This document shows, one piece after another, positions 1-64,000 of a stretch of 64,000 nt of DNA; the stretch's first letter is position 1; each line of letters starts with the position of its first letter. The translations under genes and the position numbers were made by a program. The notes under the pieces are model-generated. The model was not told where the DNA came from, made no database searches, and was given only the letters and a program-made list of their open reading frames with translations. The stretch covers positions 536 through 64,535 of the forward strand of contig JAKADZ010000002.1 of NCBI GenBank assembly GCA_021818475.1. The letters run 5' to 3'. This stretch comes from Nanobdellota archaeon (GTDB lineage Archaea > Nanobdellota > Nanobdellia > Pacearchaeales > GW2011-AR1).

Positions 1-23
1 GGAAAGAAATTTCAAAATCTCAA

Positions 24-1142
24 ATGGGGAAAATAAACAGAATTGAATATGAAAATCCAGGAGTACTGACTCCTTATTTTAAATCTCATCCAGCTTATTT
101 TTCTGATTTTGTGGCTTTCCAGCATATGGAATTATGGTTAGACGGTTTATCATTAAAGGATGGAATTTTCTCATTTACAGAATCCAGAATACCTTTAATA
201 ATCAGCTGCAGGCTTGCAGGAAATCGCCAGAAGTTGGGGCCAATCCCTTTTTATCTCGGAAACATCACTTACAATATTTCAGACTTTAATACTTCAGAAA
301 GAATTTCATCAGAAGAAACAGTCATCAAGCCATTTATGACAAAAGGACTGCTGAAACTTTTTGCAGATGAAGGAATAAATTATGGAAATCAAAATTCTCT
401 GTCAATATCAATGCAAAATTCAGATAAAGGAAAATCATTTGAAGTAAGAATTGCAGATGATGAAAAAAAGGTTTATGGAAGATTATTGTTTAAAGCAAGA
501 AATAATTATGAAAATGGCTATGCTGAATCATTAAACTCCGGGGAAGAAAAAGCATTAAGAGAATTTACAAGTAAAAGATGGTTTGAGTTTAATAGAGAAG
601 AAAGTTTTTTGGGGTATGATGGAAATGCAATTGACTTTTCCAAAATTGATGCAACTTCTTTTATTGACGAGGCAAACGGATTCTCTCCAAAAAGAAAAAA
701 TTGGGACTGGATGATTTTTAGTAACAATAGTTTTGGTAATGATATCAGGTTAATCCTTGGAAAAAAATGCAGAAGGGCAGGATTTGATCAGGAAGAATAT
801 GGGCTAGCCAGTTTTTTTATAGACGGAAAATTATACAGAATAAAAGGAAGAGTTAACTTTAATTACGATGTGAATGACTTATCAAAACCATTGGAAGTTT
901 ATATAGATGGTGGAAAAGGCAATCAGGCGGAAATAAAAACAATTTCAGTTGCACCGTTTGTAGAAAAATCCACGCTTGATAAAAAAATAAGTTCAGTAAA
1001 AGTAAACCTGGACCTCCAAAGAGTAATAGCACGAACAATGATTAAAGGAGAAATAAACGGAAGAGAAATAAGCACAATGGGTATAGCTTCTTTTGAAAGC
1101 AATAAGGGAATGGAACGGGGAACAAAATATTTTAATGATTAA
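24..1142 (+). CDS. hypothetical protein (372 aa)
   Basis: Long ORF with only a short antisense competitor; no family motif recognised by eye. Confidence 0.5.
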   Translation: MGKINRIEYENPGVLTPYFKSHPAYFSDFVAFQHMELWLDGLSLKDGIFSFTESRIPLIISCRLAGNRQKLGPIPFYLGNITYNISDFNTSERISSEETVIKPFMTKGLLKLFADEGINYGNQNSLSISMQNSDKGKSFEVRIADDEKKVYGRLLFKARNNYENGYAESLNSGEEKALREFTSKRWFEFNREESFLGYDGNAIDFSKIDATSFIDEANGFSPKRKNWDWMIFSNNSFGNDIRLILGKKCRRAGFDQEEYGLASFFIDGKLYRIKGRVNFNYDVNDLSKPLEVYIDGGKGNQAEIKTISVAPFVEKSTLDKKISSVKVNLDLQRVIARTMIKGEINGREISTMGIASFESNKGMERGTKYFND

Positions 1143-1197
1143 TTCTTAAAATATAAAAACTCAATTTAACTTATTATTTTATGATAATTGAGGTGAA

Positions 1198-1345
1198 CAA
1201 TTTTGTGAATAGAAATTTTTCTCTTTTTAATAAGGGGAAGTTTTCACGAGTACAAAAAAATTTTCCGCTTGGGATGGGAGGGCGGGAATGACGAGTGAAA
1301 ACTTGAGCATGGAAAAGATAAATAAACGAAATTGTAAATTATTAT
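1198..1345 (+). repeat. mosaic intergenic repeat copy (gaatagaaa box, ttttcacgag box, G-rich core gggatgggagggcggg at 1271-1286)
   Basis: Same boxes recur in about 20 spacers of this window. Confidence 0.7.
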
Positions 1346-1349
1346 TGCA

Positions 1350-2036
1350 ATGAAAAAGGTGATTGTTATGAGTCTTGGCGGAAGCCTGATAATTCCGGAC
1401 AATGTCAATGTTAAATTCCTGAAAAATTTCAGAAAAACTATTTTGAAGAATACAGATAAATACAAATTTATAATTGTGTGCGGGGGAGGGAATATTGCAA
1501 GAAAATATATTTCTGCACTTAAAGAAATAAATGCAGATGAAAATCTTCAGAGTTTCGCAGGAATTTCGGCTACGAGGATGAATGCAAGATTTATGTCTTA
1601 CTTTTTCAATCAGGATCAGGAAGTAGGGATACCTCACAAAATGAAAGAACTGAAAAAATATGTAAGGAAATATAATTTTGTTTTTTGCGGGGCGCTTGAA
1701 TATAAACCGCATCAGACTTCAGATTCCACTGCAGCAGAAATTGCAAAAGCATTCAGATGCAATTTTATAAATTTAACCGATGTTTCAGGACTGCATGATA
1801 AAAATCCCAAAGAATTCAAAGATGCAAAATTTATTCCAAAAATTTCATGGAAAGATTTTAACAAAATGGCGAATAAAATAAAATTCAAGCCAGGGCAGCA
1901 TTTTGTCCTCGATCAGCATGCATCTAAAATGATAATGGAAAACAAAATAACTACTTACATTCTAGGAAAAAATATGAACTATTTAGATAACCTCCTGAAA
2001 GGAAAAAAGTTCAAAGGAACAATTATTGCTGAATAG
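1350..2036 (+). CDS. pyrH: UMP kinase, archaeal type (amino-acid-kinase fold)
   Basis: VMSLGGSLI start and IIVCGGGNIARKYI glycine-rich motif; about 226 aa, as in archaeal PyrH. Confidence 0.7.
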   Translation: MKKVIVMSLGGSLIIPDNVNVKFLKNFRKTILKNTDKYKFIIVCGGGNIARKYISALKEINADENLQSFAGISATRMNARFMSYFFNQDQEVGIPHKMKELKKYVRKYNFVFCGALEYKPHQTSDSTAAEIAKAFRCNFINLTDVSGLHDKNPKEFKDAKFIPKISWKDFNKMANKIKFKPGQHFVLDQHASKMIMENKITTYILGKNMNYLDNLLKGKKFKGTIIAE

Positions 2037-2532
2037 GGCTTGTATTTGATACTGCTTGTTTAGGTTTATTCCTGTTTTTTATTAGGAGATAAACAATTAA
2101 TGCAATAACAATAAAAATAATTATTCCGATAATTATCTGAAATGTTGTGCTGACAAAAAAGACTTCTTTATTTGAAGCAGTCTGAGAGGGAGAAGAGAAG
2201 TTATTCTGCTGAGTGGAAATATTATTAGAAGGAGTGGGGGAAGAGAAGTTATTCTGTATTTCAGAAGACGGAATGTTTTCCTGAGTAGGCGGAACAGACT
2301 GATTAGAAATATTTGAAGGAGAATTTAATGGAGGTGAAGGAATTGTTGTTGTAGGGTTAGAACAATCCTGCGGACAGGTTGATGCAGTTTCCCCTGGCTC
2401 ACAAATACCGTCGCCGCACATATTTTGAGTAGTCTGATTAAATGAACCCGCATCAAGACTTGATACTAATGGAGTTATAATTAAGAATATTAAAATTATT
2501 AATTCAATTGGGATTATTTTTATTTTTTTCAT
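2023..2532 (-). CDS. secreted S/T/P-rich protein with C-terminal membrane anchor
   Basis: N-terminal signal peptide, CGDGICEPGETASTCPQDC motif, low-complexity PSPT region, terminal TM helix; its start overlaps the stop of the upstream pilin-like gene. Confidence 0.6.
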   Translation of the reverse strand: MKKIKIIPIELIILIFLIITPLVSSLDAGSFNQTTQNMCGDGICEPGETASTCPQDCSNPTTTIPSPPLNSPSNISNQSVPPTQENIPSSEIQNNFSSPTPSNNISTQQNNFSSPSQTASNKEVFFVSTTFQIIIGIIIFIVIALIVYLLIKNRNKPKQAVSNTSPIQQ

Positions 2533-3689
2533 CTTATATATAAAATAACATTTGCTCTTTCATCATAAGTTTGACATGCACAACAGTGAGATGAAGACGG
2601 ACCTGCTTCACACCAACTATACCAAGCCCCATAAGACCCGCATGATTCACCGTGGCCATAATAGTTCTGATTAGACCACCCCCCATCTGGAGAAGAACAT
2701 CCTGAAGAACCCGTTGTTAAAATAGACCCCCATCCATCATTATAATTATACTTAACATAAAAAGTTTTTCCTGCATTAACATTATCATTCCCCCACTGAT
2801 TTGGATCCGATAAAAGATTATAAATATAAACATCAACAGGGTTTAGAGAATTATACCTGTATTGCTGTGTCCAGTGTCCTCTTGTTATTTTATCTCCGGA
2901 ATTTAAAATTGATTTTATAATTGAATCAGATAATTTAACTGTCGTTGCAGAGTTTGGGTCCAATACCGTTCCCACAGCATTAACATTCCAGCAATTGGAA
3001 GATGGAACTGCACCATTAAAAGAAGGATAATTTGGATTGTTTTCGGGACGGCATACTGCAGCTAAAGTCCATCCGCCCCCATCAGTAGTCATATCACAAT
3101 AAACCTGCATCAGATTATTTCCGTCAGGATTAATCCAGTAAATACCGTCTCCGCGTGAAGCACTCAAAAAACTTTTACAGGAAGTTCCGGGACTTGATTG
3201 GCTGTTAAGAGCATCAGAATTAGCTTTATAAAGGTCATAAGAATCAACTACATTTCCTGTTGTCTCCTGACCGTTTGAGGTAGCAATAGGAGCAATTGAA
3301 ATAGTTTTTATTCCAAATGGACCAAGGTCAGAATAAGGGATTGTAAATGTCTGAGTTCCGAGTTCCTGCAGCGAGGAGGGTTCTTTTATTACCTTGGAAT
3401 TTGTCCCGTCAGAAACAATAAAATTAATTGAGGTTAAATCTCCCTGCCCGGAATTTCGTTGAACTGTAACAGCAACATCCCCGTTAGGTTCAAGATTAAC
3501 ATTCTGCAATTTAAGACTGATGAACATTTGCCCAAATGAAGAACTTGCCTGCTGAGTTCCTGATTTTAGAATATTTGAAACAACAACCCAGACAACTCCG
3601 ATAGCGACGAGAGAAAGAACAATTATTATCAATGTAACAACAATGTCAGAAAGACCTTTTTTATTTCTCAGTTCTCCCCTTTTTTTCAT
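2529..3689 (-). CDS. pilin-like (class III signal peptide) surface protein with fibrinogen-related-like C-terminal domain
   Basis: KKGLSDIVVTLIIIVLSLVAIGVVWVV prepilin-type N-terminus; GIYWINPDG...VYCDMTTDGGGWT matches the fibrinogen C-domain hallmark. Confidence 0.7.
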   Translation of the reverse strand: MKKRGELRNKKGLSDIVVTLIIIVLSLVAIGVVWVVVSNILKSGTQQASSSFGQMFISLKLQNVNLEPNGDVAVTVQRNSGQGDLTSINFIVSDGTNSKVIKEPSSLQELGTQTFTIPYSDLGPFGIKTISIAPIATSNGQETTGNVVDSYDLYKANSDALNSQSSPGTSCKSFLSASRGDGIYWINPDGNNLMQVYCDMTTDGGGWTLAAVCRPENNPNYPSFNGAVPSSNCWNVNAVGTVLDPNSATTVKLSDSIIKSILNSGDKITRGHWTQQYRYNSLNPVDVYIYNLLSDPNQWGNDNVNAGKTFYVKYNYNDGWGSILTTGSSGCSSPDGGWSNQNYYGHGESCGSYGAWYSWCEAGPSSSHCCACQTYDERANVILYIR

Positions 3690-3731
3690 TCTATCAGATA
3701 GTTTTTAATATTTAAAAATTCTATTATAAAA

Positions 3732-4196
3732 ATGAATCAGATAATAATTGAAGAAAATAATTTTGACAGGGCAAGAAAATTAATTAATGAAAATAAAGAA
3801 AAGAAAATAATCTTTTCTTCTGACGATGATGAGATTAACAGAAAAATTCTTGAAAAAGAAAAGATAAATATGCTTTTGTTAAATCAATCAGGAAGAAAAG
3901 ATTTTCAGAAACAAAGAAATTCAGGATTCAATCAGGTTCTTGCAAAACTTGCGAAAAAGAATGAAGTCCTGATCGGAATCAACTTTGATGAAATAATAAA
4001 ATCAGAGGAGAGAGAAAAAGCCAAAATTTTAGCGAGAGTAATGCAGAATATTGAAATTTGCAAAAAAAATAAAGTAAAAATGAAATTTATCACAAAAAAT
4101 CAAAAGAGGAATATTCATGACTTAAAATCATTAGGTTTAGTCTTGGGTATGCCAACATGGATGACGAGCGATTTCGCAATGCCGGAAAAAATTTAG
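3732..4196 (+). CDS. RNase P protein component 3 (Rpp30-like), short form
   Basis: GFNQVLAKLAKKNEVLIGINF...LKSLGLVLGM aligns by eye with archaeal Rpp30 (GIDHVLAKL...LISLGVVIGM); the last about 10 codons are encoded by a repeat element. Confidence 0.65.
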   Translation: MNQIIIEENNFDRARKLINENKEKKIIFSSDDDEINRKILEKEKINMLLLNQSGRKDFQKQRNSGFNQVLAKLAKKNEVLIGINFDEIIKSEEREKAKILARVMQNIEICKKNKVKMKFITKNQKRNIHDLKSLGLVLGMPTWMTSDFAMPEKI

Positions 4197-4277
4197 TTGC
4201 ATTTGCGGGGTCGGGAGCAGAGCGATTTCACGAATGCTTGAAAATTTTTAAATGCAATGAGTGGAGTCGGGAGCAGA
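4166..4277 (+). repeat. two tandem copies of repeat module (gatttcRcgaatgc...aaatttaRntgca...gtcgggagcag)
   Basis: Copy a 4166-4220 and copy b 4220-4277; related to 13150-13210, 18490-18560 and 37430-37490. Confidence 0.7.
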
Positions 4278-4326
4278 AGCAACCTGTAAAAGGAACCTTT
4301 TAATATCCCTTTTCTTTAGAATTAAT

Positions 4327-5841
4327 ATGGCTGTTGCTGAAAAAATAATAGAATCTTTAAGTGCAAATGAGAGGAAAATATTACCTTACCTAAATGAAAA
4401 TATCGAAGAAATCTCGAAGAAATCTCATCTGGACAGGACTTCAGTTTTAAGAGCGTTGGAATATTTAGAAAACAAAGGAATTGTGACATTAAACCATGAA
4501 AAAAAGAAATTTGTGGAATTAGGAGTTAATGGTGCTTTATACAAAAACAAAGGTTTGCCGGAAAGAAGATTATTAAGTTTATTAAACGAAAAAACAATTT
4601 TGAAGCTCGAGGATGCACAAAAACAGAGTCAGCTTTCTGATGATGAATTCAAAGTTTCTCTAGGAGTTCTAAAGAAAAAAGCTCTTGTTGGAATAAGCAA
4701 TGGGAAAATATCACTTTCTGCACGCGGTGATGAAATTTCAAAAAAAAGTCTGGAAGAATTATTTCTGGAATCGCTTCCGATGGAATACAGACTATTAAAA
4801 CCGGAACAATTATTCGCATTAAAATCTCTTGAAAACAGAAGAGACATAATAAGGATAAAGGAAGAAGAATCAGTGGGAGTTAATGTAACAAAAGTAGGAG
4901 AAGAAATAGTAAAATCAGAAAAAAAAGTAGGAGAATTAATTGAAGCAGTTACCCCGCAAATGCTTGAAAAAGAATCGCTATGGAAAGGAAAAAAATTCAG
5001 AAGATATGATGTTACTTCACAATTGCCTTCAATAAATGGTGGCAAAAGGCATTTTGTAAATCAAGCTATTGATTATGCGAGAAAAGTCTGGACAGAGATG
5101 GGATTTCAGGAAATGAACGGGAATATGCTTCAAAGTTCGTTCTGGAATTTCGATGCTTTATTCACTGCACAAGATCACCCAGTAAGAGAAATGCAGGATA
5201 CTTTCTTTGTAAATAAAAAAGCTGAATTGCCGGATAAGAAATTAGTGAAAGCAGTAAAAGACAGTCATGAAAAAGGAGTTGACGGAAGCAAAGGATGGGA
5301 ATATGAATGGAATGAAGAAGAAGCCAAAAAAGTAGTTTTGAGGACACATACGACATGCTTATCCGCAAATACTCTTGGAAAGATGGATAAAAAAAATATT
5401 CCTGTAAAATTTTTCGCAATTGGAAAATGTTTCAGAAATGAAACTGTTGACTGGAGCCATGGGTTTGAATTCAATCAGTCAGAAGGGATAGTCGTCGGAA
5501 AAAATTTAAGTTTCAGAAATCTTCTGGGCTATTTGCAGGAATTTTTCAAAAAAATGGGATTTGAAAAAATTAGATTCCGCCCATCTTATTTCCCTTACAC
5601 AGAGCCAAGTGTAGAGATAGATGTATGGCATCCGGAGAAAAAAATATGGTTTGAACTGGGAGGAGCAGGAATTTTCCGTCCTGAAGTCACAATTCCATTA
5701 TTAGGAGAAAAAATGACAGTCCTTGCATGGGGCCCGGGTTTTGACAGAATGATTATGGATTATTACAACATAAAAGATTTGAGAGGACTTTACAAAAATG
5801 ATTTAAGTAAATTAAGAAAGATGAAATTTTGGATGAAATGA
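4327..5841 (+). CDS. pheS: phenylalanyl-tRNA synthetase alpha subunit
   Basis: Class II motifs FRNE (motif 2) and GPGFDRMIM (motif 3). Start set at ATG 4327 (MAVAEKI) because the upstream GTG extension lies in a repeat. Confidence 0.9.
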   Translation: MAVAEKIIESLSANERKILPYLNENIEEISKKSHLDRTSVLRALEYLENKGIVTLNHEKKKFVELGVNGALYKNKGLPERRLLSLLNEKTILKLEDAQKQSQLSDDEFKVSLGVLKKKALVGISNGKISLSARGDEISKKSLEELFLESLPMEYRLLKPEQLFALKSLENRRDIIRIKEEESVGVNVTKVGEEIVKSEKKVGELIEAVTPQMLEKESLWKGKKFRRYDVTSQLPSINGGKRHFVNQAIDYARKVWTEMGFQEMNGNMLQSSFWNFDALFTAQDHPVREMQDTFFVNKKAELPDKKLVKAVKDSHEKGVDGSKGWEYEWNEEEAKKVVLRTHTTCLSANTLGKMDKKNIPVKFFAIGKCFRNETVDWSHGFEFNQSEGIVVGKNLSFRNLLGYLQEFFKKMGFEKIRFRPSYFPYTEPSVEIDVWHPEKKIWFELGGAGIFRPEVTIPLLGEKMTVLAWGPGFDRMIMDYYNIKDLRGLYKNDLSKLRKMKFWMK

Positions 5842-6239
5842 AAAAACAAACAAACAATGATTGTATATTCTGCAAAATAATTGCAGGAGAAATTCCCGCG
5901 GCAAAACTTTGGGAAGATGAAAAATTTTTTATTTTTTTAGACCAGTCTCCGATAAATCCAGGACACACTTTAGTCATACCAAAGAAACATGCAGATTATC
6001 TTTTCGATTTAAATGAAAAAGAATATGCCGAATTAATGTTAAAGGCAAAAGAAGTTGCAAAAGTTTTGAAAAAGAAAATGGACTGCAAAAGAGTAGGCAT
6101 GGCGGTTGAAGGATTTTTTGTTCCGCATGTTCATGTTCATTTAGTTCCGGAAAATAAAGGGAATGAATTAAATCCTGAGAGGGCAAAACCAATGACTCCC
6201 GAGGAATTAAATAAAATAAAAGAAAGGATTTTGAAATAA
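5838..6239 (+). CDS. HIT-family nucleotide hydrolase
   Basis: CIFCKI start and histidine triad HVHVHLVP; ATGA start/stop overlap with pheS (the ORF track starts at 5829). Confidence 0.85.
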   Translation: MKKQTNNDCIFCKIIAGEIPAAKLWEDEKFFIFLDQSPINPGHTLVIPKKHADYLFDLNEKEYAELMLKAKEVAKVLKKKMDCKRVGMAVEGFFVPHVHVHLVPENKGNELNPERAKPMTPEELNKIKERILK

Positions 6240-6277
6240 AATGATAAAAAATAAAATTTCACAAATTAAAAAAACTT

Positions 6278-6341
6278 TGATTTCCCGAATAGAAAACCTT
6301 TCCCCATGGGTGGGCGGGTGGGAACTAGGAGGTGTCGTCGC
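6278..6341 (+). repeat. mosaic repeat copy with G4 core gggtgggcgggtggg (6308-6322) and junction motif ggaggtgtcgtcgc abutting the pheT ATG
   Basis: cgaatagaaaa...tttcccc...GGGTGGGCGGGTGGG consensus shared with other spacers. Confidence 0.75.
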
Positions 6342-8000
6342 ATGGCTAATGTAACATTTCCGACAAAACAATTTGAAAAAGAAATAGGGAAACTAGATGA
6401 GAAAATGCAAAACAAGATTGCAATGTTCGGAACTCCCTTGGAAAAATTTGATGATAATGAAATAGAAATCGAAGTTTTCCCGAATCGTCCTGACCTGCTT
6501 TCATATCACGGATTCAAGAGAAGTTTCCTTGCATTCTTAGAGAAAAAAACAGGATTAAAAGAGTACAAACTTAACAAACCGGAAAAGGATTTTGTGGTTA
6601 ATATAGACTCATCGGTAAAAGAGGTTCGTCCGTATACAGTTTGTGCAATTGTTAAAGGATTAAAATTTGACGATGATAAAATAAAAGAGTTAATAGACAT
6701 TCAGGAAAAACTGCATTTCACAATCGGAAGGAGAAGAAAAAAATTAGCTATAGGAATTTATCCTCTTGAAAAAATAAAACTTCCAATAACTTTCAAAGCG
6801 CTTGAACCAGATAAAATTAAATTTATCCCGCTTGAGATGGATCGGGAAATGACAGGGTTGCAAATTTTGCAAAAACATCCTACAGGGAGGGAATATGCGC
6901 ATCTTCTTGCAGGAAAAGCAAGATTTCCTATATTTATTGATGCAGAAGAAAAAATACTGAGTATGCCTCCAATCATTAATTCACATTTAACAGGAAAAGT
7001 AACAAATGACACAAAAGAAGTTTTCATCGAATGTTCGGGTTTTGATTTAAATGCGTTAAATAAATGTCTTAATATCATAACCACAAATCTTTCCGAAATG
7101 GGAGGGGAAATTTTCCAGATGGAAATTCGGGAGCATAAAAATAAAAAGATTACCCCTAATTTCACTCCGGATAAAATGAAGATTAGTATTGAAAATGCAA
7201 ATTCTCTTTTGGGGGTAAATCTGAAAGAGAAAGATATCGAAAAATTTTTGACCAAAATGGGATACAACTACAAAAAAGGGGTTGTTGAAGTTGCACCTTG
7301 GAGAACAGATGTCCTTCACGAAGTAGATTTAATAGAAGACATTGCAATTGCATATGGCTATGAAAATTTTATTCCTGAAATTCCCAAGATAACCTCAATA
7401 GGAAAAGAAGACAAAGAATGGATAGTAAAAAGAAAAATTGCGGAGATATTGACAGGATTAAACATTCTGGAAGTTTCAAATTATCATCTAACTTCAAAAA
7501 ATGACCAGTTTAAAAAAATGTCTTTACCGGAAGAAAAATTTATTGAAGTTGAAGAATCAAAAACAGATTATACTATTTTAAGGAAAGACCTAACTCATTA
7601 TTTGCTGAAAATTTTATCAGAGAATGTTGATTCAGAATATCCTCAGAGAATTTTTGAATCCGGAAAAATTTTCAGAGGGTTGGGCAGGCAGGACGAGATA
7701 GGCTCTGACTTGGCTGAAACAGAGAATCTCGCTCTTGCAATTGCTCCTGCAAATTTCACAGAAGTCAGGCAAATATTAGAATATCTTTTCAGAATGCTGA
7801 ATTTGGAAATAAAAATTTCAGAGCCGGAAAAAGCTCCTGGATACCTTATAGAAGGAAGAGTTGCAGAAGTTAAATTAGATGGTAAGCCAATTGGATTTTT
7901 GGGAGAAGTTCATCCAAGAATTTTGAGAAACTGGAAAATAAAAATGCCTGTATCAATCTTTGAAATCAACTTAGAAAATATATTTGAAAAACTAAGTTGA
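6342..8000 (+). CDS. pheT: phenylalanyl-tRNA synthetase beta subunit (archaeal type)
   Basis: Length and MANVTFPTKQF...FPNRPDLLS N-terminus typical of archaeal PheT; follows pheS; the upstream 12 codons of the ORF are repeat-encoded. Confidence 0.9.
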   Translation: MANVTFPTKQFEKEIGKLDEKMQNKIAMFGTPLEKFDDNEIEIEVFPNRPDLLSYHGFKRSFLAFLEKKTGLKEYKLNKPEKDFVVNIDSSVKEVRPYTVCAIVKGLKFDDDKIKELIDIQEKLHFTIGRRRKKLAIGIYPLEKIKLPITFKALEPDKIKFIPLEMDREMTGLQILQKHPTGREYAHLLAGKARFPIFIDAEEKILSMPPIINSHLTGKVTNDTKEVFIECSGFDLNALNKCLNIITTNLSEMGGEIFQMEIREHKNKKITPNFTPDKMKISIENANSLLGVNLKEKDIEKFLTKMGYNYKKGVVEVAPWRTDVLHEVDLIEDIAIAYGYENFIPEIPKITSIGKEDKEWIVKRKIAEILTGLNILEVSNYHLTSKNDQFKKMSLPEEKFIEVEESKTDYTILRKDLTHYLLKILSENVDSEYPQRIFESGKIFRGLGRQDEIGSDLAETENLALAIAPANFTEVRQILEYLFRMLNLEIKISEPEKAPGYLIEGRVAEVKLDGKPIGFLGEVHPRILRNWKIKMPVSIFEINLENIFEKLS

Positions 8001-8029
8001 TTTAAGAAACTTTGATTCAACTTTTTCCT

Positions 8030-8117
8030 GAAGTTGGGTTGCAGGATTTGTGAAAAACCCGCTGGAGGGTTCCATTTCGAAATTAATCTTGAAGAAATTT
8101 TTAAAAAGCTGGAGTAA
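8030..8117 (+). pseudogene. degenerate duplicate of the last about 31 codons of pheT
   Basis: Encodes EVGLQDL-stop, then after a frameshift FEINLEEIFKKLE-stop; the true C-terminus is EVHPRIL...IFEINLENIFEKLS. Confidence 0.7.
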
Positions 8118-8174
8118 TTTTAAAGTGATAACAATATAGAAAGATTTAAATAGATTTATTTTAAATTTATAAAT

Positions 8175-8594
8175 ATGAGTTCATTATTCAGTATAGATTA
8201 TACAGAAAAGACTTTACAGTTAGCAATACGAAATTTTGGAGAAGATAAAGGGAGAGGATTAGTTTATAACCCTAGACAGATTTATTCAAAACTAAATGAA
8301 CTTTCGGAACATTTTTATGAGGAATTTTTTCAACCTGGAGATTTTTCTATTGTTTCTATTAGGACAAGACAAGGACCTGGAGAGTTAGCAAAAATTTTAG
8401 AAAGAGAGTTTGGAGTAGAAAGTAATTTTGGAATTGGGGGAATTCTTGCCCAAATTAATTCAACTTATGAACAAGCAAAAAAGATACTTGATGATTTAAT
8501 TGCAAATCCAAAAAAATATTACGAGTCAGAAGAAGAAAAATTGTTTTTTGGAAAACCAAAAAAGATAAGTCCAATAAGGAAACTTTTGAAATAA
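8175..8594 (+). CDS. hypothetical protein (139 aa)
   Basis: Clean ORF, no motif recognised. Confidence 0.45.
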   Translation: MSSLFSIDYTEKTLQLAIRNFGEDKGRGLVYNPRQIYSKLNELSEHFYEEFFQPGDFSIVSIRTRQGPGELAKILEREFGVESNFGIGGILAQINSTYEQAKKILDDLIANPKKYYESEEEKLFFGKPKKISPIRKLLK

Positions 8595-8629
8595 ATCAGA
8601 TTTTTATATCCCTTTTTCTTTTATTAATT

Positions 8630-9076
8630 ATGAAACAAAAGAAAAAACTTTCTTCCCTAGATTATCTTCTAATTCCGACTGGTTGGGGAAGACAAAGAAA
8701 AAAACGAGCTCTCGAGGAAATTAATTCAGGCAGAAAAGTAAAAAATATGATCATTCTTAATGGAAACGATAGCGAAGAAGATATTTTGTATTTAGGAAAA
8801 ATTCTGAAAAGAAAAGAAAAGATAGGAATCGTGACTTTTCCGTTGCATTTTCAGGAATATAAAGAGATAATAAAGAAAGCACAAAAAGAAAAAAAATTCC
8901 CTAAAGAAATAAGAGTAGAAAATATTGCGACCCAACAAACAATAAAACAATTTATCTACGGTCTTCTTGGACTTGCAGAAGAAAGATTTGACAAAAGGGT
9001 GAATTATGCAAAAAACGAACATGAAAGTCATTTTAAGAAAAAATTAAAAAAATTTCTTAAAAAAATTCTGAAATAA
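8630..9076 (+). CDS. hypothetical protein (148 aa), lysine-rich C-terminus
   Basis: Clean ORF; only a weak DUF218-like impression. Confidence 0.45.
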   Translation: MKQKKKLSSLDYLLIPTGWGRQRKKRALEEINSGRKVKNMIILNGNDSEEDILYLGKILKRKEKIGIVTFPLHFQEYKEIIKKAQKEKKFPKEIRVENIATQQTIKQFIYGLLGLAEERFDKRVNYAKNEHESHFKKKLKKFLKKILK

Positions 9077-9114
9077 TTATTTCCCTGAAAAATAGCAGAA
9101 ATGAAAAATAAAAA

Positions 9115-9639
9115 TTAAGAAATTATTGTTTGGTCTACAAATACTTTTGAATTTTCAAGAAATGATGCATTTTTTTCGTTTTTAACCGTGGTAAAAATTG
9201 CAGTAACATTTCTGCTTCTCAGGTTATTTATTATGTAATGTAAAAATTTAAGTACAGTGTCTTCAGGATGATAAATAAGCAAAGTTGAAAGTGAATCGAA
9301 GATTACACAGTCTATTTTATATTTCAGCAGTGCATTGCATATAACCAGACTCATTTGGGTTAGATTTTCTGCAGAAAAAACAAAACTCACCTGCTTCTCC
9401 TTTATAGAAACTGCTTCATTTGCACTCGAGACAGCATCTATAAAAAAAAATTTCTTCTTGTCAATTTTATTTTTTTCCATCCCTTTAATCAGCTGGAGAT
9501 AGCCTTTATTCAGGCTTACATAACCTATTCTGTTAAATTTTTTTGGCAGTTGTTTGACTAACTTAATCATAGAATCATTATATTTTTCACTTTCAAAAAT
9601 AACCAGTGCAATATCATTTTTATTAAATCCTTTTAACAT
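9115..9639 (-). CDS. KaiC/RecA-fold-like protein with no visible Walker A
   Basis: hhhhDSLSTLL Walker-B-like strand and KaiC-like layout, but no GxxGxGK[ST]; 1 nt downstream of the receiver gene. Confidence 0.5.
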   Translation of the reverse strand: MLKGFNKNDIALVIFESEKYNDSMIKLVKQLPKKFNRIGYVSLNKGYLQLIKGMEKNKIDKKKFFFIDAVSSANEAVSIKEKQVSFVFSAENLTQMSLVICNALLKYKIDCVIFDSLSTLLIYHPEDTVLKFLHYIINNLRSRNVTAIFTTVKNEKNASFLENSKVFVDQTIIS

Positions 9640-9640
9640 T

Positions 9641-10009
9641 TTATTTTAATATTTTTTTAATCCTCTTTTCAAAATCTTCCAGTTCTATCGGTTTAAGAAT
9701 GTAATCTGCAGGCTTTAATTTGTTCATCTCTTCTTTCCCGGATTCAACAACTTGTGCTACTGTAAGAAATACAATTTTTTGGTTTTTTGTTTTTGGATTT
9801 TTTCTTATTTCTTTTACACAATCTATTCCTGACATCCCGGGCATGAATATATCCATAATAACAAGGTCAAATTTTTCATTTTTAAGTAATCTTATTGCTT
9901 CTCTCCCGTCCCTTGCGAGAGCAGATTCAAAGCCCATTCTTTTTATTAAATAACTTATAGAATTACGAATATCTTCCTCATCATCAACAATCAGCACTCT
10001 TTTTTTCAT
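9641..10009 (-). CDS. single-domain response regulator (CheY-like receiver)
   Basis: VLIVDDEED, LVIMDIFMPGMSG (phospho-Asp) and ILKP conserved Lys. Confidence 0.85.
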   Translation of the reverse strand: MKKRVLIVDDEEDIRNSISYLIKRMGFESALARDGREAIRLLKNEKFDLVIMDIFMPGMSGIDCVKEIRKNPKTKNQKIVFLTVAQVVESGKEEMNKLKPADYILKPIELEDFEKRIKKILK

Positions 10010-10050
10010 TTCTGTTAATAGTTGGATTTTTTATAATTTAAATGTTGTGT

Positions 10051-12357
10051 TTATTGAATGGGAAGGGTAAAATAAAAAGTAGTATTTCCCTTAAATTTAC
10101 TCTCTGCCCAAATTTTTCCCCCATGCATCTCAATTATTGTTTTCGAAATATTCAGGCCTAATCCTGTCCCTTTCTTTTTTGTCTCAACTTCTCCAATCTG
10201 CGAAAAGGGTTTGAACAATTTTTCCATATCTTTCTTTTTAATTCCTATTCCATTGTCAGTTACCCGGACAAGAATATTTTTACCTTCTGCTTTTGTACTA
10301 ACTGTCACCCATGGATTATTTGAATTATTAAATTTGATGGCATTATCAATGAGATTGATTAAAACCTGATTAATTTTTTCTGCATCCATTTTTAATTTCG
10401 GCACTTTTCTCAAATTTAATTTTATGTCTACCTTATTTCCCTCCGCTAATGGCTTCATTACTTCGACGCTGTCCCGAATGATTTTATTAATATCTTCCTC
10501 CCGTTTAATTAAAGCCATATTCTGTTTCATCCTGCTCAGATTTAAAATTTGTTCAAGAAGTTGGTTTAATCTTTTTATATTTCTTGAAATAATCCCCAAA
10601 CTTTCCACTTGTCTTTGATTAAGTTTCCCGAGATCTCCCCGCTGAAGACTGTCTGCCTGTATTAAAATTGGAGTGATAGGGGTCTTAATCTCATGAGCAG
10701 TGAGATTTATGAAATCAGATTTCATTTTGTCGAGAGTCTCTAATTGCTTGTAAGAAAATTTAAGCTTCTTTACACTTTCTTCAAGTTCAGATTTGTTGTG
10801 CATTAATTCTTCAGTTCTTATTTTAACTTTTTCTTCTAGCTGCTCCTGATACATCTTCTTTTCGGTTATATCGTGGATTATTATCAAATCTGCATATTTT
10901 CCGCTGTAATTTATTTTTCTCGCATTTAATTCCGCAAATATTTTTTTATTCCCCCTGCCAACAAGGATAGTTTCATATTTTGACGGAACATTCTCTCCCC
11001 TCAATCTTTTTCTATAATTTAAAATTAATTCGGGAATTTTCTCTGGAGAGACAAACTGCATAAAAGATTTACCAATAATTTTTTTCAAATCTAACCCGCT
11101 CATTTTTTCAATTGCATGATTTGCATATTTGATTCTGGTATCCTGGACGATAATAATCCCGTCATTCGCTTTTTCTGAAACAGTCTTGTATTTTTCCTCA
11201 CTTTCTTTTAATTTGTCCTCTGCTCTTTTTCTTCTGTTTATATCTTCCGTATGAACCACAAAATATGCTACCTTTCCGTTTAGGTCTTTCACCACCGCGA
11301 TGCTTAATGCAACCCAGATTATTTCTCCATTTTTATGGATATATCTTTTTTCCAAATATCCATAATCTTTTTTTCCAGAAAGTAAATCCATTGTAAGATT
11401 TTTTGTCTTTTCAACATCCTCGGGATATGTTATCTGAAGGTATGCTTTTGTAAGCAGTTCTTCCTCAGAATACCCGGTAATCCTGCACAATGCTTTATTT
11501 ACCTGAAGCCATTTTCCATCAAGTGCAACCAAAGAAGTTCCTATACCGGAAAATTCGAAAATTTTTCTGAATCTCTCCTCGCTTTCTCTTAATCTGTCTT
11601 CTGTTTCTTTTCTTTTATTTATATTTTCAATGCGGAATAAAAAGTATTTGGGTTTATTATTCGAATCCTTTATCATTGCAATGTTTAGTGCAACCCATAT
11701 TACTCTTCTGTCCTTTGAAACAAATTTCTCTTCAAATGATTCATAATCTTCTTTCCCGGATAAAATTTTTAGAATTGCCTTTTTTGTTTGTTCAGTCTCT
11801 TCTGGAAAGATTAACTGATTGTATGTCTTTTTCAGAAGTTCTTTTTCTGAATATCCCATCATCCTGCACAGGGCTTTATTTACCTGCAAAAATTTTCCGT
11901 CCATTTTTACTATGGCAATTCCCAAAACTGAATGTTCGAAAATTTTTCTGAATCTCTCCTCGCTTTCTCTTAATTTTTCTTCTGCTTCTCTGTCTGCAGT
12001 GATATTTCTAATTCTGCACTGGACTAATTTTTTATAATCTACAGAGTAAACATTTCCTGTCAATTCTACTTCAATTTTCTCCCCGCTTTTTGTCTTTGCA
12101 GATAAACTTTTATAATGAACTTCTTTTTTGGCTTTTAGTTCTCTGAATATTTTTTCGCATCTTTCTTTTTCCCCAAAAAATTTTACATCCCACGGTTTTC
12201 TGCCAATCAAACCCTCCTTTTTATAACCTAAAATTTTAGTTACTGCAGGATTAACATTTTCTATCACACCGGTTTCATAATTTAATAAAAGAATTCCATC
12301 TTGAAAAGTTTCAAACAGTTTTTCAAATCTTAATTTATACTCCTCTTTTTCTTCCAC
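10051..12357 (-). CDS. cytoplasmic sensor histidine kinase with four PAS domains
   Basis: Four PAS-like repeats, H-box LTAHEIKTP, N-box NLIDNAIKF, G1 DNGIGI, G2 GTGLGL; no TM segment. Confidence 0.9.
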   Translation of the reverse strand: MEEKEEYKLRFEKLFETFQDGILLLNYETGVIENVNPAVTKILGYKKEGLIGRKPWDVKFFGEKERCEKIFRELKAKKEVHYKSLSAKTKSGEKIEVELTGNVYSVDYKKLVQCRIRNITADREAEEKLRESEERFRKIFEHSVLGIAIVKMDGKFLQVNKALCRMMGYSEKELLKKTYNQLIFPEETEQTKKAILKILSGKEDYESFEEKFVSKDRRVIWVALNIAMIKDSNNKPKYFLFRIENINKRKETEDRLRESEERFRKIFEFSGIGTSLVALDGKWLQVNKALCRITGYSEEELLTKAYLQITYPEDVEKTKNLTMDLLSGKKDYGYLEKRYIHKNGEIIWVALSIAVVKDLNGKVAYFVVHTEDINRRKRAEDKLKESEEKYKTVSEKANDGIIIVQDTRIKYANHAIEKMSGLDLKKIIGKSFMQFVSPEKIPELILNYRKRLRGENVPSKYETILVGRGNKKIFAELNARKINYSGKYADLIIIHDITEKKMYQEQLEEKVKIRTEELMHNKSELEESVKKLKFSYKQLETLDKMKSDFINLTAHEIKTPITPILIQADSLQRGDLGKLNQRQVESLGIISRNIKRLNQLLEQILNLSRMKQNMALIKREEDINKIIRDSVEVMKPLAEGNKVDIKLNLRKVPKLKMDAEKINQVLINLIDNAIKFNNSNNPWVTVSTKAEGKNILVRVTDNGIGIKKKDMEKLFKPFSQIGEVETKKKGTGLGLNISKTIIEMHGGKIWAESKFKGNTTFYFTLPIQ

Positions 12358-12394
12358 CTTTAATTAATAATAGAACTAACAATTTAAATTTTTC

Positions 12395-12423
12395 TTAAGC
12401 CTGTGCTGAGGATTGGGCCTCAC
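12395..12423 (-). pseudogene. displaced partial copy of the tRNA-Thr 3' end (T-arm-like hairpin plus acceptor strand)
   Basis: ttaagcctgtgctgaggattg is identical to 12486-12506, 91 bp away. Confidence 0.7.
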
Positions 12424-12488
12424 GTTTGCTCGACCTCATTCGTCTAAAAGCCAAATGAAACCACGTTCAATGTTCAATCCTTAATTTT

Positions 12489-12596
12489 AAGCCTGTGCTG
12501 AGGATTGAACTCAGGACCCCCACATTTTTGTATGATTTAAGCAGTAATATAAATTCAATACCAATGTGGTACTCTAACCAACTGAGCTACACAGGC
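12489..12596 (-). tRNA. tRNA-Thr(GGU) with 34-nt intron at 37/38
   Basis: Hand-folded: acceptor GCCTGTG/CACAGGC, D arm GCTC/GAGT, anticodon stem CCACA/TGTGG, loop TTGGTAA, T arm CTGAG-TTCAATC-CTCAG; intron 12525-12558. Confidence 0.75.
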
Positions 12597-12968
12597 GTAT
12601 TTATCAAATGTAGCGAAGGTATTTTAGTTTTTCTACCATTATAGTTTCTCTTTTCTAAAAAGAAACCTATGAGCTACACAGGTGTATTTATTAAAATGTA
12701 GCGAAGGTATTTTAGTTTTTCTACCATTATAGTTTCTCTTTTCTAAAAAGAAACCTATGAGCTACACAGGTGTATTTATCAAATGTAGCGAAGGTATTTT
12801 AGTTTTTCTACCATTATAGTTTCTCTTTTCTAAAAAGAAACCTATGAGCTACACAGGTGTATTTATTAAAATGTAGCGAAGGTATTTTAGTTTTTCTACC
12901 ATTATAGTTTCTCTTTTCTAAAAAGAAACCTATGAGCTACACAGGTGTATTTATTAAAATGTAGCGAA
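12584..12968. repeat. tandem array, 4.4 copies of 87/88 bp: tRNA-Thr nt 1-14 plus about 73 nt of its upstream region
   Basis: Units start at 12584, 12671, 12759, 12846 and 12934. The 87/88-bp variants alternate (tatttatcaaatg vs tatttattaaaatg), giving a 175-bp higher-order period. Confidence 0.95.
12620..12633 (-). promoter_or_regulatory. candidate BRE/TATA (GAAAAAC TAAAATA) at -37 to -24 of tRNA-Thr
   Basis: A/T-rich box at the distance expected for archaeal promoters; repeated in every unit of the upstream array. Confidence 0.35.
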
Positions 12969-13006
12969 TAAATACATTTTAAGCATTTCTACTCTTCTTT
13001 TTTCTA

Positions 13007-13250
13007 AGAAACCAGCTGTTCAAAGAACACAACTTCAATCTTTCTTTTCCCTGTTTCTACCACTGTAGGTTCTTTTTTCAAAGAACCCCATTTTCTACCA
13101 TTATAGTTTCTTTCATTTGGCTCTAACGAATGAAAGTGAACGCGAGAGTTTTCACGAGTGCCGGAAAAAAATTTAACAGCAACAAGTGAGGGCTCGAGGA
13201 AAGTGAACTTTTGTTAAAAGAAACCAGCTGTTCAAAGAACACAACTTCAA
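13007..13250. repeat. perfect 32-nt direct repeat pair (13007-13038 and 13219-13250)
   Basis: agaaaccagctgttcaaagaacacaacttcaa occurs twice, 212 bp apart, flanking hairpin-box and mosaic-repeat modules. Confidence 0.9.
13096..13210 (+). repeat. mosaic repeat copy (tttcatttggctctaacgaatgaaagtgaac + gagagttttcacgagtgccggaaaaaaatttaa)
   Basis: Near-identical to 37428-37470; its left part is an inverted match to 12428-12462. Confidence 0.7.
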
Positions 13251-13287
13251 GTTTTCTACCATTATAGTTTCTTTTGTTAAAAGAAAC

Positions 13288-13569
13288 CTATTTCTTAACT
13301 TTTTTTAAAATCCATAGAACAAGAAGTGCAATTAAAAGAGCAATCGCAACAAATCCGAATGCTATTGTCATAATATAAAAAGTGTTGCTTAAAATGCCGA
13401 GATTAGGCAAAAATCTATACAAAACCAGAAACACCAAAGATAAAGCTACAAAAAGTAATAAATTCTTTACAACCAAAGATGTTTTATTTTTTAAACCATT
13501 AGATTGTGGAGCAGTTCTTCTTGCTCTTCTTACTTTTCTAACTTGTTTCGTCCTCTTTTTTTTTGCCAT
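13288..13569 (-). CDS. small membrane protein with K/R-rich N-terminus (93 aa)
   Basis: Basic N-terminus followed by two hydrophobic helices. Confidence 0.5.
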   Translation of the reverse strand: MAKKKRTKQVRKVRRARRTAPQSNGLKNKTSLVVKNLLLFVALSLVFLVLYRFLPNLGILSNTFYIMTIAFGFVAIALLIALLVLWILKKVKK

Positions 13570-13604
13570 TTATATTATATATTATAAAATATAGTTTATA
13601 AAGA

Positions 13605-13904
13605 TTATCCTGTCTGATTACCTTTCCAGTTCATATGAATTGCATTTGTAGTCAAAATTTTCATATTGTTGAATACAAATCCCAACCAGTTAAAATATAT
13701 TTTAGCTACATTCTCAACATCAGAAATTGAATTTATCGTTATATCCTTCCCCTTGAAAACTTCATTAAAGCTGAAAAAACCAAAGAGAAGAAGTGCAATC
13801 AGGAAAAGGGAAAAAAATTTATGTTTTACTCTTTTTATCTCAAAGATAAAATAAATTGCAATAACTAAAACAATTATTATAAGAAGGGTAATCCCAATAG
13901 CCAT
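13605..13904 (-). CDS. small membrane protein (99 aa)
   Basis: Two predicted TM helices; in the same orientation as the neighbouring gene. Confidence 0.5.
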   Translation of the reverse strand: MAIGITLLIIIVLVIAIYFIFEIKRVKHKFFSLFLIALLLFGFFSFNEVFKGKDITINSISDVENVAKIYFNWLGFVFNNMKILTTNAIHMNWKGNQTG

Positions 13905-13996
13905 GAATAATTAAACAAAAAGATATATAAAAATATTTCTGATGCCCAAGATGATTTTAATCATCGCGCGTCTGACGGTTTCTACAGAGATTTGTT

Positions 13997-14100
13997 TGCA
14001 AATTAAGATGCCCCTCTGCCGAACTCGGGTCGCCACTCATTACAATTATATTTTTTCCGGCACTCGTGAAAACTCTCGGATTTGAATCGGGTTCCCCTCG
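13997..14100 (-). pseudogene. degenerate fragments of the tRNA-Glu 3' half, interleaved with an inverted mosaic-repeat module
   Basis: 14008-14037 and 14078-14097 resemble 14111-14145; 14055-14078 is the reverse complement of cgagagttttcacgagtgccggaa. Confidence 0.55.
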
Positions 14101-14111
14101 TTCAAATAATA

Positions 14112-14305
14112 TGCCCCTGCCGAGATTTGAACTCGGGTCGCCACCGTACTCTAACGAGAGATTGCATTGAGATGCATAGATCTCTCACTCTCATCGAGCT
14201 TAGATCACCTCTCATTAATCGTTTTGAGATCGGATTTTAAATCCTCACTCAATCCACTTTCGCGTTTTGAGAGGGTGGTATCCTTGGCCTCTAGACTACA
14301 GGGGC
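14112..14305 (-). tRNA. tRNA-Glu(CUC) with 121-nt intron at 37/38
   Basis: Exon 1 GCCCCTGTAGTCTAGAGGCCAAGGATACCACCCTCTCA (D arm like the E. coli tRNA-Glu I recall); exon 2 C-GGTGG-CGAC-CCGAG-TTCAAAT-CTCGG-CAGGGGC-A; intron 14147-14267. Confidence 0.7.
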
Positions 14306-14465
14306 ATTTTCTATGCCAATGGAGTATTCAGCAAAATCTTCCTGATTTTAGCCTAGACTATAAAGGCATTTCTTATATCGATATAATTTTATAGACTCTT
14401 AATTTAAAAGAGTTTGCTTCAGCATTCGTAAACTTTTAAAAGTGCAGCAATCCTCTATTTTACAT

Positions 14466-14582
14466 AGCCCCATAGTACAGCGGTCAAGTATATCGGCCTC
14501 TGGAGCTCACGAGAGAGTCGTTCACTCTCTCCGTATAGAACAGAGAGAGCCGGTGACCCAGGTTCGAATCCTGGTGGGGCTA
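14466..14582 (+). tRNA. tRNA-Gln(CUG) with 44-nt intron at 37/38
   Basis: AGCCCCA acceptor, D arm GTAC/GTAT, anticodon stem TCGGC/GCCGG, T arm CCAGG-TTCGAAT-CCTGG; intron 14504-14547. Confidence 0.75.
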
Positions 14583-14651
14583 TGAATAAAAAAGGATGAG
14601 AACCATTGGGTTTTGTTCGGAAAATTTACGAACAAGAAGGAACGAAGTGAA

Positions 14652-14669
14652 CTCCGAATCTGGGGGCTA
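14652..14669 (+). pseudogene. displaced degenerate copy of the tRNA-Gln 3' end
   Basis: ctccgaatctgggggcta resembles ttcgaatcctggtggggcta, which ends 87 bp upstream. Confidence 0.55.
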
Positions 14670-14677
14670 TATATTTA

Positions 14678-15190
14678 ATGGAAAATGAATCAACCATGAG
14701 CACAAATTCAGTAGGAAGATCAAGCGAACGAAACCGGGGGTGTCGTCGCATATCTAAAGAGACTATAGATTTTAATAAGGAACTGTTATTTGGAGAAATA
14801 GGAGCTTTAATAGGAATTCAGTTTGTTGATTTTATCTCCTTATTTTTCTCAATTTCAATAAGTTTAATTCCTCATTTGATAATTCTAGGGGCAATAATCG
14901 GAGGCTCATTATTCTGGATTTCTGCAAGAATTTATTACAAGTCAAAAGAAGGAAATTACTCGGAAAAAAAACTTATAACAGATGTTGAATATTTCGCCCC
15001 TGCTTCAGCAATTTTAACTTTTACTTTTTATTATCCCGCATTATTTTTTTCAACAAAATATTTTCTGATTCATCACAGGCATCTGGAATTCTCCAGCATA
15101 GTTTCGCAGACAATTGCCTTTCTTTTATTTGTGATAGCAATCAACATTTACAGATACGTGCTGTTCAAAGTATTCAGAAAAAAAATATGA
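14678..15190 (+). CDS. membrane protein (170 aa as tracked; true start uncertain)
   Basis: Four hydrophobic helices. The first about 27 codons run through repeat sequence ending in gtgtcgtcgcATA. Confidence 0.5.
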   Translation: MENESTMSTNSVGRSSERNRGCRRISKETIDFNKELLFGEIGALIGIQFVDFISLFFSISISLIPHLIILGAIIGGSLFWISARIYYKSKEGNYSEKKLITDVEYFAPASAILTFTFYYPALFFSTKYFLIHHRHLEFSSIVSQTIAFLLFVIAINIYRYVLFKVFRKKI

Positions 15191-15240
15191 TTTTATTTAT
15201 CCTACGCTAATTATATAAAGCCAATCCTAAAGAGAAAGCT

Positions 15241-15705
15241 ATGACCAGAATAAACTTTATAGACAGTATTCTTTGCGCAACACGGGGTTTGTTCAGGGGG
15301 ATTTCCAGTGAAAGAAATCTAAAAATACAGTTGTTAATAAGTGTGGTGATAATTATTATTTCTCTCCTGGTGGGGATTTCCAAAGTTTATTTGATTACAA
15401 TAATAATAGTTTGTTTTCTGGTGATGATACTTGAATTATTCAACAGAGGTTTTGAGAAACTGATTGATTTGATTTCTCCCGAATATAACAGGGAGTTTGG
15501 GAAAGTAAAAGATGCCATGGCAGGGGTTGTTTTATTGACATTTAGTATGGCAATGATAGTCAGTTTTTTAATTTTATACAACCCGGTAATGAAATTATTA
15601 GAAGAAGCCTCAAAGTTCAGTTGGTTTATCCCTGCGATGGGGGGAAATATAGTTCTGATTTTAGGAATCCTGTCGGCAGTTTATTTAAAAAAACACCAAA
15701 CTTAA
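15241..15705 (+). CDS. dgkA: prokaryotic diacylglycerol/undecaprenol kinase family protein
   Basis: Three-TM layout and the ELFNRGFEKLIDLISPE...KVKDAMAGVVLL motif pattern of DgkA. Confidence 0.7.
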   Translation: MTRINFIDSILCATRGLFRGISSERNLKIQLLISVVIIIISLLVGISKVYLITIIIVCFLVMILELFNRGFEKLIDLISPEYNREFGKVKDAMAGVVLLTFSMAMIVSFLILYNPVMKLLEEASKFSWFIPAMGGNIVLILGILSAVYLKKHQT

Positions 15706-15729
15706 AAAGAATATTCTTCTTTATAATTT

Positions 15730-16782
15730 ATGAATAAAAAGAGGATTCTGCTTCTTAATGTTGGAAGTTCAACTGTCAAATACAGCCTTTTTGAAAATTC
15801 AATTCTGGTAGTATCTGGAACTTATGAAAAACTTGTAACAAAAAATGATTATGAAAATTCTATAAAAAAAATTTTTGAGGAGATAAAAGAAATAGATATA
15901 ATTGCACACAGAATAGTTCACGGCGGAGAATTAAATTATACAGTAAAAATAAATAATGAAGTAAAGGGAAAAATAAAAAAATCTTCAGAGCTCGCTCCTC
16001 TTCATAATCCTCTTGAATTAATGGTAGTGGAATTTTGTGAAAAATACAAAAAACCACAGTATGCCGTTTTTGATACAATGTTTTTTTCTGAAATTCCGGA
16101 AGTAGCAAAGATTTATCCTCTGCCCAAAGAGATAACCAAAAAATATCATATAAGAAGATACGGATTTCACGGATTGTCTCATAAATATGTTTCAAGAAAT
16201 TTAAAAGGAAAAACAATAACCTGCCACCTTGGTTCAGGTTCAAGTATTTCGGCAATTGTAAACGGAAAACCAATTGATACAAGCATGGGATTTACGCCGT
16301 TGGAAGGAATTATGATGGGAACCCGCTCAGGAACAATCGACCCGGGAATAATTTTCTTCCTTGAAAAAAAAGGATACAATATAAGTGAAATATTAACCAA
16401 CAAATCAGGATTAAAAGGAATATCCGGATACAATGATTTCCGGGACATATTATCAAATATGAATAAAGACAAAAATTGCAGACTTGCTTATGAAATATTT
16501 GCATATGAAATAATCAAGACAATAGGTTCTTACGTCGCAGCCATGAACGGGTTAGACAATCTTATTTTCACCGGAGCAATAGGGGAAAATGTTCCAAAAC
16601 TAAGAGAAGATGTTTGTAATAACTTTTCTCATTTAAGGATGAAATTAGACCAAGAAAGAAATAAAAAAAATTCAGAATTAATCTCTGCGAAGAATTCTGC
16701 AGTAAAAGTTTTTGTCAGAAAGACAAATGAAGAAGAAATAATGATTGAAGAAGTTTTAAAAATTTTAAAATACAATAAATAA
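15730..16782 (+). CDS. ackA: acetate/propionate kinase (compact, 350 aa)
   Basis: LLLNVGSSTVKYSLF, HRIVHGG, LAPLHNP, RRYGFHGLSH, MGTRSGTIDPG. Confidence 0.8.
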   Translation: MNKKRILLLNVGSSTVKYSLFENSILVVSGTYEKLVTKNDYENSIKKIFEEIKEIDIIAHRIVHGGELNYTVKINNEVKGKIKKSSELAPLHNPLELMVVEFCEKYKKPQYAVFDTMFFSEIPEVAKIYPLPKEITKKYHIRRYGFHGLSHKYVSRNLKGKTITCHLGSGSSISAIVNGKPIDTSMGFTPLEGIMMGTRSGTIDPGIIFFLEKKGYNISEILTNKSGLKGISGYNDFRDILSNMNKDKNCRLAYEIFAYEIIKTIGSYVAAMNGLDNLIFTGAIGENVPKLREDVCNNFSHLRMKLDQERNKKNSELISAKNSAVKVFVRKTNEEEIMIEEVLKILKYNK

Positions 16783-16835
16783 CATGAAAAAAGTCTCAAT
16801 CAAATATTCCATGAATACAAATTTTTTCCATTCGG

Positions 16836-16925
16836 AGAAGCGAGAGTTTTCACGATTAGAAAATAATTCCCCTTTGGGTGGGAGGGCGGGAATAACGAGG
16901 AAAACTCGAGGCGGGGATAAATAAT
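16836..16925 (+). repeat. mosaic repeat copy with G4 core gggtgggagggcggg (16876-16890), ending at the pduL ATG
   Basis: gagagttttcacgattagaaaa...cccctttGGGTGGGAGGGCGGGaataacgag. Confidence 0.75.
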
Positions 16926-17489
16926 ATGAAAATTTTAACAGAAGTTTCAGCGAGGCATATTCATTTATCAGAAAAAGATTTTGAAAAACTTTTTGGTAAA
17001 GAAAAATTAAATCCCCTGAAGCAGCTTTCTCAACCTGGAGAATTCGCTTCTGATAAAACAGTGGAGCTGATTAATGGAAATAAAAAAATAATGAATGCGA
17101 GGATTCTTGGTCCATTTAGGGAAAATTCACAGGCAGAAATTGCACTGACTGATGCTTATTTATTAAAGCTAAAACCATTGCCAAAAATAAAAGTTTCTGG
17201 AGATTTAGCAGACACAACAAAAATTGAAGTAAGAAGCAAAAAAGCAAAAATAAAAATTCCGTGCATAATCGCACAGAGGCATATTCACATTTCAAAAGAA
17301 GAAGCAAAAAAAATGAAATTAAAAAACAATCAGAGAGTTTCAGTTAAAGTCAAAGGGTTAAGAGAAATTACATTTCATAATATAGTTGTAAGAGTTGATG
17401 AACATTATCGGCTTTCCCTGCATTTAGATACAGACGAGGGAAATGCAGCAGGAATTTTTGGAAAGACATTTGGAGAGTTAGTTAAATAA
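16926..17489 (+). CDS. pduL: PduL-type phosphate acyltransferase
   Basis: Two PduL repeats: SARHIHLSEKDFEKLFG...QPGEFA...ILGPFR and AQRHIHISKEEA. Confidence 0.8.
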   Translation: MKILTEVSARHIHLSEKDFEKLFGKEKLNPLKQLSQPGEFASDKTVELINGNKKIMNARILGPFRENSQAEIALTDAYLLKLKPLPKIKVSGDLADTTKIEVRSKKAKIKIPCIIAQRHIHISKEEAKKMKLKNNQRVSVKVKGLREITFHNIVVRVDEHYRLSLHLDTDEGNAAGIFGKTFGELVK

Positions 17490-17540
17490 AGATTTTTCTA
17501 ATATATTTTTCTCTTTAAAAAAATATTTTCCCAAATAAAA

Positions 17541-17665
17541 AATCTTCCTCTAGGGGGGAGGGACTAGAGGGTAACAATTTCGCGAATAGAAAACTTTCCC
17601 CTTTGGGCGGGCGGGAATAAGTGAAAGAAATTGCGAATTATGAAAATCGAGGCGGAAGGAGTTAA
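17541..17665 (+). repeat. mosaic repeat copy (ggggggagggactagaggg; atttcgcgaatagaaaa...gggcgggcggg)
   Basis: Shared boxes with the other copies. Confidence 0.7.
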
Positions 17666-17710
17666 GCAAAATCACAAATTTAAAAATAGATAATTCTTTG
17701 TAAAAATAAG

Positions 17711-18364
17711 ATGCAACAAAAAAATATAGTGCAAATTATGGAAACCCTTAAACAAGTTTATCCAACTCACACAAAAACAACATTGAATCGAATGAGAGAC
17801 AAACCTGATGCATTCAGAATTTTAATTTCTTGTCTTCTCTCTTTAAGAACGCAGGATAAAAATACAGAAATTGCTTCAAATAATTTATTTGCAGTTGCAG
17901 ATACTCCTGAAGAAATTTTAAAACTTCCTGTGAAAAAATTGGAAAAACTAATTTTCTCATCGGGGCATTATAAAAAAAAGGCGAGAACATTAAAACATGT
18001 TTCTGAAATTATCTTAAAAGATTATAATGGAAAAGTTCCCGACAGAAGAGAAGAACTTGAAAGCATTAAGGGAATCGGCCCGAAAACTGCAAATATAGTT
18101 TTGGCTTTTGCATTCGGGAAAAATGTTCTGCCGATAGACACTCATTGCCATAGAATTCCAAATCGGCTGGGATGGGTAAAAACCAAAACTCCTGTCCAGA
18201 CAGAAATTGAATTGGGAAAAATCCTTCCTGAAAAATACTGGGCAGACTTTAATGCAATTTTCGTCCAGTTTGGAAAAACAATCTGCGTTCCGATTTCTCC
18301 AAAATGTTCTGAATGTCCGATAAGTCAATATTGCCCAAAAATCGGCGTAACAAGAAGAAGATAA
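17711..18364 (+). CDS. nth: endonuclease III
   Basis: HhH-GPD motif IKGIGPKTANIVL and the C-terminal 4Fe-4S Cys cluster CVPISPKCSECPISQYC. Confidence 0.9.
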   Translation: MQQKNIVQIMETLKQVYPTHTKTTLNRMRDKPDAFRILISCLLSLRTQDKNTEIASNNLFAVADTPEEILKLPVKKLEKLIFSSGHYKKKARTLKHVSEIILKDYNGKVPDRREELESIKGIGPKTANIVLAFAFGKNVLPIDTHCHRIPNRLGWVKTKTPVQTEIELGKILPEKYWADFNAIFVQFGKTICVPISPKCSECPISQYCPKIGVTRRR

Positions 18365-18424
18365 AAAAATCAAAAATTCTTTAATAACTTTTATCCCATC
18401 TTTTTTCAAGATTATATCTATCAA

Positions 18425-18625
18425 TAAAAATATGTGAACAAACGAGTGAAATTTTTCCCCATTAACTTTTTTCCTTGGCGAAGAAATCTGGCAGAGCCCG
18501 AGCATTTGCACGAATGCGAGAAAAAATTAAATGCAATGAGTGCGGGTGCGAGTTATTTCGGAGCAATTCATCTCAAAATTTTCTCTGAAAATTTTGCACT
18601 TTTTCCTCTTGAAGAGAAAAATTAA
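18425..18625 (+). repeat. mosaic repeat copy (gtgaaatttttccccattaac module, aaattaaatgcaatgag module, A/T hairpin 18574-18596)
   Basis: Collinear with 27530-27660 apart from an about 60-nt insert. Confidence 0.7.
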
Positions 18626-18706
18626 AACTGGAGAGAAGATAATTCTGAATAACTTAATAGTAGTTACAACCATAAACTATTTAAATTAAAATATTCAGCT
18701 AATTCT

Positions 18707-19405
18707 ATGAATCTGGAAGAAGAAATTAAAGGATTAGAAAGTTTACAAGTTGGAAATGTAGAGAAAGCGATAAGACAAATTGAGGATAGTGAACATGAAA
18801 TTGCAGAGGTATCTTCTGAAGCCGAAACAGGAATTGAAGCAGAAATAAAACTTTACAAAGAGGATATCCGGATAAAACTGCCAAGAATAATTGGAAATAT
18901 TATTTCATTGGGAGATAAGATATGCCGGATAGAAGATGGACATTACTTCTCTACTGAAGGAGATTGGAGTAAATATGATTATCCGACTCTGCATATAAAA
19001 CAAAAAGGAGAATTTGTGCAGGAAGGAAAATGGAGAAAAAGAAATATCTGGGTTGAAAAAAGTATTTCTCTTTTAACAATTGAGTCAATCAAAATAGGGG
19101 GTATAAAATTTGAATTTAATCTATCTGATTGTTCATTAAGAAATATTTCCTTAGGAAGTTATCCTTCAGTTCAAAATTCCTTAGACTTTACGAATGAATA
19201 TTTAAAAATTGTAGAAAAAGGCTTCAGACAAGGAGGAGATTCTGCGTTTAAATATGTACCTCACATATTAAATCTTGTTCCTGAAGGGATTGCAGGGTTA
19301 TATCTTAAAAAAAATGAAGAACAGGCAAAAAAATTAGAGGAAATAAGTCAAGGAGTTAGATTAAGAAACCAAGAAAGAGAAAGTTTAAACATTTCAGATT
19401 TCTAA
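18707..19405 (+). CDS. hypothetical protein (232 aa)
   Basis: Clean ORF, no motif recognised. Confidence 0.5.
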   Translation: MNLEEEIKGLESLQVGNVEKAIRQIEDSEHEIAEVSSEAETGIEAEIKLYKEDIRIKLPRIIGNIISLGDKICRIEDGHYFSTEGDWSKYDYPTLHIKQKGEFVQEGKWRKRNIWVEKSISLLTIESIKIGGIKFEFNLSDCSLRNISLGSYPSVQNSLDFTNEYLKIVEKGFRQGGDSAFKYVPHILNLVPEGIAGLYLKKNEEQAKKLEEISQGVRLRNQERESLNISDF

Positions 19406-19408
19406 ACA

Positions 19409-19891
19409 ATGCAAGACCTAGGAATTTTATTAATAGACATGCAGGAAAAATTCATTTTTGGATTTAATCCTTTCGTCGATGAAAAAGAAAAATCAAGATT
19501 AGTCGAAGCTCAGATTAGATTTTTAGAAGTTACAAAAAAGAAACAAATTCCGGTAGTTGTATTGGAATATAAAAACAGAGGAAAAACAATTCAAAGGATA
19601 CAGGATGCATTAGAAGGAACTGAAAATTATTCTCTGGAAAAATCAAGTCCAAATGGATTTGTTAATCCTGAATTAGATTCATTACTAAAAGAAAAAGGAA
19701 TCAGGAGATTAATTTTGACCGGGATATATTCAGATGATTGTGTTTTGAGAACTGCAGAAGGAGCAAAAAAAGATTTTGAGATATTTACCTGCAAGGAACT
19801 GATGAATCTGCCTTATGAAAGCAGTGTTCGCTGGTATCAGACAAATACAAATTATTCAAAAACAATAGGGGAATTGTTCACAAAAATCTAA
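19409..19891 (+). CDS. isochorismatase/cysteine-hydrolase family protein
   Basis: LLIDMQEKF start and LILTGIYSDDCVLRTA with the catalytic Cys context. Confidence 0.65.
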   Translation: MQDLGILLIDMQEKFIFGFNPFVDEKEKSRLVEAQIRFLEVTKKKQIPVVVLEYKNRGKTIQRIQDALEGTENYSLEKSSPNGFVNPELDSLLKEKGIRRLILTGIYSDDCVLRTAEGAKKDFEIFTCKELMNLPYESSVRWYQTNTNYSKTIGELFTKI

Positions 19892-19981
19892 TTAAAATCT
19901 TTAAAGGCCTCATGTTCACTCGGCCTAAAAGTCTTTTTAAAAAACCGAAGAGCTTTTAAACCAAATTTTTCTATTCCTTTT

Positions 19982-20098
19982 ATGAAAAGAAGCTCACGAA
20001 GATGGAAAAAGAAACGCCAGATGAGATGGAAATGGCAGAGAAAAAGACTTAGAAAGGAAAAGCACAAGAGAAAACTAAGAAGAGAAAAAGCTAAGTAA
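19982..20098 (+). CDS. rpl41e: ribosomal protein L41e-like (38 aa, below the ORF-track cutoff)
   Basis: MKRSSRRWKKKRQMRWKWQRKRLRKEKHKRKLRREKAK is an extreme Arg/Lys peptide resembling L41e. Confidence 0.5.
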   Translation: MKRSSRRWKKKRQMRWKWQRKRLRKEKHKRKLRREKAK

Positions 20099-20224
20099 AT
20101 AGAGTTCTAAAATGATAAAATTAACTGACAGTGCAAGGTATGAAAGCATAAAGTTAAGAGCAGAATTGACAGCAGAAGAGATAAAAAAGATTACAGCCGG
20201 AAAATTCTTAGAGATTCAAGAGGA

Positions 20225-20509
20225 ATGATTGAATATTGTTATGATACTTTAAATCCTCAATCAATTGATTTTACCAGAGCAGCAGAAATATATCATGAGT
20301 TAATGCTCGGAGATTTGGCAGAATTGATGAGAAAAGAAGAAGGATTGAAAACATATAAAAAAAGAGTTAATGATATCAAAGTTTCAAAATCAGTTTTGGA
20401 AAAAATAATAAAACAGGAAGAAATTTCTGAAGAGGAAGCTAAAACATTATCTGATTTTTTCAGTGATTTATCGAAGAGGTGTAAAGAGATTCTTGACGGA
20501 AAGCAATAA
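20225..20509 (+). CDS. hypothetical protein (94 aa)
   Basis: Clean ORF upstream of rfcS. Confidence 0.45.
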   Translation: MIEYCYDTLNPQSIDFTRAAEIYHELMLGDLAELMRKEEGLKTYKKRVNDIKVSKSVLEKIIKQEEISEEEAKTLSDFFSDLSKRCKEILDGKQ

Positions 20510-20560
20510 AACCTTTTTTATCACAATAATATTTATAAGTTAAAATTTAATTCTCTTAAT

Positions 20561-21523
20561 ATGAGCAGCGGAATATGGACAGAGAGGTACCGCCCAATAA
20601 AATTCTCGGAAATTGTCGGGCAGGATAATTCGGTAAAAAGAGTTGAAGCGTTAACAAATTCTATGAATATACCCCATATGCTTTTTGCAGGGCCAGCAGG
20701 AACAGGAAAATCAACTCTTGCATTGATAGTTGTAAAAGAATTATATGGAGAAAATTGGAAGGAGAATTATCTGGAATTAAATGCTTCTGATGAAAGAGGA
20801 ATAAATGTAGTGAGGGAAAAAGTAAAAAATTTCGCAAGAACAAAATCTCTCGGCAACATTCCGTTCAAAATAATATTTCTCGATGAAGCTGATGCGTTAA
20901 CTCCCGAGGCTCAGCAGGCACTAAGAAGAACTATGGAAAATTATTCAACAACCTGCAGATTTATCTTATCATGCAACTATTCAAGCAAAATTATTGACCC
21001 CATTCAGTCACGTTGCGCAATTTTCAAATTTAAATTGCTTGAAAAAAAAGATATTGAAAAAGTAATTGCGAAAATTGCTGAGAAAGAAAATCTCGTGGTA
21101 AAACCCGAAGCAGTCGAAGTTTTATATGAAGGATGCGAGGGAGATTGCAGAAAATGCATAAATATAATGCAGTCAACAGCGTCGATTTCTCCTCTTATAA
21201 CTTCCGAATTAGTTGCAACAATAATCTCAAATACCAAACCAAGGGACATAAAAATTGTTTTGGATTATGCACTTTCAGGAGATTTCCAGAAATCAAAAGA
21301 AAAACTTCTCGATATAATGTTAAGGGAAAGTATTTCAGGTCAGGATGTAATCAAAGCAATTCAGAAAGAAATCTGGAATCTTCCCGTAGAACCTACAATA
21401 AAAGTAAAATTAACAGAAAAAACCGGCGAGATTGAATTCAGGATAATTGAAGGAAGCGATCCTTTTATTCAGCTTCAGTCATTGCTGGCAAGTTTTGTTC
21501 TTGCAGGATTAGGAAGAGAATAA
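20561..21523 (+). CDS. rfcS: replication factor C small subunit
   Basis: WTERYRP, Walker A GPAGTGKST, Walker B FLDEADAL, SRC motif QSRCAIF. Confidence 0.9.
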   Translation: MSSGIWTERYRPIKFSEIVGQDNSVKRVEALTNSMNIPHMLFAGPAGTGKSTLALIVVKELYGENWKENYLELNASDERGINVVREKVKNFARTKSLGNIPFKIIFLDEADALTPEAQQALRRTMENYSTTCRFILSCNYSSKIIDPIQSRCAIFKFKLLEKKDIEKVIAKIAEKENLVVKPEAVEVLYEGCEGDCRKCINIMQSTASISPLITSELVATIISNTKPRDIKIVLDYALSGDFQKSKEKLLDIMLRESISGQDVIKAIQKEIWNLPVEPTIKVKLTEKTGEIEFRIIEGSDPFIQLQSLLASFVLAGLGRE

Positions 21524-21702
21524 TGGAAAAAACATGTTTAAGCAGACTTTTTGGAAGATGTAAAAATTGCCAGAGAGATTATGAGCCAATAACTCCTGCA
21601 CATCCGGTTAATAATTACAGTTGCAGAGACTATTATGAGGTTCATTTTGGGAAATGTGAAGTAATTGATGAATCTCAAAAATATGAAATAAAAAAAGATT
21701 AA
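21523..21702 (+). CDS. small Cys-containing protein (59 aa, below the ORF-track cutoff)
   Basis: taATG overlap with the rfcS stop; CxxC (CKNC) plus two further Cys. Confidence 0.3.
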   Translation: MEKTCLSRLFGRCKNCQRDYEPITPAHPVNNYSCRDYYEVHFGKCEVIDESQKYEIKKD

Positions 21703-21764
21703 AAGAGGAATAAAAAATGATAATTATCCTTGAAGAAAATTTTATTGAGAATATAAAACAAAAA

Positions 21765-21935
21765 ATTTCACGAATAGAATTATTTTTCCCCTTGGGTAGG
21801 CGAGCGATTTCGCAAGGACAAATTTCGGTGGTGGAGGGGTGGATGGCGGAGGATAAAAAATCGAGCGAAGTCGCTAGTTGGGCAGGAATAGATGAGCGAA
21901 ATTTTTTAGGAAAAGGAGATTCAATTTAAAATGAT
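21765..21935 (+). repeat. mosaic repeat copy (atttcacgaatagaa...ccccttgggtaggcgagcgatttcgc...G-rich run)
   Basis: Shared boxes; the 70-aa ORF across it is judged spurious. Confidence 0.7.
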
Positions 21936-21978
21936 AATCAGCCTTGAGCACTATTTTAGTGGGAAATTCAAAACATAC

Positions 21979-22019
21979 ATCGGAGGTATTAGGAACCTTT
22001 GGTTCTTAGTGTAGTCGCA
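21979..22019 (+). repeat. 41-nt hairpin-containing junction element ending in gtgtagtcgca, directly abutting the rfcL ATG
   Basis: Reverse complement of 60249-60289 with 1 mismatch. Confidence 0.85.
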
Positions 22020-23189
22020 ATGATGTGGGTTGAGAAATATCGTCCTAAAAATATAAATGAAATAAAGGGGCAGGATGAAGCAGTTTCTAAGGTAAAGGAA
22101 TTTATAAAAAATTTTGGAAAGGGTAAAAATGCAATAATTTTATATGGTACCCCTGGAACAGGAAAAACAAGTCTGGCATATGCAATAGCAAACGAAGTTG
22201 ATTCAGAAATTTTTGAATTAAATGCTTCAGATTTAAGGAATAAAGAAAGATTAAAAGAAGTATTAAAACCGGCAATAGAGCAAAAGTCTTTGAAGAAAGA
22301 GAATAAAATAGTTTTAGTTGATGAAGTAGACGGAATTTCCGATGAAGATTATGGGGGGCTTCCGCAACTTTTGGAAATAATTGACTCTTCTCCGACGCCG
22401 ATGATAATCACAGCAAATGATATATGGGGAAAGAAGTTTAATACTTTAAGAAAAAAATGCGAAGTTGTTCAGTTAAAGGAAATTAATTATAACAATATAA
22501 AACTAATCCTGCAGAATATCTCTGAAAAAGAAGGAATGAATCTGGATGGCGATTTGTTGACAGAGATTGCAATTAAAGCCAAAGGAGATTTGAGAGCAGC
22601 TATAAATGATTTGCAGACATTATATCAGATGAAAAGTTTTGTCCCGATAATTATAGATGAAAGAAATAAAGAAACAGATATTTTTAACTCATTAAGGAGA
22701 ATATTCAAGGAAAAACCCTCTGAAGAATTGCTGAACATTTTTGATTCAGTAAATATGCCGATAGATGAAATTTTTCTCTGGATGGAAGAAAACATTCCTG
22801 CGGAGTATAAAGGAGAAGAGCTTGCAAGAGCATATGAATTATTGGCAAGAGCGGATATATTCAAGGGAAGAATTTACAAGCAGCAATACTGGAGATTTTT
22901 AGTTTATGAAAACATTTTTCTCAGTTATGGAATTGCCTCGTCAAAAAAAAATCCAAAAGTAGGGTTTACAAGTTATAAAAAACCTGAAAGAATTTTGCAG
23001 ATATGGCTGAATAATCAAAAAACTGCACACAAAAAAACAATCTGCGAGAAATATGCCCAATATGTTCATATAAGCCAGAAACGCGCAATGACAGAATTTC
23101 CCGTGATAAAACAGATTCTGAAATCAAATTTTCAAATTCAAAAAGAATTAAAATTAAATGAAGATGAAATAGGCTATCTGAAAAGATGA
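22020..23189 (+). CDS. rfcL: replication factor C large subunit
   Basis: MMWVEKYRP, Walker A GTPGTGKTS, Walker B LVDEVDG; start set at 22020, after the repeat element. Confidence 0.85.
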   Translation: MMWVEKYRPKNINEIKGQDEAVSKVKEFIKNFGKGKNAIILYGTPGTGKTSLAYAIANEVDSEIFELNASDLRNKERLKEVLKPAIEQKSLKKENKIVLVDEVDGISDEDYGGLPQLLEIIDSSPTPMIITANDIWGKKFNTLRKKCEVVQLKEINYNNIKLILQNISEKEGMNLDGDLLTEIAIKAKGDLRAAINDLQTLYQMKSFVPIIIDERNKETDIFNSLRRIFKEKPSEELLNIFDSVNMPIDEIFLWMEENIPAEYKGEELARAYELLARADIFKGRIYKQQYWRFLVYENIFLSYGIASSKKNPKVGFTSYKKPERILQIWLNNQKTAHKKTICEKYAQYVHISQKRAMTEFPVIKQILKSNFQIQKELKLNEDEIGYLKR

Positions 23190-23214
23190 AATTTATTTGT
23201 AGGGAATTAATTTT

Positions 23215-23330
23215 TTATAGTTTGTGAATAGAATTTTCTATAATTTATTTATGAAATAATTCAATTACTTATTTTTAAAAAAGAGGGGATAACTTTGCCC
23301 TTGGGTGGGCGGGTGGAACAGGGTTAAAAA
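23215..23330 (+). repeat. mosaic repeat copy with core gggtgggcgggtgg (23303-23316)
   Basis: tttgtgaatagaa...ctttgcccttGGGTGGGCGGGTGG, lying between convergent genes. Confidence 0.7.
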
Positions 23331-23333
23331 AAT

Positions 23334-24566
23334 TTAAATCAAACTTCCTTGTCCGTACATTGTCTTTGCATAATCTCTTAATTCTTCTGCTTTGTCAGTT
23401 TTTTCCCAGGTAAAATATTCTAATCCATCTTTTTCATAAGGTTTTCTGCCAAAATGCCCATATGCTGAAGTCGGAAAGAATATAGGATTTTTCAATTTCA
23501 AATATTCAATTGCTAATCCAGGTCTTAAAGGAAAATTTTCTCTTACTAAATTTTCTAAATCTTCGTCAGCAATCTTTCCTGTCCCGTAACTGTCAACCAT
23601 TAGATTATTTGGTTCAGCAACTCCAATAGTATATGCTAATTGAACTAAACATCTGTCAGCTAATCCTGATGCAACAATATTTTTTGCAATATGTCTTGCC
23701 ATATAAGCTCCGCTTCTATCAACTTTAGAAGGATCTTTTCCTGAAAATGCACCTCCACCGTGATTCCCCTCGACAAATCCGCCATAACTGTCAACAATTA
23801 TTTTTCTTCCTGTCAATCCAGTATCTCCATGAGGTCCGCCGATTACAAATCTCCCTGTTCCATTTAATAAAAATTGAGTTGGGTCATTAAGGTTTAGTGT
23901 GGCTAAATATTTTTGTGGAATTGCTTTTTTAACAACTTCTTCAATAATTCCCTCCCTTAATCTTTCATCAGAAACATCTTCATCATGTTGAGCAGCGAGG
24001 GTGAAATTTTTCAAAGCAACAGGTTGATGGTCTCTGTAAACCACAGTAACCTGAGATTTTCCATCAGGACGTAAAAACTCCAAGGCTCCTGACTTTCTTA
24101 CTTCTGCAAGTTTTTCTGCTAATCTATGCGCAAGATAAATCGGCATAGGCATTAATTCAGGAGTATCCCTGTTTGCATAACCATACATCATTCCCTGATC
24201 TCCTGCTCCCTGATCTTTAGCATCTCTTTGTGAAACTCCCTGAGAAATATCTGGGGATTGAGAATGAACAACGTTCAGCACTGCCATTGATTCAAAATCT
24301 AATCCGTAATTAGGGTTTGTGTATCCTATTCCTTTTGCAACTCCTCTTGCAAGCTCTTGAAAATCAGTGTAACCTTTCGTGGTAATTTCTCCTCCAACCA
24401 AAATCATTCCTGTTGTAGCATAACATTCACATGCAACTCGGCTGTCTCTATCTTGTCTTAAAACATCATCAAGCACAGCATCAGAAAGTCTGTCACAAAG
24501 CTTGTCTGGATGTCCTTCAGTTACTGATTCTGCAGAAATGGTATAATCACTTCTCATAATTAACAA
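23334..24566 (-). CDS. metK: S-adenosylmethionine synthetase, bacterial/eukaryotic type
   Basis: GHPDKLCD, GEITT, GAGDQGMMYGYA, GGGAFSGKDPSKVDRS. Confidence 0.9.
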   Translation of the reverse strand: MLIMRSDYTISAESVTEGHPDKLCDRLSDAVLDDVLRQDRDSRVACECYATTGMILVGGEITTKGYTDFQELARGVAKGIGYTNPNYGLDFESMAVLNVVHSQSPDISQGVSQRDAKDQGAGDQGMMYGYANRDTPELMPMPIYLAHRLAEKLAEVRKSGALEFLRPDGKSQVTVVYRDHQPVALKNFTLAAQHDEDVSDERLREGIIEEVVKKAIPQKYLATLNLNDPTQFLLNGTGRFVIGGPHGDTGLTGRKIIVDSYGGFVEGNHGGGAFSGKDPSKVDRSGAYMARHIAKNIVASGLADRCLVQLAYTIGVAEPNNLMVDSYGTGKIADEDLENLVRENFPLRPGLAIEYLKLKNPIFFPTSAYGHFGRKPYEKDGLEYFTWEKTDKAEELRDYAKTMYGQGSLI

Positions 24567-24622
24567 AAAAATAATTAGTTTATAAATTAAATGTAGGATT
24601 AAAATATATTTTTAAAAAGATA

Positions 24623-25072
24623 TTATAAAATTTCAAAATCAACTCTCATAGAATGTTCATGAAGATGAAATCCGAATTTTTTATAAAAACCGAGGTTGTT
24701 ATCATTGCAATCAAGAATTAATTTGTAGCATTTTTCTTTTTTTGCACGGAAGATAATTTCATTTATTATTTTAGTTGCAATTCCGTTTCCTTCATATCCT
24801 TTTCTAACTGCAACATCCTCAAGATGCCCGACTTTTCCTCCCCCATGAGTAAATTTTTGTTCAATTAGCAATTTTGCTGTCCCAATTATTTTCCCGTCAG
24901 ATGTTTTAGCGATATAAACAATCACTCCATGAGATTTAATAATGCCAAAAATATTTTTCAGTTCATCAAGATTCAAATTTTTTACTTCGCTTAAATTTGT
25001 AAGAGTTTCAAGAAAACCATTTTTATCTTTTTCTAAATCCTCTTTTGTCAGCTCTTTAATTTCATAATCCAC
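24623..25072 (-). CDS. GNAT-family N-acetyltransferase
   Basis: VAVRKGYEGNGIATKII acetyl-CoA-binding motif; 149 aa. Confidence 0.8.
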   Translation of the reverse strand: MDYEIKELTKEDLEKDKNGFLETLTNLSEVKNLNLDELKNIFGIIKSHGVIVYIAKTSDGKIIGTAKLLIEQKFTHGGGKVGHLEDVAVRKGYEGNGIATKIINEIIFRAKKEKCYKLILDCNDNNLGFYKKFGFHLHEHSMRVDFEIL

Positions 25073-25134
25073 AAAATTAAGCTAAAAAATAAATTTAAAT
25101 AATTTATTAAGGATCAGTCTTGAATAGTATTTTA

Positions 25135-25222
25135 AAGGGAAACTCGAGCGCGAGCGATTTCACGAATAGAAAATTTTTTCCATTCGGGCGGGGGGGCGGG
25201 AGTAGATTAGCGAAATTGCAAG
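25135..25222 (+). repeat. mosaic repeat copy with G4 core gggcgggggggcggg (25186-25200)
   Basis: gcgatttcacgaatagaaaa...cattcGGGCGGGGGGGCGGG; lies between two minus-strand genes. Confidence 0.75.
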
Positions 25223-25999
25223 TTATAATATCTGAAAATCAACTCTTAGTCTTATCTTACTGGGAGATAATTCACCTGCGCGTTTTACCTCAAGGAGTTT
25301 AATGCTTTTTTTTGCTTTTTTCGCCTCGCTCCAGATTTTTTCTTTCACGTCATCAATTTCATCTTCCTTGCAGAAATCGTAATAATAAATTCTCGTTCCT
25401 TTTTTGCATAATTTAAATGCTTCACTCAAAAAAGTTTCTTTCAGCTGCGGACGCGGCATAACAATAACATCAAACTTCTGTTTTAACTTAGTGGAAATTT
25501 TCTTGGCGTCTCCTGAAACTAATTCAACTTTATCTTTAAGTTTATTTAATTTAATATTAAGCTCGGCATATTTATTCGCTTCGCGATTTATCTCATTTGA
25601 ATAAACTTTTTTTGCGGGGGAATTTTTTGCAATAACAATTGAGAACGGCGCAACTCCAGCGAACATTACTAAAACAGTTTCATCTTTTTTTATCATAGAA
25701 GCTATTTCTTTTCTCTCATTGCTCAATCGCGGGGAAAAATAAGTTTTGTCTATATTAAACCTGAAAACACATCCATTTTCCTTATACAAAACCTCTTTAG
25801 TGTTCTCTCCTGCAATAAATTTTGTGGATATTTTTCTAAGTCTTCCTTTTATTTTTCCAATTTTCTCAAGAACGGTCCTTATCCCTTTTTGCTCTTTCAA
25901 AATTTTCTCTGCAAATTTTTTCTTGTCTTTCTGCTTAAAATCTTCAGGAAATTTCACAAGCGCAATATTCCCAAGTAAATCATATGAATGAATTGCCAT
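25223..25999 (-). CDS. trm5: tRNA (guanine37-N1)-methyltransferase Trm5 / Met-10+ family
   Basis: YDLLGNIALVKF, FSPRLSNER, VLVMFAGVAPFSI, DVIVMPRP. Confidence 0.75.
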   Translation of the reverse strand: MAIHSYDLLGNIALVKFPEDFKQKDKKKFAEKILKEQKGIRTVLEKIGKIKGRLRKISTKFIAGENTKEVLYKENGCVFRFNIDKTYFSPRLSNERKEIASMIKKDETVLVMFAGVAPFSIVIAKNSPAKKVYSNEINREANKYAELNIKLNKLKDKVELVSGDAKKISTKLKQKFDVIVMPRPQLKETFLSEAFKLCKKGTRIYYYDFCKEDEIDDVKEKIWSEAKKAKKSIKLLEVKRAGELSPSKIRLRVDFQIL

Positions 26000-26037
26000 A
26001 AAAGAAATAAAGAAATTGAATTATTAAATTATTCTAA

Positions 26038-26865
26038 TTATCTCGATTCTTCAACACTTCTTGCAGTTCTCATCGCTTCTTCAGCTTCAACCCTCGCAGC
26101 TTCAGCCTGAGCTCTTCTTATATCATTGCCTATTCTCCACATCCAATTTCTGAACTTACTGTTGAAAATAACAATTAATAACACCACCAAGAAAACTACA
26201 AGCATTATTATAATTGGTAAGGTTAATCCTAATTGAATCTGACCGCTAGCTAGTCCAGATATTAATTTGTAAATTAAGACTACAAGAAAAAACAACCACA
26301 AAAAGACTTCGAGCATAATTTTAGGAACACTCATTTGTCTGACTTTTTCATTGGATAAAAGCATTGCTGAAACAAACAGCATAATCATGAAAGGGATGAT
26401 AAAAGTAAGGGTAATTCCTAATGCGTCATAACTTGTTAAAATTGTAAAAACTTCAGAAGGAGTGATATATGCAGTAGCCAAAAAACTAACCGGAATTGCA
26501 ATTAAAGCTTGGAATACTCCTGAAGGAGGAAACTTAGCAAAACTTAATGCTCCCCAAATCAAACCGGTAAGCATAATCCAGAATAAATATTTAGCAATGT
26601 TAATATCTAGTTGTCCTGCACTCCATTGGGTAAATAAATCAGAAACAAAACTTGTTCCTGCACCCAGCGTCGGACTTGAAGAAGAACCAGAAAATGCATC
26701 AGCATTTCCCGAAATAACTTCACCGGTATGAGTAGCAAAACTTACTACAGTGATAAAAGCGATAACTGCAATTAATAAAAGAAGAGGAAAAAATTTACGA
26801 AGATAGGATGAAAAACTTTTTGATTTAACCGAATGAATCTGCCTCTTTTTACTTACTTTCTTCAT
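26038..26865 (-). CDS. polytopic membrane protein (275 aa)
   Basis: About 6 hydrophobic helices and a charged helical C-terminus. Confidence 0.5.
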   Translation of the reverse strand: MKKVSKKRQIHSVKSKSFSSYLRKFFPLLLLIAVIAFITVVSFATHTGEVISGNADAFSGSSSSPTLGAGTSFVSDLFTQWSAGQLDINIAKYLFWIMLTGLIWGALSFAKFPPSGVFQALIAIPVSFLATAYITPSEVFTILTSYDALGITLTFIIPFMIMLFVSAMLLSNEKVRQMSVPKIMLEVFLWLFFLVVLIYKLISGLASGQIQLGLTLPIIIMLVVFLVVLLIVIFNSKFRNWMWRIGNDIRRAQAEAARVEAEEAMRTARSVEESR

Positions 26866-26947
26866 AATAGGAAAATAACCCTTCCTAATTTATAAATGTT
26901 TTTATAATTTAGAATAAACAAAAATTTAAATAAACAGTTTCTTTATT

Positions 26948-27484
26948 TTGGATATGAAAAAAGAGCTGACAGGAATATTAATTTTTTTCCTTGCAATTAG
27001 TTTTGTAAGCGCAGCAACATTAAGCGATTTGTTAAATCAAATAGATGAATCAACTTTGGTATTATATGCAATTTTTATTGTGTCTTTTGTATTGTTATTT
27101 TTCTCATTAAATAAATTCTTCAAGGAAAACAGAACAACCTCAGGAATTATTGCCGCAGCAATTTCTCTGCTGTTAGTTTATTTTGTAAATAAAAACGGAA
27201 TTGATGTATCAGGATTTCTTTATGATTTAGGGGTTTCTTCAGATGCCCTTATGACAATCCTTCCATTAGTTATTCTTGGCGGGATAGTTATTGCGATAAT
27301 TAAACTAGCAAAAAATTCACTTTTAGTCATCGGAGGAGCTTTAATATTTGCAAGTTTCTTTGTGTATGCGGAAACTCTTTTGTTGGTCGTAGGAATAACC
27401 TTAGTAATAATAAGATTTTTGATTCCCAAAGGAAAATGGGAAATGAAAAAAGATAAGAACAAAGATAAGGGCGCAGGAATTTAA
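26948..27484 (+). CDS. membrane protein (178 aa)
   Basis: Signal/anchor plus about 4 TM helices; divergent from the previous gene. Confidence 0.5.
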   Translation: MDMKKELTGILIFFLAISFVSAATLSDLLNQIDESTLVLYAIFIVSFVLLFFSLNKFFKENRTTSGIIAAAISLLLVYFVNKNGIDVSGFLYDLGVSSDALMTILPLVILGGIVIAIIKLAKNSLLVIGGALIFASFFVYAETLLLVVGITLVIIRFLIPKGKWEMKKDKNKDKGAGI

Positions 27485-27529
27485 TAAAAATTTCATTAAT
27501 TCTTTTTGTAAATTATATGTATCAGCAAA

Positions 27530-27673
27530 GACTATATGAACAAATGTGTTAAAATTTTTCCTCATTAATTTATTTTTTAAGTGAAGAAATCTGCCGAATG
27601 GCGATTTCGGAGCAATTCATCTCAAAAATTTCTGAAAGAAATTTTTGCAATTTTCCCAAGGGATGGTCGGGAG
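27530..27673 (+). repeat. mosaic repeat copy (ttaaaatttttcctcattaat module, atttcggagcaattcatctc, A/T hairpin 27623-27647)
   Basis: Collinear with 18425-18625. Confidence 0.7.
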
Positions 27674-27824
27674 TTAAGAAACCGATTAGGTGTTCGTCAT
27701 CAGCCATGAGCAGTCTCTCAAAGGGAAAAGCTATTAAGAAGAACCGTTTAGGTGTTCGTCATCAGCCATGAGCAGTATCTTAAAGGGAGAAGCTATTAAG
27801 AAGAACCGATTAGGTTCGTCTTAG
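27674..27824. repeat. 2.5 tandem copies of a 60-62-nt unit running into the fen1 stop codon
   Basis: Units start at 27674, 27734 and 27796 (ttaagaaRaaccgWttaggtgttcgtcatcagccatgagcagt...aaaggga); related to 58611-58719. Confidence 0.9.
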
Positions 27825-28861
27825 AACCAGCTATCCAGCCCCATTTGTTTGTTTCTCTCTGTAATTTCTCTTAATCGTTCAAGCTGCTTCTGAACTCTGT
27901 CATCTGAAAAGTCATGTTCCTCAACTAAAATTTCCCTTATCTTTTTCTCATTAACTTTTGTAAATTTAAAAAGAGAATTTGAAACATCGGGCTTGTGAAA
28001 TAATTCAAAAATAACTCTCCAGTCAAATTTATCCTCTTCAGAAAGATTATTCATCTGTTCTTTAACGCTGTCAAAAATTAAAATCGGCTGCTTAAATCGT
28101 TTAACAATTTGCAGTGCTTTTTTCTGCCCTATTCCGGGAATTCCTTTTGGATTATAATCAGTTCCGACTAAAATTCCAAGGCAAATCAGCTGGTCAAGAT
28201 TTATTTCAAGATAATTCAAAACTTTTTCAAGTTCAATAATTTCTGGCTTGACTTCCATCCAGCCGCTTATTGTTTTTCTTTTTTTTGCAAGAGTTAAATT
28301 TCGAATTAGTCTTGGAGCTCCGAATAGCAAACTGTCATAATCCTGGCTTGCTGCTGCAAAAATTCCCTCGCGTATCCTCGCCAAATGTGCTGCCTGTGCT
28401 TCGCCTTCTCCGGGAGCCTGAACAACTGCAATCCCCATAGCTTCCAGAAGCTCCTTGCTCTCTCTGATTATTTCATCGTTAATTCTTACTAACTGACTGC
28501 TGTATCTTTTCATTCCTTCAATGTCTTCCTCACCCTTCGCTTCTTCATATCTTCCCTTGGCAATTTCTCTGACTCCTTCTCTCTCCCTGAATGTTTTGTA
28601 TTTCATCTCCGGTGGTTTTCCGTCAAAGACGTAAACTAATTTTATTCCATGTTCGAGCAGAGTTATATTCCTGTAAAAAATTCCTGAAAGGTGGCTTGTA
28701 ATTCTTTGTTTCTTATCCATCAGCGGAGTCCCGTCAATCTGCCTTATGCTTGAAAGAAATTGATAAATTGTGTTAAACGCATCAACGCAGATTACTTTGC
28801 CTTTTAATTCAGAAATCTCAATTTCTCTTCGCGGAATTATCTCTCTGATGCTTAGCCCCAT
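27821..28861 (-). CDS. fen1: flap endonuclease 1
   Basis: MGLSIREIIP...VCVDAFNTIYQFL N-domain, GEGEAQAA I-domain, helix-3-turn-helix region. Confidence 0.9.
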   Translation of the reverse strand: MGLSIREIIPRREIEISELKGKVICVDAFNTIYQFLSSIRQIDGTPLMDKKQRITSHLSGIFYRNITLLEHGIKLVYVFDGKPPEMKYKTFREREGVREIAKGRYEEAKGEEDIEGMKRYSSQLVRINDEIIRESKELLEAMGIAVVQAPGEGEAQAAHLARIREGIFAAASQDYDSLLFGAPRLIRNLTLAKKRKTISGWMEVKPEIIELEKVLNYLEINLDQLICLGILVGTDYNPKGIPGIGQKKALQIVKRFKQPILIFDSVKEQMNNLSEEDKFDWRVIFELFHKPDVSNSLFKFTKVNEKKIREILVEEHDFSDDRVQKQLERLREITERNKQMGLDSWF

Positions 28862-28892
28862 ATAAAATTAATGTATAAGAAATATAAATATC

Positions 28893-29126
28893 TTATTGAT
28901 TTTCCTCTTTCTCTCTTCTTATCTTATAATACATCTTGTGGATTCTTGTCCATTCTTCAAGGGAAAGATTTTCTATTCTTGCCCGGTAAATCGCCCGGTC
29001 AACTAATTCCATCCCTATTCCCCCGCTTGAATCCTGATCAGGGTCATAACCAAAAAATTCATTTTCAAAGTCAACATCCTCTGAGATTGGAAGTTTCCTT
29101 TCTGAGATAGGCAATGAATACTCCAT
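28893..29126 (-). CDS. hypothetical acidic protein (77 aa)
   Basis: Co-directional with fen1; preferred over the overlapping plus-strand ORF on composition. Confidence 0.4.
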   Translation of the reverse strand: MEYSLPISERKLPISEDVDFENEFFGYDPDQDSSGGIGMELVDRAIYRARIENLSLEEWTRIHKMYYKIRREKEENQ

Positions 29127-29197
29127 CGAAAAATGACTAAAAAAGACTATATAAATTATCTCTTAAGCTTTAAATAATTCGGATACTATTTATTATC

Positions 29198-31639
29198 ATG
29201 AAAATAGAGTTCATCCCGATAAGTTATGATTATTTTGATTTTGAAGGAAGAAATTATGCACAAATAATCGGACGGGACAAAAACGGCAAAAGAGTATGCC
29301 TGATAGATTCGTGTGATGTTTATTTCTGGGCAATTTTAGAGGAGGGAGTAAAAGAAAAAGAAATTGAAAAATTAAGGGAAAAAATAGAAAAAATAAAACT
29401 GGACGAGAAAGGAAGAAAAACTAAAGTTGAAAAGACAGAAGTTCATGAAAAAAATTTCCTTGGGAAAAAAGTAAAGGCAATAAAAATATTTGCGACAAAT
29501 TACAAGGATTTGCACGGAATCGCAGATAAGATGGGCATGCCTGAAATTGAAAAACGAAGAGGATATGACCTTGGGTTTATAACTCATTACATTATTGAAA
29601 AAAAATTAAATCCTCTTTTGTGGTATGAAATTTCCGGGGAAACTTTAGAAGCGATGGAATTTGGAGGAATAGAAAATGCACTTGATGTGGACTTATGTTT
29701 AAAGGTAAAAACAATAAATCCCTTAAAAAAAGATGAGTTTCAGAAAAAAGTTCTTGCATTTGATATTGAAGCAGATGAATTAAAAATTGGCGATGGAGAA
29801 ATTCTTATGGTTTCTCTCGTCGGAGACAATTTCAAAAAAGTTATAACATGGAAGAAAAATATTCCTCTTCCTTATGTTGAATATGTCAAGGATGAAGCAG
29901 AGCTGATAGAAAAATTTGTGGAAACAGTAAAAAAAATTTCACCGGATTTTTTAGTCGGATATTTTTCAGACGGATTTGATATGCCTTATCTGAAAGCGAG
30001 AGCCGAAAAATACAGGATTAAATTAAGTCTTGGACTTGATGGAAGCCAGCCGAAGTTCTCAAGAGGAGTAATGACCACTGCAAAAATTGAAGGAATTGCC
30101 CACATCGATTTGCTGAGATTTATTGAAACTGCTTATTCACAGTATATGTCATCTGAAACTTTGTCTTTAAATGAAGTTGCCCATGAATTTTTAGGGGAAT
30201 CGAAAAAAGATTTTGAATTCAGGCATTCATCGAAGATAAAAGAAAATGAATGGGAAAAATATTTTGAGTATAATCTTCATGACTCAGTTTTAACTTACAA
30301 AATTTTCGAAAAAATTTGGCCTGACCTTTTGGAATTTACAAGGATTATGCACGAGCCGGTTTTTGATGTTTCCAGAAATGGCATGTCAACAAATGTTGAG
30401 GATTATGTAATCCATAATCTTGACAAGTTTAACGAAATTCCTGAAAAAAGGCCGACTTACGACGAGATTGGCGAGAGGCAGAAGAGAGGAAAATATGAAG
30501 GAGCGTTCGTATTCCAGCCTGAGCCCGGGCTTTACGAAGACATTGCAATTTTTGATTTCACGAGCAGTTACGGAAGTGTAATTGTCACATACAATCTGTC
30601 AAAATCTACATTTTTAGAAAAACCCGAAAAAGAAAGCTACAGCATAGAAATAGAAAATAAAAAAGTTTATTTCAGCAAAAAAAGCGGGTTTTTCCCGGAG
30701 ATGCTAAAAGAAATTATAGAAAAAAGAAGGCAATACAAGGAAGAATTAAAAATCAAGCCTGATGCAATAAAAAAAGCGAGGAGCAACGCATTCAAACTTT
30801 TAGCAAATGCTTCTTATGGTTACCTTGGATTTTTTGGGGCAAGATATTATTGCGAAGAAGCAGCCGCAGCAACAGCAGCATTTGCACGCGAAGCAATAAA
30901 AAACATCATTGACAAAATTGACAAGGAAGGATACAAAACGATTTATTCTGACACAGATTCAATTGCATTTCTTCTTGGAAAAAGAACAAAAGAAGACGCG
31001 AAAAAATTCCTAAAAAAATTAAACTCAGAACTTCCAGGAATAATGGAACTGGAACTTGAAGATTTTTACAAAAGGGGAATTTGGGTTACAAAAAGAACAG
31101 GAGAATTTGGAGCAAAGAAAAAATATGCGCTGATAAATTATGAAGACAAATTGAAAATCCGCGGCTTTGAAACTGTGCGAAGAGACTGGTGCAATCTTGC
31201 AAGAGAAACACAGAATAAAGTTTTGAGATTAATTCTTGGAGAAGGAAATGAAAAGAAAGCATTTGATTACATAAAAAAGATAGTTAAGGAAGTAAAAGAA
31301 AGAAAAGTTGAGCTGAAAGAAATGACAATAAAAACACAGCTGAAAAAACCAATCAGCGAATACAAAGCCATCTCCCCCCACGTCATTGCTGCCAAAAAAA
31401 TGATTGATAAAGAGATGCCTGTTGATATGGGAAGCCTTATTGAATATTACATTGCTGAAACAAAAGAAAAAACAAAATTAATCCGCGAGAAAGTAAAACT
31501 TCCTGATGAAAAAGGAGAATACAACATTGAATATTATCTGAAGCATCAGATTCTTCCTGCAGTTGAAAATATAATGCAGGTTTTCAACGTGGATGTAAAT
31601 ACAATTTTAGAAAGCAAAAAGCAAAAAACTTTGTTTTAA
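29198..31639 (+). CDS. polB: family B DNA polymerase
   Basis: Exo I FDIEAD, motif A region, SxYGYLGF, motif C YSDTDS, KKKYA. Confidence 0.9.
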   Translation: MKIEFIPISYDYFDFEGRNYAQIIGRDKNGKRVCLIDSCDVYFWAILEEGVKEKEIEKLREKIEKIKLDEKGRKTKVEKTEVHEKNFLGKKVKAIKIFATNYKDLHGIADKMGMPEIEKRRGYDLGFITHYIIEKKLNPLLWYEISGETLEAMEFGGIENALDVDLCLKVKTINPLKKDEFQKKVLAFDIEADELKIGDGEILMVSLVGDNFKKVITWKKNIPLPYVEYVKDEAELIEKFVETVKKISPDFLVGYFSDGFDMPYLKARAEKYRIKLSLGLDGSQPKFSRGVMTTAKIEGIAHIDLLRFIETAYSQYMSSETLSLNEVAHEFLGESKKDFEFRHSSKIKENEWEKYFEYNLHDSVLTYKIFEKIWPDLLEFTRIMHEPVFDVSRNGMSTNVEDYVIHNLDKFNEIPEKRPTYDEIGERQKRGKYEGAFVFQPEPGLYEDIAIFDFTSSYGSVIVTYNLSKSTFLEKPEKESYSIEIENKKVYFSKKSGFFPEMLKEIIEKRRQYKEELKIKPDAIKKARSNAFKLLANASYGYLGFFGARYYCEEAAAATAAFAREAIKNIIDKIDKEGYKTIYSDTDSIAFLLGKRTKEDAKKFLKKLNSELPGIMELELEDFYKRGIWVTKRTGEFGAKKKYALINYEDKLKIRGFETVRRDWCNLARETQNKVLRLILGEGNEKKAFDYIKKIVKEVKERKVELKEMTIKTQLKKPISEYKAISPHVIAAKKMIDKEMPVDMGSLIEYYIAETKEKTKLIREKVKLPDEKGEYNIEYYLKHQILPAVENIMQVFNVDVNTILESKKQKTLF

Positions 31640-32151
31640 ACTGCTTCTTCTGCCAAAGAAATAAATTCTTCAGTAACCTTAAGAGAACTGGCTAATTTTT
31701 TAAGATAGTCTATTTTTTCTGGGCTTAATGAACCCATTTTTTCTCTCAATTTTTTCTCATTCTCTGCCCAATGTTTATTAAGGTAATCATTCATTTTAAA
31801 ATCAATAATTTGATCTCTTGACTTCATCTCCAAATCAGTTACTCTCTGAACAATGTCTCTTTTTGCTCGGTTAAGCAAATCAACACGGTTGTTCCCTCCG
31901 ATATTTTTTGGAATTTGTCTTGTTACCTGAAAAGTTCCGTTTGGCAGATATTGTCTTGTGTATATATTAAGCTGGTTTCCTGAAGCATCCAAAACAATTT
32001 CCCCTTTTTCAAAAATAATTCTCTGAACCAAAGGAGAATCGTAAATTATCTTTTTTATGCTTCGTACCTGTGAGTATAATGGACTTTCTCTAGGCAATGT
32101 TCTGTTTGCATAAACTAATGTTTCCATGTTTTCCATAGCATTTTTCTTCAA
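31636..32151 (-). CDS. hypothetical protein (171 aa)
   Basis: Clean ORF convergent with polB. Confidence 0.45.
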   Translation of the reverse strand: MKKNAMENMETLVYANRTLPRESPLYSQVRSIKKIIYDSPLVQRIIFEKGEIVLDASGNQLNIYTRQYLPNGTFQVTRQIPKNIGGNNRVDLLNRAKRDIVQRVTDLEMKSRDQIIDFKMNDYLNKHWAENEKKLREKMGSLSPEKIDYLKKLASSLKVTEEFISLAEEAV

Positions 32152-32236
32152 TCATACTATATAAATGTTATGTTATTTGCCATTCTTTAGGGGTTACAAA
32201 GATAAGGTTTAAAAATAATGAATTTATCAAAGGAAT

Positions 32237-32848
32237 ATGAATCACAACTATCAAAGTGTTAAAGAAACATTAGCAGAACAAGTAGTAGGAATTGACGAAA
32301 GTTATATTGGGAAAGCGTTAAGGGAATACGGATTGGAAGAGTTTCCAGAAGCAGGATTAAGTGATATTGGATTAAGCAAGTTAGTAAAAACTGCAACAGA
32401 TATTTATCACAGTGAGATAGATTTAACTCCAAGGAAACCAGTAAAAGGAAATTTGCCTGTTCCTAAAGTTAAAAAAGAAAAAGAGAGGAGTTTAGAAGCT
32501 CAAATTCTTAAGAAAGAGACTCCAAAAGTTGCGAGAGGAATTTTAAAAACAATAACTTATCCAACTATTGGAATTACTTTTTTATTTCCCACCATGTACA
32601 AAAAAGTATTGTCTACCGCTAAAGACACCGAAGCCTTTGAAAACTTAACTACCTTTGGAGCAGTAGTGGAAACTATTGGAATGTATTTTATTTTAGCCAA
32701 TACAAACCCCAAATTAATTCCATATGCAATTGCAACTCAGCTATTTACAAATATTGTAAGTGGAGGTTATGAAATTGTTAAGTCTATTTCTGGTTATTTA
32801 AAAAAAAATAAATGTAATGAATATTCAGAACCCCATATTATAGATTAA
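32237..32848 (+). CDS. membrane protein, paralog A (203 aa)
   Basis: Soluble N-terminal part, then TM helices; NPKLIPYAIATQLFTNIVSGGYEIVKS is shared with the next gene. Confidence 0.5.
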   Translation: MNHNYQSVKETLAEQVVGIDESYIGKALREYGLEEFPEAGLSDIGLSKLVKTATDIYHSEIDLTPRKPVKGNLPVPKVKKEKERSLEAQILKKETPKVARGILKTITYPTIGITFLFPTMYKKVLSTAKDTEAFENLTTFGAVVETIGMYFILANTNPKLIPYAIATQLFTNIVSGGYEIVKSISGYLKKNKCNEYSEPHIID

Positions 32849-32864
32849 AAATATCAAAATTAAA

Positions 32865-33800
32865 ATGAATCAAGAATTAACAGCAAGATTAGAATATAGC
32901 GAACAGGATGCAAATGCAATATTTAGCAGAATGCTTGGAAGAAAATATGAAATGCCGAAAGGATTTGTCGATGTAAAATATGCAAAACCAGACGTTGTTG
33001 CAGGATTGCAATATCTTTGCGGAGATGAAGAACTTGCCCAGATAAGTGTTGAATGCTATGATGCAGAAAAAAGAGCAGGATTTGTTGAAGAAGCAGCTGC
33101 AAAAGTTAAGGAGATAACTCAATCTCAAAGTTTAGAAACAAAAGTAAGAAAATCAAAAATAGGAGGAATTAAATCATTTTGTTATGGATTAACAAGCCAG
33201 TTTATAATCCCTACCCTTTTTTATAAAGCTGGAGATGTTAAAGGATGGCCGTTACTTATTGGAACAGTAATTGGAGTCTCTGGGAGTATTATTGGATACA
33301 AATCCCTAATCTACACAAATTCAAAATTAATTCCATATGTTTTAGGAACTCAAATAATTACAAATATCGCAAGTGGAATTTACGAAACTGTTAGAGCGAA
33401 AAGAAAAAGAAAAGAGGAAGAAGATAAAGAAAAAGAGCAAATAAGAATGAGTCAAATGAATGAAGAAGAAGAAAGAAAATTTATCTCTGAAAAAATTGAT
33501 GAGTGGGCAGAAGAGTTTAGAAATGGAGTAGATAGAAAAATTCCAAAAAATGTTAGGGGGCTTAGAGAATTATGTTATAAGACAAATTCATGTCAAGAAT
33601 GCGAATTTTCATTATGTGAATATTTTAGGGGAAATTCAGATAAGAAATATGAACTAACCGAAGAAGAATTAGAAAATATGAATGAAAAAATAAAAAGGGG
33701 GGAAATATCTCATGCCGAGAGAGCTCATTTAATGTATGTTGCTGCACGAAATCTCTCAATTTTTAAAAAAATTGAAAAACCCCGAAAAACAAAAACCTAA
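32865..33800 (+). CDS. membrane protein, paralog B, with charged and Cys-rich C-terminal extension (311 aa)
   Basis: NSKLIPYVLGTQIITNIASGIYETVRA matches paralog A; C-terminal CYKTNSCQECEFSLC. Confidence 0.5.
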   Translation: MNQELTARLEYSEQDANAIFSRMLGRKYEMPKGFVDVKYAKPDVVAGLQYLCGDEELAQISVECYDAEKRAGFVEEAAAKVKEITQSQSLETKVRKSKIGGIKSFCYGLTSQFIIPTLFYKAGDVKGWPLLIGTVIGVSGSIIGYKSLIYTNSKLIPYVLGTQIITNIASGIYETVRAKRKRKEEEDKEKEQIRMSQMNEEEERKFISEKIDEWAEEFRNGVDRKIPKNVRGLRELCYKTNSCQECEFSLCEYFRGNSDKKYELTEEELENMNEKIKRGEISHAERAHLMYVAARNLSIFKKIEKPRKTKT

Positions 33801-33920
33801 TTTTCTCGGAGAAGAGGGAACTAGGAAAAAATGTTATCATGATTGCAATGTATGCAGTAAGAGTTATTGTTCTTTTTCGAAAAGGTAATCTCTCATAAAT
33901 ATCTAACCAAAAAATAGTAT

Positions 33921-34145
33921 AGACCTTGCTCGCTGACGCTCGCTTTTTCAATCCTCTTTTTCAACCGAACAAAACTTTTTTATTAGTTAAAATCCGCGTT
34001 AAAATTCTCTTCCGACATTAACAATTTTTCATCGGAAATTTCATCTTGTCCGAAGGCAGATGAAATTTCAATCAATCTCAAAAAATTCTTTCAGAATTTT
34101 TTGCAATTTTTCCTACGGAAGCAAATTTCGAACTAATCCAAACTC
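33921..34145 (+). repeat. composite about 225-nt mosaic element (ttgctcgctgacgctc box, hairpin 34035-34069, A/T hairpin 34079-34103)
   Basis: Collinear with 40570-40840 and 43561-43860. Confidence 0.8.
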
Positions 34146-34173
34146 ATAAAAACTAAGATTTTCTCTTTTTATT

Positions 34174-35199
34174 ATGCCTAAAAAAACTTACGAGCCAAAG
34201 CCTTTATTCCTTGAAAGAATGAAAGAACTTCTTGGGAAAGATTTTGATGCTTATATGGAAATTCTGAAGCACGAGCCTGTTCGTTCGTTTAGATGCAATA
34301 CTCTTAAAATTTCCCCGGAAAATCTAAAAAAAAGATTAGAGGAAAAAGGATGGAAAATAAAAATTCCTTTTGAAAAATATCCTGAGATTATGATTGTCGA
34401 AGGTAAATATGATAATAAAATTCCGTCGGGGGCGGGCGGGCGGGATGAGAAGAATAATAAATCCAAATTAATTGACTTAGAGCCGGGAGAATTAGGGCGC
34501 TCAATTGAACATTTGCTTGGATATTATTACATTCAGGAAATTGCAAGCATGCTGCCTGTTTTAGTTTTAGAGCCAAAACCAGAAGAAAGAGTTCTTGATT
34601 TATGCGCTTCCCCTGGAAGCAAGACGACACAAATCGCTGCACGAATGCAAAACTCAGGATTGCTGATTGCAAATGAAGTTAAATTCGGAAGAATAAAAAT
34701 TCTCGCGGCAAATCTTGAAAGATGCGGGGTTATGAATACAATAATCACAAGAAAAGACGGAATTGCTTTATGCAAAAGATTCAAGGATGAAAATTTCTTA
34801 TTCGACAAAATACTTTTAGATGCCCCATGCTCAGGAGAGGGAACAATAAGAAGCACTCCGCGAACTCTTGAAATGTGGAATATAAATACGATTAAACAAC
34901 TTTCAAATCTGCAGAAATCTTTAATTTCATCAGCAATTGAAATTCTAAAACCAAACGGAACATTAATTTATTCTACATGCACGCATGCACCTGAAGAGGA
35001 TGAAGAAATTGTTGATTTCGCTCTGAAAAATTTTAATGTTGAAGTAGAAAAAATAGAACTGCCTCTTAAAACAAGTCCTGGAATTGTTAGGTGGGAAGAG
35101 AAAGAATACGCCGAAGATGTAAAATATTCCTGCAGGGTTTATCCTCAGTTGGCTGATACTGAGGGATTTTTCATTGCAAAGATAAGGAAATTAAAATGA
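34174..35199 (+). CDS. NOL1/NOP2/Sun-family RNA m5C methyltransferase
   Basis: DLCASPGSKTT (SAM), DAPCSGEGT and YSTCT catalytic Cys motifs; contains an in-frame G-rich repeat core at 34428-34444. Confidence 0.85.
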   Translation: MPKKTYEPKPLFLERMKELLGKDFDAYMEILKHEPVRSFRCNTLKISPENLKKRLEEKGWKIKIPFEKYPEIMIVEGKYDNKIPSGAGGRDEKNNKSKLIDLEPGELGRSIEHLLGYYYIQEIASMLPVLVLEPKPEERVLDLCASPGSKTTQIAARMQNSGLLIANEVKFGRIKILAANLERCGVMNTIITRKDGIALCKRFKDENFLFDKILLDAPCSGEGTIRSTPRTLEMWNINTIKQLSNLQKSLISSAIEILKPNGTLIYSTCTHAPEEDEEIVDFALKNFNVEVEKIELPLKTSPGIVRWEEKEYAEDVKYSCRVYPQLADTEGFFIAKIRKLK

Positions 35200-35681
35200 T
35201 ACCGATAAAAGTATTAAATAAAAACGAGAAAGAAAAATTCATTAAGCAGCTTAATGAGCAGTTTGGAATAAAAGAAGTAAAAGATAATATTGCTAAATTT
35301 GGCAAGGAAAGAATTATTTTGTTTTCTGCAGGAATTTCAGAAAAAGAAATCCAGACCTTGGATAGATTCGGAAGAGTTGAGGGGGTCGGTGTTTATTTTG
35401 CAAAAATTGACGAAAAAACCAATGATTTAAGATTAAGCATCGAAGGAACCCAATTACTAAAAAATCAGATAACGAAAAATATTTTCGAGCTTGATGAAAA
35501 ACAGGCAGAGCAGTGGATGATGGGGCAGGACCTGAATATTACAACAGGAAAAAAAGGTTTCTTTGTAATAAAGTTTAAAGGAGATTTCCTCGGAACAGGG
35601 AAAATTTCGGAAAACAAAATTTCAAATTTCATCCCTAAAAGCCGAAGGCTGAGATATAAAGAATCAGTTAAATTATCTTAA
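35196..35681 (+). CDS. Nip7-like / PUA-domain RNA-binding protein
   Basis: ATGA overlap with the methylase; pattern GVYFAKI...EQWMMGQDL...FFVIKFKGDFLGTGK. Confidence 0.45.
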   Translation: MIPIKVLNKNEKEKFIKQLNEQFGIKEVKDNIAKFGKERIILFSAGISEKEIQTLDRFGRVEGVGVYFAKIDEKTNDLRLSIEGTQLLKNQITKNIFELDEKQAEQWMMGQDLNITTGKKGFFVIKFKGDFLGTGKISENKISNFIPKSRRLRYKESVKLS

Positions 35682-35728
35682 CTAAAGAGTAGTGAAAGAT
35701 TTATAAAGATTAGAGCATACATATTTTT

Positions 35729-36364
35729 ATGAGTTTAATAAAAGAAACTAAATCAATAAGAAAGTTGCATCCGGTGGAATTTTCAGATTCAAAAATCGGA
35801 GAAGCAGAAATATTAAGTGATTTCGATAAAACAGAAATTAGTGAAGAAAGTGCGTATAGTGAAGTTTTTGCTTATCTGCGAAATAGACCGGATATTTCTT
35901 TATTAAAGAACATAATCTCCACATATGTTCGTTATAAAAGAACAGGTGATGTTAAAGATTTCTATTCCTTATTTCATGGTTGTCCGGTAGAAGTTCTTGA
36001 TCAGATAGCCCTAAAGCTTCATCAAAGGCAGGAATGGGAAGAATTAATGCAGAAAGAAAGAATAAAGAAAGTCGGAATTGTCAGCAGGAATAACAAAAGA
36101 ATAATCCAAAAATTTATAGAGAACCCAAAACATCCGGGATTGGAATTAAGTATAGTTGCTGCAAATATTCCTGAAATAAAAGATGGAATTTATACGGGAA
36201 AAGTTGAAGTGATAGTTAATAATGAAAATTTATCCACATTTATTTCAGACAAAGGGTACATTTGCAGAAATGAAGAAAGAAGGATAGTGGAAAAAGATGA
36301 AGGCATACGGTCTGAATCAAAAAGAAATGGATTTTATATATGTTGGAGAAAAAAAATTTTTTAA
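35729..36364 (+). CDS. hypothetical protein (211 aa)
   Basis: Clean ORF, no motif recognised. Confidence 0.45.
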   Translation: MSLIKETKSIRKLHPVEFSDSKIGEAEILSDFDKTEISEESAYSEVFAYLRNRPDISLLKNIISTYVRYKRTGDVKDFYSLFHGCPVEVLDQIALKLHQRQEWEELMQKERIKKVGIVSRNNKRIIQKFIENPKHPGLELSIVAANIPEIKDGIYTGKVEVIVNNENLSTFISDKGYICRNEERRIVEKDEGIRSESKRNGFYICWRKKIF

Positions 36365-36416
36365 ATTAAAAGGGGGAAATACAAATATTTTAAATCTCAG
36401 GAATTTTTAAAATAAG

Positions 36417-37310
36417 ATGAATCTCTCACAAAAACAAAAAATTCTGAAAGCAGGGGAAATAGCGAAAACTGTCAGGGAATATGCTCGGACAATTGTAAAA
36501 AAGGACGTTCCTCTTTTGGAGATTGCAGAAAAAATAGAAGCAAAAATAATTGAGCTTGGTGGCAAGCCTGCCTTTCCAACTAACCTTTCAATAAATGAAA
36601 TTGCCGCACATTATACTCCTGCTTATAATGATGAAACTAAAGCGGAAGGTCTGATAAAAGTGGATATGGGAGTTCACATTGACGGATGGATTGCAGATTT
36701 CACTTTTTCATTAGATTTGGAAAATAATCCGGAAAATAAAAAATTAATTGAAGCGTCGGAAAAAGCATTGCAAAATGCAATCGAGAAGGCAAAACAAAAA
36801 AGTTCTCTCGGAGAAATAGGGAAAGCAATTCAGGAAACCATTGAATCTTACGGGGCTTCGCCGATAATAAATCTCACAGGACATGAAATGGATGAATATG
36901 ACCTTCATGCAGGACTTGCAATTCTTAATATTACGAATAAAAATTCAGAAAAACTGCCAGAAGGATTGTACGCAATCGAACCTTTCACAACAAAAGGCAG
37001 CGGGAAAATTCATGAGGGAAAACCCTCCGGAATTTATCAATTAACAAATGATAAAAATGTAAGAAATCCTGAGGCAAGAAAAGTTTTGAATTTTATAATT
37101 GAAGAATACAAAACTTTACCGTTCTGTTCAAGATGGCTCGTAAAAAAATTAGGCGTTAAGGCTTTATTTTCTTTAAGACAGCTGGAAGAAAATGGAAATT
37201 TATATCAATATCCCCAGTTAGTGGAAATTTCAAAAAGCAAAGTTGCTCAGGCAGAAGACACCATTCTCGTAGAGAACAATGAAGTAATTGTTACAAGTGG
37301 GGTTCTTTGA
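36417..37310 (+). CDS. map: methionine aminopeptidase, type 2 (archaeal)
   Basis: AAHYTP, VDMGVHIDGWIADFTF, GHEM and the pita-bread metal ligand pattern. Confidence 0.85.
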   Translation: MNLSQKQKILKAGEIAKTVREYARTIVKKDVPLLEIAEKIEAKIIELGGKPAFPTNLSINEIAAHYTPAYNDETKAEGLIKVDMGVHIDGWIADFTFSLDLENNPENKKLIEASEKALQNAIEKAKQKSSLGEIGKAIQETIESYGASPIINLTGHEMDEYDLHAGLAILNITNKNSEKLPEGLYAIEPFTTKGSGKIHEGKPSGIYQLTNDKNVRNPEARKVLNFIIEEYKTLPFCSRWLVKKLGVKALFSLRQLEENGNLYQYPQLVEISKSKVAQAEDTILVENNEVIVTSGVL

Positions 37311-37394
37311 GGAAGAAAGAGTCTACAATGGTAGAAATAAGAAAAATAATTTATAATTTTTTCTCTTCTTTTTAAAAGATAACTTCCTTCAAAA

Positions 37395-37505
37395 ATTTCG
37401 CAAATAAAAAAACTTTTCCTTCGGGGAGGCGAGAGTTTTCACGAGTGCCGGAAAAAAATTTAAATGCAACGAGGGGGGCTCGAGTTGGGCGGGAATGATG
37501 GAATA
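37395..37505 (+). repeat. mosaic repeat copy (gagagttttcacgagtgccggaaaaaaatttaaatgcaacgag...gttgggcggg)
   Basis: Near-identical stretch to 13140-13185. Confidence 0.75.
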
Positions 37506-37544
37506 AAATTATAAATTTTTAAACCAAAATTAATAATAATTTGA

Positions 37545-37772
37545 ATGGCAAGAGAGTCAAAATTAATTAAAATACTTAAAGGAATTTCATCAGCGGTAAT
37601 TGGTTCAGTTGCAGGAGGATTCCTGGCTTACAATCTTTATACACCTGGAACATTAAATATTAGTCAAGAAAAATATACCCTTGTGGGTTTTATAGCGGGG
37701 GGAATGATGGGAGCATATCTCTACTATGAAAGTTTAGAAAAGAAAAAATCCAATTCAGAAAAGATGGAATGA
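37545..37772 (+). CDS. small membrane protein (75 aa)
   Basis: Two Gly-rich hydrophobic helices. Confidence 0.4.
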   Translation: MARESKLIKILKGISSAVIGSVAGGFLAYNLYTPGTLNISQEKYTLVGFIAGGMMGAYLYYESLEKKKSNSEKME

Positions 37773-37839
37773 TTAAGATAAACTAACTGTAATCCTTTTA
37801 TTACTAATACTCATAATTAGCGTTAAATTTTCTCTATTA

Positions 37840-37875
37840 ACATTTTTCCCTCGGGGGTGGGCGGGAATTTTAATG
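37840..37875 (+). repeat. short mosaic repeat core (tttttccctcGGGGGTGGGCGGGaatttt)
   Basis: Same core as the other copies; lies between convergent genes. Confidence 0.65.
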
Positions 37876-37895
37876 ATTAAAAACAAAAAAATAAT

Positions 37896-38111
37896 TTATT
37901 TTTTAGATAAACCTTTAGCTATATAACGAAAAGCCAATCTTGCTAATCCTCGGTCAATCTTTAAAGATTCCTCTTCTGAAAATTCTTTTGGATTATCTAA
38001 ATAATAATCTAAATTCCAAATTGCTTTAGCAACATTTTCTGGTTTATTCCCTTGGAGATAGTTCTCAAAAGTCGTTATTGCTTCCAAAGTCTTCTCATAT
38101 TGTTCGCTCAT
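37896..38111 (-). CDS. hypothetical protein (71 aa)
   Basis: Only ORF in this spacer. Confidence 0.4.
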   Translation of the reverse strand: MSEQYEKTLEAITTFENYLQGNKPENVAKAIWNLDYYLDNPKEFSEEESLKIDRGLARLAFRYIAKGLSKK

Positions 38112-38412
38112 ATTTTTTAACTATTAATTTCCTTTATAATAATTTATATTATCAAATGAATAGATTTTATTTTCCTCTAAATAAATTAACCACTCTTTAA
38201 GAATTATAATTATTTAAAAATAAAAAGAGCCTCATTTCTTTAATATTAATTTAAACGTCAAATAGATTAAATTAATATTTCGCCGATGAGGCTTTTTCTA
38301 GTTAATTAGTCGGAAGTGTATCAAATATTTAAACATTTCGTTGAAAAAAGATACATTTCCAATTTGCTTAGCAAATAAATTATACAAGATACAAAGGAGG
38401 AAAAAACAAAAG

Positions 38413-39507
38413 ATGGTATTAGATTTTGCAAAAGAAGCAATAGATAACGCAAGCACACACAGTATCAACTTCGATGAATTGAAAGCTGGAAAAGCTAACA
38501 TAAAAGTAGTTGGTGCTGGAGGAATGGGTTGTAATGCAATCACCTGGCTTTTCAACAAAGGAATCAGCGGAGCAACTGTTTATGCAGTTAACACTGATGC
38601 TCTTCACCTTAGCGTTTCAAAATCTGACGAGAAAATTCTTATAGGGAAAGAATTGACAAGAGGATTGGGATGCGGTGGTATGCCACAAAAAGGAAGAGAA
38701 GCAGCAAAAGAAGCTTTAGCTGAACTTAAGAAAGCTGTTGGCGGTGCAGATATGGTTTTCGTCGTTGCAGGAATGGGCGGCGGAACAGGAACAGGCTCTT
38801 CTCCGGTAATTGCTCAAATTGCCAAAGAATCAGGAGCAGTTGTTATAGGGGTTGTCACAATGCCTTTCGAATCTGAAAGAGCAAGAATTGACAAAGCTGA
38901 ATTCGGATTGCAGGAGTTAAGAGATGTTACAGATACAACAATCGTTCTTGACAATAACAGACTTGTTGACATTGCAGGACAATTGCCAATTGAACAGGCA
39001 TTTGCTGTTGCTAATGAATTAATAAGTACAATGGTCAAGGGAATTGTTGAGACAATCACATTACCAAGCTTGATTAATCTAGATTATGCAGATGTTTCAG
39101 CCATAATGAAAGATGGCGGAGTTGCAGTTATCGGAATCGGAGAAGCAGACACACAGAACAAAGTTATGGAAGCTGTTCAGCAGGCTCTTACACATCCTCT
39201 ACTTGACGTGGATTACAAAGGGGCTACTGGTGCTTTGATACATGTAACATGCGGACCGGATTTGAAATTGGAAGAATTCGACTTAATCGGAAGAATTGTT
39301 TCTGAAAACTTGAACCCGGAAGCAAATGTAATTATTGGGGCAAGAATCAGCAAAGACTTCAACGGAAAAGTCAGAGTCATAACAATAATGACTGGTGTTA
39401 AATCTCCATACGTCCTTGGTAAAGATTTAGATGAATTCTCATCTTCATCACAGGGCAGAGCTCCAACAAAAGAAATGTCTGACTTAGGAATCGAAGTTTG
39501 GAGATAA
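38413..39507 (+). CDS. ftsZ: cell division protein FtsZ
   Basis: Tubulin signature GGGTGTG (AGMGGGTGTGSSPV). Start set at ATG 38413, downstream of the ggagg at 38396-38400; the ORF track begins at 38341. Confidence 0.9.
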   Translation: MVLDFAKEAIDNASTHSINFDELKAGKANIKVVGAGGMGCNAITWLFNKGISGATVYAVNTDALHLSVSKSDEKILIGKELTRGLGCGGMPQKGREAAKEALAELKKAVGGADMVFVVAGMGGGTGTGSSPVIAQIAKESGAVVIGVVTMPFESERARIDKAEFGLQELRDVTDTTIVLDNNRLVDIAGQLPIEQAFAVANELISTMVKGIVETITLPSLINLDYADVSAIMKDGGVAVIGIGEADTQNKVMEAVQQALTHPLLDVDYKGATGALIHVTCGPDLKLEEFDLIGRIVSENLNPEANVIIGARISKDFNGKVRVITIMTGVKSPYVLGKDLDEFSSSSQGRAPTKEMSDLGIEVWR

Positions 39508-39566
39508 ATAGGGTATTATTTTATTTTTATTTTCCCTTTTATTTTTTATAAACTAATTTTGAATTT

Positions 39567-39953
39567 TTATAGAACTCTTTTAAGCCACCTTAATTTTTTT
39601 TCATTTTCTTTTATATTTTTTATTTCTTCCTGCTCAGCTTGTTCAGCAAATCTTCTTCTTAAATTAAAATAAGTTTCCATTAAAAGAGGGGAATAATCCT
39701 GATTAAGACTGTTAAAATAATCAGTAGAATATCCATCCGGAGCATTAAGAGAAAGTTCACAAATTTCATGGTGATTACTCAACTGTTTAGAATAACTCAA
39801 TCTCAGGGTAAAATCCTTGATTTTCAAAGAATAACTGGTTAACTCAAAAAGCGCATTATGTTCTGACAAAGTTTCAATTCTGTCGAGATTGGTTTTCCTG
39901 AACCTTTGCACAGCTCTTTTCAGAACATCATTTTCAAGTTGTTTATTTATCAT
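39567..39953 (-). CDS. hypothetical protein (128 aa)
   Basis: Clean ORF. Confidence 0.45.
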   Translation of the reverse strand: MINKQLENDVLKRAVQRFRKTNLDRIETLSEHNALFELTSYSLKIKDFTLRLSYSKQLSNHHEICELSLNAPDGYSTDYFNSLNQDYSPLLMETYFNLRRRFAEQAEQEEIKNIKENEKKLRWLKRVL

Positions 39954-39982
39954 AAAAAGGAAGAAATCAATTGATTTATAAA

Positions 39983-40540
39983 TTATTCTGTTGAATGAAT
40001 TTTTTTCATTTTTACATTGCCGTAAGAATTGAAATATAAAATTCTGTTAAGATCAATTTTAGCTACTCTTGTTCTTAGCGTTTCCGCATTATAACCTATA
40101 GGGAATATTGCTTCAATATTAACATTTTCAGGAATGCCTAATACTTTTTTTACCTGTTCTTCAACAAATTTCCCTACCCAGCAGGTAGATAATCCCGATT
40201 CAGTTATTTTAAGAAGAAAATTTTCTATTGCCGCCCCTGCCTGTTGTCTTGAATAAACCTTTCCAGCCTCCCCGAACAAATTAACAGTCCTTGAAGGGTC
40301 AGAACATGCAACAACAACGTATTTTGATTCAGACACAAAATTTTGATGACATGATTCAGTTATTTCTTTTATCTTTTCTTCATCATCAATAAGAATAAAT
40401 TTTAAGGTATAATTATTTCCTGCCATTGGCGCAAAACGCGCAGAATCGATGCACTCAATAATAGTTCTCCAGTCAGGTTTTTTTTTCAGATTAAATTTCC
40501 TGACGCTTTTTCTCTTTTGAATTGCTGAATCTAATTCCAT
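39983..40540 (-). CDS. nitroreductase-family protein
   Basis: IQKRKSVRKF...APMAGNNYTLKFILI N-terminal motif; about 185 aa. Confidence 0.75.
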   Translation of the reverse strand: MELDSAIQKRKSVRKFNLKKKPDWRTIIECIDSARFAPMAGNNYTLKFILIDDEEKIKEITESCHQNFVSESKYVVVACSDPSRTVNLFGEAGKVYSRQQAGAAIENFLLKITESGLSTCWVGKFVEEQVKKVLGIPENVNIEAIFPIGYNAETLRTRVAKIDLNRILYFNSYGNVKMKKIHSTE

Positions 40541-40569
40541 AAATTATCAATGAAAAGGAATTATAAAAA

Positions 40570-40840
40570 TGTTTTGGACATTTATTACTCGCTGATGCTC
40601 GCTTTTATTATCACCTCTTTTTCGATAGCATTTGTAAATTTTCTAATCTTCATGGATTTTTACGGCAATAACAAATTCTCATTGGAAATTTTTTCTTCAC
40701 GCGAACGAAGTGAGTGTGCGACGGAAAATTCCTGTTTCCAGTCTTCGAAGACAGGAAAAATTTCATTTATCTCAAAAAATTTTGAAAGAATTTTTTGCAA
40801 ATTCTTCCTCGGGGGGTTGGGATGAGTTGTATCAAGAATC
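40570..40840 (+). repeat. composite mosaic element (ttactcgctgatgctc box, hairpin 40724-40764, A/T hairpin 40773-40797, ggggggttggg)
   Basis: Collinear with 33921-34145 and 43561-43860; the 91-aa ORF across it is judged spurious. Confidence 0.8.
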
Positions 40841-40845
40841 AATAA

Positions 40846-41874
40846 TTAAATTTTCTCACACAAAATAGCTTCATTATTTTTTTCATTCATAAATAAATTA
40901 ATTTCTTTTTTCCCCTCAAGCTGTTTCTCATAGAAATTTCTTATTTTCCAATAATCTTTTGGGTCAACAGTATATCGCAAAATTGCTTTCCCTGCGCCGA
41001 TTTTTTTTAATTCAGAAAGAATTTCTTTTTCATTGTTTCTGCAAATTTTTATGATTCTATAAGGGGAGATAAAATAAGATTTCTTCTCATTATCTGAAAA
41101 TAGAAGAGGCTTGTTTAATTCTAAAACAGAAGCATTTAATTTAGATGCAAGTTCATCAATAAGCCCTGAAAGAATAATCGTCGGATCAATAGAATAAAGA
41201 TATTTGAAATTTTTTGCAGAATTAATTTTTTGGGAGTTTATTTTCTTATCAGATTGAATAATTTTCTCTTTTGAAGGAAGAGCAATAGCAGATTTTTCGC
41301 AGGTTTTCAATTCATAAAAATATAATGTAAGCCTGTTTAATTGCTCTTTTAATGAGATAAATTCCTCTTCAAAATCAAATTTTTTTCTCAATTCTTCAAG
41401 CCCTTTTGTATAAGGAGGAATTTCGATTGCAATTTTTTTTGCCATGGGAAGATAAAATTTTAAAATTTCCACAACAGGTGGTTTAATTTTATCCAAAGTT
41501 CTTTCAGACTCTTCTGGTCTTTCAGTGTCAAAGAAGATTATATCAGGAGATTCCTTTGATATTTTTTGTATTACACTTTTATTTAGCGCGTCTCCGTTTA
41601 TGACTTCAACATTATTTATCCTCAATTTTTTTATGTTGTCACTTAATATTTTTGCCCTGCTTTTGTCAAGCTCAACTGCAATTACTTTTTTGCATTTTCT
41701 TGAAAAAGCAATTGTCTGTGCTCCGATTCCTGCTCCGAGCTCAACTAATAAATTGCATTTTAATTTTTCAGCGCGGTAATTTGCAACATCTCGCGGCGTC
41801 GCGAATTTCAAAAATTCCTTTGGAATTTTCAGTTTCTCCTGAAAAATAAGCGGCTGTTTTTTTAGTCTTGGCAT
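40846..41874 (-). CDS. class I SAM-dependent methyltransferase (342 aa)
   Basis: LVELGAGIGAQTIAF motif I, VIAVELD motif II, INGDAL; substrate unknown. Confidence 0.6.
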   Translation of the reverse strand: MPRLKKQPLIFQEKLKIPKEFLKFATPRDVANYRAEKLKCNLLVELGAGIGAQTIAFSRKCKKVIAVELDKSRAKILSDNIKKLRINNVEVINGDALNKSVIQKISKESPDIIFFDTERPEESERTLDKIKPPVVEILKFYLPMAKKIAIEIPPYTKGLEELRKKFDFEEEFISLKEQLNRLTLYFYELKTCEKSAIALPSKEKIIQSDKKINSQKINSAKNFKYLYSIDPTIILSGLIDELASKLNASVLELNKPLLFSDNEKKSYFISPYRIIKICRNNEKEILSELKKIGAGKAILRYTVDPKDYWKIRNFYEKQLEGKKEINLFMNEKNNEAILCEKI

Positions 41875-41924
41875 GATTATTTTAGTTGGATTAAATTTAT
41901 AAATTAAACTTTTCTTAATTCGTT

Positions 41925-42086
41925 ATGGCAACATATCCACCAGATCCAAGAAAAAGGAAACTTGATTATAACATAGCACAAAATATCTATGACGACTTTG
42001 TGAAAGCTTGCAGTAGAAAGGGATTTGCACCACAGGTTATCATAGAAAAAATGATGGCTAAGTTCAATGAAACAGGACAGGTTTAA
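41925..42086 (+). CDS. small protein (53 aa, below the ORF-track cutoff)
   Basis: MATYPPDPRKRKLDYNIAQNIYDDFVKACSRKGF...; a ribbon-helix-helix-like impression only. Confidence 0.3.
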   Translation: MATYPPDPRKRKLDYNIAQNIYDDFVKACSRKGFAPQVIIEKMMAKFNETGQV

Positions 42087-42349
42087 TTATTAATTTCTTG
42101 GGCATCTAATTTTGATTTTACTATTAACGCTTGTTCTCTTGACAAGTAATAAATTTCTCCAGAAACAATTTTATTGGAAGTAAATGCTTTTAGTGCAATA
42201 GCATATTCAACACAACGAGGATGATAAAATTCGTTATCTCCCATCCAAGCTACTTTTCCTATCCTTATAGGTCTTTTACATTCGGGATTAGCACAGACTA
42301 ATTCCAATTCTTTCTCTTTTCTTTTTTTCATCAAATCAATCAGTCTCAT
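42083..42349 (-). CDS. hypothetical protein with CxxC...C motif (88 aa)
   Basis: ORF starts 5 nt from the tRNA-Asn 3' end. Confidence 0.4.
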   Translation of the reverse strand: MRLIDLMKKRKEKELELVCANPECKRPIRIGKVAWMGDNEFYHPRCVEYAIALKAFTSNKIVSGEIYYLSREQALIVKSKLDAQEINN

Positions 42350-42353
42350 AAAG

Positions 42354-42426
42354 CGTCTCGTATAGGACTCGAACCTATGACCCCCTGATTAACAGTCAGG
42401 TGCTCTACCAACTGAGCTAACGAGAC
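42354..42426 (-). tRNA. tRNA-Asn(GUU), no intron
   Basis: GTCTCGT-TA-GCTC-AGTTGGTA-GAGC-A-CCTGA-CTGTTAA-TCAGG-GGGTC-ATAGG-TTCGAGT-CCTAT-ACGAGAC-G. Confidence 0.9.
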
Positions 42427-42515
42427 ATTATGACCTAGTTAGCGAATGAATGCATTAAGCATTTCTACCATTGTAGTTTCTTTCTTCTCAAAGAAACCCA
42501 GTGAGCTAACGAGAC
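42427..42515 (-). repeat. hairpin-box element plus duplicated tRNA-Asn 5' fragment
   Basis: gagctaacgagac is repeated at 42503-42515, 89 bp from 42414-42426. Between them (minus strand) lies GGTTTCTTTGAGAAGAAAGAAAC-TACAATGGTAGAAA. Confidence 0.85.
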
Positions 42516-42548
42516 ACAATTAGAAAAATTTTTTCGATTATTTAAAGG

Positions 42549-43085
42549 TTATTCTTTAACTTTTTTAGTGGATTTTTTCTTTTTTTGTTCTTTTAATCCC
42601 AAGTCTAAAATAGGCTGAGCTTTGTGCTTTTCAAGGAAAGCGTAAACATTCGCCTGTTTGCTTCCCTGAATTATTGAAACAACCGCATCATGGGCATTTT
42701 TAATAAGTTCGGGAGAGCCGATTATCCCGACTTCATTATTTTTTATCTGGAAAAAACATTCAGTCAATTCGCTTAAAGTCCTGAAAGTTCTTCCGCTGCT
42801 GCCGATTATCCTCGCACGGATTCGGTCTAAATCTTTCCTGTGAGTGTAATTTTTTATGCTCAAAGTTTCAAACATAAAATCTTCAGTCTTTATTAAGAAT
42901 GCAGACGAAAGAGGAAATCCAAAATTCAAAGCATCAATAATCATCTCCCCGATGTATTCATCTTCAGCATTTCCCTCTATGATGATTTCATTTCCTTTCG
43001 GAATAATTTTTAGGTTTAGCATTTTTTCCAGTTTGGTTTTGTTCTCAGTAATTTTAGAAGAGTTATCAACAATTATAGTTTTCAT
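42549..43085 (-). CDS. KH-domain RNA-binding protein (Dim2/Pno1-like)
   Basis: Two KH-like modules; IIGSSGRTFRTLSELT has the GxxG-type loop. Confidence 0.65.
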   Translation of the reverse strand: MKTIIVDNSSKITENKTKLEKMLNLKIIPKGNEIIIEGNAEDEYIGEMIIDALNFGFPLSSAFLIKTEDFMFETLSIKNYTHRKDLDRIRARIIGSSGRTFRTLSELTECFFQIKNNEVGIIGSPELIKNAHDAVVSIIQGSKQANVYAFLEKHKAQPILDLGLKEQKKKKSTKKVKE

Positions 43086-43118
43086 GATTTTATTAAAGAG
43101 TTTTAAGATTTTAAATTT

Positions 43119-43472
43119 TTAGAATTCAGAATTTTCAGTTTTTAAATAGCCGTTTCTCTTAAGCCATTCAATTTGATTCGGTTTGTATTTCAAAATTATA
43201 TCTCCTTTATTTTTGTCTAATTCCCACAATTCAACAAGAACAACATCTTTTGGACGAAGCCATAATGCCCTTTTTAATCTCCCGGGAACACGGCAGTTTC
43301 GTATTTTGCCGTCGAGGCAATTAACCATCATTTTATTCCCCCCGAATCTTTGTTCAATAATTCCAATTACCTGTCTGTCTCCTCTCGGTAATGGAGCCCG
43401 TGTAACAGGCTGATTTTCATTGCCTTCATTATTTCCATCTTCATTAAAATCTTCAAATTCTTCGTCTGTCAT
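43119..43472 (-). CDS. eif1a: translation initiation factor 1A
   Basis: S1-like OB: CLDGKIRNCRVPGRLKRALWLRPKDVVLVELW. Confidence 0.85.
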   Translation of the reverse strand: MTDEEFEDFNEDGNNEGNENQPVTRAPLPRGDRQVIGIIEQRFGGNKMMVNCLDGKIRNCRVPGRLKRALWLRPKDVVLVELWELDKNKGDIILKYKPNQIEWLKRNGYLKTENSEF

Positions 43473-43560
43473 ACTTATTCTCGGTAAAATGTGTTTATAA
43501 AACTAAGGATTTTCTGATTTTCAAAAAATTATTAAAATAATTTCAAGAATACAAATTTGT

Positions 43561-43860
43561 TTAACATTTTATATTGCTCGCTGACGCTCACTTTATTATC
43601 CCCTCTTTTTTAGTAGAATAAGCCGTTTTAACAATTGAACTCTGCATTAATCTCTTTCGACATTAACAATTTTCATAGGAAATTTTTCCTTGTTAGAAGA
43701 CAGAAAAAATTTCAATTAATTTGCAAGCGATTCTGAAGCGAGCACAGATTATTTTCTTCAAAAAGAGAATTTTCACGAATAGAAATTAATTCCTCTTAGG
43801 GCGGGAATAAATGAACGAGGTCGCGAGCTGGACAGGGAACAGATGCAAATAAGAAGTAAA
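43561..43860 (+). repeat. composite mosaic element (ttgctcgctgacgctc box, hairpin 43679-43713, ttttcacgaatagaaa...agggcggg)
   Basis: Collinear with 33921-34145 and 40570-40840. Confidence 0.8.
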
Positions 43861-43873
43861 TAATAAACTAAAA

Positions 43874-44173
43874 TCACAATAGAACTAAAACAACAGGAAT
43901 TCCCTGGATTCTCACTATTCCTTCTTCAATTATTATGCCCGCTTCCAAGGAAAGTCTGACCGAATTTTCCCCGACAATATAAAATGTCGCATCTTCCTTA
44001 GACATTTTTTTAATTATATCAACCGCTTTTTTATCATCAACATCTTCACCAAGAAAAAAATTCTCCCTGACATCAAGCTGCAATTTTCCCTCTTCAAATT
44101 TTTTTCCGATCAAATCATTATCGCAAACAGAAACCATATCTCTCTGCGACTTCATTATCTTAATAAATACCAT
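43874..44173 (-). CDS. DUF424-like conserved archaeal protein (99 aa)
   Basis: VSVCDNDLIGKKFEEGKLQLDV...FYIVGENSV pattern. Confidence 0.5.
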   Translation of the reverse strand: MVFIKIMKSQRDMVSVCDNDLIGKKFEEGKLQLDVRENFFLGEDVDDKKAVDIIKKMSKEDATFYIVGENSVRLSLEAGIIIEEGIVRIQGIPVVLVLL

Positions 44174-44203
44174 AAAAAAATAAAAATAAAAGAATTAATA
44201 AAT

Positions 44204-44350
44204 TTATTTCTTACCCATCATTCTGCAGACAGTTGTTCCGCATACGGGGCATTTTCCTTTCATCATTGTTGTCCCTCTTGCAGTTTTGCTTTCTTTTCCG
44301 TCTTTCATCTGCACTGTTTTCTTGCACTTAACGCAATAAGCTTCTACCAT
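44204..44350 (-). CDS. small zinc-ribbon protein (48 aa, below the ORF-track cutoff)
   Basis: MVEAYCVKCKKTVQM...GKCPVCGTTVCRMMGKK has two CxxC pairs. Confidence 0.45.
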   Translation of the reverse strand: MVEAYCVKCKKTVQMKDGKESKTARGTTMMKGKCPVCGTTVCRMMGKK

Positions 44351-44495
44351 TTTTACCTCCAAGTTTTAATTATCCAAATTCTATGAATCTGTTAATCAAT
44401 AAAGATTAATATCACTTTTAAAGGTTACGACGATTATATTTTACTTCTAACAGAATGTTTTGCTCTAATCTACTTCTGGAGATTATTGAAAAACA

Positions 44496-44903
44496 TTAAA
44501 TCTTGCTACGGACAGAATGTTTTGCTCCGCACGCCATGCATTTTACAAAAGACAATCTGTCTTCTTTTACAAGCTCGGTATCAGGTTTTCCGCATTGCTG
44601 GCACAGAACAAATTCTTTTACATACTGTTCAATTTTCTGATTTATCTTCGAACTTGGAACAGTCATATTCAGAACAAGTCTGTCGCCTTCTTTCTGTCCT
44701 GAAACTGCAAGCTCTCTAAGTAAAAATTTCTGAAAATGCTCGGGATTTCTTCTCAAAAAAGATGCAACCTGATAGAAATTAGTAAGAATAGTTTTCTTTC
44801 CTTCAAAATGCCCTTCTATTTTCGGAATTTCAAATCTTTCCCCGGAATTCTCTGTTTTTTTTACTTTTCCGTAAGCTTCATTTAATAATTGTTCATAATC
44901 CAT
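44496..44903 (-). CDS. eif2b: translation initiation factor 2 beta subunit
   Basis: C-terminal zinc ribbon CQQCGKPDT...CMACGA. Start taken at MDYEQLL; the ORF track starts 5 codons earlier, at 44918. Confidence 0.85.
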   Translation of the reverse strand: MDYEQLLNEAYGKVKKTENSGERFEIPKIEGHFEGKKTILTNFYQVASFLRRNPEHFQKFLLRELAVSGQKEGDRLVLNMTVPSSKINQKIEQYVKEFVLCQQCGKPDTELVKEDRLSFVKCMACGAKHSVRSKI

Positions 44904-44953
44904 ATTTAAAAAGAACAAGATAGCTTTATAAAATTATTTGACGATTATATTAT

Positions 44954-45532
44954 ATGCAAAAGAGGACAAAAAAAGAAAAAATATCCGGAAGAAAATTAGC
45001 ATTGACGATTATCCTCGGAGTTTTTATATCAATCATGCTTATCACTTTGTTTAATTTAATCGTTACCTATTTTTATGAAGAGCCAAAATATAATGATTTC
45101 TGCGGAGCAATGGCAAATTCTTATCCGGTAAAACTGGGGGCAAATCAATGTTTAAACTGCACTATTTCTCCTGAACTGCAGGAAGAAGTAAACAATTGCA
45201 CAAGAGAAAATGGAATTCCAATTTACAATTATAATGACCAAGGATGTTCAGTCTCATTAAAAGAATGTAATCAATGCAATAGCCAATTCGAAAATGCAAA
45301 TCAGGTTTATAACAGAAATACTTTTTTCATTTATGCAGCAATAGGTTTTGTTTTAATTGTAATCGGATTATTTGTCTCGGAATTATTAATTCAGATAATA
45401 ACTCTGCCTGCAGGAGCATTTTTAGTGATTGAATCAGCAGTAAAAAATTTTGATAATAAATTGTATATAATAATTACTTTCACGATGCTGATAATCGCAG
45501 CAGTTTATTTGGCGTTAAAAAAGCTGAGATAA
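44954..45532 (+). CDS. membrane protein with Cys-rich extracytoplasmic loop (192 aa)
   Basis: N-terminal TM, about 8 Cys in the middle, two C-terminal TM helices. Confidence 0.5.
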   Translation: MQKRTKKEKISGRKLALTIILGVFISIMLITLFNLIVTYFYEEPKYNDFCGAMANSYPVKLGANQCLNCTISPELQEEVNNCTRENGIPIYNYNDQGCSVSLKECNQCNSQFENANQVYNRNTFFIYAAIGFVLIVIGLFVSELLIQIITLPAGAFLVIESAVKNFDNKLYIIITFTMLIIAAVYLALKKLR

Positions 45533-45540
45533 AAATTAAA

Positions 45541-45650
45541 TTTTTTTCTCATTAACTTATCTTCTAGCGAAGCCAAGCGATTTCGCGAATAGAAATTAAT
45601 TCCTCTTTGGGTGGGCGGGAGGGGAAATGAGCGAAATCGTAGAAAGATAA
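45541..45650 (+). repeat. mosaic repeat copy with G4 core gggtgggcgggagggg (45609-45624)
   Basis: ttttttctcattaactt...gcgatttcgcgaatagaaa...tctttGGGTGGGCGGGAGGGG...gagcgaaatcg. Confidence 0.75.
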
Positions 45651-45673
45651 AATTTTAATTTATATCAGAAATT

Positions 45674-46300
45674 TCATCCCAGCCACCTAATCTTTCCGGG
45701 TCTTGGTTCAAAGATTATTCCCTCTTCCAATAATCTTTTTATTTCAGAATTTATTATGTCAGGTGAAACTTCTCTCAAATCCATTATTATCTTATCCATT
45801 TCAATCCCCCCATCTTTCTCTGATTCTTTTATTATATCCAGTATTTTATCTTTAAGTGCGACAATCTGCTCCTTTGCTAAAGGTTTCATATTCCTGCTGT
45901 TTTCTTTTTCAATTTCAAGTTTTCTTATGAGCAAATATTTTGCATCCTGGGGTTTTATTATTTCAGGGGAAATGTAAGTTTCATTGTTAAAATTTCTCAA
46001 AACACCAATTACCAGGACAGTCTGACCCTGGGTAATTTCTCTGAATTTTCCTGCATCGTCTCCAAAGCATTTTAACTTAATCTGCCCGCTTCCGTCGTCT
46101 AATGTAAAAAAAATGTATTTTCTTTCACCGTCACTTTCATACTTATCAATTATGTTTCCGATGATATTAACTCTTACAACTTTTTTGTCTCTTAGCTCAA
46201 GAAAAGAAAATTTTTCCGCATCAAGAATAGGTTTACCTAGAAGAAGTTCCCCAATTCTTAATTTGTATGCAACATTTCGTTTGTATTGTTCATCGACCAT
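45674..46300 (-). CDS. RPA32/Stn1-like OB-fold protein with C-terminal winged helix
   Basis: OB pattern VVRVNIIGNII...FFTLDDGSGQIKLKCF...VLVIGVLRNF and a C-terminal wH-like segment; adjacent to mcm. Confidence 0.55.
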   Translation of the reverse strand: MVDEQYKRNVAYKLRIGELLLGKPILDAEKFSFLELRDKKVVRVNIIGNIIDKYESDGERKYIFFTLDDGSGQIKLKCFGDDAGKFREITQGQTVLVIGVLRNFNNETYISPEIIKPQDAKYLLIRKLEIEKENSRNMKPLAKEQIVALKDKILDIIKESEKDGGIEMDKIIMDLREVSPDIINSEIKRLLEEGIIFEPRPGKIRWLG

Positions 46301-46352
46301 TTTCTCTTTTAATAATTGAAAAAAATAAAAAGAGTTTTTAAAGATTTATGAA

Positions 46353-48542
46353 TTAATTTGTTCTCTGAACATAACCTCTCTTCGGGCTGAAAATTTCCCC
46401 CTGTGAACTGAGTCTGTTAATCGATTCTTCAATTTCCAATGAATCCATTTTCCCTTCAAGCTCTTTTTCAATTTCTTCTATTGGAATCATTTTGCCTATC
46501 CGATTTTCTAATTCAAGAATTATGTCTCTGACGCCGAGAATTTTTCCTCTTTGTGATGCAGAAAATTTGCCTGAAATTCTGTCGATATCAAAAGTTTTTG
46601 ATTCATAATCATAACCAACCTGCATCAGATAATATTTCATGAGTTCGATTGCTTTTCGGGCATCTTCTCCGGTTACTTTTTTGCTCAGTCTCATTTTAGC
46701 GCATGCTTCGGACATTCTGATTAATGCCTGCAGCTGTCTGGCGGAAATAGGAATAGGACGCAGTCCTCCTTCGGATGCAATAGGCTTGTTTCTGAGTTCA
46801 ACATAAAATTCTTTTATTTCTTTTATTGCTTCATCAGATAATTCAGGTCTTATTCTCTGTTTTGCATAAGCAACATATTTTCTGAATAATTCTCGCGGGA
46901 TAAGCATGCCTTCACCTTCCTGTCGGTGTTCATGCAGAACATGTTCTGCAATCTGTTCGTCCTTCATTCTGTCAGGGATATCCCTTAAAGTAAATATTAT
47001 ATCAAATCTGTTAATCAACGTTGGGGGCAAATCAATTTGCTGTGCAATAGGCTGTGAAGGATCGAAACGTCCGAATTTAGGATTTGCTGCAGCAAGAACA
47101 CTAGTTTCTGCTTTCAGGCTCGCCTGTACATTAGCTTTTGAAATTGTTACTGTCTGCTGTTCCATCGCTTCGTGCATCGCGCTTCTGTCATTAGGATCCA
47201 TTTTTTCAAGTTCATCAACGCAGACTAACCCTTTGTGCGCCAATACCATCGCTCCGGCCTCAAGACTCCATCCTTTAAGATATTCATCTCTTACAACAGT
47301 GGCAGTAAGTCCTGCGCCTGATGCAGATTTTCCGACGACATACCTTCCTTTGGGAGAAATATTAGCCATAAATCCTAAAGTAACCGACTTCGCTACTCCG
47401 GGATCTCCTATAAGAAGAATGTGAATGTCTCCTCTGTTTTTCTGTCCGTCTTTATGTGTTTTTTGAACACCGCTGAATAATTGCAGGACTAAAGATTTTT
47501 TTATTTCTTCATATCCCCAGATACTTGGTGTTACGCTTCTCGCCAGATTTTCAAAAAGCATAGGGTCCTGGGAAAGTTCCATAATTTGCCTTTCATCTTC
47601 GTCAGTAATATCAAGTTCTTCAAAAGTTTCTTCCATAGGAATAACATTATTTGCTTCAACAGCCAATTCGAACCTCGTTGACAAACCTCCTGTCTGAAGT
47701 GGGATGGGAACTTCTTTCAAAACCCCGATAACTTTTATTCTGCTTCCGGGAGTCGTTTTCTCTTCCATCTTCGGTTCAACTAAATCTTCTTTTACAAAAA
47801 CATTCATCCTCTTAGGCTGTTCTCCTCCTGTTAAAGATTCAGGTGCTTCTTCGACAACTAATCTCTGAGTATCAACCATTTCTTTGCTTAATAATTTAAA
47901 TCCTGCTCTTCTTCCGCATGAGCATCTTGAAGGTTCCCTGAATTTTTTTTCGATTTGCAGGACAGACATTACTGTTCCGCACGAAGGGCATTCAAATTTG
48001 GCATTTACAACCTGAGGACGTACGTCAGAAGCCTGTCTTATTATTCCCTCAATTACAATCATCTCGTTTAAGTTTCTGGAACGAATGTTTCTCACTTTCA
48101 TCTCAAGCGACTTAGGAACATTAACTAATCTGACTCTCGCATTATGTATCATTCCTGTCTCTTCAACAGCTAATTCAATAAGCTCCAGAGTTTCCTCAGG
48201 ATTTGATATTATTTCCTCAGAAAGTCTGTTTGAAAATTCTGTGAGGTTAATAAAATCCAAACTAACAACATTAGAACCCTTTCTGACTGATTTCCCCATT
48301 TCTTTTTTGTAGAAATCGAAAAATTTTTTTGCTTCAATTAATAATTCTTCTCTCTTTGAAGATTCCCCTTTATTTTTATTATAATCAGAAGAATAATTCT
48401 GTTTTGAAACAGGTTCAGAACTTTCAACTCTCCCAGTTCCAGACTCCGCTTGCATATCACTGTCCTCACCTCCGCGAAATCGCTCATCCTCGCCGATTTC
48501 TGAAGCAAAATTATCAAACTCTCTATCTTCCCCGAATCCCAT
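46353..48542 (-). CDS. mcm: MCM replicative helicase
   Basis: Zn motif CPSCG...CSCG, Walker A GDPGVAKS, Walker B CVDELEKM, Arg finger NRFDIIF; no intein. Confidence 0.9.
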   Translation of the reverse strand: MGFGEDREFDNFASEIGEDERFRGGEDSDMQAESGTGRVESSEPVSKQNYSSDYNKNKGESSKREELLIEAKKFFDFYKKEMGKSVRKGSNVVSLDFINLTEFSNRLSEEIISNPEETLELIELAVEETGMIHNARVRLVNVPKSLEMKVRNIRSRNLNEMIVIEGIIRQASDVRPQVVNAKFECPSCGTVMSVLQIEKKFREPSRCSCGRRAGFKLLSKEMVDTQRLVVEEAPESLTGGEQPKRMNVFVKEDLVEPKMEEKTTPGSRIKVIGVLKEVPIPLQTGGLSTRFELAVEANNVIPMEETFEELDITDEDERQIMELSQDPMLFENLARSVTPSIWGYEEIKKSLVLQLFSGVQKTHKDGQKNRGDIHILLIGDPGVAKSVTLGFMANISPKGRYVVGKSASGAGLTATVVRDEYLKGWSLEAGAMVLAHKGLVCVDELEKMDPNDRSAMHEAMEQQTVTISKANVQASLKAETSVLAAANPKFGRFDPSQPIAQQIDLPPTLINRFDIIFTLRDIPDRMKDEQIAEHVLHEHRQEGEGMLIPRELFRKYVAYAKQRIRPELSDEAIKEIKEFYVELRNKPIASEGGLRPIPISARQLQALIRMSEACAKMRLSKKVTGEDARKAIELMKYYLMQVGYDYESKTFDIDRISGKFSASQRGKILGVRDIILELENRIGKMIPIEEIEKELEGKMDSLEIEESINRLSSQGEIFSPKRGYVQRTN

Positions 48543-48623
48543 ATTTAAAAAAATAACAACCTGTTTATATTGATTTCTATAATATTAAAGAAAGATAAAA
48601 GAGATTATAAAAATAAAAAAAAT

Positions 48624-48863
48624 TTAATCTCTTTTTAAAACTCTGATAAATAACAAAACTGCTACCAAAGCAGTTGCTAATCCCATTATAACATCAACAA
48701 CTCTTGCAACAGCCACATCATTGAAAAGCTGTGTAAAACTAGCCAAAAATATTCCGACAGTCATTCCTGTAACTCCCCAAATAAAAGCAAAAGCTATCAT
48801 AAGGATTAATACAACTTTTACGAATGCATTTGGAATAAATTCAGCTTCACCTTTTTGATTCAT
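48624..48863 (-). CDS. small two-TM membrane protein (79 aa)
   Basis: Last gene of the co-directional surface cluster. Confidence 0.45.
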   Translation of the reverse strand: MNQKGEAEFIPNAFVKVVLILMIAFAFIWGVTGMTVGIFLASFTQLFNDVAVARVVDVIMGLATALVAVLLFIRVLKRD

Positions 48864-48885
48864 TTTTTACCTCCTTTTTGATAGT

Positions 48886-50874
48886 TTATAATTTATTATG
48901 CACTAAAATATTATCTGCATAATAATAATGATAATTATCTATTTCCAGATTATAAGTAATTTGGGGGTCATAAACTTTTTTAATACTTGTAATGATAACC
49001 TTTTCTCCAGAAGAATTGATTAAATAATCACCAACTTTAGCATTTCCGATTTCAGTAAGATGACCATTAACAATTATTGGATGATTAGGAGTTACTTCCA
49101 AATATCCATTAATTAATAGATAGTAATTTCCCATTTCATAAGGATTATGTTCAAATGTCTTTGAAACCCTTGAAATTACTTGTTTCTTAGTTAATTCATT
49201 ATAACTTACAACTTTATCCCCTACTTTTACATCTTCAATATTTTTCAAACTGCCATCTGCCATTAATACTTTAGTTCCAGCTAAGAAACAAGCTTGCACT
49301 CCAACAACATAAGCTTGACTATATTGAATTCCCCCGTTTCCTTTCTTTCCAGTACCAACACTTACCGTAGGATCAGGTGTGGTTGGGGTAGTAGTAGCAG
49401 AAGAGATTAAATTGGATTCGTAACTAGTTGGAACAGTGATAGCTGGAAGGACAACCCCCCCTAATGAAGCACCAGCCTGACTATTTAAAGAAGCATATGT
49501 AGTTGCATCAACTGAAGTATATTGTATGGTTCCATCAGGATTAGTACCTGTTGCTACCAGATATAGAGGGGATGAAACTGTAGTAGGACTTGTAGTAGTC
49601 GTGGTAGTCGTGGTAGTCGTGGTAGTCGTAGTAGTTGATGGAGTGGTGGAAGTTGCTGGAGTTGATGAAATACCTGTAGAACCTGGTGCAGCATTACATC
49701 CTGGTCCAGAAGTACAACCTTGATTAACTATTGGAGTATAGACAGTAACTACTTGTGGCGGGGTGTAGGATGGAATAACCAAAGGAGTTAGGGCGATAGT
49801 TGGTGTAGCAGAAGGTAGAATAGGGTCAATTAAGCCGACAGAGGGTAATTCAGAAATTGGAGTCGGAATAAATCCTGGTGTAGGCTGACCCCCGTAAGGA
49901 TTTACATAACCATAACTAGGGGTAGTAGTACTAACAGCAGGAAGGATAGCTCCATGAGGGGAATTTGTTCCTCCAGTTTGTGAAGAAGAGGGATTGTAGC
50001 AACCAGCTCCCAAATAACATGCTTTAACTGTTCCGGGAGTTGGGTCTCCAAAAAAATTATTATTACATGGAGCAGAAGGAGAAGTAGCAACTATTGTATT
50101 AAAATTATTATTCGCGCCGTATGAAACAAACCATGTTCCTGAAGGAATATTACAGGTTCCCCCCTCATCTGCGCATTTTGTGCATCCTGAAACCTGAATA
50201 TCACAAGGTGAATGAGACACATTCGGAGCAAATGTTATAGCAGCAAGAAATTCTCCTGAACTCCCAAGAGGAATAAAATAATCATTGTTAGGGTTAGAAT
50301 TATGCAGTTGGTAACAAACAGAATTCATCATAATTTTATTAGAATAATCCTGTGGTTTGAGTTCATAACAAAGCCCTCGAATTCCTGCTTTTTGACATTG
50401 AGCTTCAGTTCTAAAACCAGAACCGTGAATTGGGAGATGCACATCAGAATTGGGAGTAACAACTATTGAAGAAGTTACATCATTAAAATTATTATTGACA
50501 AAACAATCATCATTGGAAGATAAAGTCAGGAGATTTCCCTGAAAATTATCATCCGAATATAACTCAACAGTATAACCTGAACTAACTTTAATTGAAGATA
50601 AATCATTATCTTTTATTCCCAAAGCCTGCAACTGACTGAGAGAATAAGCTCCCGGATATAATCCAACCGAATATCCCCCATAACTACAGTCCTGATAAAC
50701 TGTTACAGGAGCTAATATAGATGTAACTGAAGTTGTAGTAGTTGAAGTTGAAGTTGACTTATCAACATTAGACCCAGGAGTAACTCCAGCAGCAGGAGAT
50801 ATAGCCAAAGGAACTAAAAAAAATAAGAATACAAAGCTGATAACTAAAACAGGCAGTATTTTTTGATTGTTCAT
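48886..50874 (-). CDS. secreted protein: signal peptide, beta-gamma-crystallin-like domain, Cys-rich region, S/T/P linker with Thr15 run, C-terminal Hint (intein-like) domain
   Basis: Hint at 48889-49290: CFLAGTKVLMADG (block A), TPNHP (block B), terminal ILVHN followed only by KL. Crystallin-like region: YQDCSYGGYS...DLSSIKV...LYSDDNFQG...VTSSIVV. Confidence 0.75.
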   Translation of the reverse strand: MNNQKILPVLVISFVFLFFLVPLAISPAAGVTPGSNVDKSTSTSTTTTSVTSILAPVTVYQDCSYGGYSVGLYPGAYSLSQLQALGIKDNDLSSIKVSSGYTVELYSDDNFQGNLLTLSSNDDCFVNNNFNDVTSSIVVTPNSDVHLPIHGSGFRTEAQCQKAGIRGLCYELKPQDYSNKIMMNSVCYQLHNSNPNNDYFIPLGSSGEFLAAITFAPNVSHSPCDIQVSGCTKCADEGGTCNIPSGTWFVSYGANNNFNTIVATSPSAPCNNNFFGDPTPGTVKACYLGAGCYNPSSSQTGGTNSPHGAILPAVSTTTPSYGYVNPYGGQPTPGFIPTPISELPSVGLIDPILPSATPTIALTPLVIPSYTPPQVVTVYTPIVNQGCTSGPGCNAAPGSTGISSTPATSTTPSTTTTTTTTTTTTTTTSPTTVSSPLYLVATGTNPDGTIQYTSVDATTYASLNSQAGASLGGVVLPAITVPTSYESNLISSATTTPTTPDPTVSVGTGKKGNGGIQYSQAYVVGVQACFLAGTKVLMADGSLKNIEDVKVGDKVVSYNELTKKQVISRVSKTFEHNPYEMGNYYLLINGYLEVTPNHPIIVNGHLTEIGNAKVGDYLINSSGEKVIITSIKKVYDPQITYNLEIDNYHYYYADNILVHNKL

Positions 50875-50875
50875 T

Positions 50876-51565
50876 TTATCCGCATTTAACCTTTAAATCA
50901 TCAATTTCTTTTTGTTGCTCTTTTATAGCTTCAACCAAAACTCCGACGAGATTTCCATATTCAACAGATTTTAATCCGGTAACTTCATTGGTTGAAACTA
51001 ATTGAGGATAAACTTTTTCAACATCTTGAGCAATTAAACCCACATCTGCTCTTCCGTCGGATTTCCAGTTAAATGAAACTCCCTGAAGTTGCTCTACTTT
51101 AGATAATGCATCCTGAAGTTCACTGATGTTAGTTTTTAATGATCTGTCTGAAGTATAAAGAAAAGCAGTGCCTGATATGTAATTAGCAGAAAGATTTCCG
51201 CCTATTGCAACATTTCCATTTATACTGGTAAGCAAATTCTTGCTCCAGTCAGTAGGTGCAATCAAAAGTTGTGTTCCTGTTTTAGGTTCAATATAAATTT
51301 GACCAGTTGGATTGTATAAACCCCACATTTCTAATTTTGTCTGTCCATAAGTTGAAGAGGAACCTGGGCAGGTTGAAGCGTCACATGTAGAAAATAATTC
51401 CTGATTAACACCTGCACTAAAATCAATTTGAGCCGCAGAATGTCCCGGATTTGGAACAGCTGCATAAACTCCTGCTGCAACTAATGCAATAATTCCCAAA
51501 GTAATTAAAAAGTAAATAGCTTTATTAGACAAACTAGTCTTTTTTAACCCCTTTTTATTCACCAT
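50876..51565 (-). CDS. signal-anchored protein with C-terminal peptidase-S74 (intramolecular chaperone) domain
   Basis: YTSDRSLKTNI (Ser-Lys dyad context), GVSFNWK, VGLIAQDVEKVYPQLV, VEYGNLVGVLVEAIKEQQKEIDDL. Confidence 0.7.
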   Translation of the reverse strand: MVNKKGLKKTSLSNKAIYFLITLGIIALVAAGVYAAVPNPGHSAAQIDFSAGVNQELFSTCDASTCPGSSSTYGQTKLEMWGLYNPTGQIYIEPKTGTQLLIAPTDWSKNLLTSINGNVAIGGNLSANYISGTAFLYTSDRSLKTNISELQDALSKVEQLQGVSFNWKSDGRADVGLIAQDVEKVYPQLVSTNEVTGLKSVEYGNLVGVLVEAIKEQQKEIDDLKVKCG

Positions 51566-51616
51566 ATCGAATATAAGAATGAAGGGTTTTTAAATATTTT
51601 TATTATTTTAAGAAAA

Positions 51617-52147
51617 TTAATTGAATTCTGTTTTCTTTTTCAGTTTTCTGAGGAGAAAAATTAAAATTACAATTAATAACAATGGAAGGAAATAAAAAAT
51701 TTTTCCGTATGAAATTTCGTCTGTTGTTTTTCCTGTTAAAGATAAAAATTTTTCTCCGTTGACATTCAGTTCAATCCATGCTCCAATTCCATATGAAGAA
51801 TTATTTAATTTGTACATCAAAGCACCATAATAATTCCCGCTGTTTTTTGAAGAAATGCAGATGGGATAAGTTCCTGATTTTATTTCTGAAGGAATCTGCG
51901 GATAAATCCCAAGGCTGTCCGAGGAAATTTTATAATCAATCAAATTTTTGCTGTTTTCATTGCTCCATTTTATTTCCCCGTTGAAAATGCGGTAATCATC
52001 TCCCAAAAGGGTAAAATTCCTGCAGACGATTTCATTTGTTTTTTCAGAAATTTTTATTGTTCCTGGGGAAATACCAAGAGTTAATGCAGAAAAAAAGTGA
52101 AGGAAAAAAATTATTAAAATAAAAGCGAAGAAAAATATTTTTTTCAT
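51617..52147 (-). CDS. secreted protein with C-terminal TM anchor (176 aa)
   Basis: Signal peptide, beta-rich body, terminal hydrophobic helix plus KKK. Confidence 0.5.
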   Translation of the reverse strand: MKKIFFFAFILIIFFLHFFSALTLGISPGTIKISEKTNEIVCRNFTLLGDDYRIFNGEIKWSNENSKNLIDYKISSDSLGIYPQIPSEIKSGTYPICISSKNSGNYYGALMYKLNNSSYGIGAWIELNVNGEKFLSLTGKTTDEISYGKIFYFLPLLLIVILIFLLRKLKKKTEFN

Positions 52148-52185
52148 CTAATCAGTTTTTTGAATTAATATTTAAAAATTTAGAT

Positions 52186-52692
52186 TCATGCAGGCATGAC
52201 CCAGAGAATTAAGTTTGTTGAAAGGTTTAATCCACTGGTTATTGTATCAGGGTAATCCGTCAAATCAAGTTTAATGCAGGAATTATATTGATCACCATCT
52301 CCTCCCCTGTAAGTGGTTGGGGGATTTAAAGTCGAAGAAGTCAAATTATGACTGCGATAATAAGTAACATTATGCCAGGTAGAACAATCATCATCTGTAG
52401 CAAATTCGAGATAATCAAAGATTTTATCTGCATTTTCTTCTAAAATCGGGCTCAGTTTTAAGTCTAAATCCCCGACATTTTTAATAGTGATATTTTTTGA
52501 AATAGTTTCGTAACCTGCAGTTGTTTCCCCAAGATTAATATTATTCGGAAAAATTTCTATCATCGCAGTTGGCTGGGAAATATTAACTGAAACTGTTAAA
52601 CTTGAATTGGTATATGTATCAGCGCTTCCGGATGAGCAAAAGTAAGTCATAGAGAAGAGTAAGAAAAAAATCACAACCCCTTTTTTATTCAT
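52186..52692 (-). CDS. secreted protein (168 aa)
   Basis: Signal peptide; ITIKNVGDLDLKL beta-sandwich-like pattern. Confidence 0.5.
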   Translation of the reverse strand: MNKKGVVIFFLLFSMTYFCSSGSADTYTNSSLTVSVNISQPTAMIEIFPNNINLGETTAGYETISKNITIKNVGDLDLKLSPILEENADKIFDYLEFATDDDCSTWHNVTYYRSHNLTSSTLNPPTTYRGGDGDQYNSCIKLDLTDYPDTITSGLNLSTNLILWVMPA

Positions 52693-52745
52693 TAAAAAAA
52701 ATTAGTAATAATTATTTTTAAATTTTATTGCAGAAAAAAATAGAC

Positions 52746-53306
52746 TTATTGCTGGTAATTTTTCAAAGCTTCCTTAACATTTTTCAGAAGCTGAGTCATG
52801 CTGTTTTCAAGCTGTTCCTTATTTTTTGTTCCTGTGCAGACAAGTTTCCCGTTGCTGAAAAGAAGGAATGTTGCATTTGGTTCAATTAATTTGTAAACTA
52901 AACCGGGGAATTGTTCAGGTTCATATTCTGTATTTTGCATTTCTAAAGCCAAAAAATTAAGGTTCAATTTTAAATTGATTGTCCCTGAAGCCACAATATT
53001 CTGAACAGTTATTTTTGGTTTAGTGGTAATTTTAACATTTATTTTTTTCAGTTGTTTTATAACCGCATCAATAACCTGTCTTACCTGAAGGATTGATTTC
53101 GTCCCTGTGCAGACTAAATTTCCCGAAGAGAAAACAAGAACAGCTGACTTTGGTTCTTTAATTCTCAAAACTAAGCCTGGAAAAGTTTCAGGATTATATT
53201 CAGTATTCGGCTGTGTTCTTGCCAATTTAGTCAGTGGAACAGGTTTCCCAAGAGAAGCAGTAGCGACGATATTTTGAATTTTGTAATTGCTTGCTGAAGT
53301 AGCCAT
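52746..53306 (-). CDS. tbp: TATA-box binding protein
   Basis: Two direct repeats (IQNIVATASL... and VQNIVASGTI...), each with FPGLV...LVF/LLFSxGKLVCTG. Confidence 0.9.
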   Translation of the reverse strand: MATSASNYKIQNIVATASLGKPVPLTKLARTQPNTEYNPETFPGLVLRIKEPKSAVLVFSSGNLVCTGTKSILQVRQVIDAVIKQLKKINVKITTKPKITVQNIVASGTINLKLNLNFLALEMQNTEYEPEQFPGLVYKLIEPNATFLLFSNGKLVCTGTKNKEQLENSMTQLLKNVKEALKNYQQ

Positions 53307-53349
53307 GAATATAATTAGAAAAATTCCTTTATAAAGCTATTTAAAAGCC

Positions 53350-55053
53350 TTATCCGTACTGCCAGTTTCGTTTTTGGTTCTCAAAATCCTTTTCAACTTC
53401 TTTCAGCGACGTTATTTCAGACAATGGCTTGTCAGGGCGAAGTGCGGTAAATCTCGGAAATCTCAATGCAAAACCTGAAGAATAGGTCGGAGATTTCTGA
53501 ATTTCCTGATATGTAACTGCAACAACAATCTTCGGTTTTATTTTCACTTCTTTCCCTTTCTCCTCGGTAATTAAAGGTTTTATTTTCTCAGTTAATTCCT
53601 CAAAAGAAACACCTTCATCCTTTTTTTCCTTAAACCCGGTTCCCACTTTTCCTATCTCTAAAAATTTATCTCCGCTTCTGCAGGAAAGAATAAAACTTGA
53701 AATCCATCCCGAACGTTTTCCGGTCCCATATTCTCCTCCGGTAATTACCAAATCAAAATCTCTTTCTTCGGGCTTTATTTTAATCATATTGCCGACTCTC
53801 TTTCCGGGATCATAAGGAGCATCAAGATTTTTCATCATTACTCCTTCCTGATTATCTTTCAGCGCCTGTTTGTAAAATGCTTCGGCCTTCTTTTCATCGT
53901 CGGTAATTATTTGTTTGGAGGAAATTATTTTGTAAGGCTGATTTTTTACTATTTCTCTGACAAGTTTGCTTCTCTTCGCAAATGATTCTTCCAATAAAGA
54001 TTTTCCGTTATAAAAAAGGATATCGAAAATATTTAATTCAACAGGAAGTTCGTTCTGAATTTTTTCAATGTCATATTTTCTTTTTATTCGCTGGCTGATG
54101 CTTTGAAAGGGCTTGTATTCTTTTGTCTTGCTGTCAAAACCAACTGCTTCAGAATCAAGAATAAAAGAATCTCCCTTGACATATTTTTTTATATAATCAA
54201 CAACTTCAGGAAATTGTTTTGTTACATTCTCAAGTCTCCTCGTGAACAACGCAACATCATTTCCTTTTTTATGAATTAACAATCTGAATCCGTCATATTT
54301 ATATTCTAAAGCCGCAGGTTTACCGACGATTTCAAATCCTTCTTTTATAGTCTTTGCTTTTTGTGCAAGCATTACTTTAATCGGTTTGCCGATTTCAACT
54401 TTCAGTTTGCTTAACTCTCCAATTTTTCTTTTCTTAACGATATCAAAAACTTCAGCCAAATCATTTGTTTTATTGATTGCATCCTGAATTTTTTCAGCGA
54501 ATTCTTTTCTGCCTTCGAAAAAAGCGTTTAACATCGCATCTCGTATTGTGCTTTCCTTGATTCCTATTCTCAAATCCCCAATTAATGTTCTGACTATGTA
54601 AAGAGATTCCACAGGTGAAGCAGAAGTAAGCAGTTCAGTTATCAGAGAAATTTTTTTGTCGACTGTCCCTTTCCCTTCAAGTTCAGGAAGTTTTCGCATA
54701 TTTTCCAAAACTTTTTCAGTTGTTAATATATGGCTTTGCAAAGTTATCTGTTTTTTATTTTTTGTAAGTTTTTCAGCAACTTTGCCCAAATCTCCGATAG
54801 ATTTCCATTCAGAAACAACTTTATCACTATTGACTCCGGTGGCTTTTGAAATTGCTTTAATCACAAGCTGATTGCTTATTCCAATTTTTTTCTCATTATA
54901 TTCTGGATAAATATCTCCCAGCAGTAAATACAAAACATCACGGTCAGATTCAGAAAGTTCTTTCAAAAATTTAGAAAGAATATCAGTTTTCTCCAGGCGT
55001 TTTGTTGTTGAAGAAAGAGATTCATAAAGTTCTGCTAATTTCAAATACCTCAT
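53350..55053 (-). CDS. lig: ATP-dependent DNA ligase
   Basis: Motif I EYKYDGFR, LDSEAV, MMKNL, and EGVMMK / KIKP motif V-VI context. Confidence 0.9.
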   Translation of the reverse strand: MRYLKLAELYESLSSTTKRLEKTDILSKFLKELSESDRDVLYLLLGDIYPEYNEKKIGISNQLVIKAISKATGVNSDKVVSEWKSIGDLGKVAEKLTKNKKQITLQSHILTTEKVLENMRKLPELEGKGTVDKKISLITELLTSASPVESLYIVRTLIGDLRIGIKESTIRDAMLNAFFEGRKEFAEKIQDAINKTNDLAEVFDIVKKRKIGELSKLKVEIGKPIKVMLAQKAKTIKEGFEIVGKPAALEYKYDGFRLLIHKKGNDVALFTRRLENVTKQFPEVVDYIKKYVKGDSFILDSEAVGFDSKTKEYKPFQSISQRIKRKYDIEKIQNELPVELNIFDILFYNGKSLLEESFAKRSKLVREIVKNQPYKIISSKQIITDDEKKAEAFYKQALKDNQEGVMMKNLDAPYDPGKRVGNMIKIKPEERDFDLVITGGEYGTGKRSGWISSFILSCRSGDKFLEIGKVGTGFKEKKDEGVSFEELTEKIKPLITEEKGKEVKIKPKIVVAVTYQEIQKSPTYSSGFALRFPRFTALRPDKPLSEITSLKEVEKDFENQKRNWQYG

Positions 55054-55104
55054 GCCAAAAATATTCCTCTTATTAATTCTTTTTTAATAAATAAATTTAT
55101 AGAT

Positions 55105-55150
55105 AAAAAAATTTTCCTCTGGGGCAGGCGGGCGGGGACGAAAGGAGGAT
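55105..55150 (+). repeat. short mosaic repeat core (attttcctctGGGGCAGGCGGGCGGGG)
   Basis: Same core; lies between two minus-strand genes. Confidence 0.65.
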
Positions 55151-55211
55151 TTGATATTCCCTCTTGGTAAAGATAATTCATAAAAATAATTAAGAAAAAT
55201 AACTTTTTAAT

Positions 55212-55589
55212 TTATTTGCTTTTCCAAAGTCCGTGAATATTGCAATACCCTCTTGATTTAACCTTTTTATTTTTTAGAGGGAATGAAATTTCAGGAGACT
55301 CACCAGGTTTCAAAAATTTTCTTGATTCTCCTTTTTCAGTGGAGATTTCAATCCATTCAATATGATGTTCTTCGGTCATGGGATGAGGAACAGAGCCAAC
55401 TTTCACATTTACTCCTTCTTTATTTTCTTCAATAACAGGAACATGTTTTTCACTTCCGACGTCTTTATTTTTTTCTTCCATTAATTTCATAGGCTGTCCG
55501 CAGCATACCAAAGTCCCGACTCCGTCGTGGATAACTTCAATTATGTTTCCGCAAACTTCACATTTGTAAATTTCTCTTTTTTTTGTCAT
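55212..55589 (-). CDS. dfx: desulfoferrodoxin (2Fe superoxide reductase)
   Basis: Desulforedoxin CEVCGN...CCG; SOR centre HVP...EEHHIEWIE...CNIHGLW. Confidence 0.85.
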   Translation of the reverse strand: MTKKREIYKCEVCGNIIEVIHDGVGTLVCCGQPMKLMEEKNKDVGSEKHVPVIEENKEGVNVKVGSVPHPMTEEHHIEWIEISTEKGESRKFLKPGESPEISFPLKNKKVKSRGYCNIHGLWKSK

Positions 55590-56167
55590 TAGTATGTCTC
55601 CTCAAATAATTCATAATAAGCCTGAGGATGCTTGCATGCAGGGCAACTCTTGGGAGCTTCTTTTCCCTCGTGAATATATCCGCAGTTTCTGCACTTCCAT
55701 CTTACAATCTTTTCTCTCTTAAAAACTTTTCCTGATTTAAGATTCTCCAATAATTTTCTGTATCTCTTCTCATGTTTCTCCTCAACTTCTGCAATTTCTC
55801 TGAAAGAATCTGCAATTTCCTTAAATCCTTCCTGTCTCGCAATTTTTTCAAATTCAGGATAAAGTTTTCCCCACTCTAATTTTTCCCCCTCGGCAGCTGC
55901 AAAAAGATTTTCTTTTGTTGTTCCTATTTTTCCTGCAGGATATTCGGCAGTAATCCCCAAAAGCTCGCCGCCTAATTTTTCTAAGTATTCAAAAAAAATC
56001 TGTGCATGCTCTTTTTCATTATCAGCAGTTTCCTGGAATATTCCTGAAATTTGTTCAAAACCTTCTTTCTTGGCAACAGAAGCAAAATAGGTATAACGAT
56101 TTCTCGCCTGACTTTCGCCGGCAAATGCCTTCAATAAATTTTTAGCAGTTTCACTCCCCTTTAGCAT
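55589..56167 (-). CDS. rbr: rubrerythrin
   Basis: FAGESQARNRY, EKEHA, C-terminal rubredoxin WKCRNCG...CPACKHP. Start trimmed to MLKGSETAKNL; the ORF track extends to 56254. Confidence 0.85.
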   Translation of the reverse strand: MLKGSETAKNLLKAFAGESQARNRYTYFASVAKKEGFEQISGIFQETADNEKEHAQIFFEYLEKLGGELLGITAEYPAGKIGTTKENLFAAAEGEKLEWGKLYPEFEKIARQEGFKEIADSFREIAEVEEKHEKRYRKLLENLKSGKVFKREKIVRWKCRNCGYIHEGKEAPKSCPACKHPQAYYELFEETY

Positions 56168-56242
56168 AATATATAATAAAAAAACAAGTTTAAATAATTT
56201 TAGATGAGGTAAATTTAAATAATCAGATTTTATCAAAAAACC

Positions 56243-56638
56243 ATGAATAAACACAAATTAACCCCCGAAAGTAATGCAATGAGAAAATTTAATTCTCATT
56301 ATGTTAGTGAAGTCCAGACGCCCATTGGGCACATTCTTTCAGTGATTGTAGAAGAATTAAAAGTTGAAAAACCAAACTTAAAAAAAATAGTTGATGAGAT
56401 AAATAACTATATTTTTCAGAGTGGGAATGGTCATGCAAAAATTAGATCTATCAATGATAAAATATGTGAAGGAGACAAAGTTCACTGGGGAATCGGCCAT
56501 TATTTAACTGGCCTTAATTTAGAGTATGAAGAAGAAACTAGAATTCAAGAAAGAGTGCAGGAAGAACTAAGAGGAATAATCCCTGAAGACAGAATATTCG
56601 AAAAAGATGGAACTTTTGCAAGGTATCATTCAAATTAA
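56243..56638 (+). CDS. hypothetical protein (131 aa)
   Basis: Clean ORF. Confidence 0.4.
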   Translation: MNKHKLTPESNAMRKFNSHYVSEVQTPIGHILSVIVEELKVEKPNLKKIVDEINNYIFQSGNGHAKIRSINDKICEGDKVHWGIGHYLTGLNLEYEEETRIQERVQEELRGIIPEDRIFEKDGTFARYHSN

Positions 56639-56829
56639 TCGTAACCATTCTTTATATCTTCGTCTTCTTCATAGGCCCCATTAGTTTCCTGAATATTCTC
56701 CAAATAAGTAGGATAAACTTCTCTTCTCAAAAATTGGATAATTGATTTATTATTGGTCTCTAAGCCTTTCTTCAATATTCGTTCCAACTTGCTTACTTCC
56801 ATCAATGCCAATTCCGAGGAAAAACTCAT
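56635..56829 (-). CDS. hypothetical protein (64 aa)
   Basis: Short ORF, co-directional with the next genes. Confidence 0.35.
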   Translation of the reverse strand: MSFSSELALMEVSKLERILKKGLETNNKSIIQFLRREVYPTYLENIQETNGAYEEDEDIKNGYD

Positions 56830-56875
56830 ATAAAATAGAAGAGAATAGAAAATATAAAGTTATGTTATACTCTAA

Positions 56876-57160
56876 TTATCTCGCTAAAATTTCATCAATC
56901 TCTTTTTGATTAAGAATATCATATTTCCCATCCCAGCCTTTTATTTCTCCCTCGCCAGATTCATTATTTCCTATTGCAAGAATATAGGATTTTTTTATTA
57001 ATTTTGCCAAACTTTTTAACCCATAAAGAAAATGAACTAAAACTTCATCTTTGTAAACTTCGGTTATGTTATCAATAACTATTTCATTCGGCTCTCCGCC
57101 ATTATAATTAAATCCAAATGCGATGTAATCTCCTTTTGTTAAAGAATCAACTGTTCTCAT
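56876..57160 (-). CDS. hypothetical protein (94 aa)
   Basis: Its start overlaps the rpl15e stop by 1 nt. Confidence 0.4.
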   Translation of the reverse strand: MRTVDSLTKGDYIAFGFNYNGGEPNEIVIDNITEVYKDEVLVHFLYGLKSLAKLIKKSYILAIGNNESGEGEIKGWDGKYDILNQKEIDEILAR

Positions 57161-57675
57161 TAACTTCTTAATCCTCTTGATTTCTTCGCAGCAGAAGTCA
57201 ATCCTCTCAATGCTCTTTTTTTATTTTCAGGTCTGCAAACCCAATTAACAGTCTTGTCGTTTTGAATCTCTGGTCTTTGAGGGTCAACAAGAATAACTTC
57301 ATAAAAATAATTTATTCCGTCTTTTCCGATTTGATAAGAGTTTAAAACTTCAAGATTTGTAAATTTCTTTGCGGCTCTTTGTTCTGCAATCCATTTGTAA
57401 TTCATCTTCAAATTTTTGTTAGTATGCATTCTTACGCTTCTTCTTCCAGCATTGGGTCTTGGTCTTTTGTGCCCCCCTCTCTTTATTCTTACTCTAACTA
57501 CAATAAATCCTGTTTTATCTTTATATCCAAGTGCCCTGGCCCTGTCTAATCTCAAAGGTTTTTCAACTTTAGTAAAAACTTCTCCATGTCTCCATTCAAT
57601 CATTCTTTTCCTAAGAGTTTCTACATCTGGTTTTTTCCAGGCTTCTCTTATAAAGTGATATAACCCATTAGCCAT
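57160..57675 (-). CDS. rpl15e: ribosomal protein L15e
   Basis: YHFIREAWKKP...MIEWRHGEVFTKVEKPLRLDRARALGYK. Confidence 0.9.
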   Translation of the reverse strand: MANGLYHFIREAWKKPDVETLRKRMIEWRHGEVFTKVEKPLRLDRARALGYKDKTGFIVVRVRIKRGGHKRPRPNAGRRSVRMHTNKNLKMNYKWIAEQRAAKKFTNLEVLNSYQIGKDGINYFYEVILVDPQRPEIQNDKTVNWVCRPENKKRALRGLTSAAKKSRGLRS

Positions 57676-57715
57676 GATTTATTTAGAAAAAGTCTATTTT
57701 TAAAGGTTGGGGTTA

Positions 57716-58093
57716 TCAATAATGGGGGTTATGGAAAAAACCAGCATGAGGTGGAACTTTTCTGTATTTCTTTTTTATCAGGAATCTCCAGATTATACTT
57801 ACTAAAGAACCTACGCCAATAACAGTAAGCATTATAGTCACCTGATTAATCTGATTAAGACGGTCAAAGGACAATAGAATTGCAAGAATAACTAAGAAAA
57901 TATACCAGAAAACAGTAAGGAAATACCAGTCAAGAATCTCGATAAGTTCAAATTTCCATTTCTTCTGTTTATGTCTATAAAGCCAGTTTTGAACATAAAA
58001 ATGAATTGGGTCCATCGGAGTAGGAAGGAAAGAACCCATAATTGCTCCGAGTAAATATTTCCATACATCACCTGCAAAAAAAGCATTAACCAT
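57716..58093 (-). CDS. membrane protein (125 aa)
   Basis: Three or four hydrophobic helices. Confidence 0.45.
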   Translation of the reverse strand: MVNAFFAGDVWKYLLGAIMGSFLPTPMDPIHFYVQNWLYRHKQKKWKFELIEILDWYFLTVFWYIFLVILAILLSFDRLNQINQVTIMLTVIGVGSLVSIIWRFLIKKKYRKVPPHAGFFHNPHY

Positions 58094-58157
58094 GAATTAA
58101 AATAAAGATGATAACTTTTAAATAACTTCCTTTCATCAATTTTTGATAAGCAATGAG

Positions 58158-58275
58158 GAGGCTGTAGCTCAGCCAGGTTAGAGCACTGCTCTGATAGACT
58201 CAAACAAGTTTGGTTTGCCGAGTTCGTTTGACTTCAGCAAGGCAGGGGTCCACAGTTCAAATCTGTGCAGCCTCA
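58158..58275 (+). tRNA. tRNA-Ile(GAU) with 43-nt intron at 37/38
   Basis: GAGGCTG/CAGCCTC acceptor, anticodon stem CTGCT/GGCAG, loop CTGATAA, T arm CACAG-TTCAAAT-CTGTG; intron 58197-58239. Confidence 0.75.
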
Positions 58276-58284
58276 TCTTCCAAT

Positions 58285-58610
58285 CGAAGATTGGATTTAT
58301 TTCTAGATTTGAACAGCGATCTCGCGAGTGTCGGAAATTTAGTTTTCTTTTACACGTTAGTTTTTCTTTCTGCATTTCTGTGCAGAATGGGCGGGATTCC
58401 ACTCGCACTTTTTCTAAAAGAAAAACCACACAACAAGAGAGGTCGGGAGGCGTCGTTCATTTATCACCTCTTTTTTAAAATGCACTACAAACATAACACC
58501 CCCTAAATTTTTCTCCAATAATTAATTTCCAGCGAAGTGCCTTAACAAAGTTGGCGCGGAGCAATCAATCAAAAAAATTCATAGAATTTTTTTGCAAATT
58601 TTTTAAAAAA
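58285..58610 (+). repeat. mosaic repeat region (gcgatctcgcgagtgtcggaaattta, aatgggcggg, gcggagcaatcaatc, A/T hairpin 58570-58594)
   Basis: Same modules as the other spacers; all ORFs across it are judged spurious. Confidence 0.7.
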
Positions 58611-58719
58611 TTATTAGGCTTAACCCTCTCTCAAGGGAGATGTTGATAAGAAGACCGATTATTGTTATTAGGCTTAACCCTCTCTCAAAGGAAAGTTTGA
58701 TAAAGAAAACGATTAGTTG
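58611..58719. repeat. two tandem copies of a 54-55-nt unit ending 3 nt from the uppS stop
   Basis: ttattaggcttaaccctctctcaaRgga...gataaRaaRaMcgatta, twice; related to 27674-27824. Confidence 0.9.
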
Positions 58720-58722
58720 TCT

Positions 58723-59385
58723 TTATTTACCAAATCTTCTTTCTCTATTTTCAAACTCTTCAATTGCATTTTTCAAATCTTCTTTTGTAAACTCAGGCCA
58801 CATTTTATCAAAGAAAATCCATTCACTATAAACAGATTGCCATGGAAGGAAATTGCTTGTCCTTCTCTCTCCGCCAGTCCTTATTATTAAGTCAACATCA
58901 TCTTCAAGCCATAAACTTTTTTTGAAATTCTCCTCGTTAATTTGTTTTCTTTCTCTTAAAAGTTTTTTAACTGCAGCAAGAATTTCCTGTCTTCCCCCAT
59001 ATGCAACTGCAAAATTTATCTGGTAATTATCATAATCTTTTGTTTTTTCTTCGAGCTCTTTCATTATTTCCTGAAGTTTTTTATTCAGCAATTTTCTTTC
59101 GCCTATAAATTTTATTTTTATTTTATTTTCTTTTATTCTCCTATCTTTTCCAAGTCTTGAAAATTCTTTCTCAAATAATTTCATAAGAAAATTAACTTCT
59201 TCCTTTGAACGTTTGAAATTTTCAACTGAAAAGGCATAAAGGGTAATCTCTTTTATATCAAGCTCCTTGCACCAATTAAGAAGAGCCTCAACATTTTTTG
59301 CGCCTTCTTCATGCCCTTTCCATGGCTGTTGTTTATTTTTCTTTGCAAACCTTCTGTTTCCGTCGAGAATTATTCCTATATGCAT
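58723..59385 (-). CDS. uppS: cis-prenyltransferase (undecaprenyl-diphosphate synthase family)
   Basis: HIGIILDGNRRFA, TLYAFSVENFKR, IRTGGERRTSNFLPWQ. Confidence 0.85.
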   Translation of the reverse strand: MHIGIILDGNRRFAKKNKQQPWKGHEEGAKNVEALLNWCKELDIKEITLYAFSVENFKRSKEEVNFLMKLFEKEFSRLGKDRRIKENKIKIKFIGERKLLNKKLQEIMKELEEKTKDYDNYQINFAVAYGGRQEILAAVKKLLRERKQINEENFKKSLWLEDDVDLIIRTGGERRTSNFLPWQSVYSEWIFFDKMWPEFTKEDLKNAIEEFENRERRFGK

Positions 59386-59433
59386 TTAAAATAAAACCTC
59401 CATTTTTTTAAAAGTTTAGAGGCAGAATTCATT

Positions 59434-60102
59434 TTAATTTTTGATACCTAATTCGAGAACTAATTTTCCGTCAGAAAGACCATAATTTTTTATTGGGAGA
59501 TTTATCGGGATAACCTTAGTATAAGCTTTCTCTTTCCCTATTGCTTTTATCTCTATGCTGCTTTCAAGTTTAGTGATAGAAATATCTTCAATGGATTTAA
59601 CACCGGGCATTTCAATTTCATAAACTAATTTATTTGACAGCCGTCTTATGCTTGTCTTTGGTTCCTCTCTTTTCAGTTCTGAAAATTTTTTAATTTTCTC
59701 TTTGGTAAATGCTTTTTTCGCTGCTTTTTCAGACTCTTTTTCAGGTTTTATATTAGAATTTCCCATCGGTGCGACTTTTATTTTAGGGGCGCCATTTCCA
59801 AAAGTAGAAATGCTTATGCTTATTCCGTCACGTTTTACTTTTTTCTCCTTTCCCTGTGAAAGCTCTTGTTTCATCTGGTCTTCAAATTCTTTGCTGAGAT
59901 TTTTTACAAGGGAATTAAAGAGAGCATTAAATCCAAAAGGGAGTTTCATCTCATTTGCCAAGGGTATAAAATCATTTTTACCTAACATGCCAAAATCCGC
60001 TTCATTTTCAGAATCTTTTCTGTCTCCGCAATACGGGCAAAAGCTATATTTTTCATCGATTTTATTTCCGCATTTTTCGCATTTTTTCTTTTTGATAAAC
60101 AT
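59434..60102 (-). CDS. zinc-ribbon plus Hsp20/alpha-crystallin-like protein
   Basis: N-terminal CEKCG...CPYCG; C-terminal YEIEMPGVKSIEDISI...DGKLVLEL beta-sandwich pattern. Confidence 0.5.
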   Translation of the reverse strand: MFIKKKKCEKCGNKIDEKYSFCPYCGDRKDSENEADFGMLGKNDFIPLANEMKLPFGFNALFNSLVKNLSKEFEDQMKQELSQGKEKKVKRDGISISISTFGNGAPKIKVAPMGNSNIKPEKESEKAAKKAFTKEKIKKFSELKREEPKTSIRRLSNKLVYEIEMPGVKSIEDISITKLESSIEIKAIGKEKAYTKVIPINLPIKNYGLSDGKLVLELGIKN

Positions 60103-60176
60103 TTTAAATTGTATAAAACCCTAATAAATTAAGATTAAATCCATTTAAATAATTTTGGTAGGGAATATCCATAAAA

Positions 60177-60247
60177 TGCGCGATCCGGGAATTGAACCCG
60201 GCCCACAAGATTGGGAATCTTATATTCTGCCGATAAACTAACCGCGC
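60177..60247 (-). tRNA. tRNA-Gly(CCC), no intron
   Basis: GCGCGGT/ATCGCGC acceptor, anticodon arm TAAGA-TTCCCAA-TCTTG, T arm CCGGG-TTCAATT-CCCGG. Confidence 0.85.
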
Positions 60248-60248
60248 A

Positions 60249-60289
60249 TGCGACGACACTAAGAACCAAAGGTTCCTAATACCTCCGAT
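60249..60289 (-). repeat. 41-nt junction element (reverse complement of 21979-22019) ending 1 nt from tRNA-Gly +1
   Basis: 40/41 identity with the copy abutting the rfcL ATG. Confidence 0.85.
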
Positions 60290-60386
60290 TTATTTTCGCT
60301 CGAATTTCCCTTTAAATTAGGATCAAGCCTGATTTTAAAAATATCTATTTATAAAAATATAAAAACTTTATTGGGGTGGTATTCTA

Positions 60387-61979
60387 ATGAAAAAATTTTA
60401 CATCACGACACCAATTTATTATCCCAATGATATCCCCCATATAGGACATGCATATACAACTGTAGCTGCAGATGTGATTGCAAGATGGCATAAATTATCC
60501 GGGGAAAAAGTAAGATTTCTCACTGGGACAGATGAACATGGAAAAAAAATTCAGGATACAGCAGAAAAGAAAGGAAAAACTCCAAAAGAGTTCGTGGATG
60601 AATTAATCCCAAAATTTAAAGATGCCTGGAAAAAATTAGGAATAAATTATGACCGGTTTATAAGAACGACAGATAAAGATCATGAAAAAGTAGTGCAGGA
60701 AATTTTACAGAAAGTTTATGATAAAAAAGAGATTTACCTCGGAGAGTATGAAGGTTATTATTGCACCGGATGTGAAGCATATTACACTGAAAAAGACTTA
60801 GAAGAGGGATGCTGCCCGATACATAAAACAAAAATCGAAAAATTAAAAGAACCTAGTTATTTTTTCAGATTAAGTAAATACCAAAAAAAACTTCTTGAAT
60901 TTTATAAAAAAAATCCTGATTTTATTTCTCCAGATTTCAGGAAGAAAGAAATAATAAACAGGGTAAAAGAAGGTTTGGAAGATTTAAGCATTTCAAGAAC
61001 AAGTTTTGATTGGGGAATTCAGCTTCCATTCGACAAGAAACATGTTTGTTATGTCTGGTTTGATGCATTGTTAAATTATTATTCCGGGGCAGATGGATTC
61101 TGGCCTGCCGATGTTCATCTTGTCGGAAAAGATATTTTGTGGTTCCATTCTGTAATCTGGCCTGCGATGCTATTGTCTGCAGAAATTGAACTTCCAAAGA
61201 AAGTTTTCGCACATGGCTGGTGGACTTTCAACAACGAAAAAATTTCAAAATCACGGGGGAAAGTAATAAACGTCGACGAATTAATTTCAATAGCCGGAGT
61301 TGATGCAGTGAGATATTTTTTATTCAGGGAAACTCCTTTCGGGGAAGACGGGGATTTTTCAGAGAAAGCATTAATTGAAAGATACAATAATGAACTTGCA
61401 GACAAATTAGGAAATTTAGTTTCAAGAGTTGCAGCCCTTATAGAAAAATATGGTTTGGAAAAAACAGAATTAAAAAAATTACCTAATGAGATTATTACGG
61501 ATTTAAAAAAAGAAAAAGGTTTTTTGACAAGAGGTATAATAATTAATACCAAAGCGATTGATATCTCTGAAAAAATATATAATTGGGGAATTATTTACCC
61601 TCATACCAATAAAAAAGATTATCATCCCAATAGTCTAAATGAATTACTTAATGCTTTACTAATAGAGATTGAAAAAAATTTCAATGAATTGAAAATAGAT
61701 AAGGCACTGAATGAAATTTTTTCTTTTATTGATTCCTGCAATGAATATATTCAGGCAAAAAAACCGTGGGAAACTCATGATAAAAAAGTTCTTTATGAAC
61801 TTGCAGATTCCATAAAAGCAATCGCAATTTTAATTTCCCCGTTCATTCCCGAATCAGCTGAAAAAATTGCAAAGCAATTTGGATTTGAGATAAAATATGA
61901 AAATATAAATAAGCCCTTAAATGACAAAGTAAAAATTAAAAAAGAAGAAGTTCTATTCAAAAAAATAGAAGTTAAATAA
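60387..61979 (+). CDS. metG: methionyl-tRNA synthetase (catalytic plus anticodon-binding core)
   Basis: HIGH-type PHIGHAY, KISKS (KMSKS), CxxC knuckle CTGCEAYY...CCPIH. Confidence 0.9.
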   Translation: MKKFYITTPIYYPNDIPHIGHAYTTVAADVIARWHKLSGEKVRFLTGTDEHGKKIQDTAEKKGKTPKEFVDELIPKFKDAWKKLGINYDRFIRTTDKDHEKVVQEILQKVYDKKEIYLGEYEGYYCTGCEAYYTEKDLEEGCCPIHKTKIEKLKEPSYFFRLSKYQKKLLEFYKKNPDFISPDFRKKEIINRVKEGLEDLSISRTSFDWGIQLPFDKKHVCYVWFDALLNYYSGADGFWPADVHLVGKDILWFHSVIWPAMLLSAEIELPKKVFAHGWWTFNNEKISKSRGKVINVDELISIAGVDAVRYFLFRETPFGEDGDFSEKALIERYNNELADKLGNLVSRVAALIEKYGLEKTELKKLPNEIITDLKKEKGFLTRGIIINTKAIDISEKIYNWGIIYPHTNKKDYHPNSLNELLNALLIEIEKNFNELKIDKALNEIFSFIDSCNEYIQAKKPWETHDKKVLYELADSIKAIAILISPFIPESAEKIAKQFGFEIKYENINKPLNDKVKIKKEEVLFKKIEVK

Positions 61980-61980
61980 A

Positions 61981-62328
61981 ATGGAAGGAATACAAAACAT
62001 TGCGGAATTTTCAGACTGGGAAAAAATTGATTTGCGGGTTGCAGAAATTATTAATGTTGAAGAAATTGAAAATGCAGACAAATTATGGAAATTAAAAATT
62101 GACGTCGGGGAATTGGGCGGGAGAACAATCTGCGCGGGAATAAAAGCATTTTATACAAAAAAAGAATTGATGAATAAAAAAATAATTTATTTCTCAAATT
62201 TGAAACCCAGGAAATTAAAAGGAGTTGAAAGCCAAGGTATGCTTTTAGCCGCATCAAATGAAGACCATTCAAAAGTTGTTTTAATTGCTCCCGAAAAAGA
62301 AATTGAAAATGGGTCTAAGATTGGATAA
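61981..62328 (+). CDS. free-standing tRNA-binding domain (Trbp111/MetRS C-terminal-like)
   Basis: IDLRVAEIINVEEIENADKLWKLKIDVG...LKPRKLKGVESQGMLLAAS. Confidence 0.8.
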   Translation: MEGIQNIAEFSDWEKIDLRVAEIINVEEIENADKLWKLKIDVGELGGRTICAGIKAFYTKKELMNKKIIYFSNLKPRKLKGVESQGMLLAASNEDHSKVVLIAPEKEIENGSKIG

Positions 62329-62358
62329 AATTTTAAACCCACAAAGATTATTAAAATT

Positions 62359-63465
62359 ATGAATAATAAAAAGAGGATAAACAAAAAAGGTTTGTCAGAT
62401 ATTGTCGTCACATTAATAATAATTGTTCTCTCTCTTGTTGCCATCGGCGTTGTTTGGGTTGTTGTTTCTAATATTTTGAAATCGGGAACCCAACAGGCAA
62501 GTTTTCAGTTCGGAACTTTATTTTTAGATTTAAAAATTGATAAGGTTTTAGTTGACTCAAGCGGGAATTATCAGGTGACAGTCTCAAGGGGCGCCGGGCA
62601 GGGAGAGTTGACAGGAGTAGATTTTGTTTTTTCCGACGGAACAAATAGCCAGGTAGTAAAAGAAAGCACTTCAATTCAGGAATTAGGAAGCCAGACATTT
62701 ACTTTCTCTCCTTCCGATTTAGGGCAGGTTTCAATTGTTAAAGAAATTGACATTGCTCCTGTTTTAAATTCCGGGGGAACAGACCAGATTGGCAGCAAAG
62801 TTGATTCAAAGATATTTTTAGCTAAAGACATAATTCAAAATCTTGGGGGAGTTTCATGGTGGAGATTGAATGGAGATGCAAGTGATGAATTTGGAAATAA
62901 TCCAGGAACAATAGTAGGAAGTTTAAGTTTTGTTCAGGGAAGAGCAGGACAGGCAGCAAGTTTTGACGGAACCTACAAATATATTCGTGCAAGTTCAGTT
63001 AACAATTTGCCTTTAGGAAATTCTCCCAGAACGATGTTGGTTTGGATTAAACCTGCAGGTTACCCGGACCCTTCTTATAATGGAATAATAGCTTATGGAA
63101 CAATGGGATGCTATGGGGAAGGTTCAATGTTGTCTATTCAAAATAGTGGCAGACTTTCAATGGCATTTTGGTGTAATGATGCGTACCAAGCAGGAACTCC
63201 TGCCAACATTAATCAATGGAATCAGGTTGCATTTACTTATGACGGAGGAACAACAGTCAAATTTTATATGAATGGGGCATTTGCAGACACAGAATCAATT
63301 AGTTATGGACAACCGGCAGCAACGCTAAACGGTCCGTTGAGAATAGGCTGCACAGATGACCCCGGAAGATGTTTCAATGGGCAGATAGAAGATGCAATGA
63401 TTTTCAACAGAGCATTAACTGCAGGTCAGATACAAGCATTGTATAATTTAGATTTAAGCCAATAA
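62359..63465 (+). CDS. pilin-like (class III signal peptide) surface protein with LamG/concanavalin-like lectin domain
   Basis: N-terminus identical to that of 2529-3689; WWRLNGDASDEFGNN...WNQVAFTYDGGTTVKFYMNG...FNGQIEDAMIFNRALTAGQIQALY. Confidence 0.75.
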   Translation: MNNKKRINKKGLSDIVVTLIIIVLSLVAIGVVWVVVSNILKSGTQQASFQFGTLFLDLKIDKVLVDSSGNYQVTVSRGAGQGELTGVDFVFSDGTNSQVVKESTSIQELGSQTFTFSPSDLGQVSIVKEIDIAPVLNSGGTDQIGSKVDSKIFLAKDIIQNLGGVSWWRLNGDASDEFGNNPGTIVGSLSFVQGRAGQAASFDGTYKYIRASSVNNLPLGNSPRTMLVWIKPAGYPDPSYNGIIAYGTMGCYGEGSMLSIQNSGRLSMAFWCNDAYQAGTPANINQWNQVAFTYDGGTTVKFYMNGAFADTESISYGQPAATLNGPLRIGCTDDPGRCFNGQIEDAMIFNRALTAGQIQALYNLDLSQ

Positions 63466-63720
63466 AGAATATTTTTCTTCCAAATCTTGTGAAGAAATAG
63501 AAAGAGTTTTCATCTCACTTGAATCTTCATTTCTGTCATTTATTATAAAATAAAGTTGTTTAGTATGCCTGTCGTTATAAAGCCTAATTTCTCTCCGGAA
63601 TACACTGGGGAGAAGAGGCGGAACTTGGTCTAATCGCCTTAAATGTTCTTCTTTAAGCAAAAAAGTATCTAAATCCTTGCGGAGAAGAGAATCCATCGGC
63701 AGGAGATAAAGAGTTTCCAT
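63454..63720 (-). CDS. hypothetical protein (88 aa from METLYLL)
   Basis: Start trimmed to remove the 74-nt overlap with the upstream MinD-like gene. Confidence 0.35.
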   Translation of the reverse strand: METLYLLPMDSLLRKDLDTFLLKEEHLRRLDQVPPLLPSVFRREIRLYNDRHTKQLYFIINDRNEDSSEMKTLSISSQDLEEKYSLLA

Positions 63721-63721
63721 T

Positions 63722-64000
63722 TTATTTCTTTTTTCTCTTCCTGAAAACTTTTTCCCAAAGATGTTCCTTGTCTTTTTTAGAATTGTATTGAACATTCAGC
63801 AATTTAGCTGCAATTTCTTTGTAAGCCCTTGATGCATTGCTTTTGGGGTGAGTATGAACAACGGCATCTTTCAGGCTCAATGATTCCTGCACAGAAATAT
63901 CTTCTGGAACCATGCCCAAAATTGGAGCTTCAAGCATCTCCTTTACAGTTTCTGGCTGCATTTCGATATCATTCTTTTTTACTCTTGTAACAATCACACC
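63722..64000 (-). CDS. MinD/ParA-family ATPase, C-terminal part (truncated by the window edge)
   Basis: IVTRV...LGMVPEDISVQESLSLKDAVVHTHPKSNASRAYKEIAAKL. Confidence 0.6.
   Translation of the reverse strand, partial: GVIVTRVKKNDIEMQPETVKEMLEAPILGMVPEDISVQESLSLKDAVVHTHPKSNASRAYKEIAAKLLNVQYNSKKDKEHLWEKVFRKRKKK

What the first reader, a model, noticed from the sequence alone, without database searches (positions are those of the whole stretch)
33921..34145. Three collinear 225-300-nt composite elements whose hairpins covary, consistent with a structured RNA or protein-bound DNA family
- Copies at 33921-34145, 40570-40840 and 43561-43860 share the same order of boxes: tt(g/a)ctcgctga(c/t)gctc(g/a)cttt, cctcttttt, a first hairpin, an A/T hairpin, then caatttt(t)cc and a G-rich end.
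- The first hairpin keeps its outer stem (gaaattt / aaatttc) while the inner stem changes in a compensatory way. It reads catct...agatg at 34035-34069 and cctgt...acagg at 40724-40764; the 43679-43713 copy is weaker.
- The A/T hairpin exists in at least five versions that stay palindromic while the sequence changes:
  - caaaaaattct-ttc-agaattttttg (34079)
  - caaaaatttct-gaa-agaaatttttg (27623)
  - caaaaaaattc-ata-gaatttttttg (58570)
  - caaaaaatt-ttgaaag-aattttttg (40773)
  - caaaatttt-ctctg-aaaattttg (18574)

Preserved pairing despite sequence change argues that the structure is under selection.
Basis: seen in the sequence. Interest (0 to 1): 0.65.

Follow-up and report, generated by a model that had tools for sequence, protein, structure and literature searches.

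The report
Dispersed hairpin-forming non-coding repeat family
The three look-alike stretches are real members of a larger, species-restricted family of non-coding intergenic elements in a tiny DPANN archaeon, and their hairpins keep pairing while the sequence changes, so they are probably small structured RNA units that have multiplied, though their function is unknown.

Summary
Three homologous non-coding elements lie on the + strand at 33926-34122, 40577-40835 and 43572-43765. They are not a closed set. I saw at least 10 related copies in about 115 kb of contigs from this Pacearchaeota-like archaeon from mine drainage. All are built from shared modules.

**Structure**
- Hairpin 1 is a two-tier hairpin. 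Across 11 copies 97.6% of cells pair and 7 of 8 pairs change on both sides (0/500 shuffles).
- The A/T hairpin pairs in 100% of cells across 6 copies, and 5 of 11 pairs are compensated.
- G·U pairs outnumber C·A mismatches 5 to 1 on the sense strand. This points to a single-stranded, strand-specific structure.

**What it is not**
- There is no conserved ORF, no terminal inverted repeat, no target-site duplication and no Rfam match.

**Distribution**
- A sister species has a small ORF where copy 2 lies.
- Metagenome contigs show further mosaic copies.
- Nearly all modules in 74 kb face the same way, whatever the orientation of the flanking genes.

**Interpretation**
- Best reading: multiplied small transcription units that make structured RNA ending at an A/U hairpin and U-tract.
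- Main rival: DNA-level hairpin repeats of the REP or IS200 kind.
- Transcription could not be tested.

The parts
33926..34122 (+). c1, complete c-type element. Box 1 33926-33946; T-box AATCCTCTTTTTC 33950-33962; GAACAAA box 33965-33975; TATA-like GTTAAAATTC 33998-34007; CGACATTAACAA 34013-34024; hairpin 1 34034-34069; linker AATCAATCT 34070-34078; A/T hairpin 34079-34103; GCAATTTTTCC plus mini hairpin TTCC-TAC-GGAA 34103-34122.
40577..40835 (+). c2, c-type element. Box 1 40585-40605; T-box TTATCACCTCTTTTTC 40608-40623; duplicated hairpin-1 5' arm 40684-40697; inserted CACGCGAACGAAGTGAGTGTGCGAC 40698-40722; hairpin 1 inner copy 40723-40764; A/T hairpin 40773-40797; X-core-like G-rich end 40797-40826. 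The borders come from comparison with the sister species.
43572..43765 (+). c3, c-type element without the A/T hairpin. Box 1 43574-43594; T-box TTATCCCCTCTTTTTT 43596-43611; CGACATTAACAA 43658-43669; hairpin 1 43678-43713, with one C·A mismatch.
43766..43826 (+). Separate X element abutting c3.
18389..18620 (+). e4, e-type relative without box 1. T-box 18391-18406; TTTTTCCCCATTAAC 18452-18466; hairpin 1 split by a nested Y (promoter-like) module 18498-18552; A/T hairpin 18574-18596.
27500..27673 (+). e5, e-type relative. TTTTTCCTCATTAAT 27555-27569; hairpin 1 27581-27613; A/T hairpin 27623-27647; X-core end 27647-27673.
58459..58610 (+). e6, e-type relative. T-box 58461-58476; hairpin 1 58532-58562; A/T hairpin 58570-58594.

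Best explanation
c1-c3 are the box-1-bearing subfamily of a larger, lineage-restricted family of non-coding, modular intergenic elements of about 170-300 nt.

**Shared layout**
- a T-rich or TATA-like box (TTATCNCCTCTTTTTT);
- a (T)TGAACAAA box;
- an A/U-rich stretch, UUAAAAUUUUUCCNCAUUAAC;
- hairpin 1: a variable outer stem, a 1-2 nt bulge, a 3-bp inner stem and a GAA(N) loop. In e-type copies a purine-rich internal loop, GCGAAG...CGGAGC, lies below it;
- a linker of about 10 nt;
- a perfect A/U hairpin whose 3' arm and tail carry U5-6 runs;
- often a UUCC-loop-GGRR mini hairpin or G-rich X core.

**Proposed mechanism**
Each copy is a small autonomous unit transcribed from the strand shown. 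It gives a structured RNA of roughly 80-250 nt that ends at the A/U hairpin and U-tract. Oligo-U is the archaeal termination signal. Hairpin 1 would be the functional part, either a protein-binding or a stability module. In c-type copies the GC-rich 21-bp box 1 lies next to a TATA-like box, where archaeal repressors usually bind. The units have multiplied and been reshuffled like dispersed mosaic repeats.

**Shown here**
- homology and modularity;
- covariation and the strand asymmetry of wobble pairs;
- absence of a conserved ORF, terminal inverted repeats, target-site duplications and any Rfam match;
- gain or loss relative to a sister species.

**Inferred only**
- transcription, the promoter, terminator function and an operator role for box 1.
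For: **Family and homology**
- establish the c1-c3 and e4-e6 copies.
- Extra copies are e7 and the copies in L269 and L270.
- Metagenome contigs give a fourth box-1 copy and mosaic joints. Depth over the modules is about 3-13 times genome depth.

**Structure**
- Hairpin 1: 11 copies, 97.6% of cells paired, 7 of 8 pairs changed on both sides, score 0.861 against 0.275, 0/500 shuffles. Slid controls pair at 25-50%.
- RNAalifold predicts the same hairpin on an unguided alignment, with 6 of 9 pairs compensated.
- A/T hairpin: 100% of cells paired, 5 of 11 pairs compensated.
- The per-pair table has 5 G·U/U·G pairs and one C·A mismatch on the sense strand. On the other strand these would read as 5 mismatches and 1 wobble.
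- c1's 3' half folds with z = -5.3.

**Autonomy from neighbours**
- Copies keep one orientation whether the flanking genes are +/+, +/- or -/-.

**Promoter-like context**
- TATA-like boxes lie 27-33 nt upstream of hairpin 1, and about 30 nt upstream of the TGAAC box. I read this.
- The genome's real promoters read TTTAAAWA or TTTATAAA.
- The TATA-like box next to c2's box 1 aligns with the promoter region of a + strand small ORF in the sister species.

**Non-coding**
- Stops interrupt every frame in c1 and c3. There is no similarity to the small ORFs of relatives.
Against: - No expression data exist. The three same-study metatranscriptomes contain nothing from this organism.
- The promoter calls rest on A/T-rich boxes in a 33% G+C genome. 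These boxes lack a clear BRE (TFB recognition element), and the BRE-like GGAAAAA lies on the opposite strand.
- Functional small RNA genes do not usually tolerate nested insertions in their main hairpin (c2, e4) or loss of the terminator hairpin (c3).
- No c-type left-part match was found in about 46 kb from relatives. A sister species with 95% FtsZ identity lacks c2 at the orthologous site.
- The almost uniform orientation over 74 kb is not explained by independent RNA genes.
- The hairpin-1 alignment was set by hand with the structure in mind.
Confidence: 0.4

Rival explanations
1. These are selfish DNA-level hairpin repeats. The hairpins are recognised in single-stranded DNA by a trans-acting enzyme, such as a REP/RAYT-like or IS200/IS605-like Y1 HUH transposase, or by a recombination system. 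Copies insert at replication forks, which fixes their orientation. Pairing is maintained because the enzyme needs the hairpin, or by templated quasi-palindrome correction. Any RNA is incidental.
For: - Orientation is almost uniform: about 20 modules on the + strand and 1 weak one on the - strand across 74 kb, although gene orientation flips at about 39.5 kb.
- c2 is absent from the orthologous site in a sister species. X elements sit at non-orthologous sites in that species.
- Other copies are mosaic recombinants.
- Insertions are nested in hairpin loops: c2, and Y inside e4.
- The A/T hairpin loop is flipped between copies (TTC versus GAA), as small hairpin inversions at the DNA level would produce.
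- G·T wobbles are also tolerated in single-stranded DNA hairpins.
Against: - No transposase-like gene appears among the genes with Pfam calls over about 50 kb (window 24174-73465), nor in my reading of the translations of the remaining window ORFs, which were not scanned against Pfam.
- The element ends are not hairpins. Box 1 is unpaired here, and both hairpins lie in the 3' half.
- No conserved flanking tetranucleotide was seen.
- The most conserved parts are unpaired boxes, while the stems vary. This is the opposite of transposase-recognised ends.
- In other contigs and in the sister species, modules occur on both strands.
Confidence: 0.3
2. These are cis-acting transcription punctuation. 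The elements are terminator or insulator cassettes in gene 3' regions. T-runs, together with the palindromic A/T hairpin that carries T-runs on both strands, stop RNA polymerase from either side. They may also stabilise mRNA 3' ends, as REP and BIME elements do in bacteria.
For: - The ten c/e copies seen lie between convergent genes (5), downstream of a same-sense gene (2), or between two same-direction genes in antisense orientation (3). None lies between divergent genes.
- c1 carries six T5-6 runs on the + strand within 190 nt.
- The A/T hairpin is a perfect palindrome with T6 on both strands.
Against: - Archaeal termination needs only oligo-T. This gives no reason to conserve hairpin 1, the CATTAAC box or box 1.
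- Three copies are antisense to both neighbours.
- Relatives manage without these elements at the same sites.
- c3 lacks the A/T hairpin.
Confidence: 0.2
3. These are ordinary MITEs, with terminal inverted repeats and target-site duplications, or decayed copies of a small protein gene.
For: - Size is 200-300 nt, the elements are multicopy and intergenic, and one copy is absent in a sister species.
- c2 overlaps a 91-aa ORF with a hydrophobic start.
- Sister species have small membrane-protein ORFs at the c2 and c3 sites.
Against: - The two ends share no inverted repeat. The left end is ACATTTATTACTCGC and the right end is ...GGGATGAG. There is no duplication at the c2 borders defined against the sister species.
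- The same frame has stops and no start codon in c1 and c3.
- tblastn of the relatives' small ORFs finds nothing in the elements.
- Indels between copies are not multiples of three.
Confidence: 0.04

Closest known systems
Pneumococcal BOX elements (boxA-boxB-boxC mosaic repeats)
   Same: - Both are non-coding, intergenic and multicopy.
- Both are built from a fixed order of modules that can be missing, duplicated or carry insertions.
- Both are predicted to fold into stable stem-loops.
- Neither has an associated transposase gene nearby.
   Different: - There is no sequence relation, and the host is an archaeon.
- The core here is two independent hairpins rather than A-C pairing.
- Orientation is strongly uniform.
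- A GC-rich box 1 is shared with other DPANN lineages.
REP/BIME elements of enterobacteria (and RAYT-mobilised REPINs)
   Same: - Both are extragenic hairpins that covary in their stems and combine with other motifs into mosaics.
- Both are enriched at gene 3' ends and between convergent genes.
- REP/BIME elements have roles in termination and mRNA stability.
   Different: - REPs are palindromes of about 35 nt, often in inverted pairs.
- The units here are 170-300 nt with long conserved unpaired boxes.
- No RAYT gene was seen.
- The REP-like short form of box 1 is found in Iainarchaeum STA_60, not in this genome.
IS200/IS605-derived non-autonomous elements (PATEs) and their omega/reRNAs
   Same: - Both are hairpin-bearing elements without terminal inverted repeats or target-site duplications.
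- Both show an orientation bias of the kind expected from insertion into single-stranded DNA at replication forks.
- PATEs are known in archaea.
   Different: - Those elements have subterminal hairpins at both ends and conserved cleavage tetranucleotides.
- Here both hairpins are in the 3' half, the 5' end is unpaired, and no TnpA or TnpB gene is in view.
- There is no Rfam HEARO or omega RNA hit.
Multicopy 'sibling' small RNAs of bacteria (e.g. Qrr, LhrC, and Sib antitoxin RNAs)
   Same: - Several paralogous units of 80-200 nt, each with its own promoter-like box.
- A conserved unpaired box followed by hairpins and a terminator-like hairpin with a U-tract.
- Lineage-restricted.
   Different: - Transcription is not shown here.
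- Copy number and mosaicism are higher.
- Insertions occur in the main hairpin.
- No conserved toxin ORF lies opposite.
Recurrent G-quadruplex-type intergenic motifs with an adjacent C-run in Methanomicrobiaceae (Chashchina et al. 2021, PMC8044849)
   Same: This applies to the X module that forms the 'G-rich end'. It is a repeated intergenic G3N1-3G3 run next to a complementary C-run, able to form either a hairpin or a G4. Such motifs are common between tail-to-tail genes, and their orientation is unrelated to the neighbouring genes.
   Different: - The sequence and lineage differ.
- In the Methanomicrobiaceae motif the C-rich tract lies 3' of the G-runs, whereas here the C-run lies 5' of them.
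- Here the motif is enclosed by a covarying closing stem with GA/GA flanks.
- Here it is on one strand only.

Membership tests
MITE (miniature inverted-repeat transposable element) | Terminal inverted repeats | tested here: not met
   The ends of c1-c3 are unrelated in reverse complement.
MITE (miniature inverted-repeat transposable element) | Target-site duplication flanking the insertion | tested here: not met
   The c2 borders, defined against sister-species L139, show no duplication. The element replaces most of a small ORF.
REP/BIME-type extragenic palindromes | Short imperfect palindrome as the basic unit, extragenic, with compensatory changes in the stem | tested here: inconclusive
   Hairpins with compensated stems are present. 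However, the unit is 170-300 nt with long unpaired conserved boxes.
REP/BIME-type extragenic palindromes | Cognate RAYT (Y1 HUH) gene in the genome | not testable with these tools
   Only about 115 kb of this organism is in hand. None was found among the called genes.
IS200/IS605-derived PATE | Subterminal hairpins at both ends and conserved cleavage tetranucleotides | tested here: not met
   The 5' end (box 1) is unpaired in this genome. Both hairpins lie in the 3' half. No shared flank motif was seen.
IS200/IS605-derived PATE | Orientation tied to replication direction | tested here: inconclusive
   Orientation is uniform over 74 kb. No origin or terminus is in view, and modules occur on both strands in other contigs.
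Any Rfam 15 RNA family | Covariance-model match at gathering score or E <= 5 | tested here: not met
   Only tRNAs reach the gathering score. No hit of E <= 5 overlaps any element.
Archaeal box C/D sRNA | C box RUGAUGA near the 5' end and D box CUGA near the 3' end, forming a K-turn next to a terminal stem | tested here: not met
   Box 1 contains CUGAYG but no C/D pair or terminal stem. This was read directly from the sequence.
Small RNA gene (generic) | Discrete transcript with defined 5' and 3' ends | not testable with these tools
   The same-study metatranscriptomes X6-X8 contain no contigs of this organism.
Small RNA gene (generic) | Secondary structure conserved by covariation, strand-specific | tested here: met
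   There are 5 G·U pairs against 1 C·A mismatch on the sense strand.
Type I toxin-antitoxin or small-protein gene | Conserved short ORF with a start codon in all copies | tested here: not met
   No frame is open in all three copies on either strand.

The most novel reading that the evidence does not exclude
The elements are a new class of multicopy, independently transcribed structured small RNAs of Pacearchaeota. Their conserved unpaired A/U-rich box (UUUUUCCNCAUUAAC, complementary to GUUAAUG start-codon contexts of this organism's mostly leaderless mRNAs) and their hairpin 1, with its purine-rich internal loop, would act in trans on translation or RNA stability. Expression of the c-type copies would be controlled through box 1. 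Box 1 is a 21-bp site that also occurs in Iainarchaeota and other Nanoarchaeota, and so would mark a DPANN-wide DNA- or RNA-binding factor.
Probability: 0.15. Interest if true: 0.75.

Novelty: new variant of a known kind. Interest (0 to 1): 0.5.

Why it matters
DPANN archaea have very small, gene-dense genomes, and almost nothing is known about their non-coding RNA or repeat content.

- **A puzzle for streamlined genomes.** A family of structured, covarying elements fills many intergenic gaps, is absent from near relatives, and faces one way across at least 74 kb. It is either a set of lineage-specific regulatory RNAs or a mobile hairpin repeat with no visible transposase.
- **A concrete handle.** Either reading offers a way to study gene regulation or genome dynamics in an uncultivated symbiont lineage.
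- **Box 1.** This motif is shared between DPANN phyla and could lead to a conserved nucleic-acid-binding factor.
- **Annotation.** Gene callers place spurious ORFs on these elements, for example the 91-aa ORF over c2.

Tried and rejected
**Searches that found nothing useful**
- Rfam at gathering score and at E <= 5 gave nothing on the elements.
- Same-study metatranscriptomes X6-X8 gave only spurious matches at 90-95% likeness.
- A genome-contig scan for the box-1 18-mer gave about 118 hits, nearly all chance hits in high-GC bacteria. Only Iainarchaeum STA_60 (4 loci) and Nanoarchaeota H52 (1 locus) are meaningful.
- The metagenome scan for the box-1 21-mer returned 15 loci. Most look like chance hits or are unrelated, and three are the same H52 locus.
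- Two viral-contig scans gave noise and one chance hit in a high-GC phage.
- Strain variants of the same species are 99.4-100% identical, with no change in c1, so they carry no information.
- The left-end protein look-up found nothing on record.

**Readings considered and rejected**
- Protein-coding or pseudogene.
- Classical MITE.
- By reading the sequence only: a hammerhead core (CUGANGA is not met, because the seventh base is C), box C/D, the archaeal origin ORB, dif, and tRNA-arm origins for box 1.
- Similarity of box 1 to bacterial 16S rRNA is only a 9-mer.

**Not pursued**
- A covariance model of hairpin 1 plus the A/T hairpin was not built. MAFFT put the loops out of register, so I used hand-registered rows plus RNAalifold instead.

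Full report
**Source and setting**

The window has 33% G+C and carries archaeal genes: PolB, MCM, RFC, FEN1, TBP, eIF1A, eIF2-beta and FtsZ. It also has tRNAs with introns. Four mine-drainage metagenomes hold 97-99% of its sampled words. Its FtsZ is 84-95% identical to proteins that sources label Pacearchaeota or Nanoarchaeota. Most genes have a TTTAAAWA or TTTATAAA box 25-35 nt before the ATG, so most mRNAs are probably leaderless.

**Checking the observation**

The three copies are real, lie on the + strand and are intergenic.
- Box 1 (CTCGCTGAYGCTCRCTTT) occurs three times against 0.05 expected.
- c1 and c3 share a 71-nt block covering CGACATTAACAA and hairpin 1 (E = 3e-12).

Four corrections apply.
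- c3 has no A/T hairpin.
- The 'G-rich end' is a separate module. It is weak in c1, present in c2, and a full independent element at 43766-43826 beside c3.
- c2 carries a duplicated hairpin-1 5' arm with about 25 nt inserted.
- The family is larger than three.

**The wider family**

Three further elements in the window share the same order of boxes but lack box 1: e4 at 18389-18620, e5 at 27500-27673 and e6 at 58459-58610. The shared order is:
- T-box;
- (T)TGAACAAA;
- TTAAAATTTTTCCNCATTAAC;
- hairpin 1;
- GGAGCAATTCATCTC;
- A/T hairpin;
- GCAATTTTCC plus a mini hairpin.

More copies lie outside the window.
- One is 1 kb beyond the window end (e7, L145:12650-12885).
- Others are on two more contigs from the same study that share this family and the window's G+C content; whether they come from the same organism is not shown (L269:3020-3140, L270:6100-6260, L270:2745-2900).
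- Logan contigs of the four DNA runs, at about genome depth, show a fourth box-1 copy with a different 5' flank.
- The same contigs show joints that splice pieces of different window copies: 40622>43651, 40798>45574, 43692>45574 and 21813>27623>17577. These indicate more mosaic copies elsewhere. Depth over the modules is 3-13 times the genome level.

The same intergenic regions hold other modules.
- X is a G-run element closed by a stem. About 13 copies were found.
- Y has the same ends as X, placed around a consensus promoter.
- Z is a 95-nt nested insert.

**Structure**

Hairpin 1 is two-tiered. It has an outer stem, a 1-2 nt bulge, a 3-bp inner stem and a GAA(N) loop. In e-type copies it sits on a purine-rich internal loop framed by the conserved GCGAAG...CGGAGC.
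- Outer stems are AAAUC/GAUUU, CGCC/GGCG, UGCC/GGCG, CAUC/GAUG and CAUCU/AGAUG.
- In 11 copies, 97.6% of 84 cells pair and 7 of 8 pairs change on both sides.
- The covariation score is 0.861 against 0.275 for shuffles (0/500). Slid partners pair at only 25-50%.
- That alignment was registered by hand using the conserved flanks. As a check, RNAalifold on an unguided MAFFT alignment predicted the same hairpin, with 6 of 9 pairs compensated.

The A/T hairpin pairs in 100% of cells across six copies, with 5 of 11 pairs compensated (0/500).

In one search the sense strand has five G·U/U·G pairs and one C·A mismatch. On the opposite strand this would be five mismatches and one wobble. This favours a structure formed by the sense strand alone.

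The loop of the A/T hairpin is inverted between copies (TTC versus GAA). This is a DNA-level event. For a perfect palindrome, templated correction could mimic selection.

**What the elements are not**

- No Rfam family matches.
- No frame is open in all copies on either strand. The 91-aa ORF over c2 starts in the neighbour's promoter and has stops in c1 and c3.
- tblastn with the relatives' small ORFs finds nothing.
- The ends are not inverted repeats, and c2 has no target-site duplication.

**Comparative evidence**

A sister species from the same study (FtsZ 95% identical; L139, L140) keeps the genes flanking c2. Between them it has a 50-aa membrane ORF. The flanks align up to GTTTTG on the left and from the ORF's last codons on the right.

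Another relative (FtsZ 87% identical) has an 86-aa ORF at the c3 site.

No c-type left-part match was found in about 46 kb from relatives, apart from box-1 itself. The sister species has X elements, but at other sites and on both strands. The family is therefore young or fast-moving.

**Box 1**

The 18-mer recurs in two other DPANN lineages.
- In four loci of an Iainarchaeum MAG it lies in the loop of a short hairpin whose stem covaries (TTTCGAA/TTCGAAA versus TTTTGAA/TTCAAAA).
- It occurs once in a Hainich Nanoarchaeota MAG, followed by TTTAATTTTAAATT.

In c2 and c3 the box-1 core is bracketed by TATA-like direct repeats. The sister species has a single TTTATTAA there, about 30 nt before its small ORF. 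Box 1 therefore lies in or next to a promoter. I infer a protein-binding (operator-like) site, but nothing tests this.

**Orientation and context**

In the window plus 10 kb, nhmmer finds 13 X cores, 7 c/e cores and 6 A/T modules on the + strand, and one weak X on the - strand. Gene orientation nevertheless switches at about 39.5 kb. Taking about 20 against 1, a two-sided binomial gives about 2e-5. This is my own arithmetic, and the copies may not be independent.

The ten c/e copies lie:
- between convergent genes (5);
- after a same-sense gene (2);
- antisense between co-directional genes (3);
- between divergent genes (0).

**Interpretation**

Covarying, strand-specific hairpins, conserved unpaired boxes, TATA-like boxes at steady spacing, a terminal A/U hairpin with U-runs, and independence from neighbouring genes fit small autonomous RNA units that have multiplied (confidence 0.4).

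Uniform orientation, gain and loss between species, mosaic copies and nested insertions fit DNA-level hairpin repeats of the REP or IS200 kind (0.3). No transposase gene or end signature supports that reading, however.

A purely cis-acting terminator or insulator role is possible (0.2). It does not explain hairpin 1 or box 1.

These readings overlap, as they do for BOX and REP elements in bacteria. Transcription data and a complete genome would decide between them.

**Verdict**

This is a real, statistically supported family of structured non-coding elements. It is unrelated to any curated RNA family, and its function is unknown. It is a new variant of the known kind 'dispersed structured intergenic repeats / multicopy small RNA units', found in a lineage where none has been described as far as I know and as far as two literature searches showed.

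Noticed in passing
1236-1305, 6274-6345, 16838-16912, 17570-17640, 21759-21915, 23270-23325, 25150-25222, 37390-37440, 37827-37880, 43766-43826, 45573-45642, 55094-55160 (all + strand): X family. These are 60-75-nt units with a conserved core, CGAAUAGAAA...UUCCCC-loop-GGGNGGGNGGG(NGGG)...AAUAACGAG. The G-runs fit a G-quadruplex motif, and an upstream C-run could pair with them instead. A closing stem differs from copy to copy but stays paired: in 6 chosen copies 91.5% of cells pair and 5 pairs change on both sides. Several units follow a degenerate half unit. A sister species has the family at other sites.
   Followed up: partly
4215-4258, 13142-13195, 37429-37480, 18498-18552 (+); 14040-14095 (-): Y modules. 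They have the same ends as X but enclose a consensus promoter, GAAAAAAATTTAAATGCAA. One lies just upstream of the PheRS-alpha gene. One is nested inside the loop of e4's hairpin 1. One, on the minus strand, lies directly upstream of a truncated tRNA 3' half.
   Followed up: partly
13990-14310 (- strand): An apparent tRNA-Glu(CUC) gene with an intron of about 125 nt, missed by ARAGORN and by Rfam at both thresholds. Extra T-arm and 3'-half-like fragments lie next to it. They may be split-tRNA or pseudo-tRNA remnants.
   Followed up: no
12583-13282; also 42455-42529: Tandem 88-nt repeats that copy the upstream region plus the first ~14 nt of the minus-strand intron-containing tRNA at 12490-12596. 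A related unit lies upstream of tRNA-Asn at 42353-42426.
   Followed up: no
27680-27803; 58610-58715; L145:12710-12760: Two tandem units of about 62 nt (AACCGATTAGGTGTTCGTCATCAGCCATGAGCAG...CAAAGGGA...AAGAAG) follow e5. Related tandem units follow e6. A related piece is inserted inside e7.
   Followed up: no
21800-21895 and L145:18963-19047: Z module. This is a G-rich insert of about 95 nt (GCGATTTCGCAAGGACAAATTTCGGTGGTGGAGGGGTGGATGGCGGAGG...) present in two nearly identical copies, each nested in an X-like core.
   Followed up: no
33950-33962, 40608-40623, 43596-43611, 18391-18406, 58461-58476 (+); 23276-23292 (-): The T-box TTATCACCTC(T6) resembles, from memory, the usual 3' end of 16S rRNA on the + strand. 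On the - strand it is a perfect Shine-Dalgarno sequence (GAGGTGAT). Only e6 has an ATG at the right spacing, opening a 37-aa ORF.
   Followed up: partly
L014:2088, L066:358, L089:7127(-), L113:555: An Iainarchaeum MAG carries a REP-like hairpin repeat of about 50 nt with the box-1 sequence in its loop. Its stem covaries, and GGGAAAA follows in three of four copies (GGAAAAC in L066).
   Followed up: partly
48886-50874 (-) and 50876-51565 (-): A 662-aa Ser/Thr-rich surface-type protein ends in a Hint/intein-like domain (CFLAGTKV...VHN). The gene next to it has a Peptidase_S74 hit.
   Followed up: no
34428-34445: The RsmF-like methyltransferase gene contains an in-frame GGGGGCGGGCGGGCGGG run, encoding SGAGGRDE. 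It cross-matches the X cores in repeat searches.
   Followed up: no
32237-32848 and 32865-33800: Two adjacent paralogous genes of unknown function lie just upstream of c1. They share a 79-nt block at 78% identity.
   Followed up: no

Follow-up and report, generated by a model that had tools for sequence, protein, structure and literature searches.

The window, a 64-kb stretch of contig JAKADZ010000002.1 from a Nanobdellota archaeon (GCA_021818475.1), contains an island of five minus-strand open reading frames encoding proteins of 168, 176, 229, 662 and 79 amino acids, which are separated, in that order, by 38, 51, 1 and 22 nucleotides. Each protein carries an N-terminal hydrophobic segment (a cleaved signal or a membrane anchor), and all five look exported or membrane-bound. 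The two genes flanking the island encode MCM and TBP, and large open reading frames elsewhere in the window include those for PheRS, PolB, FtsZ, RFC, SAM synthetase and acetate kinase; the surroundings are those of an ordinary archaeal chromosome. Genes for capsid, terminase, portal, integrase, sheath or baseplate were found neither in the 64-kb window nor in the 102-kb contig. In these respects the first-pass annotation of the locus, which had described five exported gene products in housekeeping surroundings with no provirus context, was accurate. All feature coordinates below are positions in the window on the minus strand.

The 229-residue protein (50876..51565) has the layout of a short fibre: behind an N-terminal signal or anchor come a conserved motif at the mature N-terminus and a short stalk, and an S74 intramolecular chaperone forms the C-terminus. 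The Pfam model Peptidase_S74 (PF13884) matches residues 139-190 (E = 8.7e-18, 64.8 bits, cutoff 22), and the chaperone as a whole (residues 139-229; 50879..51151) is expected to come off once the fibre has trimerised. In PHROGs, the C-terminus resembles those of phage tail fibres (1e-34), and PDB matches to the domain include 8JOV and the distal subunit of the S16 long tail fibre (6F45), the best for the fibre. A homology search returned 625 relatives; the best 120 of these are short (130-385 residues), and those with a named source come from Nanoarchaeota/Pacearchaeota and CPR bacteria. Family conservation was computed on an alignment of 37 sequences (A1), in which Y137, S139, D140 and K144 are invariant. 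The Ser139 codon (51149..51151) marks the predicted autocleavage site, FLYT^SDRSLK, assigned from this invariance and from its alignment with the S16 gp37 site DLNVS^SDRRIKK (PMC7917993). The Pfam score, well above cutoff, and the intact catalytic residues indicate that the S74 assignment, already made on first inspection, is genuine. In an AF2 model, pLDDT is 76-89 over most of residues 151-229 and about 60 across 161-180. The N-terminal module (residues 1-53; 51407..51565), which is shared throughout the archaeal family, opens with a run of basic residues, continues as a hydrophobic helix that closes with G-V-Y-A, and then carries the motif P-N-P-G-H-S-A-A-Q-I-D-F; conservation among the 37 sequences reaches 90% or more at each of Y18, G32, V33, Y34, A35, G41 and H42, and AF2 predicts a confident helix at residues 14-35. 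This module also heads three further proteins of the related genome L008 that lack an S74 domain. The mature stalk is only about 100 residues long and has low AF2 confidence.

The gene for the 662-residue protein (48886..50874), a candidate exported multidomain adhesin, starts 1 nucleotide past the fibre stop codon, a spacing shared by the archaeal genomes L006, L008, L010 and L012. The protein contains a beta/gamma-crystallin-like domain (residues ~56-147; 50434..50709) that scores just under the Pfam Crystall cutoff of 25 (1e-4, 22.8 bits); the L006 ortholog scores above it (26.5 bits), and the region is 54% identical to P0001, which has PF00030. A Cys-rich module (residues ~228-292; 49999..50193), conserved in orthologs (alignment A8), bears a signature resembling the one seen in rhamnose-binding (SUEL-type) lectins; profile searches matched the L-rhamnose-binding lectin 5H4S (5.4e-8) and CSL3 (7e-5), only through an ~18-residue segment, NxVFGDPxxGTxK. 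It is followed by a Thr/Pro/Ser-rich linker of 236 residues (293-528; 49291..49998), 64% of which are S, T, P, G or A, including 51 Thr and 30 Pro.

Between the crystallin-like and Cys-rich regions lies an apparently undescribed domain of about 70 residues, which we named YFIP (residues ~152-227; 50194..50421; custom HMM, 1.8e-37; alignments A2 and A10) and propose as a fibre-docking module. The family comprises 680 representatives at E <= 1e-3, and none of the 25 commonest Pfam families among 145 members models the module. The AF2 model of YFIP is of moderate confidence (pLDDT 75.7), and a Foldseek comparison with PDB and BFVD gave no neighbour. Of the 150 representatives listed from this family, most have YFIP at residues ~25-100, right after the signal peptide, while in the window protein it is internal. 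The C-termini of YFIP proteins carry variable binding domains, including lectins; those identified were Laminin_G_3 (six cases), TSP1 (four), Fibrinogen_C and RCC1 (three each), and Kelch, neurotoxin receptor-binding and phage adhesin GP38 (two each). From this domain content, YFIP proteins look like adhesins.

The 662-residue protein ends in a BIL-type Hint autoprocessing domain (residues 529-660; 48895..49290), after which only Lys-Leu and the stop codon remain. The best Pfam match of the C-terminus is PT-HINT (PF07591; 3e-13, 50.7 bits, cutoff 27.7), and among solved structures the bacterial intein-like domain 2LWY is the closest (3e-14). When aligned with the latter, C529 corresponds to residue 1, T-P-N-H to block B, and the terminal L-V-H-N to L-V-H-N. 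The intact Cys1, TxxH and terminal His-Asn indicate that the Hint domain, likewise noticed initially, is real. The same architecture with a +1 Lys is present in L006, L008 and P0002, and two to six residues follow the terminal His-Asn in orthologs. In its Cys1, block-B TxxH, terminal His-Asn and a Lys that leaves it no +1 nucleophile, the domain resembles the A-type BIL domain of C. thermocellum (2LWY); BIL domains, which have no +1 nucleophile, mostly cleave rather than splice (PMC7664689). Unlike classic BIL domains, which are internal, it is archaeal and sits at the extreme C-terminus, with a two-residue 'C-extein'. As in Hedgehog/Hog proteins, the autoprocessing domain closes off a secreted protein at its C-terminus, and N-terminal cleavage of the Hint domain would accordingly be the main expected outcome (PMC7664689), although the sterol-recognition region of Hedgehog is lacking.

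The remaining three genes appear to encode local accessory envelope proteins. The 168-residue exported protein (52186..52692; N-terminal hydrophobic segment at residues 5-22) has an unassigned, possibly Ig-like fold, with hints below cutoff to choice-of-anchor D (0.004) and HYDIN/VesB Ig domains (0.078) and no match in a PDB profile search; it is 41-43% identical to its L006 and L012 orthologs. The 176-residue protein (51617..52147) has an N-terminal signal (residues 1-27), a C-terminal membrane anchor (145-170) and a basic tail, RKLKKKTEFN. It could not be assigned to a family and gave weak Ig-like PDB matches (best 0.0095); identity to its L006 and L012 orthologs is 59-61%, with the C-terminal tail retained. 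The 168- and 176-residue proteins were unrelated by hhalign. The 79-residue protein (48624..48863) is a two-pass membrane protein, with two hydrophobic segments, that resembles DUF378. It is 35% identical to an L006 ortholog (E = 1e-3) which itself matches PF04070 (DUF378; 4.4e-7, 30.1 bits, cutoff 25), and the gene keeps its position in L006 and L012.

Examination of related, diverged genomes revealed the island at the same place, with TBP on one side and MCM on the other. Between these relatives the flanking genes share 73-96% identity, whereas the island proteins share only 35-61%. This pattern is at odds with an earlier suggestion that the block had been inserted between the two genes; it indicates instead a fast-evolving island of surface proteins with a fixed chromosomal position, conserved synteny and no recent insertion. 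The five-gene order was retained in part: all five genes occur in the same order in the close relatives L006 and L012, but those for the 168-, 176- and 79-residue proteins are absent from L008 and L010. The five-gene set is, on this evidence, a local elaboration; it is kept only at about the genus or family level, while a two-gene core is kept across DPANN archaea and CPR bacteria.

This core consists of the S74 fibre gene and a YFIP gene. In every archaeal relative examined, the partner gene behind the S74 gene carries the YFIP module, with the Hint domain optional. Adjacency of the two was found at 13 of 21 CPR loci, at most DPANN loci (three of seven archaeal loci in the genome scan, and additionally L006, L008, L010, L012 and L094), and at one of two Bdellovibrio-like loci from MAGs; it was found at none of 45 other bacterial loci and none of 80 viral S74 loci. 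In these pairs the S74 gene always comes first and the YFIP gene follows on the same strand, at a distance of -14 to +64 nucleotides, across DPANN, CPR and the Bdellovibrio-like MAGs. In a reciprocal check that began from four YFIP proteins retrieved without reference to S74, three proved to belong to S74-led arrays. Furthermore, 22 of 25 YFIP-linked fibres carry the pre-cleavage motif [FY][LIFY]Y-x^SD, whereas 10 of 59 other cellular S74 proteins and 5 of 91 viral ones do, indicating that the pre-cleavage strand tracks the YFIP partner. These observations point to YFIP, instead of Hint, as the real conserved partner of the S74 gene. The link between fibre and YFIP is drawn from gene order and motif co-occurrence, both of which could be co-inherited within one S74 subfamily.

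The closest parallel is the long-tail-fibre tip of phages T2 and S16. In S16, chaperone cleavage of gp37 exposes a docking tip for gp38, which attaches through a conserved N-terminal domain and binds its receptor through a variable C-terminal one (PMC7917993). The island pair is similar in that the fibre gene ends in an S74-type chaperone with an x^SDxxxK cleavage site, that the product of the adjacent gene combines a conserved part for attachment with a variable one for receptor binding, arranged N- to C-terminally as in gp38 (PMC7917993), that some YFIP proteins bear a GP38 domain, and that 6F45, the best PDB match of the fibre, is S16 gp37. [quoted passage not shown] The C-terminal chaperone with its S-D-x-x-x-K dyad motif is likewise shared with endosialidases and tailspikes (Peptidase_S74; endoNF, the T5 L-shaped fibre) and with eukaryotic MYRF, although its cargo here, an exported archaeal protein of very small size whose N-terminal module is conserved, is neither a large enzyme nor the fibre of a virion.

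Together, these comparisons appear to favor, with reasonable though far from complete confidence, a cell-made and exported pair of surface fibre and adhesin that works like the gp37/gp38 tip. By analogy with its family, the 229-residue protein would be exported and would trimerise outside the cell, with the C-terminal S74 chaperone nucleating the fold. The Ser139/Lys144 dyad, whose residues are present, would then cut FLYT^SDRSLK, and the chaperone would leave, exposing a tip of three aromatic F-L-Y strands. Gene linkage and motif co-occurrence suggest that the 662-residue protein docks on this tip through YFIP and presents the beta/gamma-crystallin and rhamnose-lectin-like domains as binding surfaces, which probably bind glycans on a host cell. 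Finally, given its catalytic residues, the Hint domain on its Thr/Pro-rich stalk may undergo an N-S acyl shift at Cys529 and remove itself, the thioester being hydrolysed or handed to another nucleophile. Because pairs of this kind, an exported and presumably self-cleaving fibre with a putative sugar-binding adhesin, are found repeatedly among the ultra-small DPANN archaea and CPR bacteria, the pair is a candidate host-recognition device.

It is also conceivable, if unlikely, that the neighbors are physically uncoupled and that the island is a hot spot gathering fast-evolving exported proteins, in which fibre and YFIP protein have independent roles; they could be separate adhesins or S-layer decorations, and YFIP a fold that has nothing to do with docking, perhaps a generic export or folding module. 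The variable content of the island is consistent with this, since L008 has four extra paralogs besides its missing genes and L012 has two inserted toxin-antitoxin pairs; so are YFIP genes lying 1-4 kb from S74 or beyond MCM (L027, L037, L041, L045, L006 12326-12964 and L178), and the want of a recognizable fold neighbor for YFIP. Uncoupled neighbors are, however, hard to reconcile with the strict order, strand and spacing of the pair, with the co-occurrence of the aromatic pre-cleavage motif and a YFIP partner, or with the fusion of GP38 adhesin domains to YFIP directly after a fibre gene, as in L179, where the GP38 domain is weakly scored.

The first-pass annotation had read the five genes as one contact apparatus in which Hint and S74 self-cleavage mature cooperating parts. 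The conserved five-gene order in L006 and L012 and the intact catalytic residues of both modules speak for it, as does the jumbo-phage contig L118, where an ORF ending in Hint directly follows an S74 fibre gene; this contig also removes the claim that the combination lacks precedent. We nevertheless consider this apparatus improbable. Its three small components are dropped in L008 and L010, and partners without Hint are common: the domain is absent from the partner in L010, L012, L019, L094, P0003 and every CPR pair, and among the 150 YFIP representatives listed it is present in one and missing in 149. YFIP is retained in such partners. The Hint/S74 pairing is not the conserved element, and the Hint tail appears to be a clade-specific local extra, optional and one that the module in general can do without. 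The earlier interpretation is thus partly supported, its observation being confirmed; a role in cell-surface attachment is still the best reading.

We find it very hard to credit that the tail-fibre genes were left in the chromosome by a former provirus, tailocin or contractile injection system. S74 is abundant in viruses (437 of 600 pattern-matching viral stretches listed encode a relative), and among the PHROGs many phage tail-fibre families resemble the S74 region and phrog_21587 resembles the Hint region (5e-11). Against this stand the virion and integrase genes missing from window and contig, the shared TBP-MCM position in diverged relatives, the export leaders on both proteins, which cytoplasm-assembled virion proteins do not have, the lack of YFIP at all 80 viral S74 loci and the lack of a convincing PHROGs family match for the five YFIP proteins scanned. 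A polymorphic toxin system of the Rhs/CdiA type, in which PT-HINT frees a C-terminal toxin and the 79-residue protein just downstream confers immunity, would account for the top Pfam model, the secreted multidomain protein and its swappable C-terminus (L012 and L094 carry a different tail of ~170 residues), but is equally implausible, since the few residues past His-Asn leave no toxin to free, the alternative tail has no toxin match, the DUF378-type membrane protein is kept even beside the Hint-less partner of L012, and no toxin/immunity logic is evident.

Returning to the favored fibre-adhesin pair, the adhesin varies within the population in the length of a poly-Thr run, and is 662 residues long in the window and 659 in L002.

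Five successive minus-strand ORFs, encoding proteins of 168, 176, 229, 662 and 79 aa and separated by gaps of 38, 51, 1 and 22 nt, occupy positions 48624-52692 of the window. Profile searches identified TBP on one side of this block (2.9e-57) and MCM on the other (7e-90). Each of the five proteins begins with a hydrophobic segment; a second, C-terminal membrane segment is present in the 176-aa protein, and two segments in the 79-aa protein. The window is archaeal in its G+C content (~32%), its intron-containing tRNAs and its gene content, which includes genes for PolB, RFC, FtsZ, PheRS, DNA ligase, rubrerythrin and eIF-1A. The 229-aa protein has its named relatives in MAGs of Nanoarchaeota, Pacearchaeota and Woesearchaeota, so the source is a DPANN archaeon. 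As described in the first-pass annotation, the block is surrounded by housekeeping genes, and a check of the window for capsid, terminase, portal and integrase genes was negative.

The block recurs on other contigs that encode relatives of the 229-aa protein. In contig L006, the corresponding five genes lie between TBP and MCM, and in L012 they follow TBP, with two toxin-antitoxin pairs interspersed, on a contig that stops short of MCM. The TBP-MCM interval of L008 holds a variant set consisting of a membrane protein, the 229-aa protein (hereafter the fibre), a Hint protein and four additional secreted paralogs. L010 encodes the fibre and its partner in another gene neighbourhood. Among these relatives, MCM is 84-86%, TBP 95-96% and the ligase 73-82% identical, whereas the island proteins are only 35-61% identical, a combination that is typical of surface proteins under diversifying pressure. 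The block had been regarded as inserted between mcm and tbp, but its presence at the same site in L006 and L008, and after TBP in L012, argues that it is a conserved, fast-evolving island rather than an insertion. The ParE-like and PemK-like pairs of L012 (4388-4874 and 6256-6836), each with its antitoxin, lie inside the island, so the island tolerates insertions. The four paralogs of L008 (200, 130, 548 and 228 aa) are encoded between the Hint protein and MCM (L008:9081-12448). Of the small island proteins, those of 168 and 176 aa showed no mutual relationship by hhalign and no significant PDB relative. The 79-aa window protein has no match to DUF378 (PF04070), to which its L006 ortholog scores 30.1 bits against 25; the two proteins are only 35% identical (E 1e-3).

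The C-terminus of the fibre (50876..51565, minus strand) is a Peptidase_S74 domain (PF13884; 64.8 bits against a cutoff of 22, E 8.7e-18). Many phage tail-fibre PHROGs match the fibre through their C-termini (1e-34), with matches reaching upstream to aa 73. Y137, S139, D140 and K144 do not vary across 37 aligned full-length relatives. S139 and K144 constitute the Ser-Lys dyad, in an S-D-x-x-x-K motif at the N-terminal boundary of the S74 domain, and in alignment the segment FLYT^SDRSLK falls on SDRRIK, where gp37 of phage S16 is cleaved (PMC7917993). The AF2 monomer model has a pLDDT of 65.7 overall, and the stalk upstream of the C-terminal S74 domain (aa 40-140) was modelled only at low confidence (pLDDT 42-70).

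The archaeal fibres have a common head, made up of a basic stretch, a hydrophobic helix with a signal-peptidase-I-like ending, G-V-Y-A, and then N-x-G-H-x4-I-D-F. The archaeal helix may be cleaved off or may serve as a membrane anchor. A class III (pilin-type) signal peptide was considered and set aside, as the archaeal N-termini do not contain the [KR][GA]-hydrophobic cleavage pattern. Several CPR fibres instead carry a short signal peptide followed by W-T-E-P-T-x-x-P-P-x-G-N-x-x-A-P-I-N, found within the first ~50 aa of the S74 proteins at loci L015-L043 (at least six of those examined); this mature head is unlike the archaeal N-P-G-H...I-D-F motif. The conservation of each head suggests a proximal attachment or assembly handle. 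The 200-, 548- and 228-aa paralogs of L008 also bear the fibre head and have no S74 domain; all that they have in common with the fibre is the N-terminal signal and the 'AYH...IDF' motif, and they end in Cys-rich C-termini (...CKRRAKIECI, ...CRRRATIRCI). Their head looks like a common handle for several types of cargo. A pilin-like leader was seen only in the S74 protein of L023 (5218-6564), a Bdellovibrionaceae MAG, where the gene precedes a YFIP gene (see below) and the product has a type IV pilin-like N-terminus (...SRGETLIAVMVAAAIG...); pilin-like display of the fibre is possible in that lineage.

The partners encoded downstream of S74 in the five archaeal genomes (the window, L006, L008, L010 and L012) have neither Hint nor an overall architecture in common. 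What they do share is a Cys-containing module of ~70 aa, here called YFIP, with the signature G-[YF]-R ... C-x-x-[VI]-x-N ... [YL]-F-[IV]-P-T-x-T-x-x-E-W-x-x-F ... P-x-x-[VI] ... C. In the 662-aa window protein (hereafter the adhesin; 48886..50874, minus strand) it spans aa 152-227. An exhaustive profile search (E<=1e-3) returned at least 680 representatives of clusters formed at 50% identity. The 150 representatives listed are 91-1,465 aa long, and in most of them YFIP comes immediately behind the signal peptide, at aa ~25-100. When 145 members were compared with Pfam, none of the 25 most frequent families was a model of YFIP itself. Their C-termini matched Laminin_G_3 (6), TSP1 (4), RCC1 (3), Fib_succ_major (3), Fibrinogen_C (3), Kelch (2), the clostridial neurotoxin receptor-binding domain (2) and the phage tail-fibre adhesin GP38 (2). 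These C-terminal regions carry binding or receptor-recognition domains, and the adhesin heads (lectin, TSP1, Kelch and Gp38 domains) look swappable. A 386-aa ORF elsewhere in the window (2529-3689, minus strand) resembles, over a short stretch, the C-terminal globular domain of fibrinogen (7.4e-6), the type also represented among the YFIP proteins as Fibrinogen_C, and may encode another adhesion-type surface protein.

An AF2 model of the window YFIP module, built from a 58-sequence alignment (pLDDT 75.7, pTM 0.61), places a small sheet against one helix and has no Foldseek neighbour in PDB or BFVD (all matches E>1, TM<0.35). Other searches yielded little. The broad YFIP alignment has no conserved stretch of 7-10 columns; a homology search with the whole 662-aa protein gave only three matches, low-complexity Thr-rich candidates having saturated the word index; and a 25-sequence YFIP alignment used as the query gave one match among 95 candidates scored. 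A locus scan with a tighter archaeal YFIP alignment returned one metagenome locus and two weak viral loci, the latter with no match to custom HMMs for S74, Hint, YFIP or the N-terminal motif.

We then consider how often the two genes occur together. We scanned 80 species-representative genome loci with an S74 relative, using custom HMMs made from these sequences and counting as a pair any co-directional YFIP gene placed -60 to +150 nt after the S74 gene. Pairs were found at 13 of 21 CPR loci, 3 of 7 archaeal loci, 1 of 2 loci from Bdellovibrio-like MAGs and 2 of 5 from unclassified 'bacterium' MAGs, and at none of the 45 loci from other bacteria (mostly Bacteroidota) or of 80 viral S74 loci from IMG/VR. 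Several of the CPR, DPANN and Bdellovibrio-like loci scored as negative either have a YFIP gene at another place in the locus or are on contigs that stop short of the next gene. A spacing of 1 nt between the S74 stop and the partner start is common to the five archaeal genomes. As a reciprocal check, we examined four YFIP proteins found independently of S74; three lie within S74-led arrays, and the fourth is encoded just beyond MCM, like a paralog in L006. One fibre is followed by two YFIP proteins in L177/L180 and likewise in L179. In L177 (198-4411) and L179 (153-4594), contigs of unassigned origin, other small ORFs are interspersed among these genes and the two YFIP proteins have differing C-termini (GP38, Laminin_G_3), which look like alternative tips for one fibre. 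The first L179 protein, directly after the S74 fibre gene, combines YFIP with a weakly scored GP38, and the next is a clear GP38 protein. Within this sample, a two-gene core is shared by CPR, DPANN and Bdellovibrio-like MAGs and by a small number of unclassified bacterial MAGs. Local additions to this core are the Hint tail and the three small accessory proteins. The searchable full-text literature, queried mostly for S74, Hint or tail-fibre proteins in DPANN or CPR, yielded no description of this module; the 'tail fibers' of one DPANN cryo-tomography paper are host-made filaments.

When T-even phages lose the gp37 chaperone by cleavage, the pre-cleavage strand becomes exposed and forms the tip on which gp38 docks (PMC7917993). 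For this reason we compared the pre-cleavage strands of S74 proteins. An aromatic motif, [FY][LIFY]Y-x^SD, is present in 22 of 25 S74 proteins linked to a YFIP gene, in 10 of 59 other cellular S74 proteins and in 5 of 91 viral ones; most of the 10 are CPR, DPANN or Bdellovibrio-like. This distribution fits a tip that recognises YFIP and could equally reflect the common ancestry of one S74 subfamily. The main alternative to docking is that the fibre and YFIP genes are co-located without any interaction between their products. The likeness to gp37/gp38 is that the adhesin gene adjoins, at 1 nt in the five archaeal genomes, that of a fibre with a self-cleaving-type chaperone. The difference is that the window adhesin has no match to GP38 (PF05268), a domain confined to certain other YFIP proteins (2 of the 145, and L179), and that the YFIP model has no fold match. 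On our analysis, the pair most likely serves to make contact with another cell, as a fibre on the cell surface to which an adhesin is docked. Such an assembly would be exported by the cell and would have a new attachment domain, but would otherwise work like the phage gp37/gp38 tip; we infer every mechanistic step that goes beyond the sequence features.

Several observations argue against the block being the remnant of a provirus or tailocin: synteny is kept in relatives, the surroundings are housekeeping genes, the proteins have export leaders, YFIP is absent from the 80 viral S74 loci, and PHROGs gave no convincing match to the five YFIP proteins compared with them.

Three other regions were distinguished in the adhesin. 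Residues ~56-147 are beta/gamma-crystallin-like, with a score of 22.8 bits that is just below the Pfam cutoff of 25; the L006 ortholog scores above it (26.5 bits) and the homolog P0001 carries PF00030. Residues ~228-292 form a conserved Cys-rich module with the signature NxVFGDPxxGTxK, which resembles L-rhamnose-binding lectins (5H4S, 5.4e-8 summed over three repeats; CSL3, 7e-5) over the ~18-residue signature stretch only; Pfam Gal_Lectin has no match in the window adhesin. Residues 293-528 are a linker rich in Thr, Pro and Ser (51 Thr, 30 Pro). It resembles the glycosylated stalks that precede the C-terminal anchoring signals of other surface proteins. The poly-threonine run encoded at 49590-49645 is three Thr shorter in L002, whose protein is otherwise identical (659 against 662 aa), so that the length of the run varies within the population.

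The adhesin ends in a Hint domain (PF07591, PT-HINT, 50.7 bits against 27.7, E 3e-13; PF05203, 34.4 against 32.1) that also matches the BIL domain of PDB 2LWY (3.4e-14). Matches above the curated thresholds therefore support both domain calls of the first-pass annotation, and both modules look functional from their retained motifs. Aligned to 2LWY, the catalytic signature consists of C529 at position 1, T-P-N-H at block B and a terminal L-V-H-N660, and these residues are kept in L006, L008 and P0002. In all four proteins the +1 residue is Lys. Since only Lys-Leu follows the domain, there is neither a toxin nor a real C-extein, and the +1 residue is not nucleophilic. BIL domains have a non-nucleophilic +1 residue and mainly cleave instead of splicing (PMC7664689); the adhesin Hint bears their signature, by which cleavage would be expected over splicing. 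A true mobile intein was rejected on the grounds of the Lys-Leu ending, the absence of an endonuclease insert and a host protein that is variable and secreted. A terminal BIL-type Hint on a secreted archaeal adhesin is unusual.

The ORFs and both domain calls of the earlier annotation have held, and its interpretation is partly right, but its proposal of Hint paired with S74 as the organising principle fails on distribution. Hint was found in 1 of the 150 YFIP representatives; it is present in the partners of the window, L006, L008 and P0002 and absent from those of L010, L012, L019, L094 and P0003. Nor is the combination unique to this archaeon, as there is a viral precedent for an S74 gene adjoining a Hint-terminated gene in the jumbo-phage contig L118 (3126-9321; IMGVR_UViG_3300017971_002536 in IMG/VR, 168 kb). 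There, a 1,761-aa S74 tail fibre is directly followed by an overlapping 308-aa ORF whose C-terminal half is Hint (CFLYGTKV...) and which matches phrog_38766, 'virion structural protein' (1.4e-8). Loci L107 and L108 have Hint within large structural ORFs near S74 fibres. In L012 (7764-9461) and L094 (1796-3466), the Hint-less adhesin orthologs end in another conserved domain of ~170 aa, which starts G-x-K-V-I-C-T-E-A-H-R-L-G-Y at the same position as Hint and likewise at a Cys. Searches of Pfam, PHROGs and PDB assigned this tail (VICTEAHRLGY...) to nothing known; a match to NatB (0.006) looks spurious. A polymorphic toxin of the pretoxin-HINT type fails in turn, since the tail after Hint is two residues long and the downstream gene encodes a 79-aa membrane protein, possibly DUF378-like, that is kept whether or not the partner has Hint.

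In having a signal, a cargo and then a C-terminal Hint, the window adhesin resembles Hedgehog and Hog proteins; it differs from them in that no region able to bind an adduct follows its Hint. Because a long stalk ends here in a domain whose chemistry would produce a reactive thioester, covalent anchoring is worth considering; the Thr/Pro-rich stalk might become joined to the fibre, to a lipid or to some component of the envelope. If true, such Hint anchoring chemistry would be the first described in archaea, and in general the terminal Hint could bring to light another way in which Hint thioesters are used. It is possible, and in our estimation rather doubtful, that all of these elements combine, so that the pair would be a widespread, phage-tip-related host-recognition device of DPANN, CPR and Bdellovibrio-like episymbionts and micro-predators, with exchangeable YFIP adhesins setting host range and a Hedgehog-like Hint thioester anchoring the adhesin stalk.

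A central open question is how DPANN and CPR locate their hosts and keep hold of them; to our knowledge, hardly any molecular players other than type IV pili are known for this contact. The S74-YFIP pair would be a concrete candidate for it, using the logic of a phage receptor-binding tip in a cell-exported form and containing an uncharacterised domain family with no Pfam model match and no fold neighbour. A simple search rule for candidate host-range determinants in uncultivated genomes could also be to look for a YFIP gene behind an S74 gene whose product has the aromatic F-L-Y^SD tip. Were the docking model wrong, the locus would still be a clear hypervariable surface island at a fixed chromosomal site.

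Two further features of the window were recorded. Rfam identified two tRNA genes of ~117 nt (14466-14582 and 58158-58275, plus strand) that ARAGORN missed and that are presumably intron-containing archaeal tRNAs. Positions 10051-12357 (minus strand) encode a 768-aa sensor histidine kinase with multiple PAS domains, in a genome that is otherwise of the reduced DPANN type.

Follow-up and report, generated by a model that had tools for sequence, protein, structure and literature searches.

We propose, with a probability of about 60%, that the last 134 residues of an exported protein from an uncultured archaeon are an A-type BIL/PT-HINT autoprocessing domain that removes itself from the protein after export. 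Judged by its residues, the Hint is a genuine and catalytically complete domain of the BIL/Hedgehog superfamily, carried by a protein that is predicted to leave the cell. The gene lies in the 64-kb stretch of DNA that we analysed (the window), within a conserved five-gene surface operon adjoining MCM, and its ATG is one base past the stop codon of the upstream gene. A second Hint was looked for within the 64-kb window, and none was found. The features are listed in Table 1.

Table 1. Features of the Hint-bearing gene and its operon, with positions in the window
Feature	Residues	Coordinates	Strand	Basis
Whole ORF, predicted exported protein of 662 aa ending in a Hint domain		48886..50874	(-)	ORF list and Pfam scan
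Predicted Sec signal peptide or signal anchor	1-29	50788..50874	(-)	Kyte-Doolittle scan
Single beta-gamma-crystallin domain, two Greek-key motifs	~55-140	50455..50712	(-)	homology to PF00030 domains
Cys-rich module, 10 Cys	141-297	49984..50454	(-)	alignment A2 with P0002, P0003 and P0169
Low-complexity S/T/P/G linker with a long poly-Thr run	298-528 (231 aa)	49291..49983	(-)	composition, 57% S/T/P/G
A-type BIL/PT-HINT domain, 132 aa from Cys1 to the terminal Asn	529-660	48895..49290	(-)	PF07591, PDB match, AF2, Foldseek
Hint residue 1, predicted thioester-forming nucleophile (CFLAGTKVLM)	Cys529	49288..49290	(-)	invariant in alignment A1
Block B TxxH	Thr595-Pro-Asn-His598	49081..49092	(-)	Thr and His invariant in A1
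Block G terminal His-Asn, predicted Asn-cyclisation site	His659-Asn660	48895..48900	(-)	invariant in A1
Two-residue C-flank, followed by the stop codon (48886-48888)	Lys661-Leu662	48889..48894	(-)	sequence read
Upstream operon partner, 229 aa, N-terminal TM and Peptidase_S74 self-cleaving intramolecular-chaperone domain		50876..51565	(-)	PF13884, 64.8 bits
Downstream operon partner, 79 aa, two TM segments		48624..48863	(-)	58-59% identity to L080 and L081 neighbours
Two further operon genes, 176 aa (signal peptide and C-terminal TM) and 168 aa (signal peptide)		51617..52692	(-)	comparison with L081

The reading frame and the order of its modules are as an initial annotation, made from the DNA sequence, had described them: a signal peptide, a crystallin-type Greek-key pair, a Cys-rich region, an S/T/P linker and a Hint module. 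Residues 2-34 (MNNQKILPVLVISFVFLFFLVPLAISPAAG) are the sole hydrophobic segment of the protein, with Kyte-Doolittle values above 1.6 only in scan windows starting at residues 2-16; judging from hydrophobicity only, this stretch would fit a Sec signal peptide or a signal anchor. The next module contains both Greek-key signatures (Y/F-x4-Y/F-x-G type; YQDCSYGG and YSDDNFQG) and is 53-60% identical to the PF00030-bearing domains of three relatives (P0166, P0167 and P0001), which together argue that it is a beta-gamma-crystallin domain; the Pfam Crystall profile scored 22.8 bits on the query alone, below its cutoff of 25. The last ~60 amino acids of the Cys-rich module (about 49999-50190, CTKCADEGGTC...FGDPTPGTVKACY) make up a small domain absent from Pfam and common to 45 metagenome loci, where its partners are ricin-lectin, glycosidase or pilin. 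The 45 loci of this metagenome scan have nothing but the small domain in common with the target: none is orthologous to it, and in none does the ORF also encode a Hint. The Hint near L084/L085 belongs to a UvrD-type helicase, in which it is a true intein, and its proximity is coincidental. The AF2 model of the Cys-rich module was poor (pLDDT 47, alignment of 4 sequences). The linker ends in ...YVVGVQA, placing Ala528 at position -1 of the Hint. Relatives were searched module by module; the full-length query gave 3 matches, the poly-Thr linker probably dominating the word index. The exact sequence of the target was absent from the protein collection searched, in which its neighbours were present, possibly because its start was called differently or its poly-Thr run differs in length. 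We regard the target as a surface or secreted protein, probably glycan-binding.

The Hint module had been placed at 48889-49290, with Cys1, a TPNHP block and a terminal His-Asn followed by Lys-Leu and the stop, and each of these elements is present. In the profile search, PF07591 (PT-HINT) matched the domain with 50.7 bits (cutoff 27.7) and E = 3e-13 over profile positions 3-136 of 137, and this score, E-value and near-full coverage therefore exclude a chance match. PF01079 (Hog-type Hint) reached 28.5 bits, below its cutoff of 29.7, and covered the N-terminal half only, while the intein profiles TIGR01445 and TIGR01443 were both under their cutoffs. Taken with these scores, the terminal position, the variable host protein and the Lys at +1 led us to reject a true intein; a Hedgehog homolog was rejected on the missing adduct-recognition region and the presence of His-Asn. 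The best solved relative in a PDB sequence search was the Clostridium thermocellum BIL 2lwy (E = 2.8e-14), with Tetrahymena BIL2 also among the closest (E = 1.7e-8). The AF2 model of the Hint (pLDDT 94.1, pTM 0.87) gave a consistent picture in Foldseek, where 2lwy (TM 0.85, rmsd 2.0 Å) and BIL2 (6y75, TM 0.87) came ahead of inteins and Hedgehog, the latter being a weaker match (TM 0.74). The fold, Cys1 with TxxH, the His-Asn, the lack of Cys/Ser/Thr at +1 (Lys661) and the variable secreted host are those of A-type BILs, from which cleavage would be expected. The Hint DNA has a lower GC content than the window (26.6% versus 33.2%), a difference to which we gave no weight, given how many Lys, Asn, Ile and Tyr residues the domain contains.

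Cys1, the block B Thr and His, the block F His (His649 in the target) and the terminal His-Asn are all invariant in alignment A1, whose 17 terminal Hints share only 42-53% identity with the query. Such invariance of intact catalytic residues among relatives about 50% diverged makes it very unlikely that the Hint merely folds, without processing, and has a binding or structural role at the linker tip. Some Hint-fold domains are indeed non-catalytic, and a weak Pfam AXH match was seen on the target. The block F position, Asp in many inteins, is Asn642 in the target, which would fit a non-cleaving domain, but Asn is also found there in the active BIL 2lwy.

The single target Hint sequence was the query for the genome scan, and the residue census of Hint relatives covered n=229 copies. 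Residue 1 is Cys in 217/229 and the terminal His-Asn is present in 218/229, whereas Cys, Ser or Thr occupies +1 in just 22/229. The missing +1 nucleophile, pointed out in the initial annotation, is no anomaly and is what defines A-type BILs (PMC4031507), and Lys is found at +1 in 132 of the copies (58%). The claim that splicing is impossible is correct for the canonical route through a +1 Cys/Ser/Thr and too strict beyond it: A-type BILs cleave at both ends and splice to a minor extent through amine attack (PMC4031507, PMC7765530), ligating their flanks at low yield when an amine attacks the thioester after Asn cyclisation (PMC4031507). A two-residue C-flank starting with Lys, relevant to amine-mediated ligation, does exist in the target.

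Nor is the layout of the target unique. Among the closest representatives, 27/151 end within 12 aa of the Hint, and tails of 1-10 aa were found in 22/137 (about 16-18%). Genuine stop codons after the Hint were confirmed at eight loci (L014, L019, L022, L025, L029, L030, L033 and L059), and endings like the HNKL of the target occur in P0073 (HNKL), P0017 (HNKLA) and P0040 (HNKLI), the P0073 cluster having 11 members of 904 aa on contigs of up to 43 kb. Truncation in assembly was rejected, since …HNKL/HNKLA endings recur in independent contigs. The hosts of terminal Hints are pilin-like proteins, proteases and adhesin-like or lectin-like proteins of uncultured bacteria and archaea. Cys1 is kept in 25/26 terminal versus 193/204 internal Hints, and His-Asn in 24/26 versus 195/204; the equal conservation of His-Asn in terminal Hints therefore implies that the C-terminal reaction would still matter. 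The conserved His-Asn of terminal Hints had not been considered in the initial annotation. Terminal Hints are under strong purifying selection, with dN/dS of 0.065-0.17 between those of three different GTDB species (other lineages) and an identical tail. Short tails contain Lys in 24/30 cases, versus about 4.6 expected. Because mere self-removal has no obvious selective value, and yet terminal Hints are selected and the Lys is kept, these two observations hint at something more specific than hydrolysis. Among uncultured microbes the terminal layout is both common and conserved, a modest variation on a known domain with no new mechanism. Our literature search found no experiment on the target protein or on any terminal BIL, and no account of surface proteins from DPANN or CPR organisms that carry a Hint.

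The N-terminal thioester followed by cleavage or transfer, as first proposed for this protein, is the chemistry expected from family membership and the intact catalytic residues. The initial observation is confirmed throughout, and its interpretation is partly supported. The occurrence of cleavage, its site and the resolving nucleophile are all predicted here from the chemistry of the family. The protein would be exported via Sec and fold outside the cell, where Cys529, aided by Thr595 and His598, would attack the carbonyl of Ala528 (an N-to-S acyl shift) to give a thioester at Ala528-Cys529. This thioester could be hydrolysed by water, or attacked by the amine of the tail Lys661 in a step coupled to cyclisation of Asn660. 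By either route the Hint would be gone, leaving a mature protein of about 500 residues made up of the crystallin domain, the Cys module and the linker. The release of the N-terminal part suggested earlier could not be a release from an anchor, because the Hint has no membrane segment.

The Ala528 thioester could alternatively be caught by an outside nucleophile, as in Hedgehog or BIL2, so that the crystallin/lectin-like part becomes covalently attached in trans; possible acceptors are a lysine or N-terminal amine of an operon partner, an envelope component, a lipid head group or the host-cell surface. BIL2, close to the target in sequence and structure, forms isopeptide bonds, joining its N-extein to Lys of other proteins without ATP (PMC8616854), and its Zn-ligand His48 aligns with His576 of the target; its second Zn ligand, His125, is, however, replaced by Asn. 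The purifying selection on terminal Hints and their conserved tail Lys suggest a role beyond self-removal, and the target, with no anchor of its own, is nevertheless encoded among membrane-anchored surface proteins in a conserved operon. We still consider transfer in trans unlikely: just two residues follow the Hint, with no sterol-recognition-like or other adaptor region, no candidate acceptor was identified, the orthologs P0003 and P0169 function in the same operon without a Hint, and hydrolysis is the default fate of an extracellular thioester.

The operon itself is conserved in L081, where the 229-aa S74 protein has a counterpart with 48% identity in the neighbouring gene and the 176-aa and 168-aa proteins are 57% and 43% identical to genes in the same order. 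The 79-aa two-TM gene is conserved beside Hint-bearing and Hint-less orthologs alike. The only known Hint-bearing ortholog in this operon is P0002. Since the target Hint shares 65% identity with that of an unrelated subtilase (L001) but only 38% with that of this positional ortholog, the history of the Hint in this operon slot is one of shuffling and not of long-term retention. Hint remnants were looked for in the Hint-less ortholog locus L081, and none were found. A viral origin of the operon was considered using IMG/VR contigs, which matched by the S74 C-terminal domain alone and provided no tie to a virus.

The presence or absence of the Hint among orthologs would also fit a Hint that is the empty socket of a cassette system, in which a polymorphic-toxin-like or hypervariable surface protein lost its C-terminal cargo by deletion or recombination, leaving a Hint that may be active and has no function. 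PF07591 is defined as the domain directly preceding a toxin (PMC3482391), most close relatives bear 40-640 aa beyond His-Asn, and Streptomyces relatives, including Rhs-type toxins, carry a classic toxin tail of 83-148 aa. Furthermore, terminal and internal Hints are intermixed by similarity, and the nearest neighbour of a terminal Hint is itself terminal in only 9/26 cases. We nevertheless find this explanation rather improbable. Orphan cassettes, Hint fragments and an immunity-type gene specific to Hint-bearing loci were not found at the loci examined; the modules ahead of the Hint are of lectin-like, pilin or protease type and not Rhs or filamentous haemagglutinin; terminal Hints of other lineages show the low dN/dS and identical tail given above, and short tails are non-random and Lys-rich. 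Because the target has no C-terminal cargo, the two-TM gene is kept regardless of the Hint, and orthologs exist without a Hint, this is unlikely to be a toxin system. Under the preferred reading of self-removal after export, the Hint in this lineage would be an optional, shuffled, self-removing C-terminal module rather than a toxin-release device, and it may be a pro-domain with a transient role, comparable to the S74 chaperone domain encoded by the adjacent gene.

BIL/PT-HINT domains have so far been seen mainly as toxin releasers or as curiosities of variable bacterial proteins. Our census shows that the Hint is often at the very end of exported pilin-like, protease or lectin-like proteins with nothing after it to release, and that purifying selection preserves it all the same, the stub having a conserved Lys. 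Because these cargo-less Hints are kept intact and the stub Lys is conserved, the results suggest that the thioester chemistry has a role of its own, in self-removal of a pro-domain or in covalent attachment. A bolder and doubtful extension is that terminal BILs are a prokaryotic Hedgehog- or BUBL-like "protein-dispensing" device, in which, once the protein is exported, the Cys1 thioester is passed to an amine and not simply hydrolysed. If so, the thioester would go via the tail Lys, or straight to a Lys or N-terminus of an envelope, partner or host-cell protein, and lectin, pilin or protease modules would be fixed covalently to surfaces without sortase, ATP or a membrane anchor; here, the crystallin/lectin-like protein would be tethered to the operon-built surface structure or to a host cell. 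If the domain only removes itself, the finding adds an archaeal example to a known autoprocessing family and is a matter of routine annotation. One domain with a two-residue flank offers a simple test system.

Among known systems, the S74 intramolecular chaperones of phage tail fibres and spikes are a functional analogy only, in that their C-terminal domain also cleaves itself off after its job. They act through a Ser-Lys dyad, whereas the Hint has an unrelated fold and chemistry, and our evidence does not suggest that it aids folding. In Hedgehog and Hog proteins, the Cys1 thioester of a C-terminal Hint releases the N-terminal part. Like these (Hoglet, Warthog), the target combines a secreted N-terminal module, a long Thr-rich linker as in Hoglet and a C-terminal Hint, and, as with the nematode hh-related genes (PMC2362128), related proteins without a Hint exist. 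It differs in having no sterol- or adduct-recognition region, which in Hog takes up about 60-80 aa past the Hint, and in having the terminal His-Asn that Hog domains lack. Bacterial secreted proteins that end in a Hint-like domain (Buerglin 2008; Dassa and Pietrokovski), and eukaryotic Vint domains, share with the target the combination of a signal peptide and a Hint-type C-terminus; those Hint-like domains are, however, described as divergent from BILs, with motifs A and B alone conserved, whereas the A-type BIL of the target is complete, blocks A, B, F and G all being present.

For pretoxin HINT (PF07591; PMC3482391), the target passes the gathering threshold over the full model and has relatives among the Streptomyces Rhs-type toxins. 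Unlike pretoxin HINTs, the target Hint is followed by no toxin or other domain; an immunity gene is lacking, as are Rhs or filamentous-haemagglutinin repeats, and the N-terminal part is lectin-like or crystallin-like. The functional hallmark of that family, a toxin after the Hint together with an immunity gene, is thus absent, the downstream 79-aa gene being equally kept beside a Hint-less ortholog. BIL2 of Tetrahymena thermophila BUBL1 (6y75/6tmm) shares with the target Cys1, the terminal Asn and the His48/His576 equivalence, and the conserved tail Lys may plausibly be compared with its lysine-amine chemistry. BIL2 is, however, cytoplasmic, eukaryotic and flanked on both sides by ubiquitin-like domains, whereas the target has Asn for His125 and no acceptor domain past the Hint.

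The best match by both sequence and structure is with A-type BILs, which were reportedly described by Amitai in 2003 and Dassa in 2004. Like 2lwy from C. thermocellum, the target has a Hint fold of ~130 aa with Cys1, TxxH, a terminal His-Asn and no Cys/Ser/Thr at +1, located in the variable region of a secreted, non-conserved protein. Unlike A-type BILs, which lie between two protein parts, the target Hint is at the extreme C-terminus with its two-residue flank, and its host is an archaeon; the Lys at +1 is, in comparison with A-type BILs, a feature of the whole subfamily to which the target Hint belongs.

The C-terminal Hint of the 662-aa protein scored 50.7 bits against the pretoxin HINT profile of Pfam (PT-HINT, PF07591; cutoff 27.7; profile positions 3-136 of 137), and the intein, Hog-type Hint and Vint profiles were either weaker than PT-HINT or under their cutoffs. 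By sequence, the best solved structure was 2lwy, a bacterial intein-like (BIL) domain of Clostridium thermocellum (E = 2.8e-14), followed by 8w20 ("Intein C-terminal splicing domain-containing protein") and then by BIL2 from the Tetrahymena BUBL1 locus (6tmm/6y75). An AlphaFold model, made with an alignment of 17 terminal Hints (Hints at the extreme C-terminus of their proteins), was confident (pLDDT 94.1, pTM 0.87); its top Foldseek matches were 2lwy (TM 0.85, rmsd 2.0 Å) and BIL2 (TM 0.87), with mini-inteins at TM about 0.7-0.8 and Hedgehog 1at0 at 0.74. The full catalytic set is present (Cys529, Thr595/His598, His649, His659-Asn660), which makes a structural Hint that does not cleave very improbable. 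Profile and structure matches, predicted fold and catalytic residues together assign the domain, on sequence and model, to the A-type BILs; every sequence and structural feature of that type was looked for, and each was found.

A-type BILs have a terminal His-Asn and no nucleophile at +1, the first residue after the terminal Asn; they mostly cleave at either end, with a minor ligation in which the freed amine of the C-flank attacks the N-terminal thioester (PMC4031507, PMC7765530). The missing +1 nucleophile, which the initial annotation saw as setting the domain apart from splicing inteins, is therefore a hallmark of the family and not an anomaly (PMC4031507, PMC7765530). The observation made in the initial annotation was confirmed and its interpretation supported in part only; the domain order it proposed was borne out by our sequence read and module boundaries (see table). 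The crystallin region alone fell slightly below the Pfam cutoff (22.8 against 25 bits), but the call is secure, since the region is 53-60% identical to PF00030-bearing domains of three related proteins (P0166, P0167, P0001) and contains both Greek-key signatures. The exact 662-aa sequence was not found in a 15-billion-protein collection, which may reflect another start call or variable poly-Thr length in other assemblies; neighbouring proteins of the contig do occur there, on 4-5 contigs each.

Features of the window and of the 662-aa protein
Feature	Position	Strand	Remarks
tRNA genes	14466-14582 and 58158-58275	+	117-118 nt; length implies introns
Five-gene operon	48624-52692	-	tight
Operon gene 1		-	168 aa, predicted secreted
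Operon gene 2		-	176 aa, predicted signal peptide and C-terminal TM segment
Operon gene 3	50876-51565	-	229 aa, N-terminal TM segment and Peptidase_S74 chaperone domain (64.8 bits; motif LYTSDRSLKTNI)
Operon gene 4 (662-aa ORF)	48886..50874	-	from the ORF list
Hydrophobic N-terminal segment	residues 2-34		only such segment in the protein
Beta-gamma-crystallin domain	residues ~55-140		single
10-Cys module	residues 141-297		
Cys-containing domain, ~60 aa	49999-50190 (residues ~229-292)	-	
Linker	between 10-Cys module and Hint		231 residues, 57% S/T/P/G
Hint	Cys529 to Asn660		followed by Lys-Leu and stop
His576	49147-49149	-	Hint position 48
Operon gene 5		-	79 aa, two TM segments

No Pfam model covers the ~60-aa Cys-containing domain (C..C...G.C...YG...C.N.FGDPxPGxVKACY). 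It recurs in 45 metagenome loci (L082-L126), where it frequently closes the protein, and is found together with, among others, ricin-type lectins, a rhamnosidase-like glycosidase and pilin-like proteins; an undescribed carbohydrate-binding module is therefore probable. AF2 modelled the Cys module poorly (pLDDT 47). At two of these loci (L084 / L085, 1180-4377, +) a pilin-like protein with the Cys module adjoins a UvrD/PcrA-type helicase split by a full intein, the insert of which is endonuclease-sized; this intein bears no relation to the Hint studied here.

The locus is flanked by genes for MCM with an archaeal winged helix, TBP, an ATP-dependent DNA ligase and an RPA-like OB protein; these neighbours and the intron-length tRNAs identify the window (GC 33%) as archaeal. 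The start codon of the 662-aa ORF lies 1 base past the stop of the upstream gene, and the next gene follows the ORF after 22 nt that include a Shine-Dalgarno-like GGAGG. The operon, whose small exported and membrane proteins may build a cell-surface structure, also lies beside MCM on two contigs of one ENA sample (L080, L081), with flanking genes 43-59% identical. Pairing of the S74 protein with a Cys-module protein is kept in L081, and viral contigs match just the S74 part (residues ~120-228) of the 229-aa protein. Genes 3 and 4 both end in a domain of self-cleaving type.

In the orthologous slot, the window protein carries a crystallin domain, the Cys module, the linker and the Hint. Cys module and linker recur in P0002, with a Hint and the ending VHN-KKSQQ, and in P0003 and P0169, without a Hint; no Hint remnant is left in L081, a Hint-less ortholog locus. 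The Hint is 65% identical to that of an otherwise unrelated subtilase/Ig protein of another uncultured archaeon (L001) and only 38% identical to that of P0002, its positional ortholog, which by sequence marks it as an accessory, shuffled module. In the L001 protein (1,378 aa; 2964-7100, +) the Hint, the closest one to ours, has a poly-Thr linker after it; it lies between a subtilisin-type protease and Ig-like repeats and would separate the protease from the Ig part. On L080 (1-90 and 2243-2536), the P0002 gene is flanked by the end of one MCM gene and by an MCM-like ORF in which N-terminal MCM sequence passes abruptly into C-terminal sequence; this ORF may be an MCM copy that was rearranged or is chimeric, or may result from misassembly.

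HMMER searches with the Hint against 1.84 billion representative proteins gave 14,915 relatives at E ≤ 1e-3 and 162 at E ≤ 1e-30. The protein ends no more than 12 residues past the Hint in 27 of the 151 best relatives, and tails of 1-10 aa follow it in 22/137, some nearly identical to ours (HNKL, HNKLA, HNKLI, HNKVA). Across 229 full copies, Cys1 and the terminal His-Asn are each present in 95%, Lys at +1 in 58% and Cys/Ser/Thr at +1 in about 10%. Many close relatives among P0004-P0153 and related loci (for example P0073, P0017, P0022, L059) carry 2-5 full copies in tandem, mostly 1-6 residues apart (...VHNK followed by CFVAGT...), an arrangement for which, outside the ciliate BUBL loci, we found no published description. 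Scanning of GTDB genomes placed relatives in Thermoplasmatota, Pace- and Woesearchaeota, several CPR phyla, uncultured Gammaproteobacteria, Elusimicrobia, Clostridia and Streptomyces, the last with the classic pretoxin layout (83-148 aa past His-Asn, +1 often Ser or Cys). Stops 0-6 residues past His-Asn were verified at eight loci (L014, L019, L022, L025, L029, L030, L033, L059). The bacterial terminal-Hint proteins share the plan of ours (signal peptide or TM, N-domain, low-complexity linker, Hint, stub); terminal Hints were also seen on prepilin-type proteins, on a C25 peptidase that has Ig domains, and on one disintegrin/Ig protein. As to completeness, the P0073 cluster consists of 11 proteins of 904 aa, from contigs as long as 43 kb, and P0074 lies on a 90-kb contig.

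Terminal Hints do not form a separate clade: the nearest neighbour is also terminal in just 9/26 (background 11%). This scattered phylogeny, and the fit to the Pfam definition of PT-HINT (PMC3482391), would suit a socket from which a toxin has been lost; we consider this quite unlikely, however, because immunity or cassette context is missing, the N-terminal modules are not toxin-type and terminal Hints elsewhere are under purifying selection. Over the Hint, dN/dS between three GTDB species that share one terminal layout is 0.065-0.17, and their GKQ tail is identical. Cys1 and His-Asn are kept as often as in internal copies, and all catalytic positions are invariant across 17 terminal Hints 42-53% identical to ours. 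Judged by sequence, the short tails are not random: Lys occurs within +1 to +4 in 24 of 30, against 4.6 ± 2.0 expected from C-termini of control proteins, a large effect whose significance is overstated since the tails are related. Conservation of Lys and His-Asn suggests that the C-terminal reaction still matters.

For a domain with these observed attributes (family membership, intact catalytic residues, exported context, recurrence, selection), BIL/intein chemistry would predict that, after export, a thioester forms between Cys529 and Ala528, that water or an amine resolves it, and that cyclisation of Asn660 clips off the stub, leaving a mature protein of ~500 residues without the Hint. Transfer of the thioester to an external nucleophile in trans has a precedent in BIL2, which makes isopeptide bonds to Lys and, needing no ATP, joins its N-extein to other proteins (PMC8616854). 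Such a transfer would agree with the selection on terminal Hints and with the lack of any anchor in our protein. We nevertheless regard it as rather unlikely, as there is no adaptor region or known acceptor and Hint-less orthologs work in the same operon. By analogy with BIL2, Lys-mediated ligation of the stub is a possibility. His576, invariant in the terminal-Hint alignment, aligns with the Zn ligand His48 of Tetrahymena BIL2, but the second ligand, His125, is replaced by Asn642, so a common metal switch is only a lead.

The literature searched, which covered BILs through reviews and not through the primary papers, contained nothing on terminal A-type BILs or on Hints of DPANN or CPR surface proteins; an earlier description is possible. 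On sequence grounds, a known autoprocessing domain is found here, in an archaeon, in a terminal arrangement that is common though under-described; its main promise would be thioester transfer, if true, and its interest is otherwise modest. Compared with PT-HINT, it passes the profile but fails the functional definition, as no toxin follows. Buerglin noted secreted bacterial proteins whose Hint-like domain is C-terminal, but as a divergent, non-BIL group (PMC2362128). Assignment as a Hog domain was rejected, since His-Asn is present and no adduct-recognition region follows; in outline the protein is nonetheless like Hedgehog, with a C-terminal Hint joined through a Thr-rich linker to a secreted N-part.
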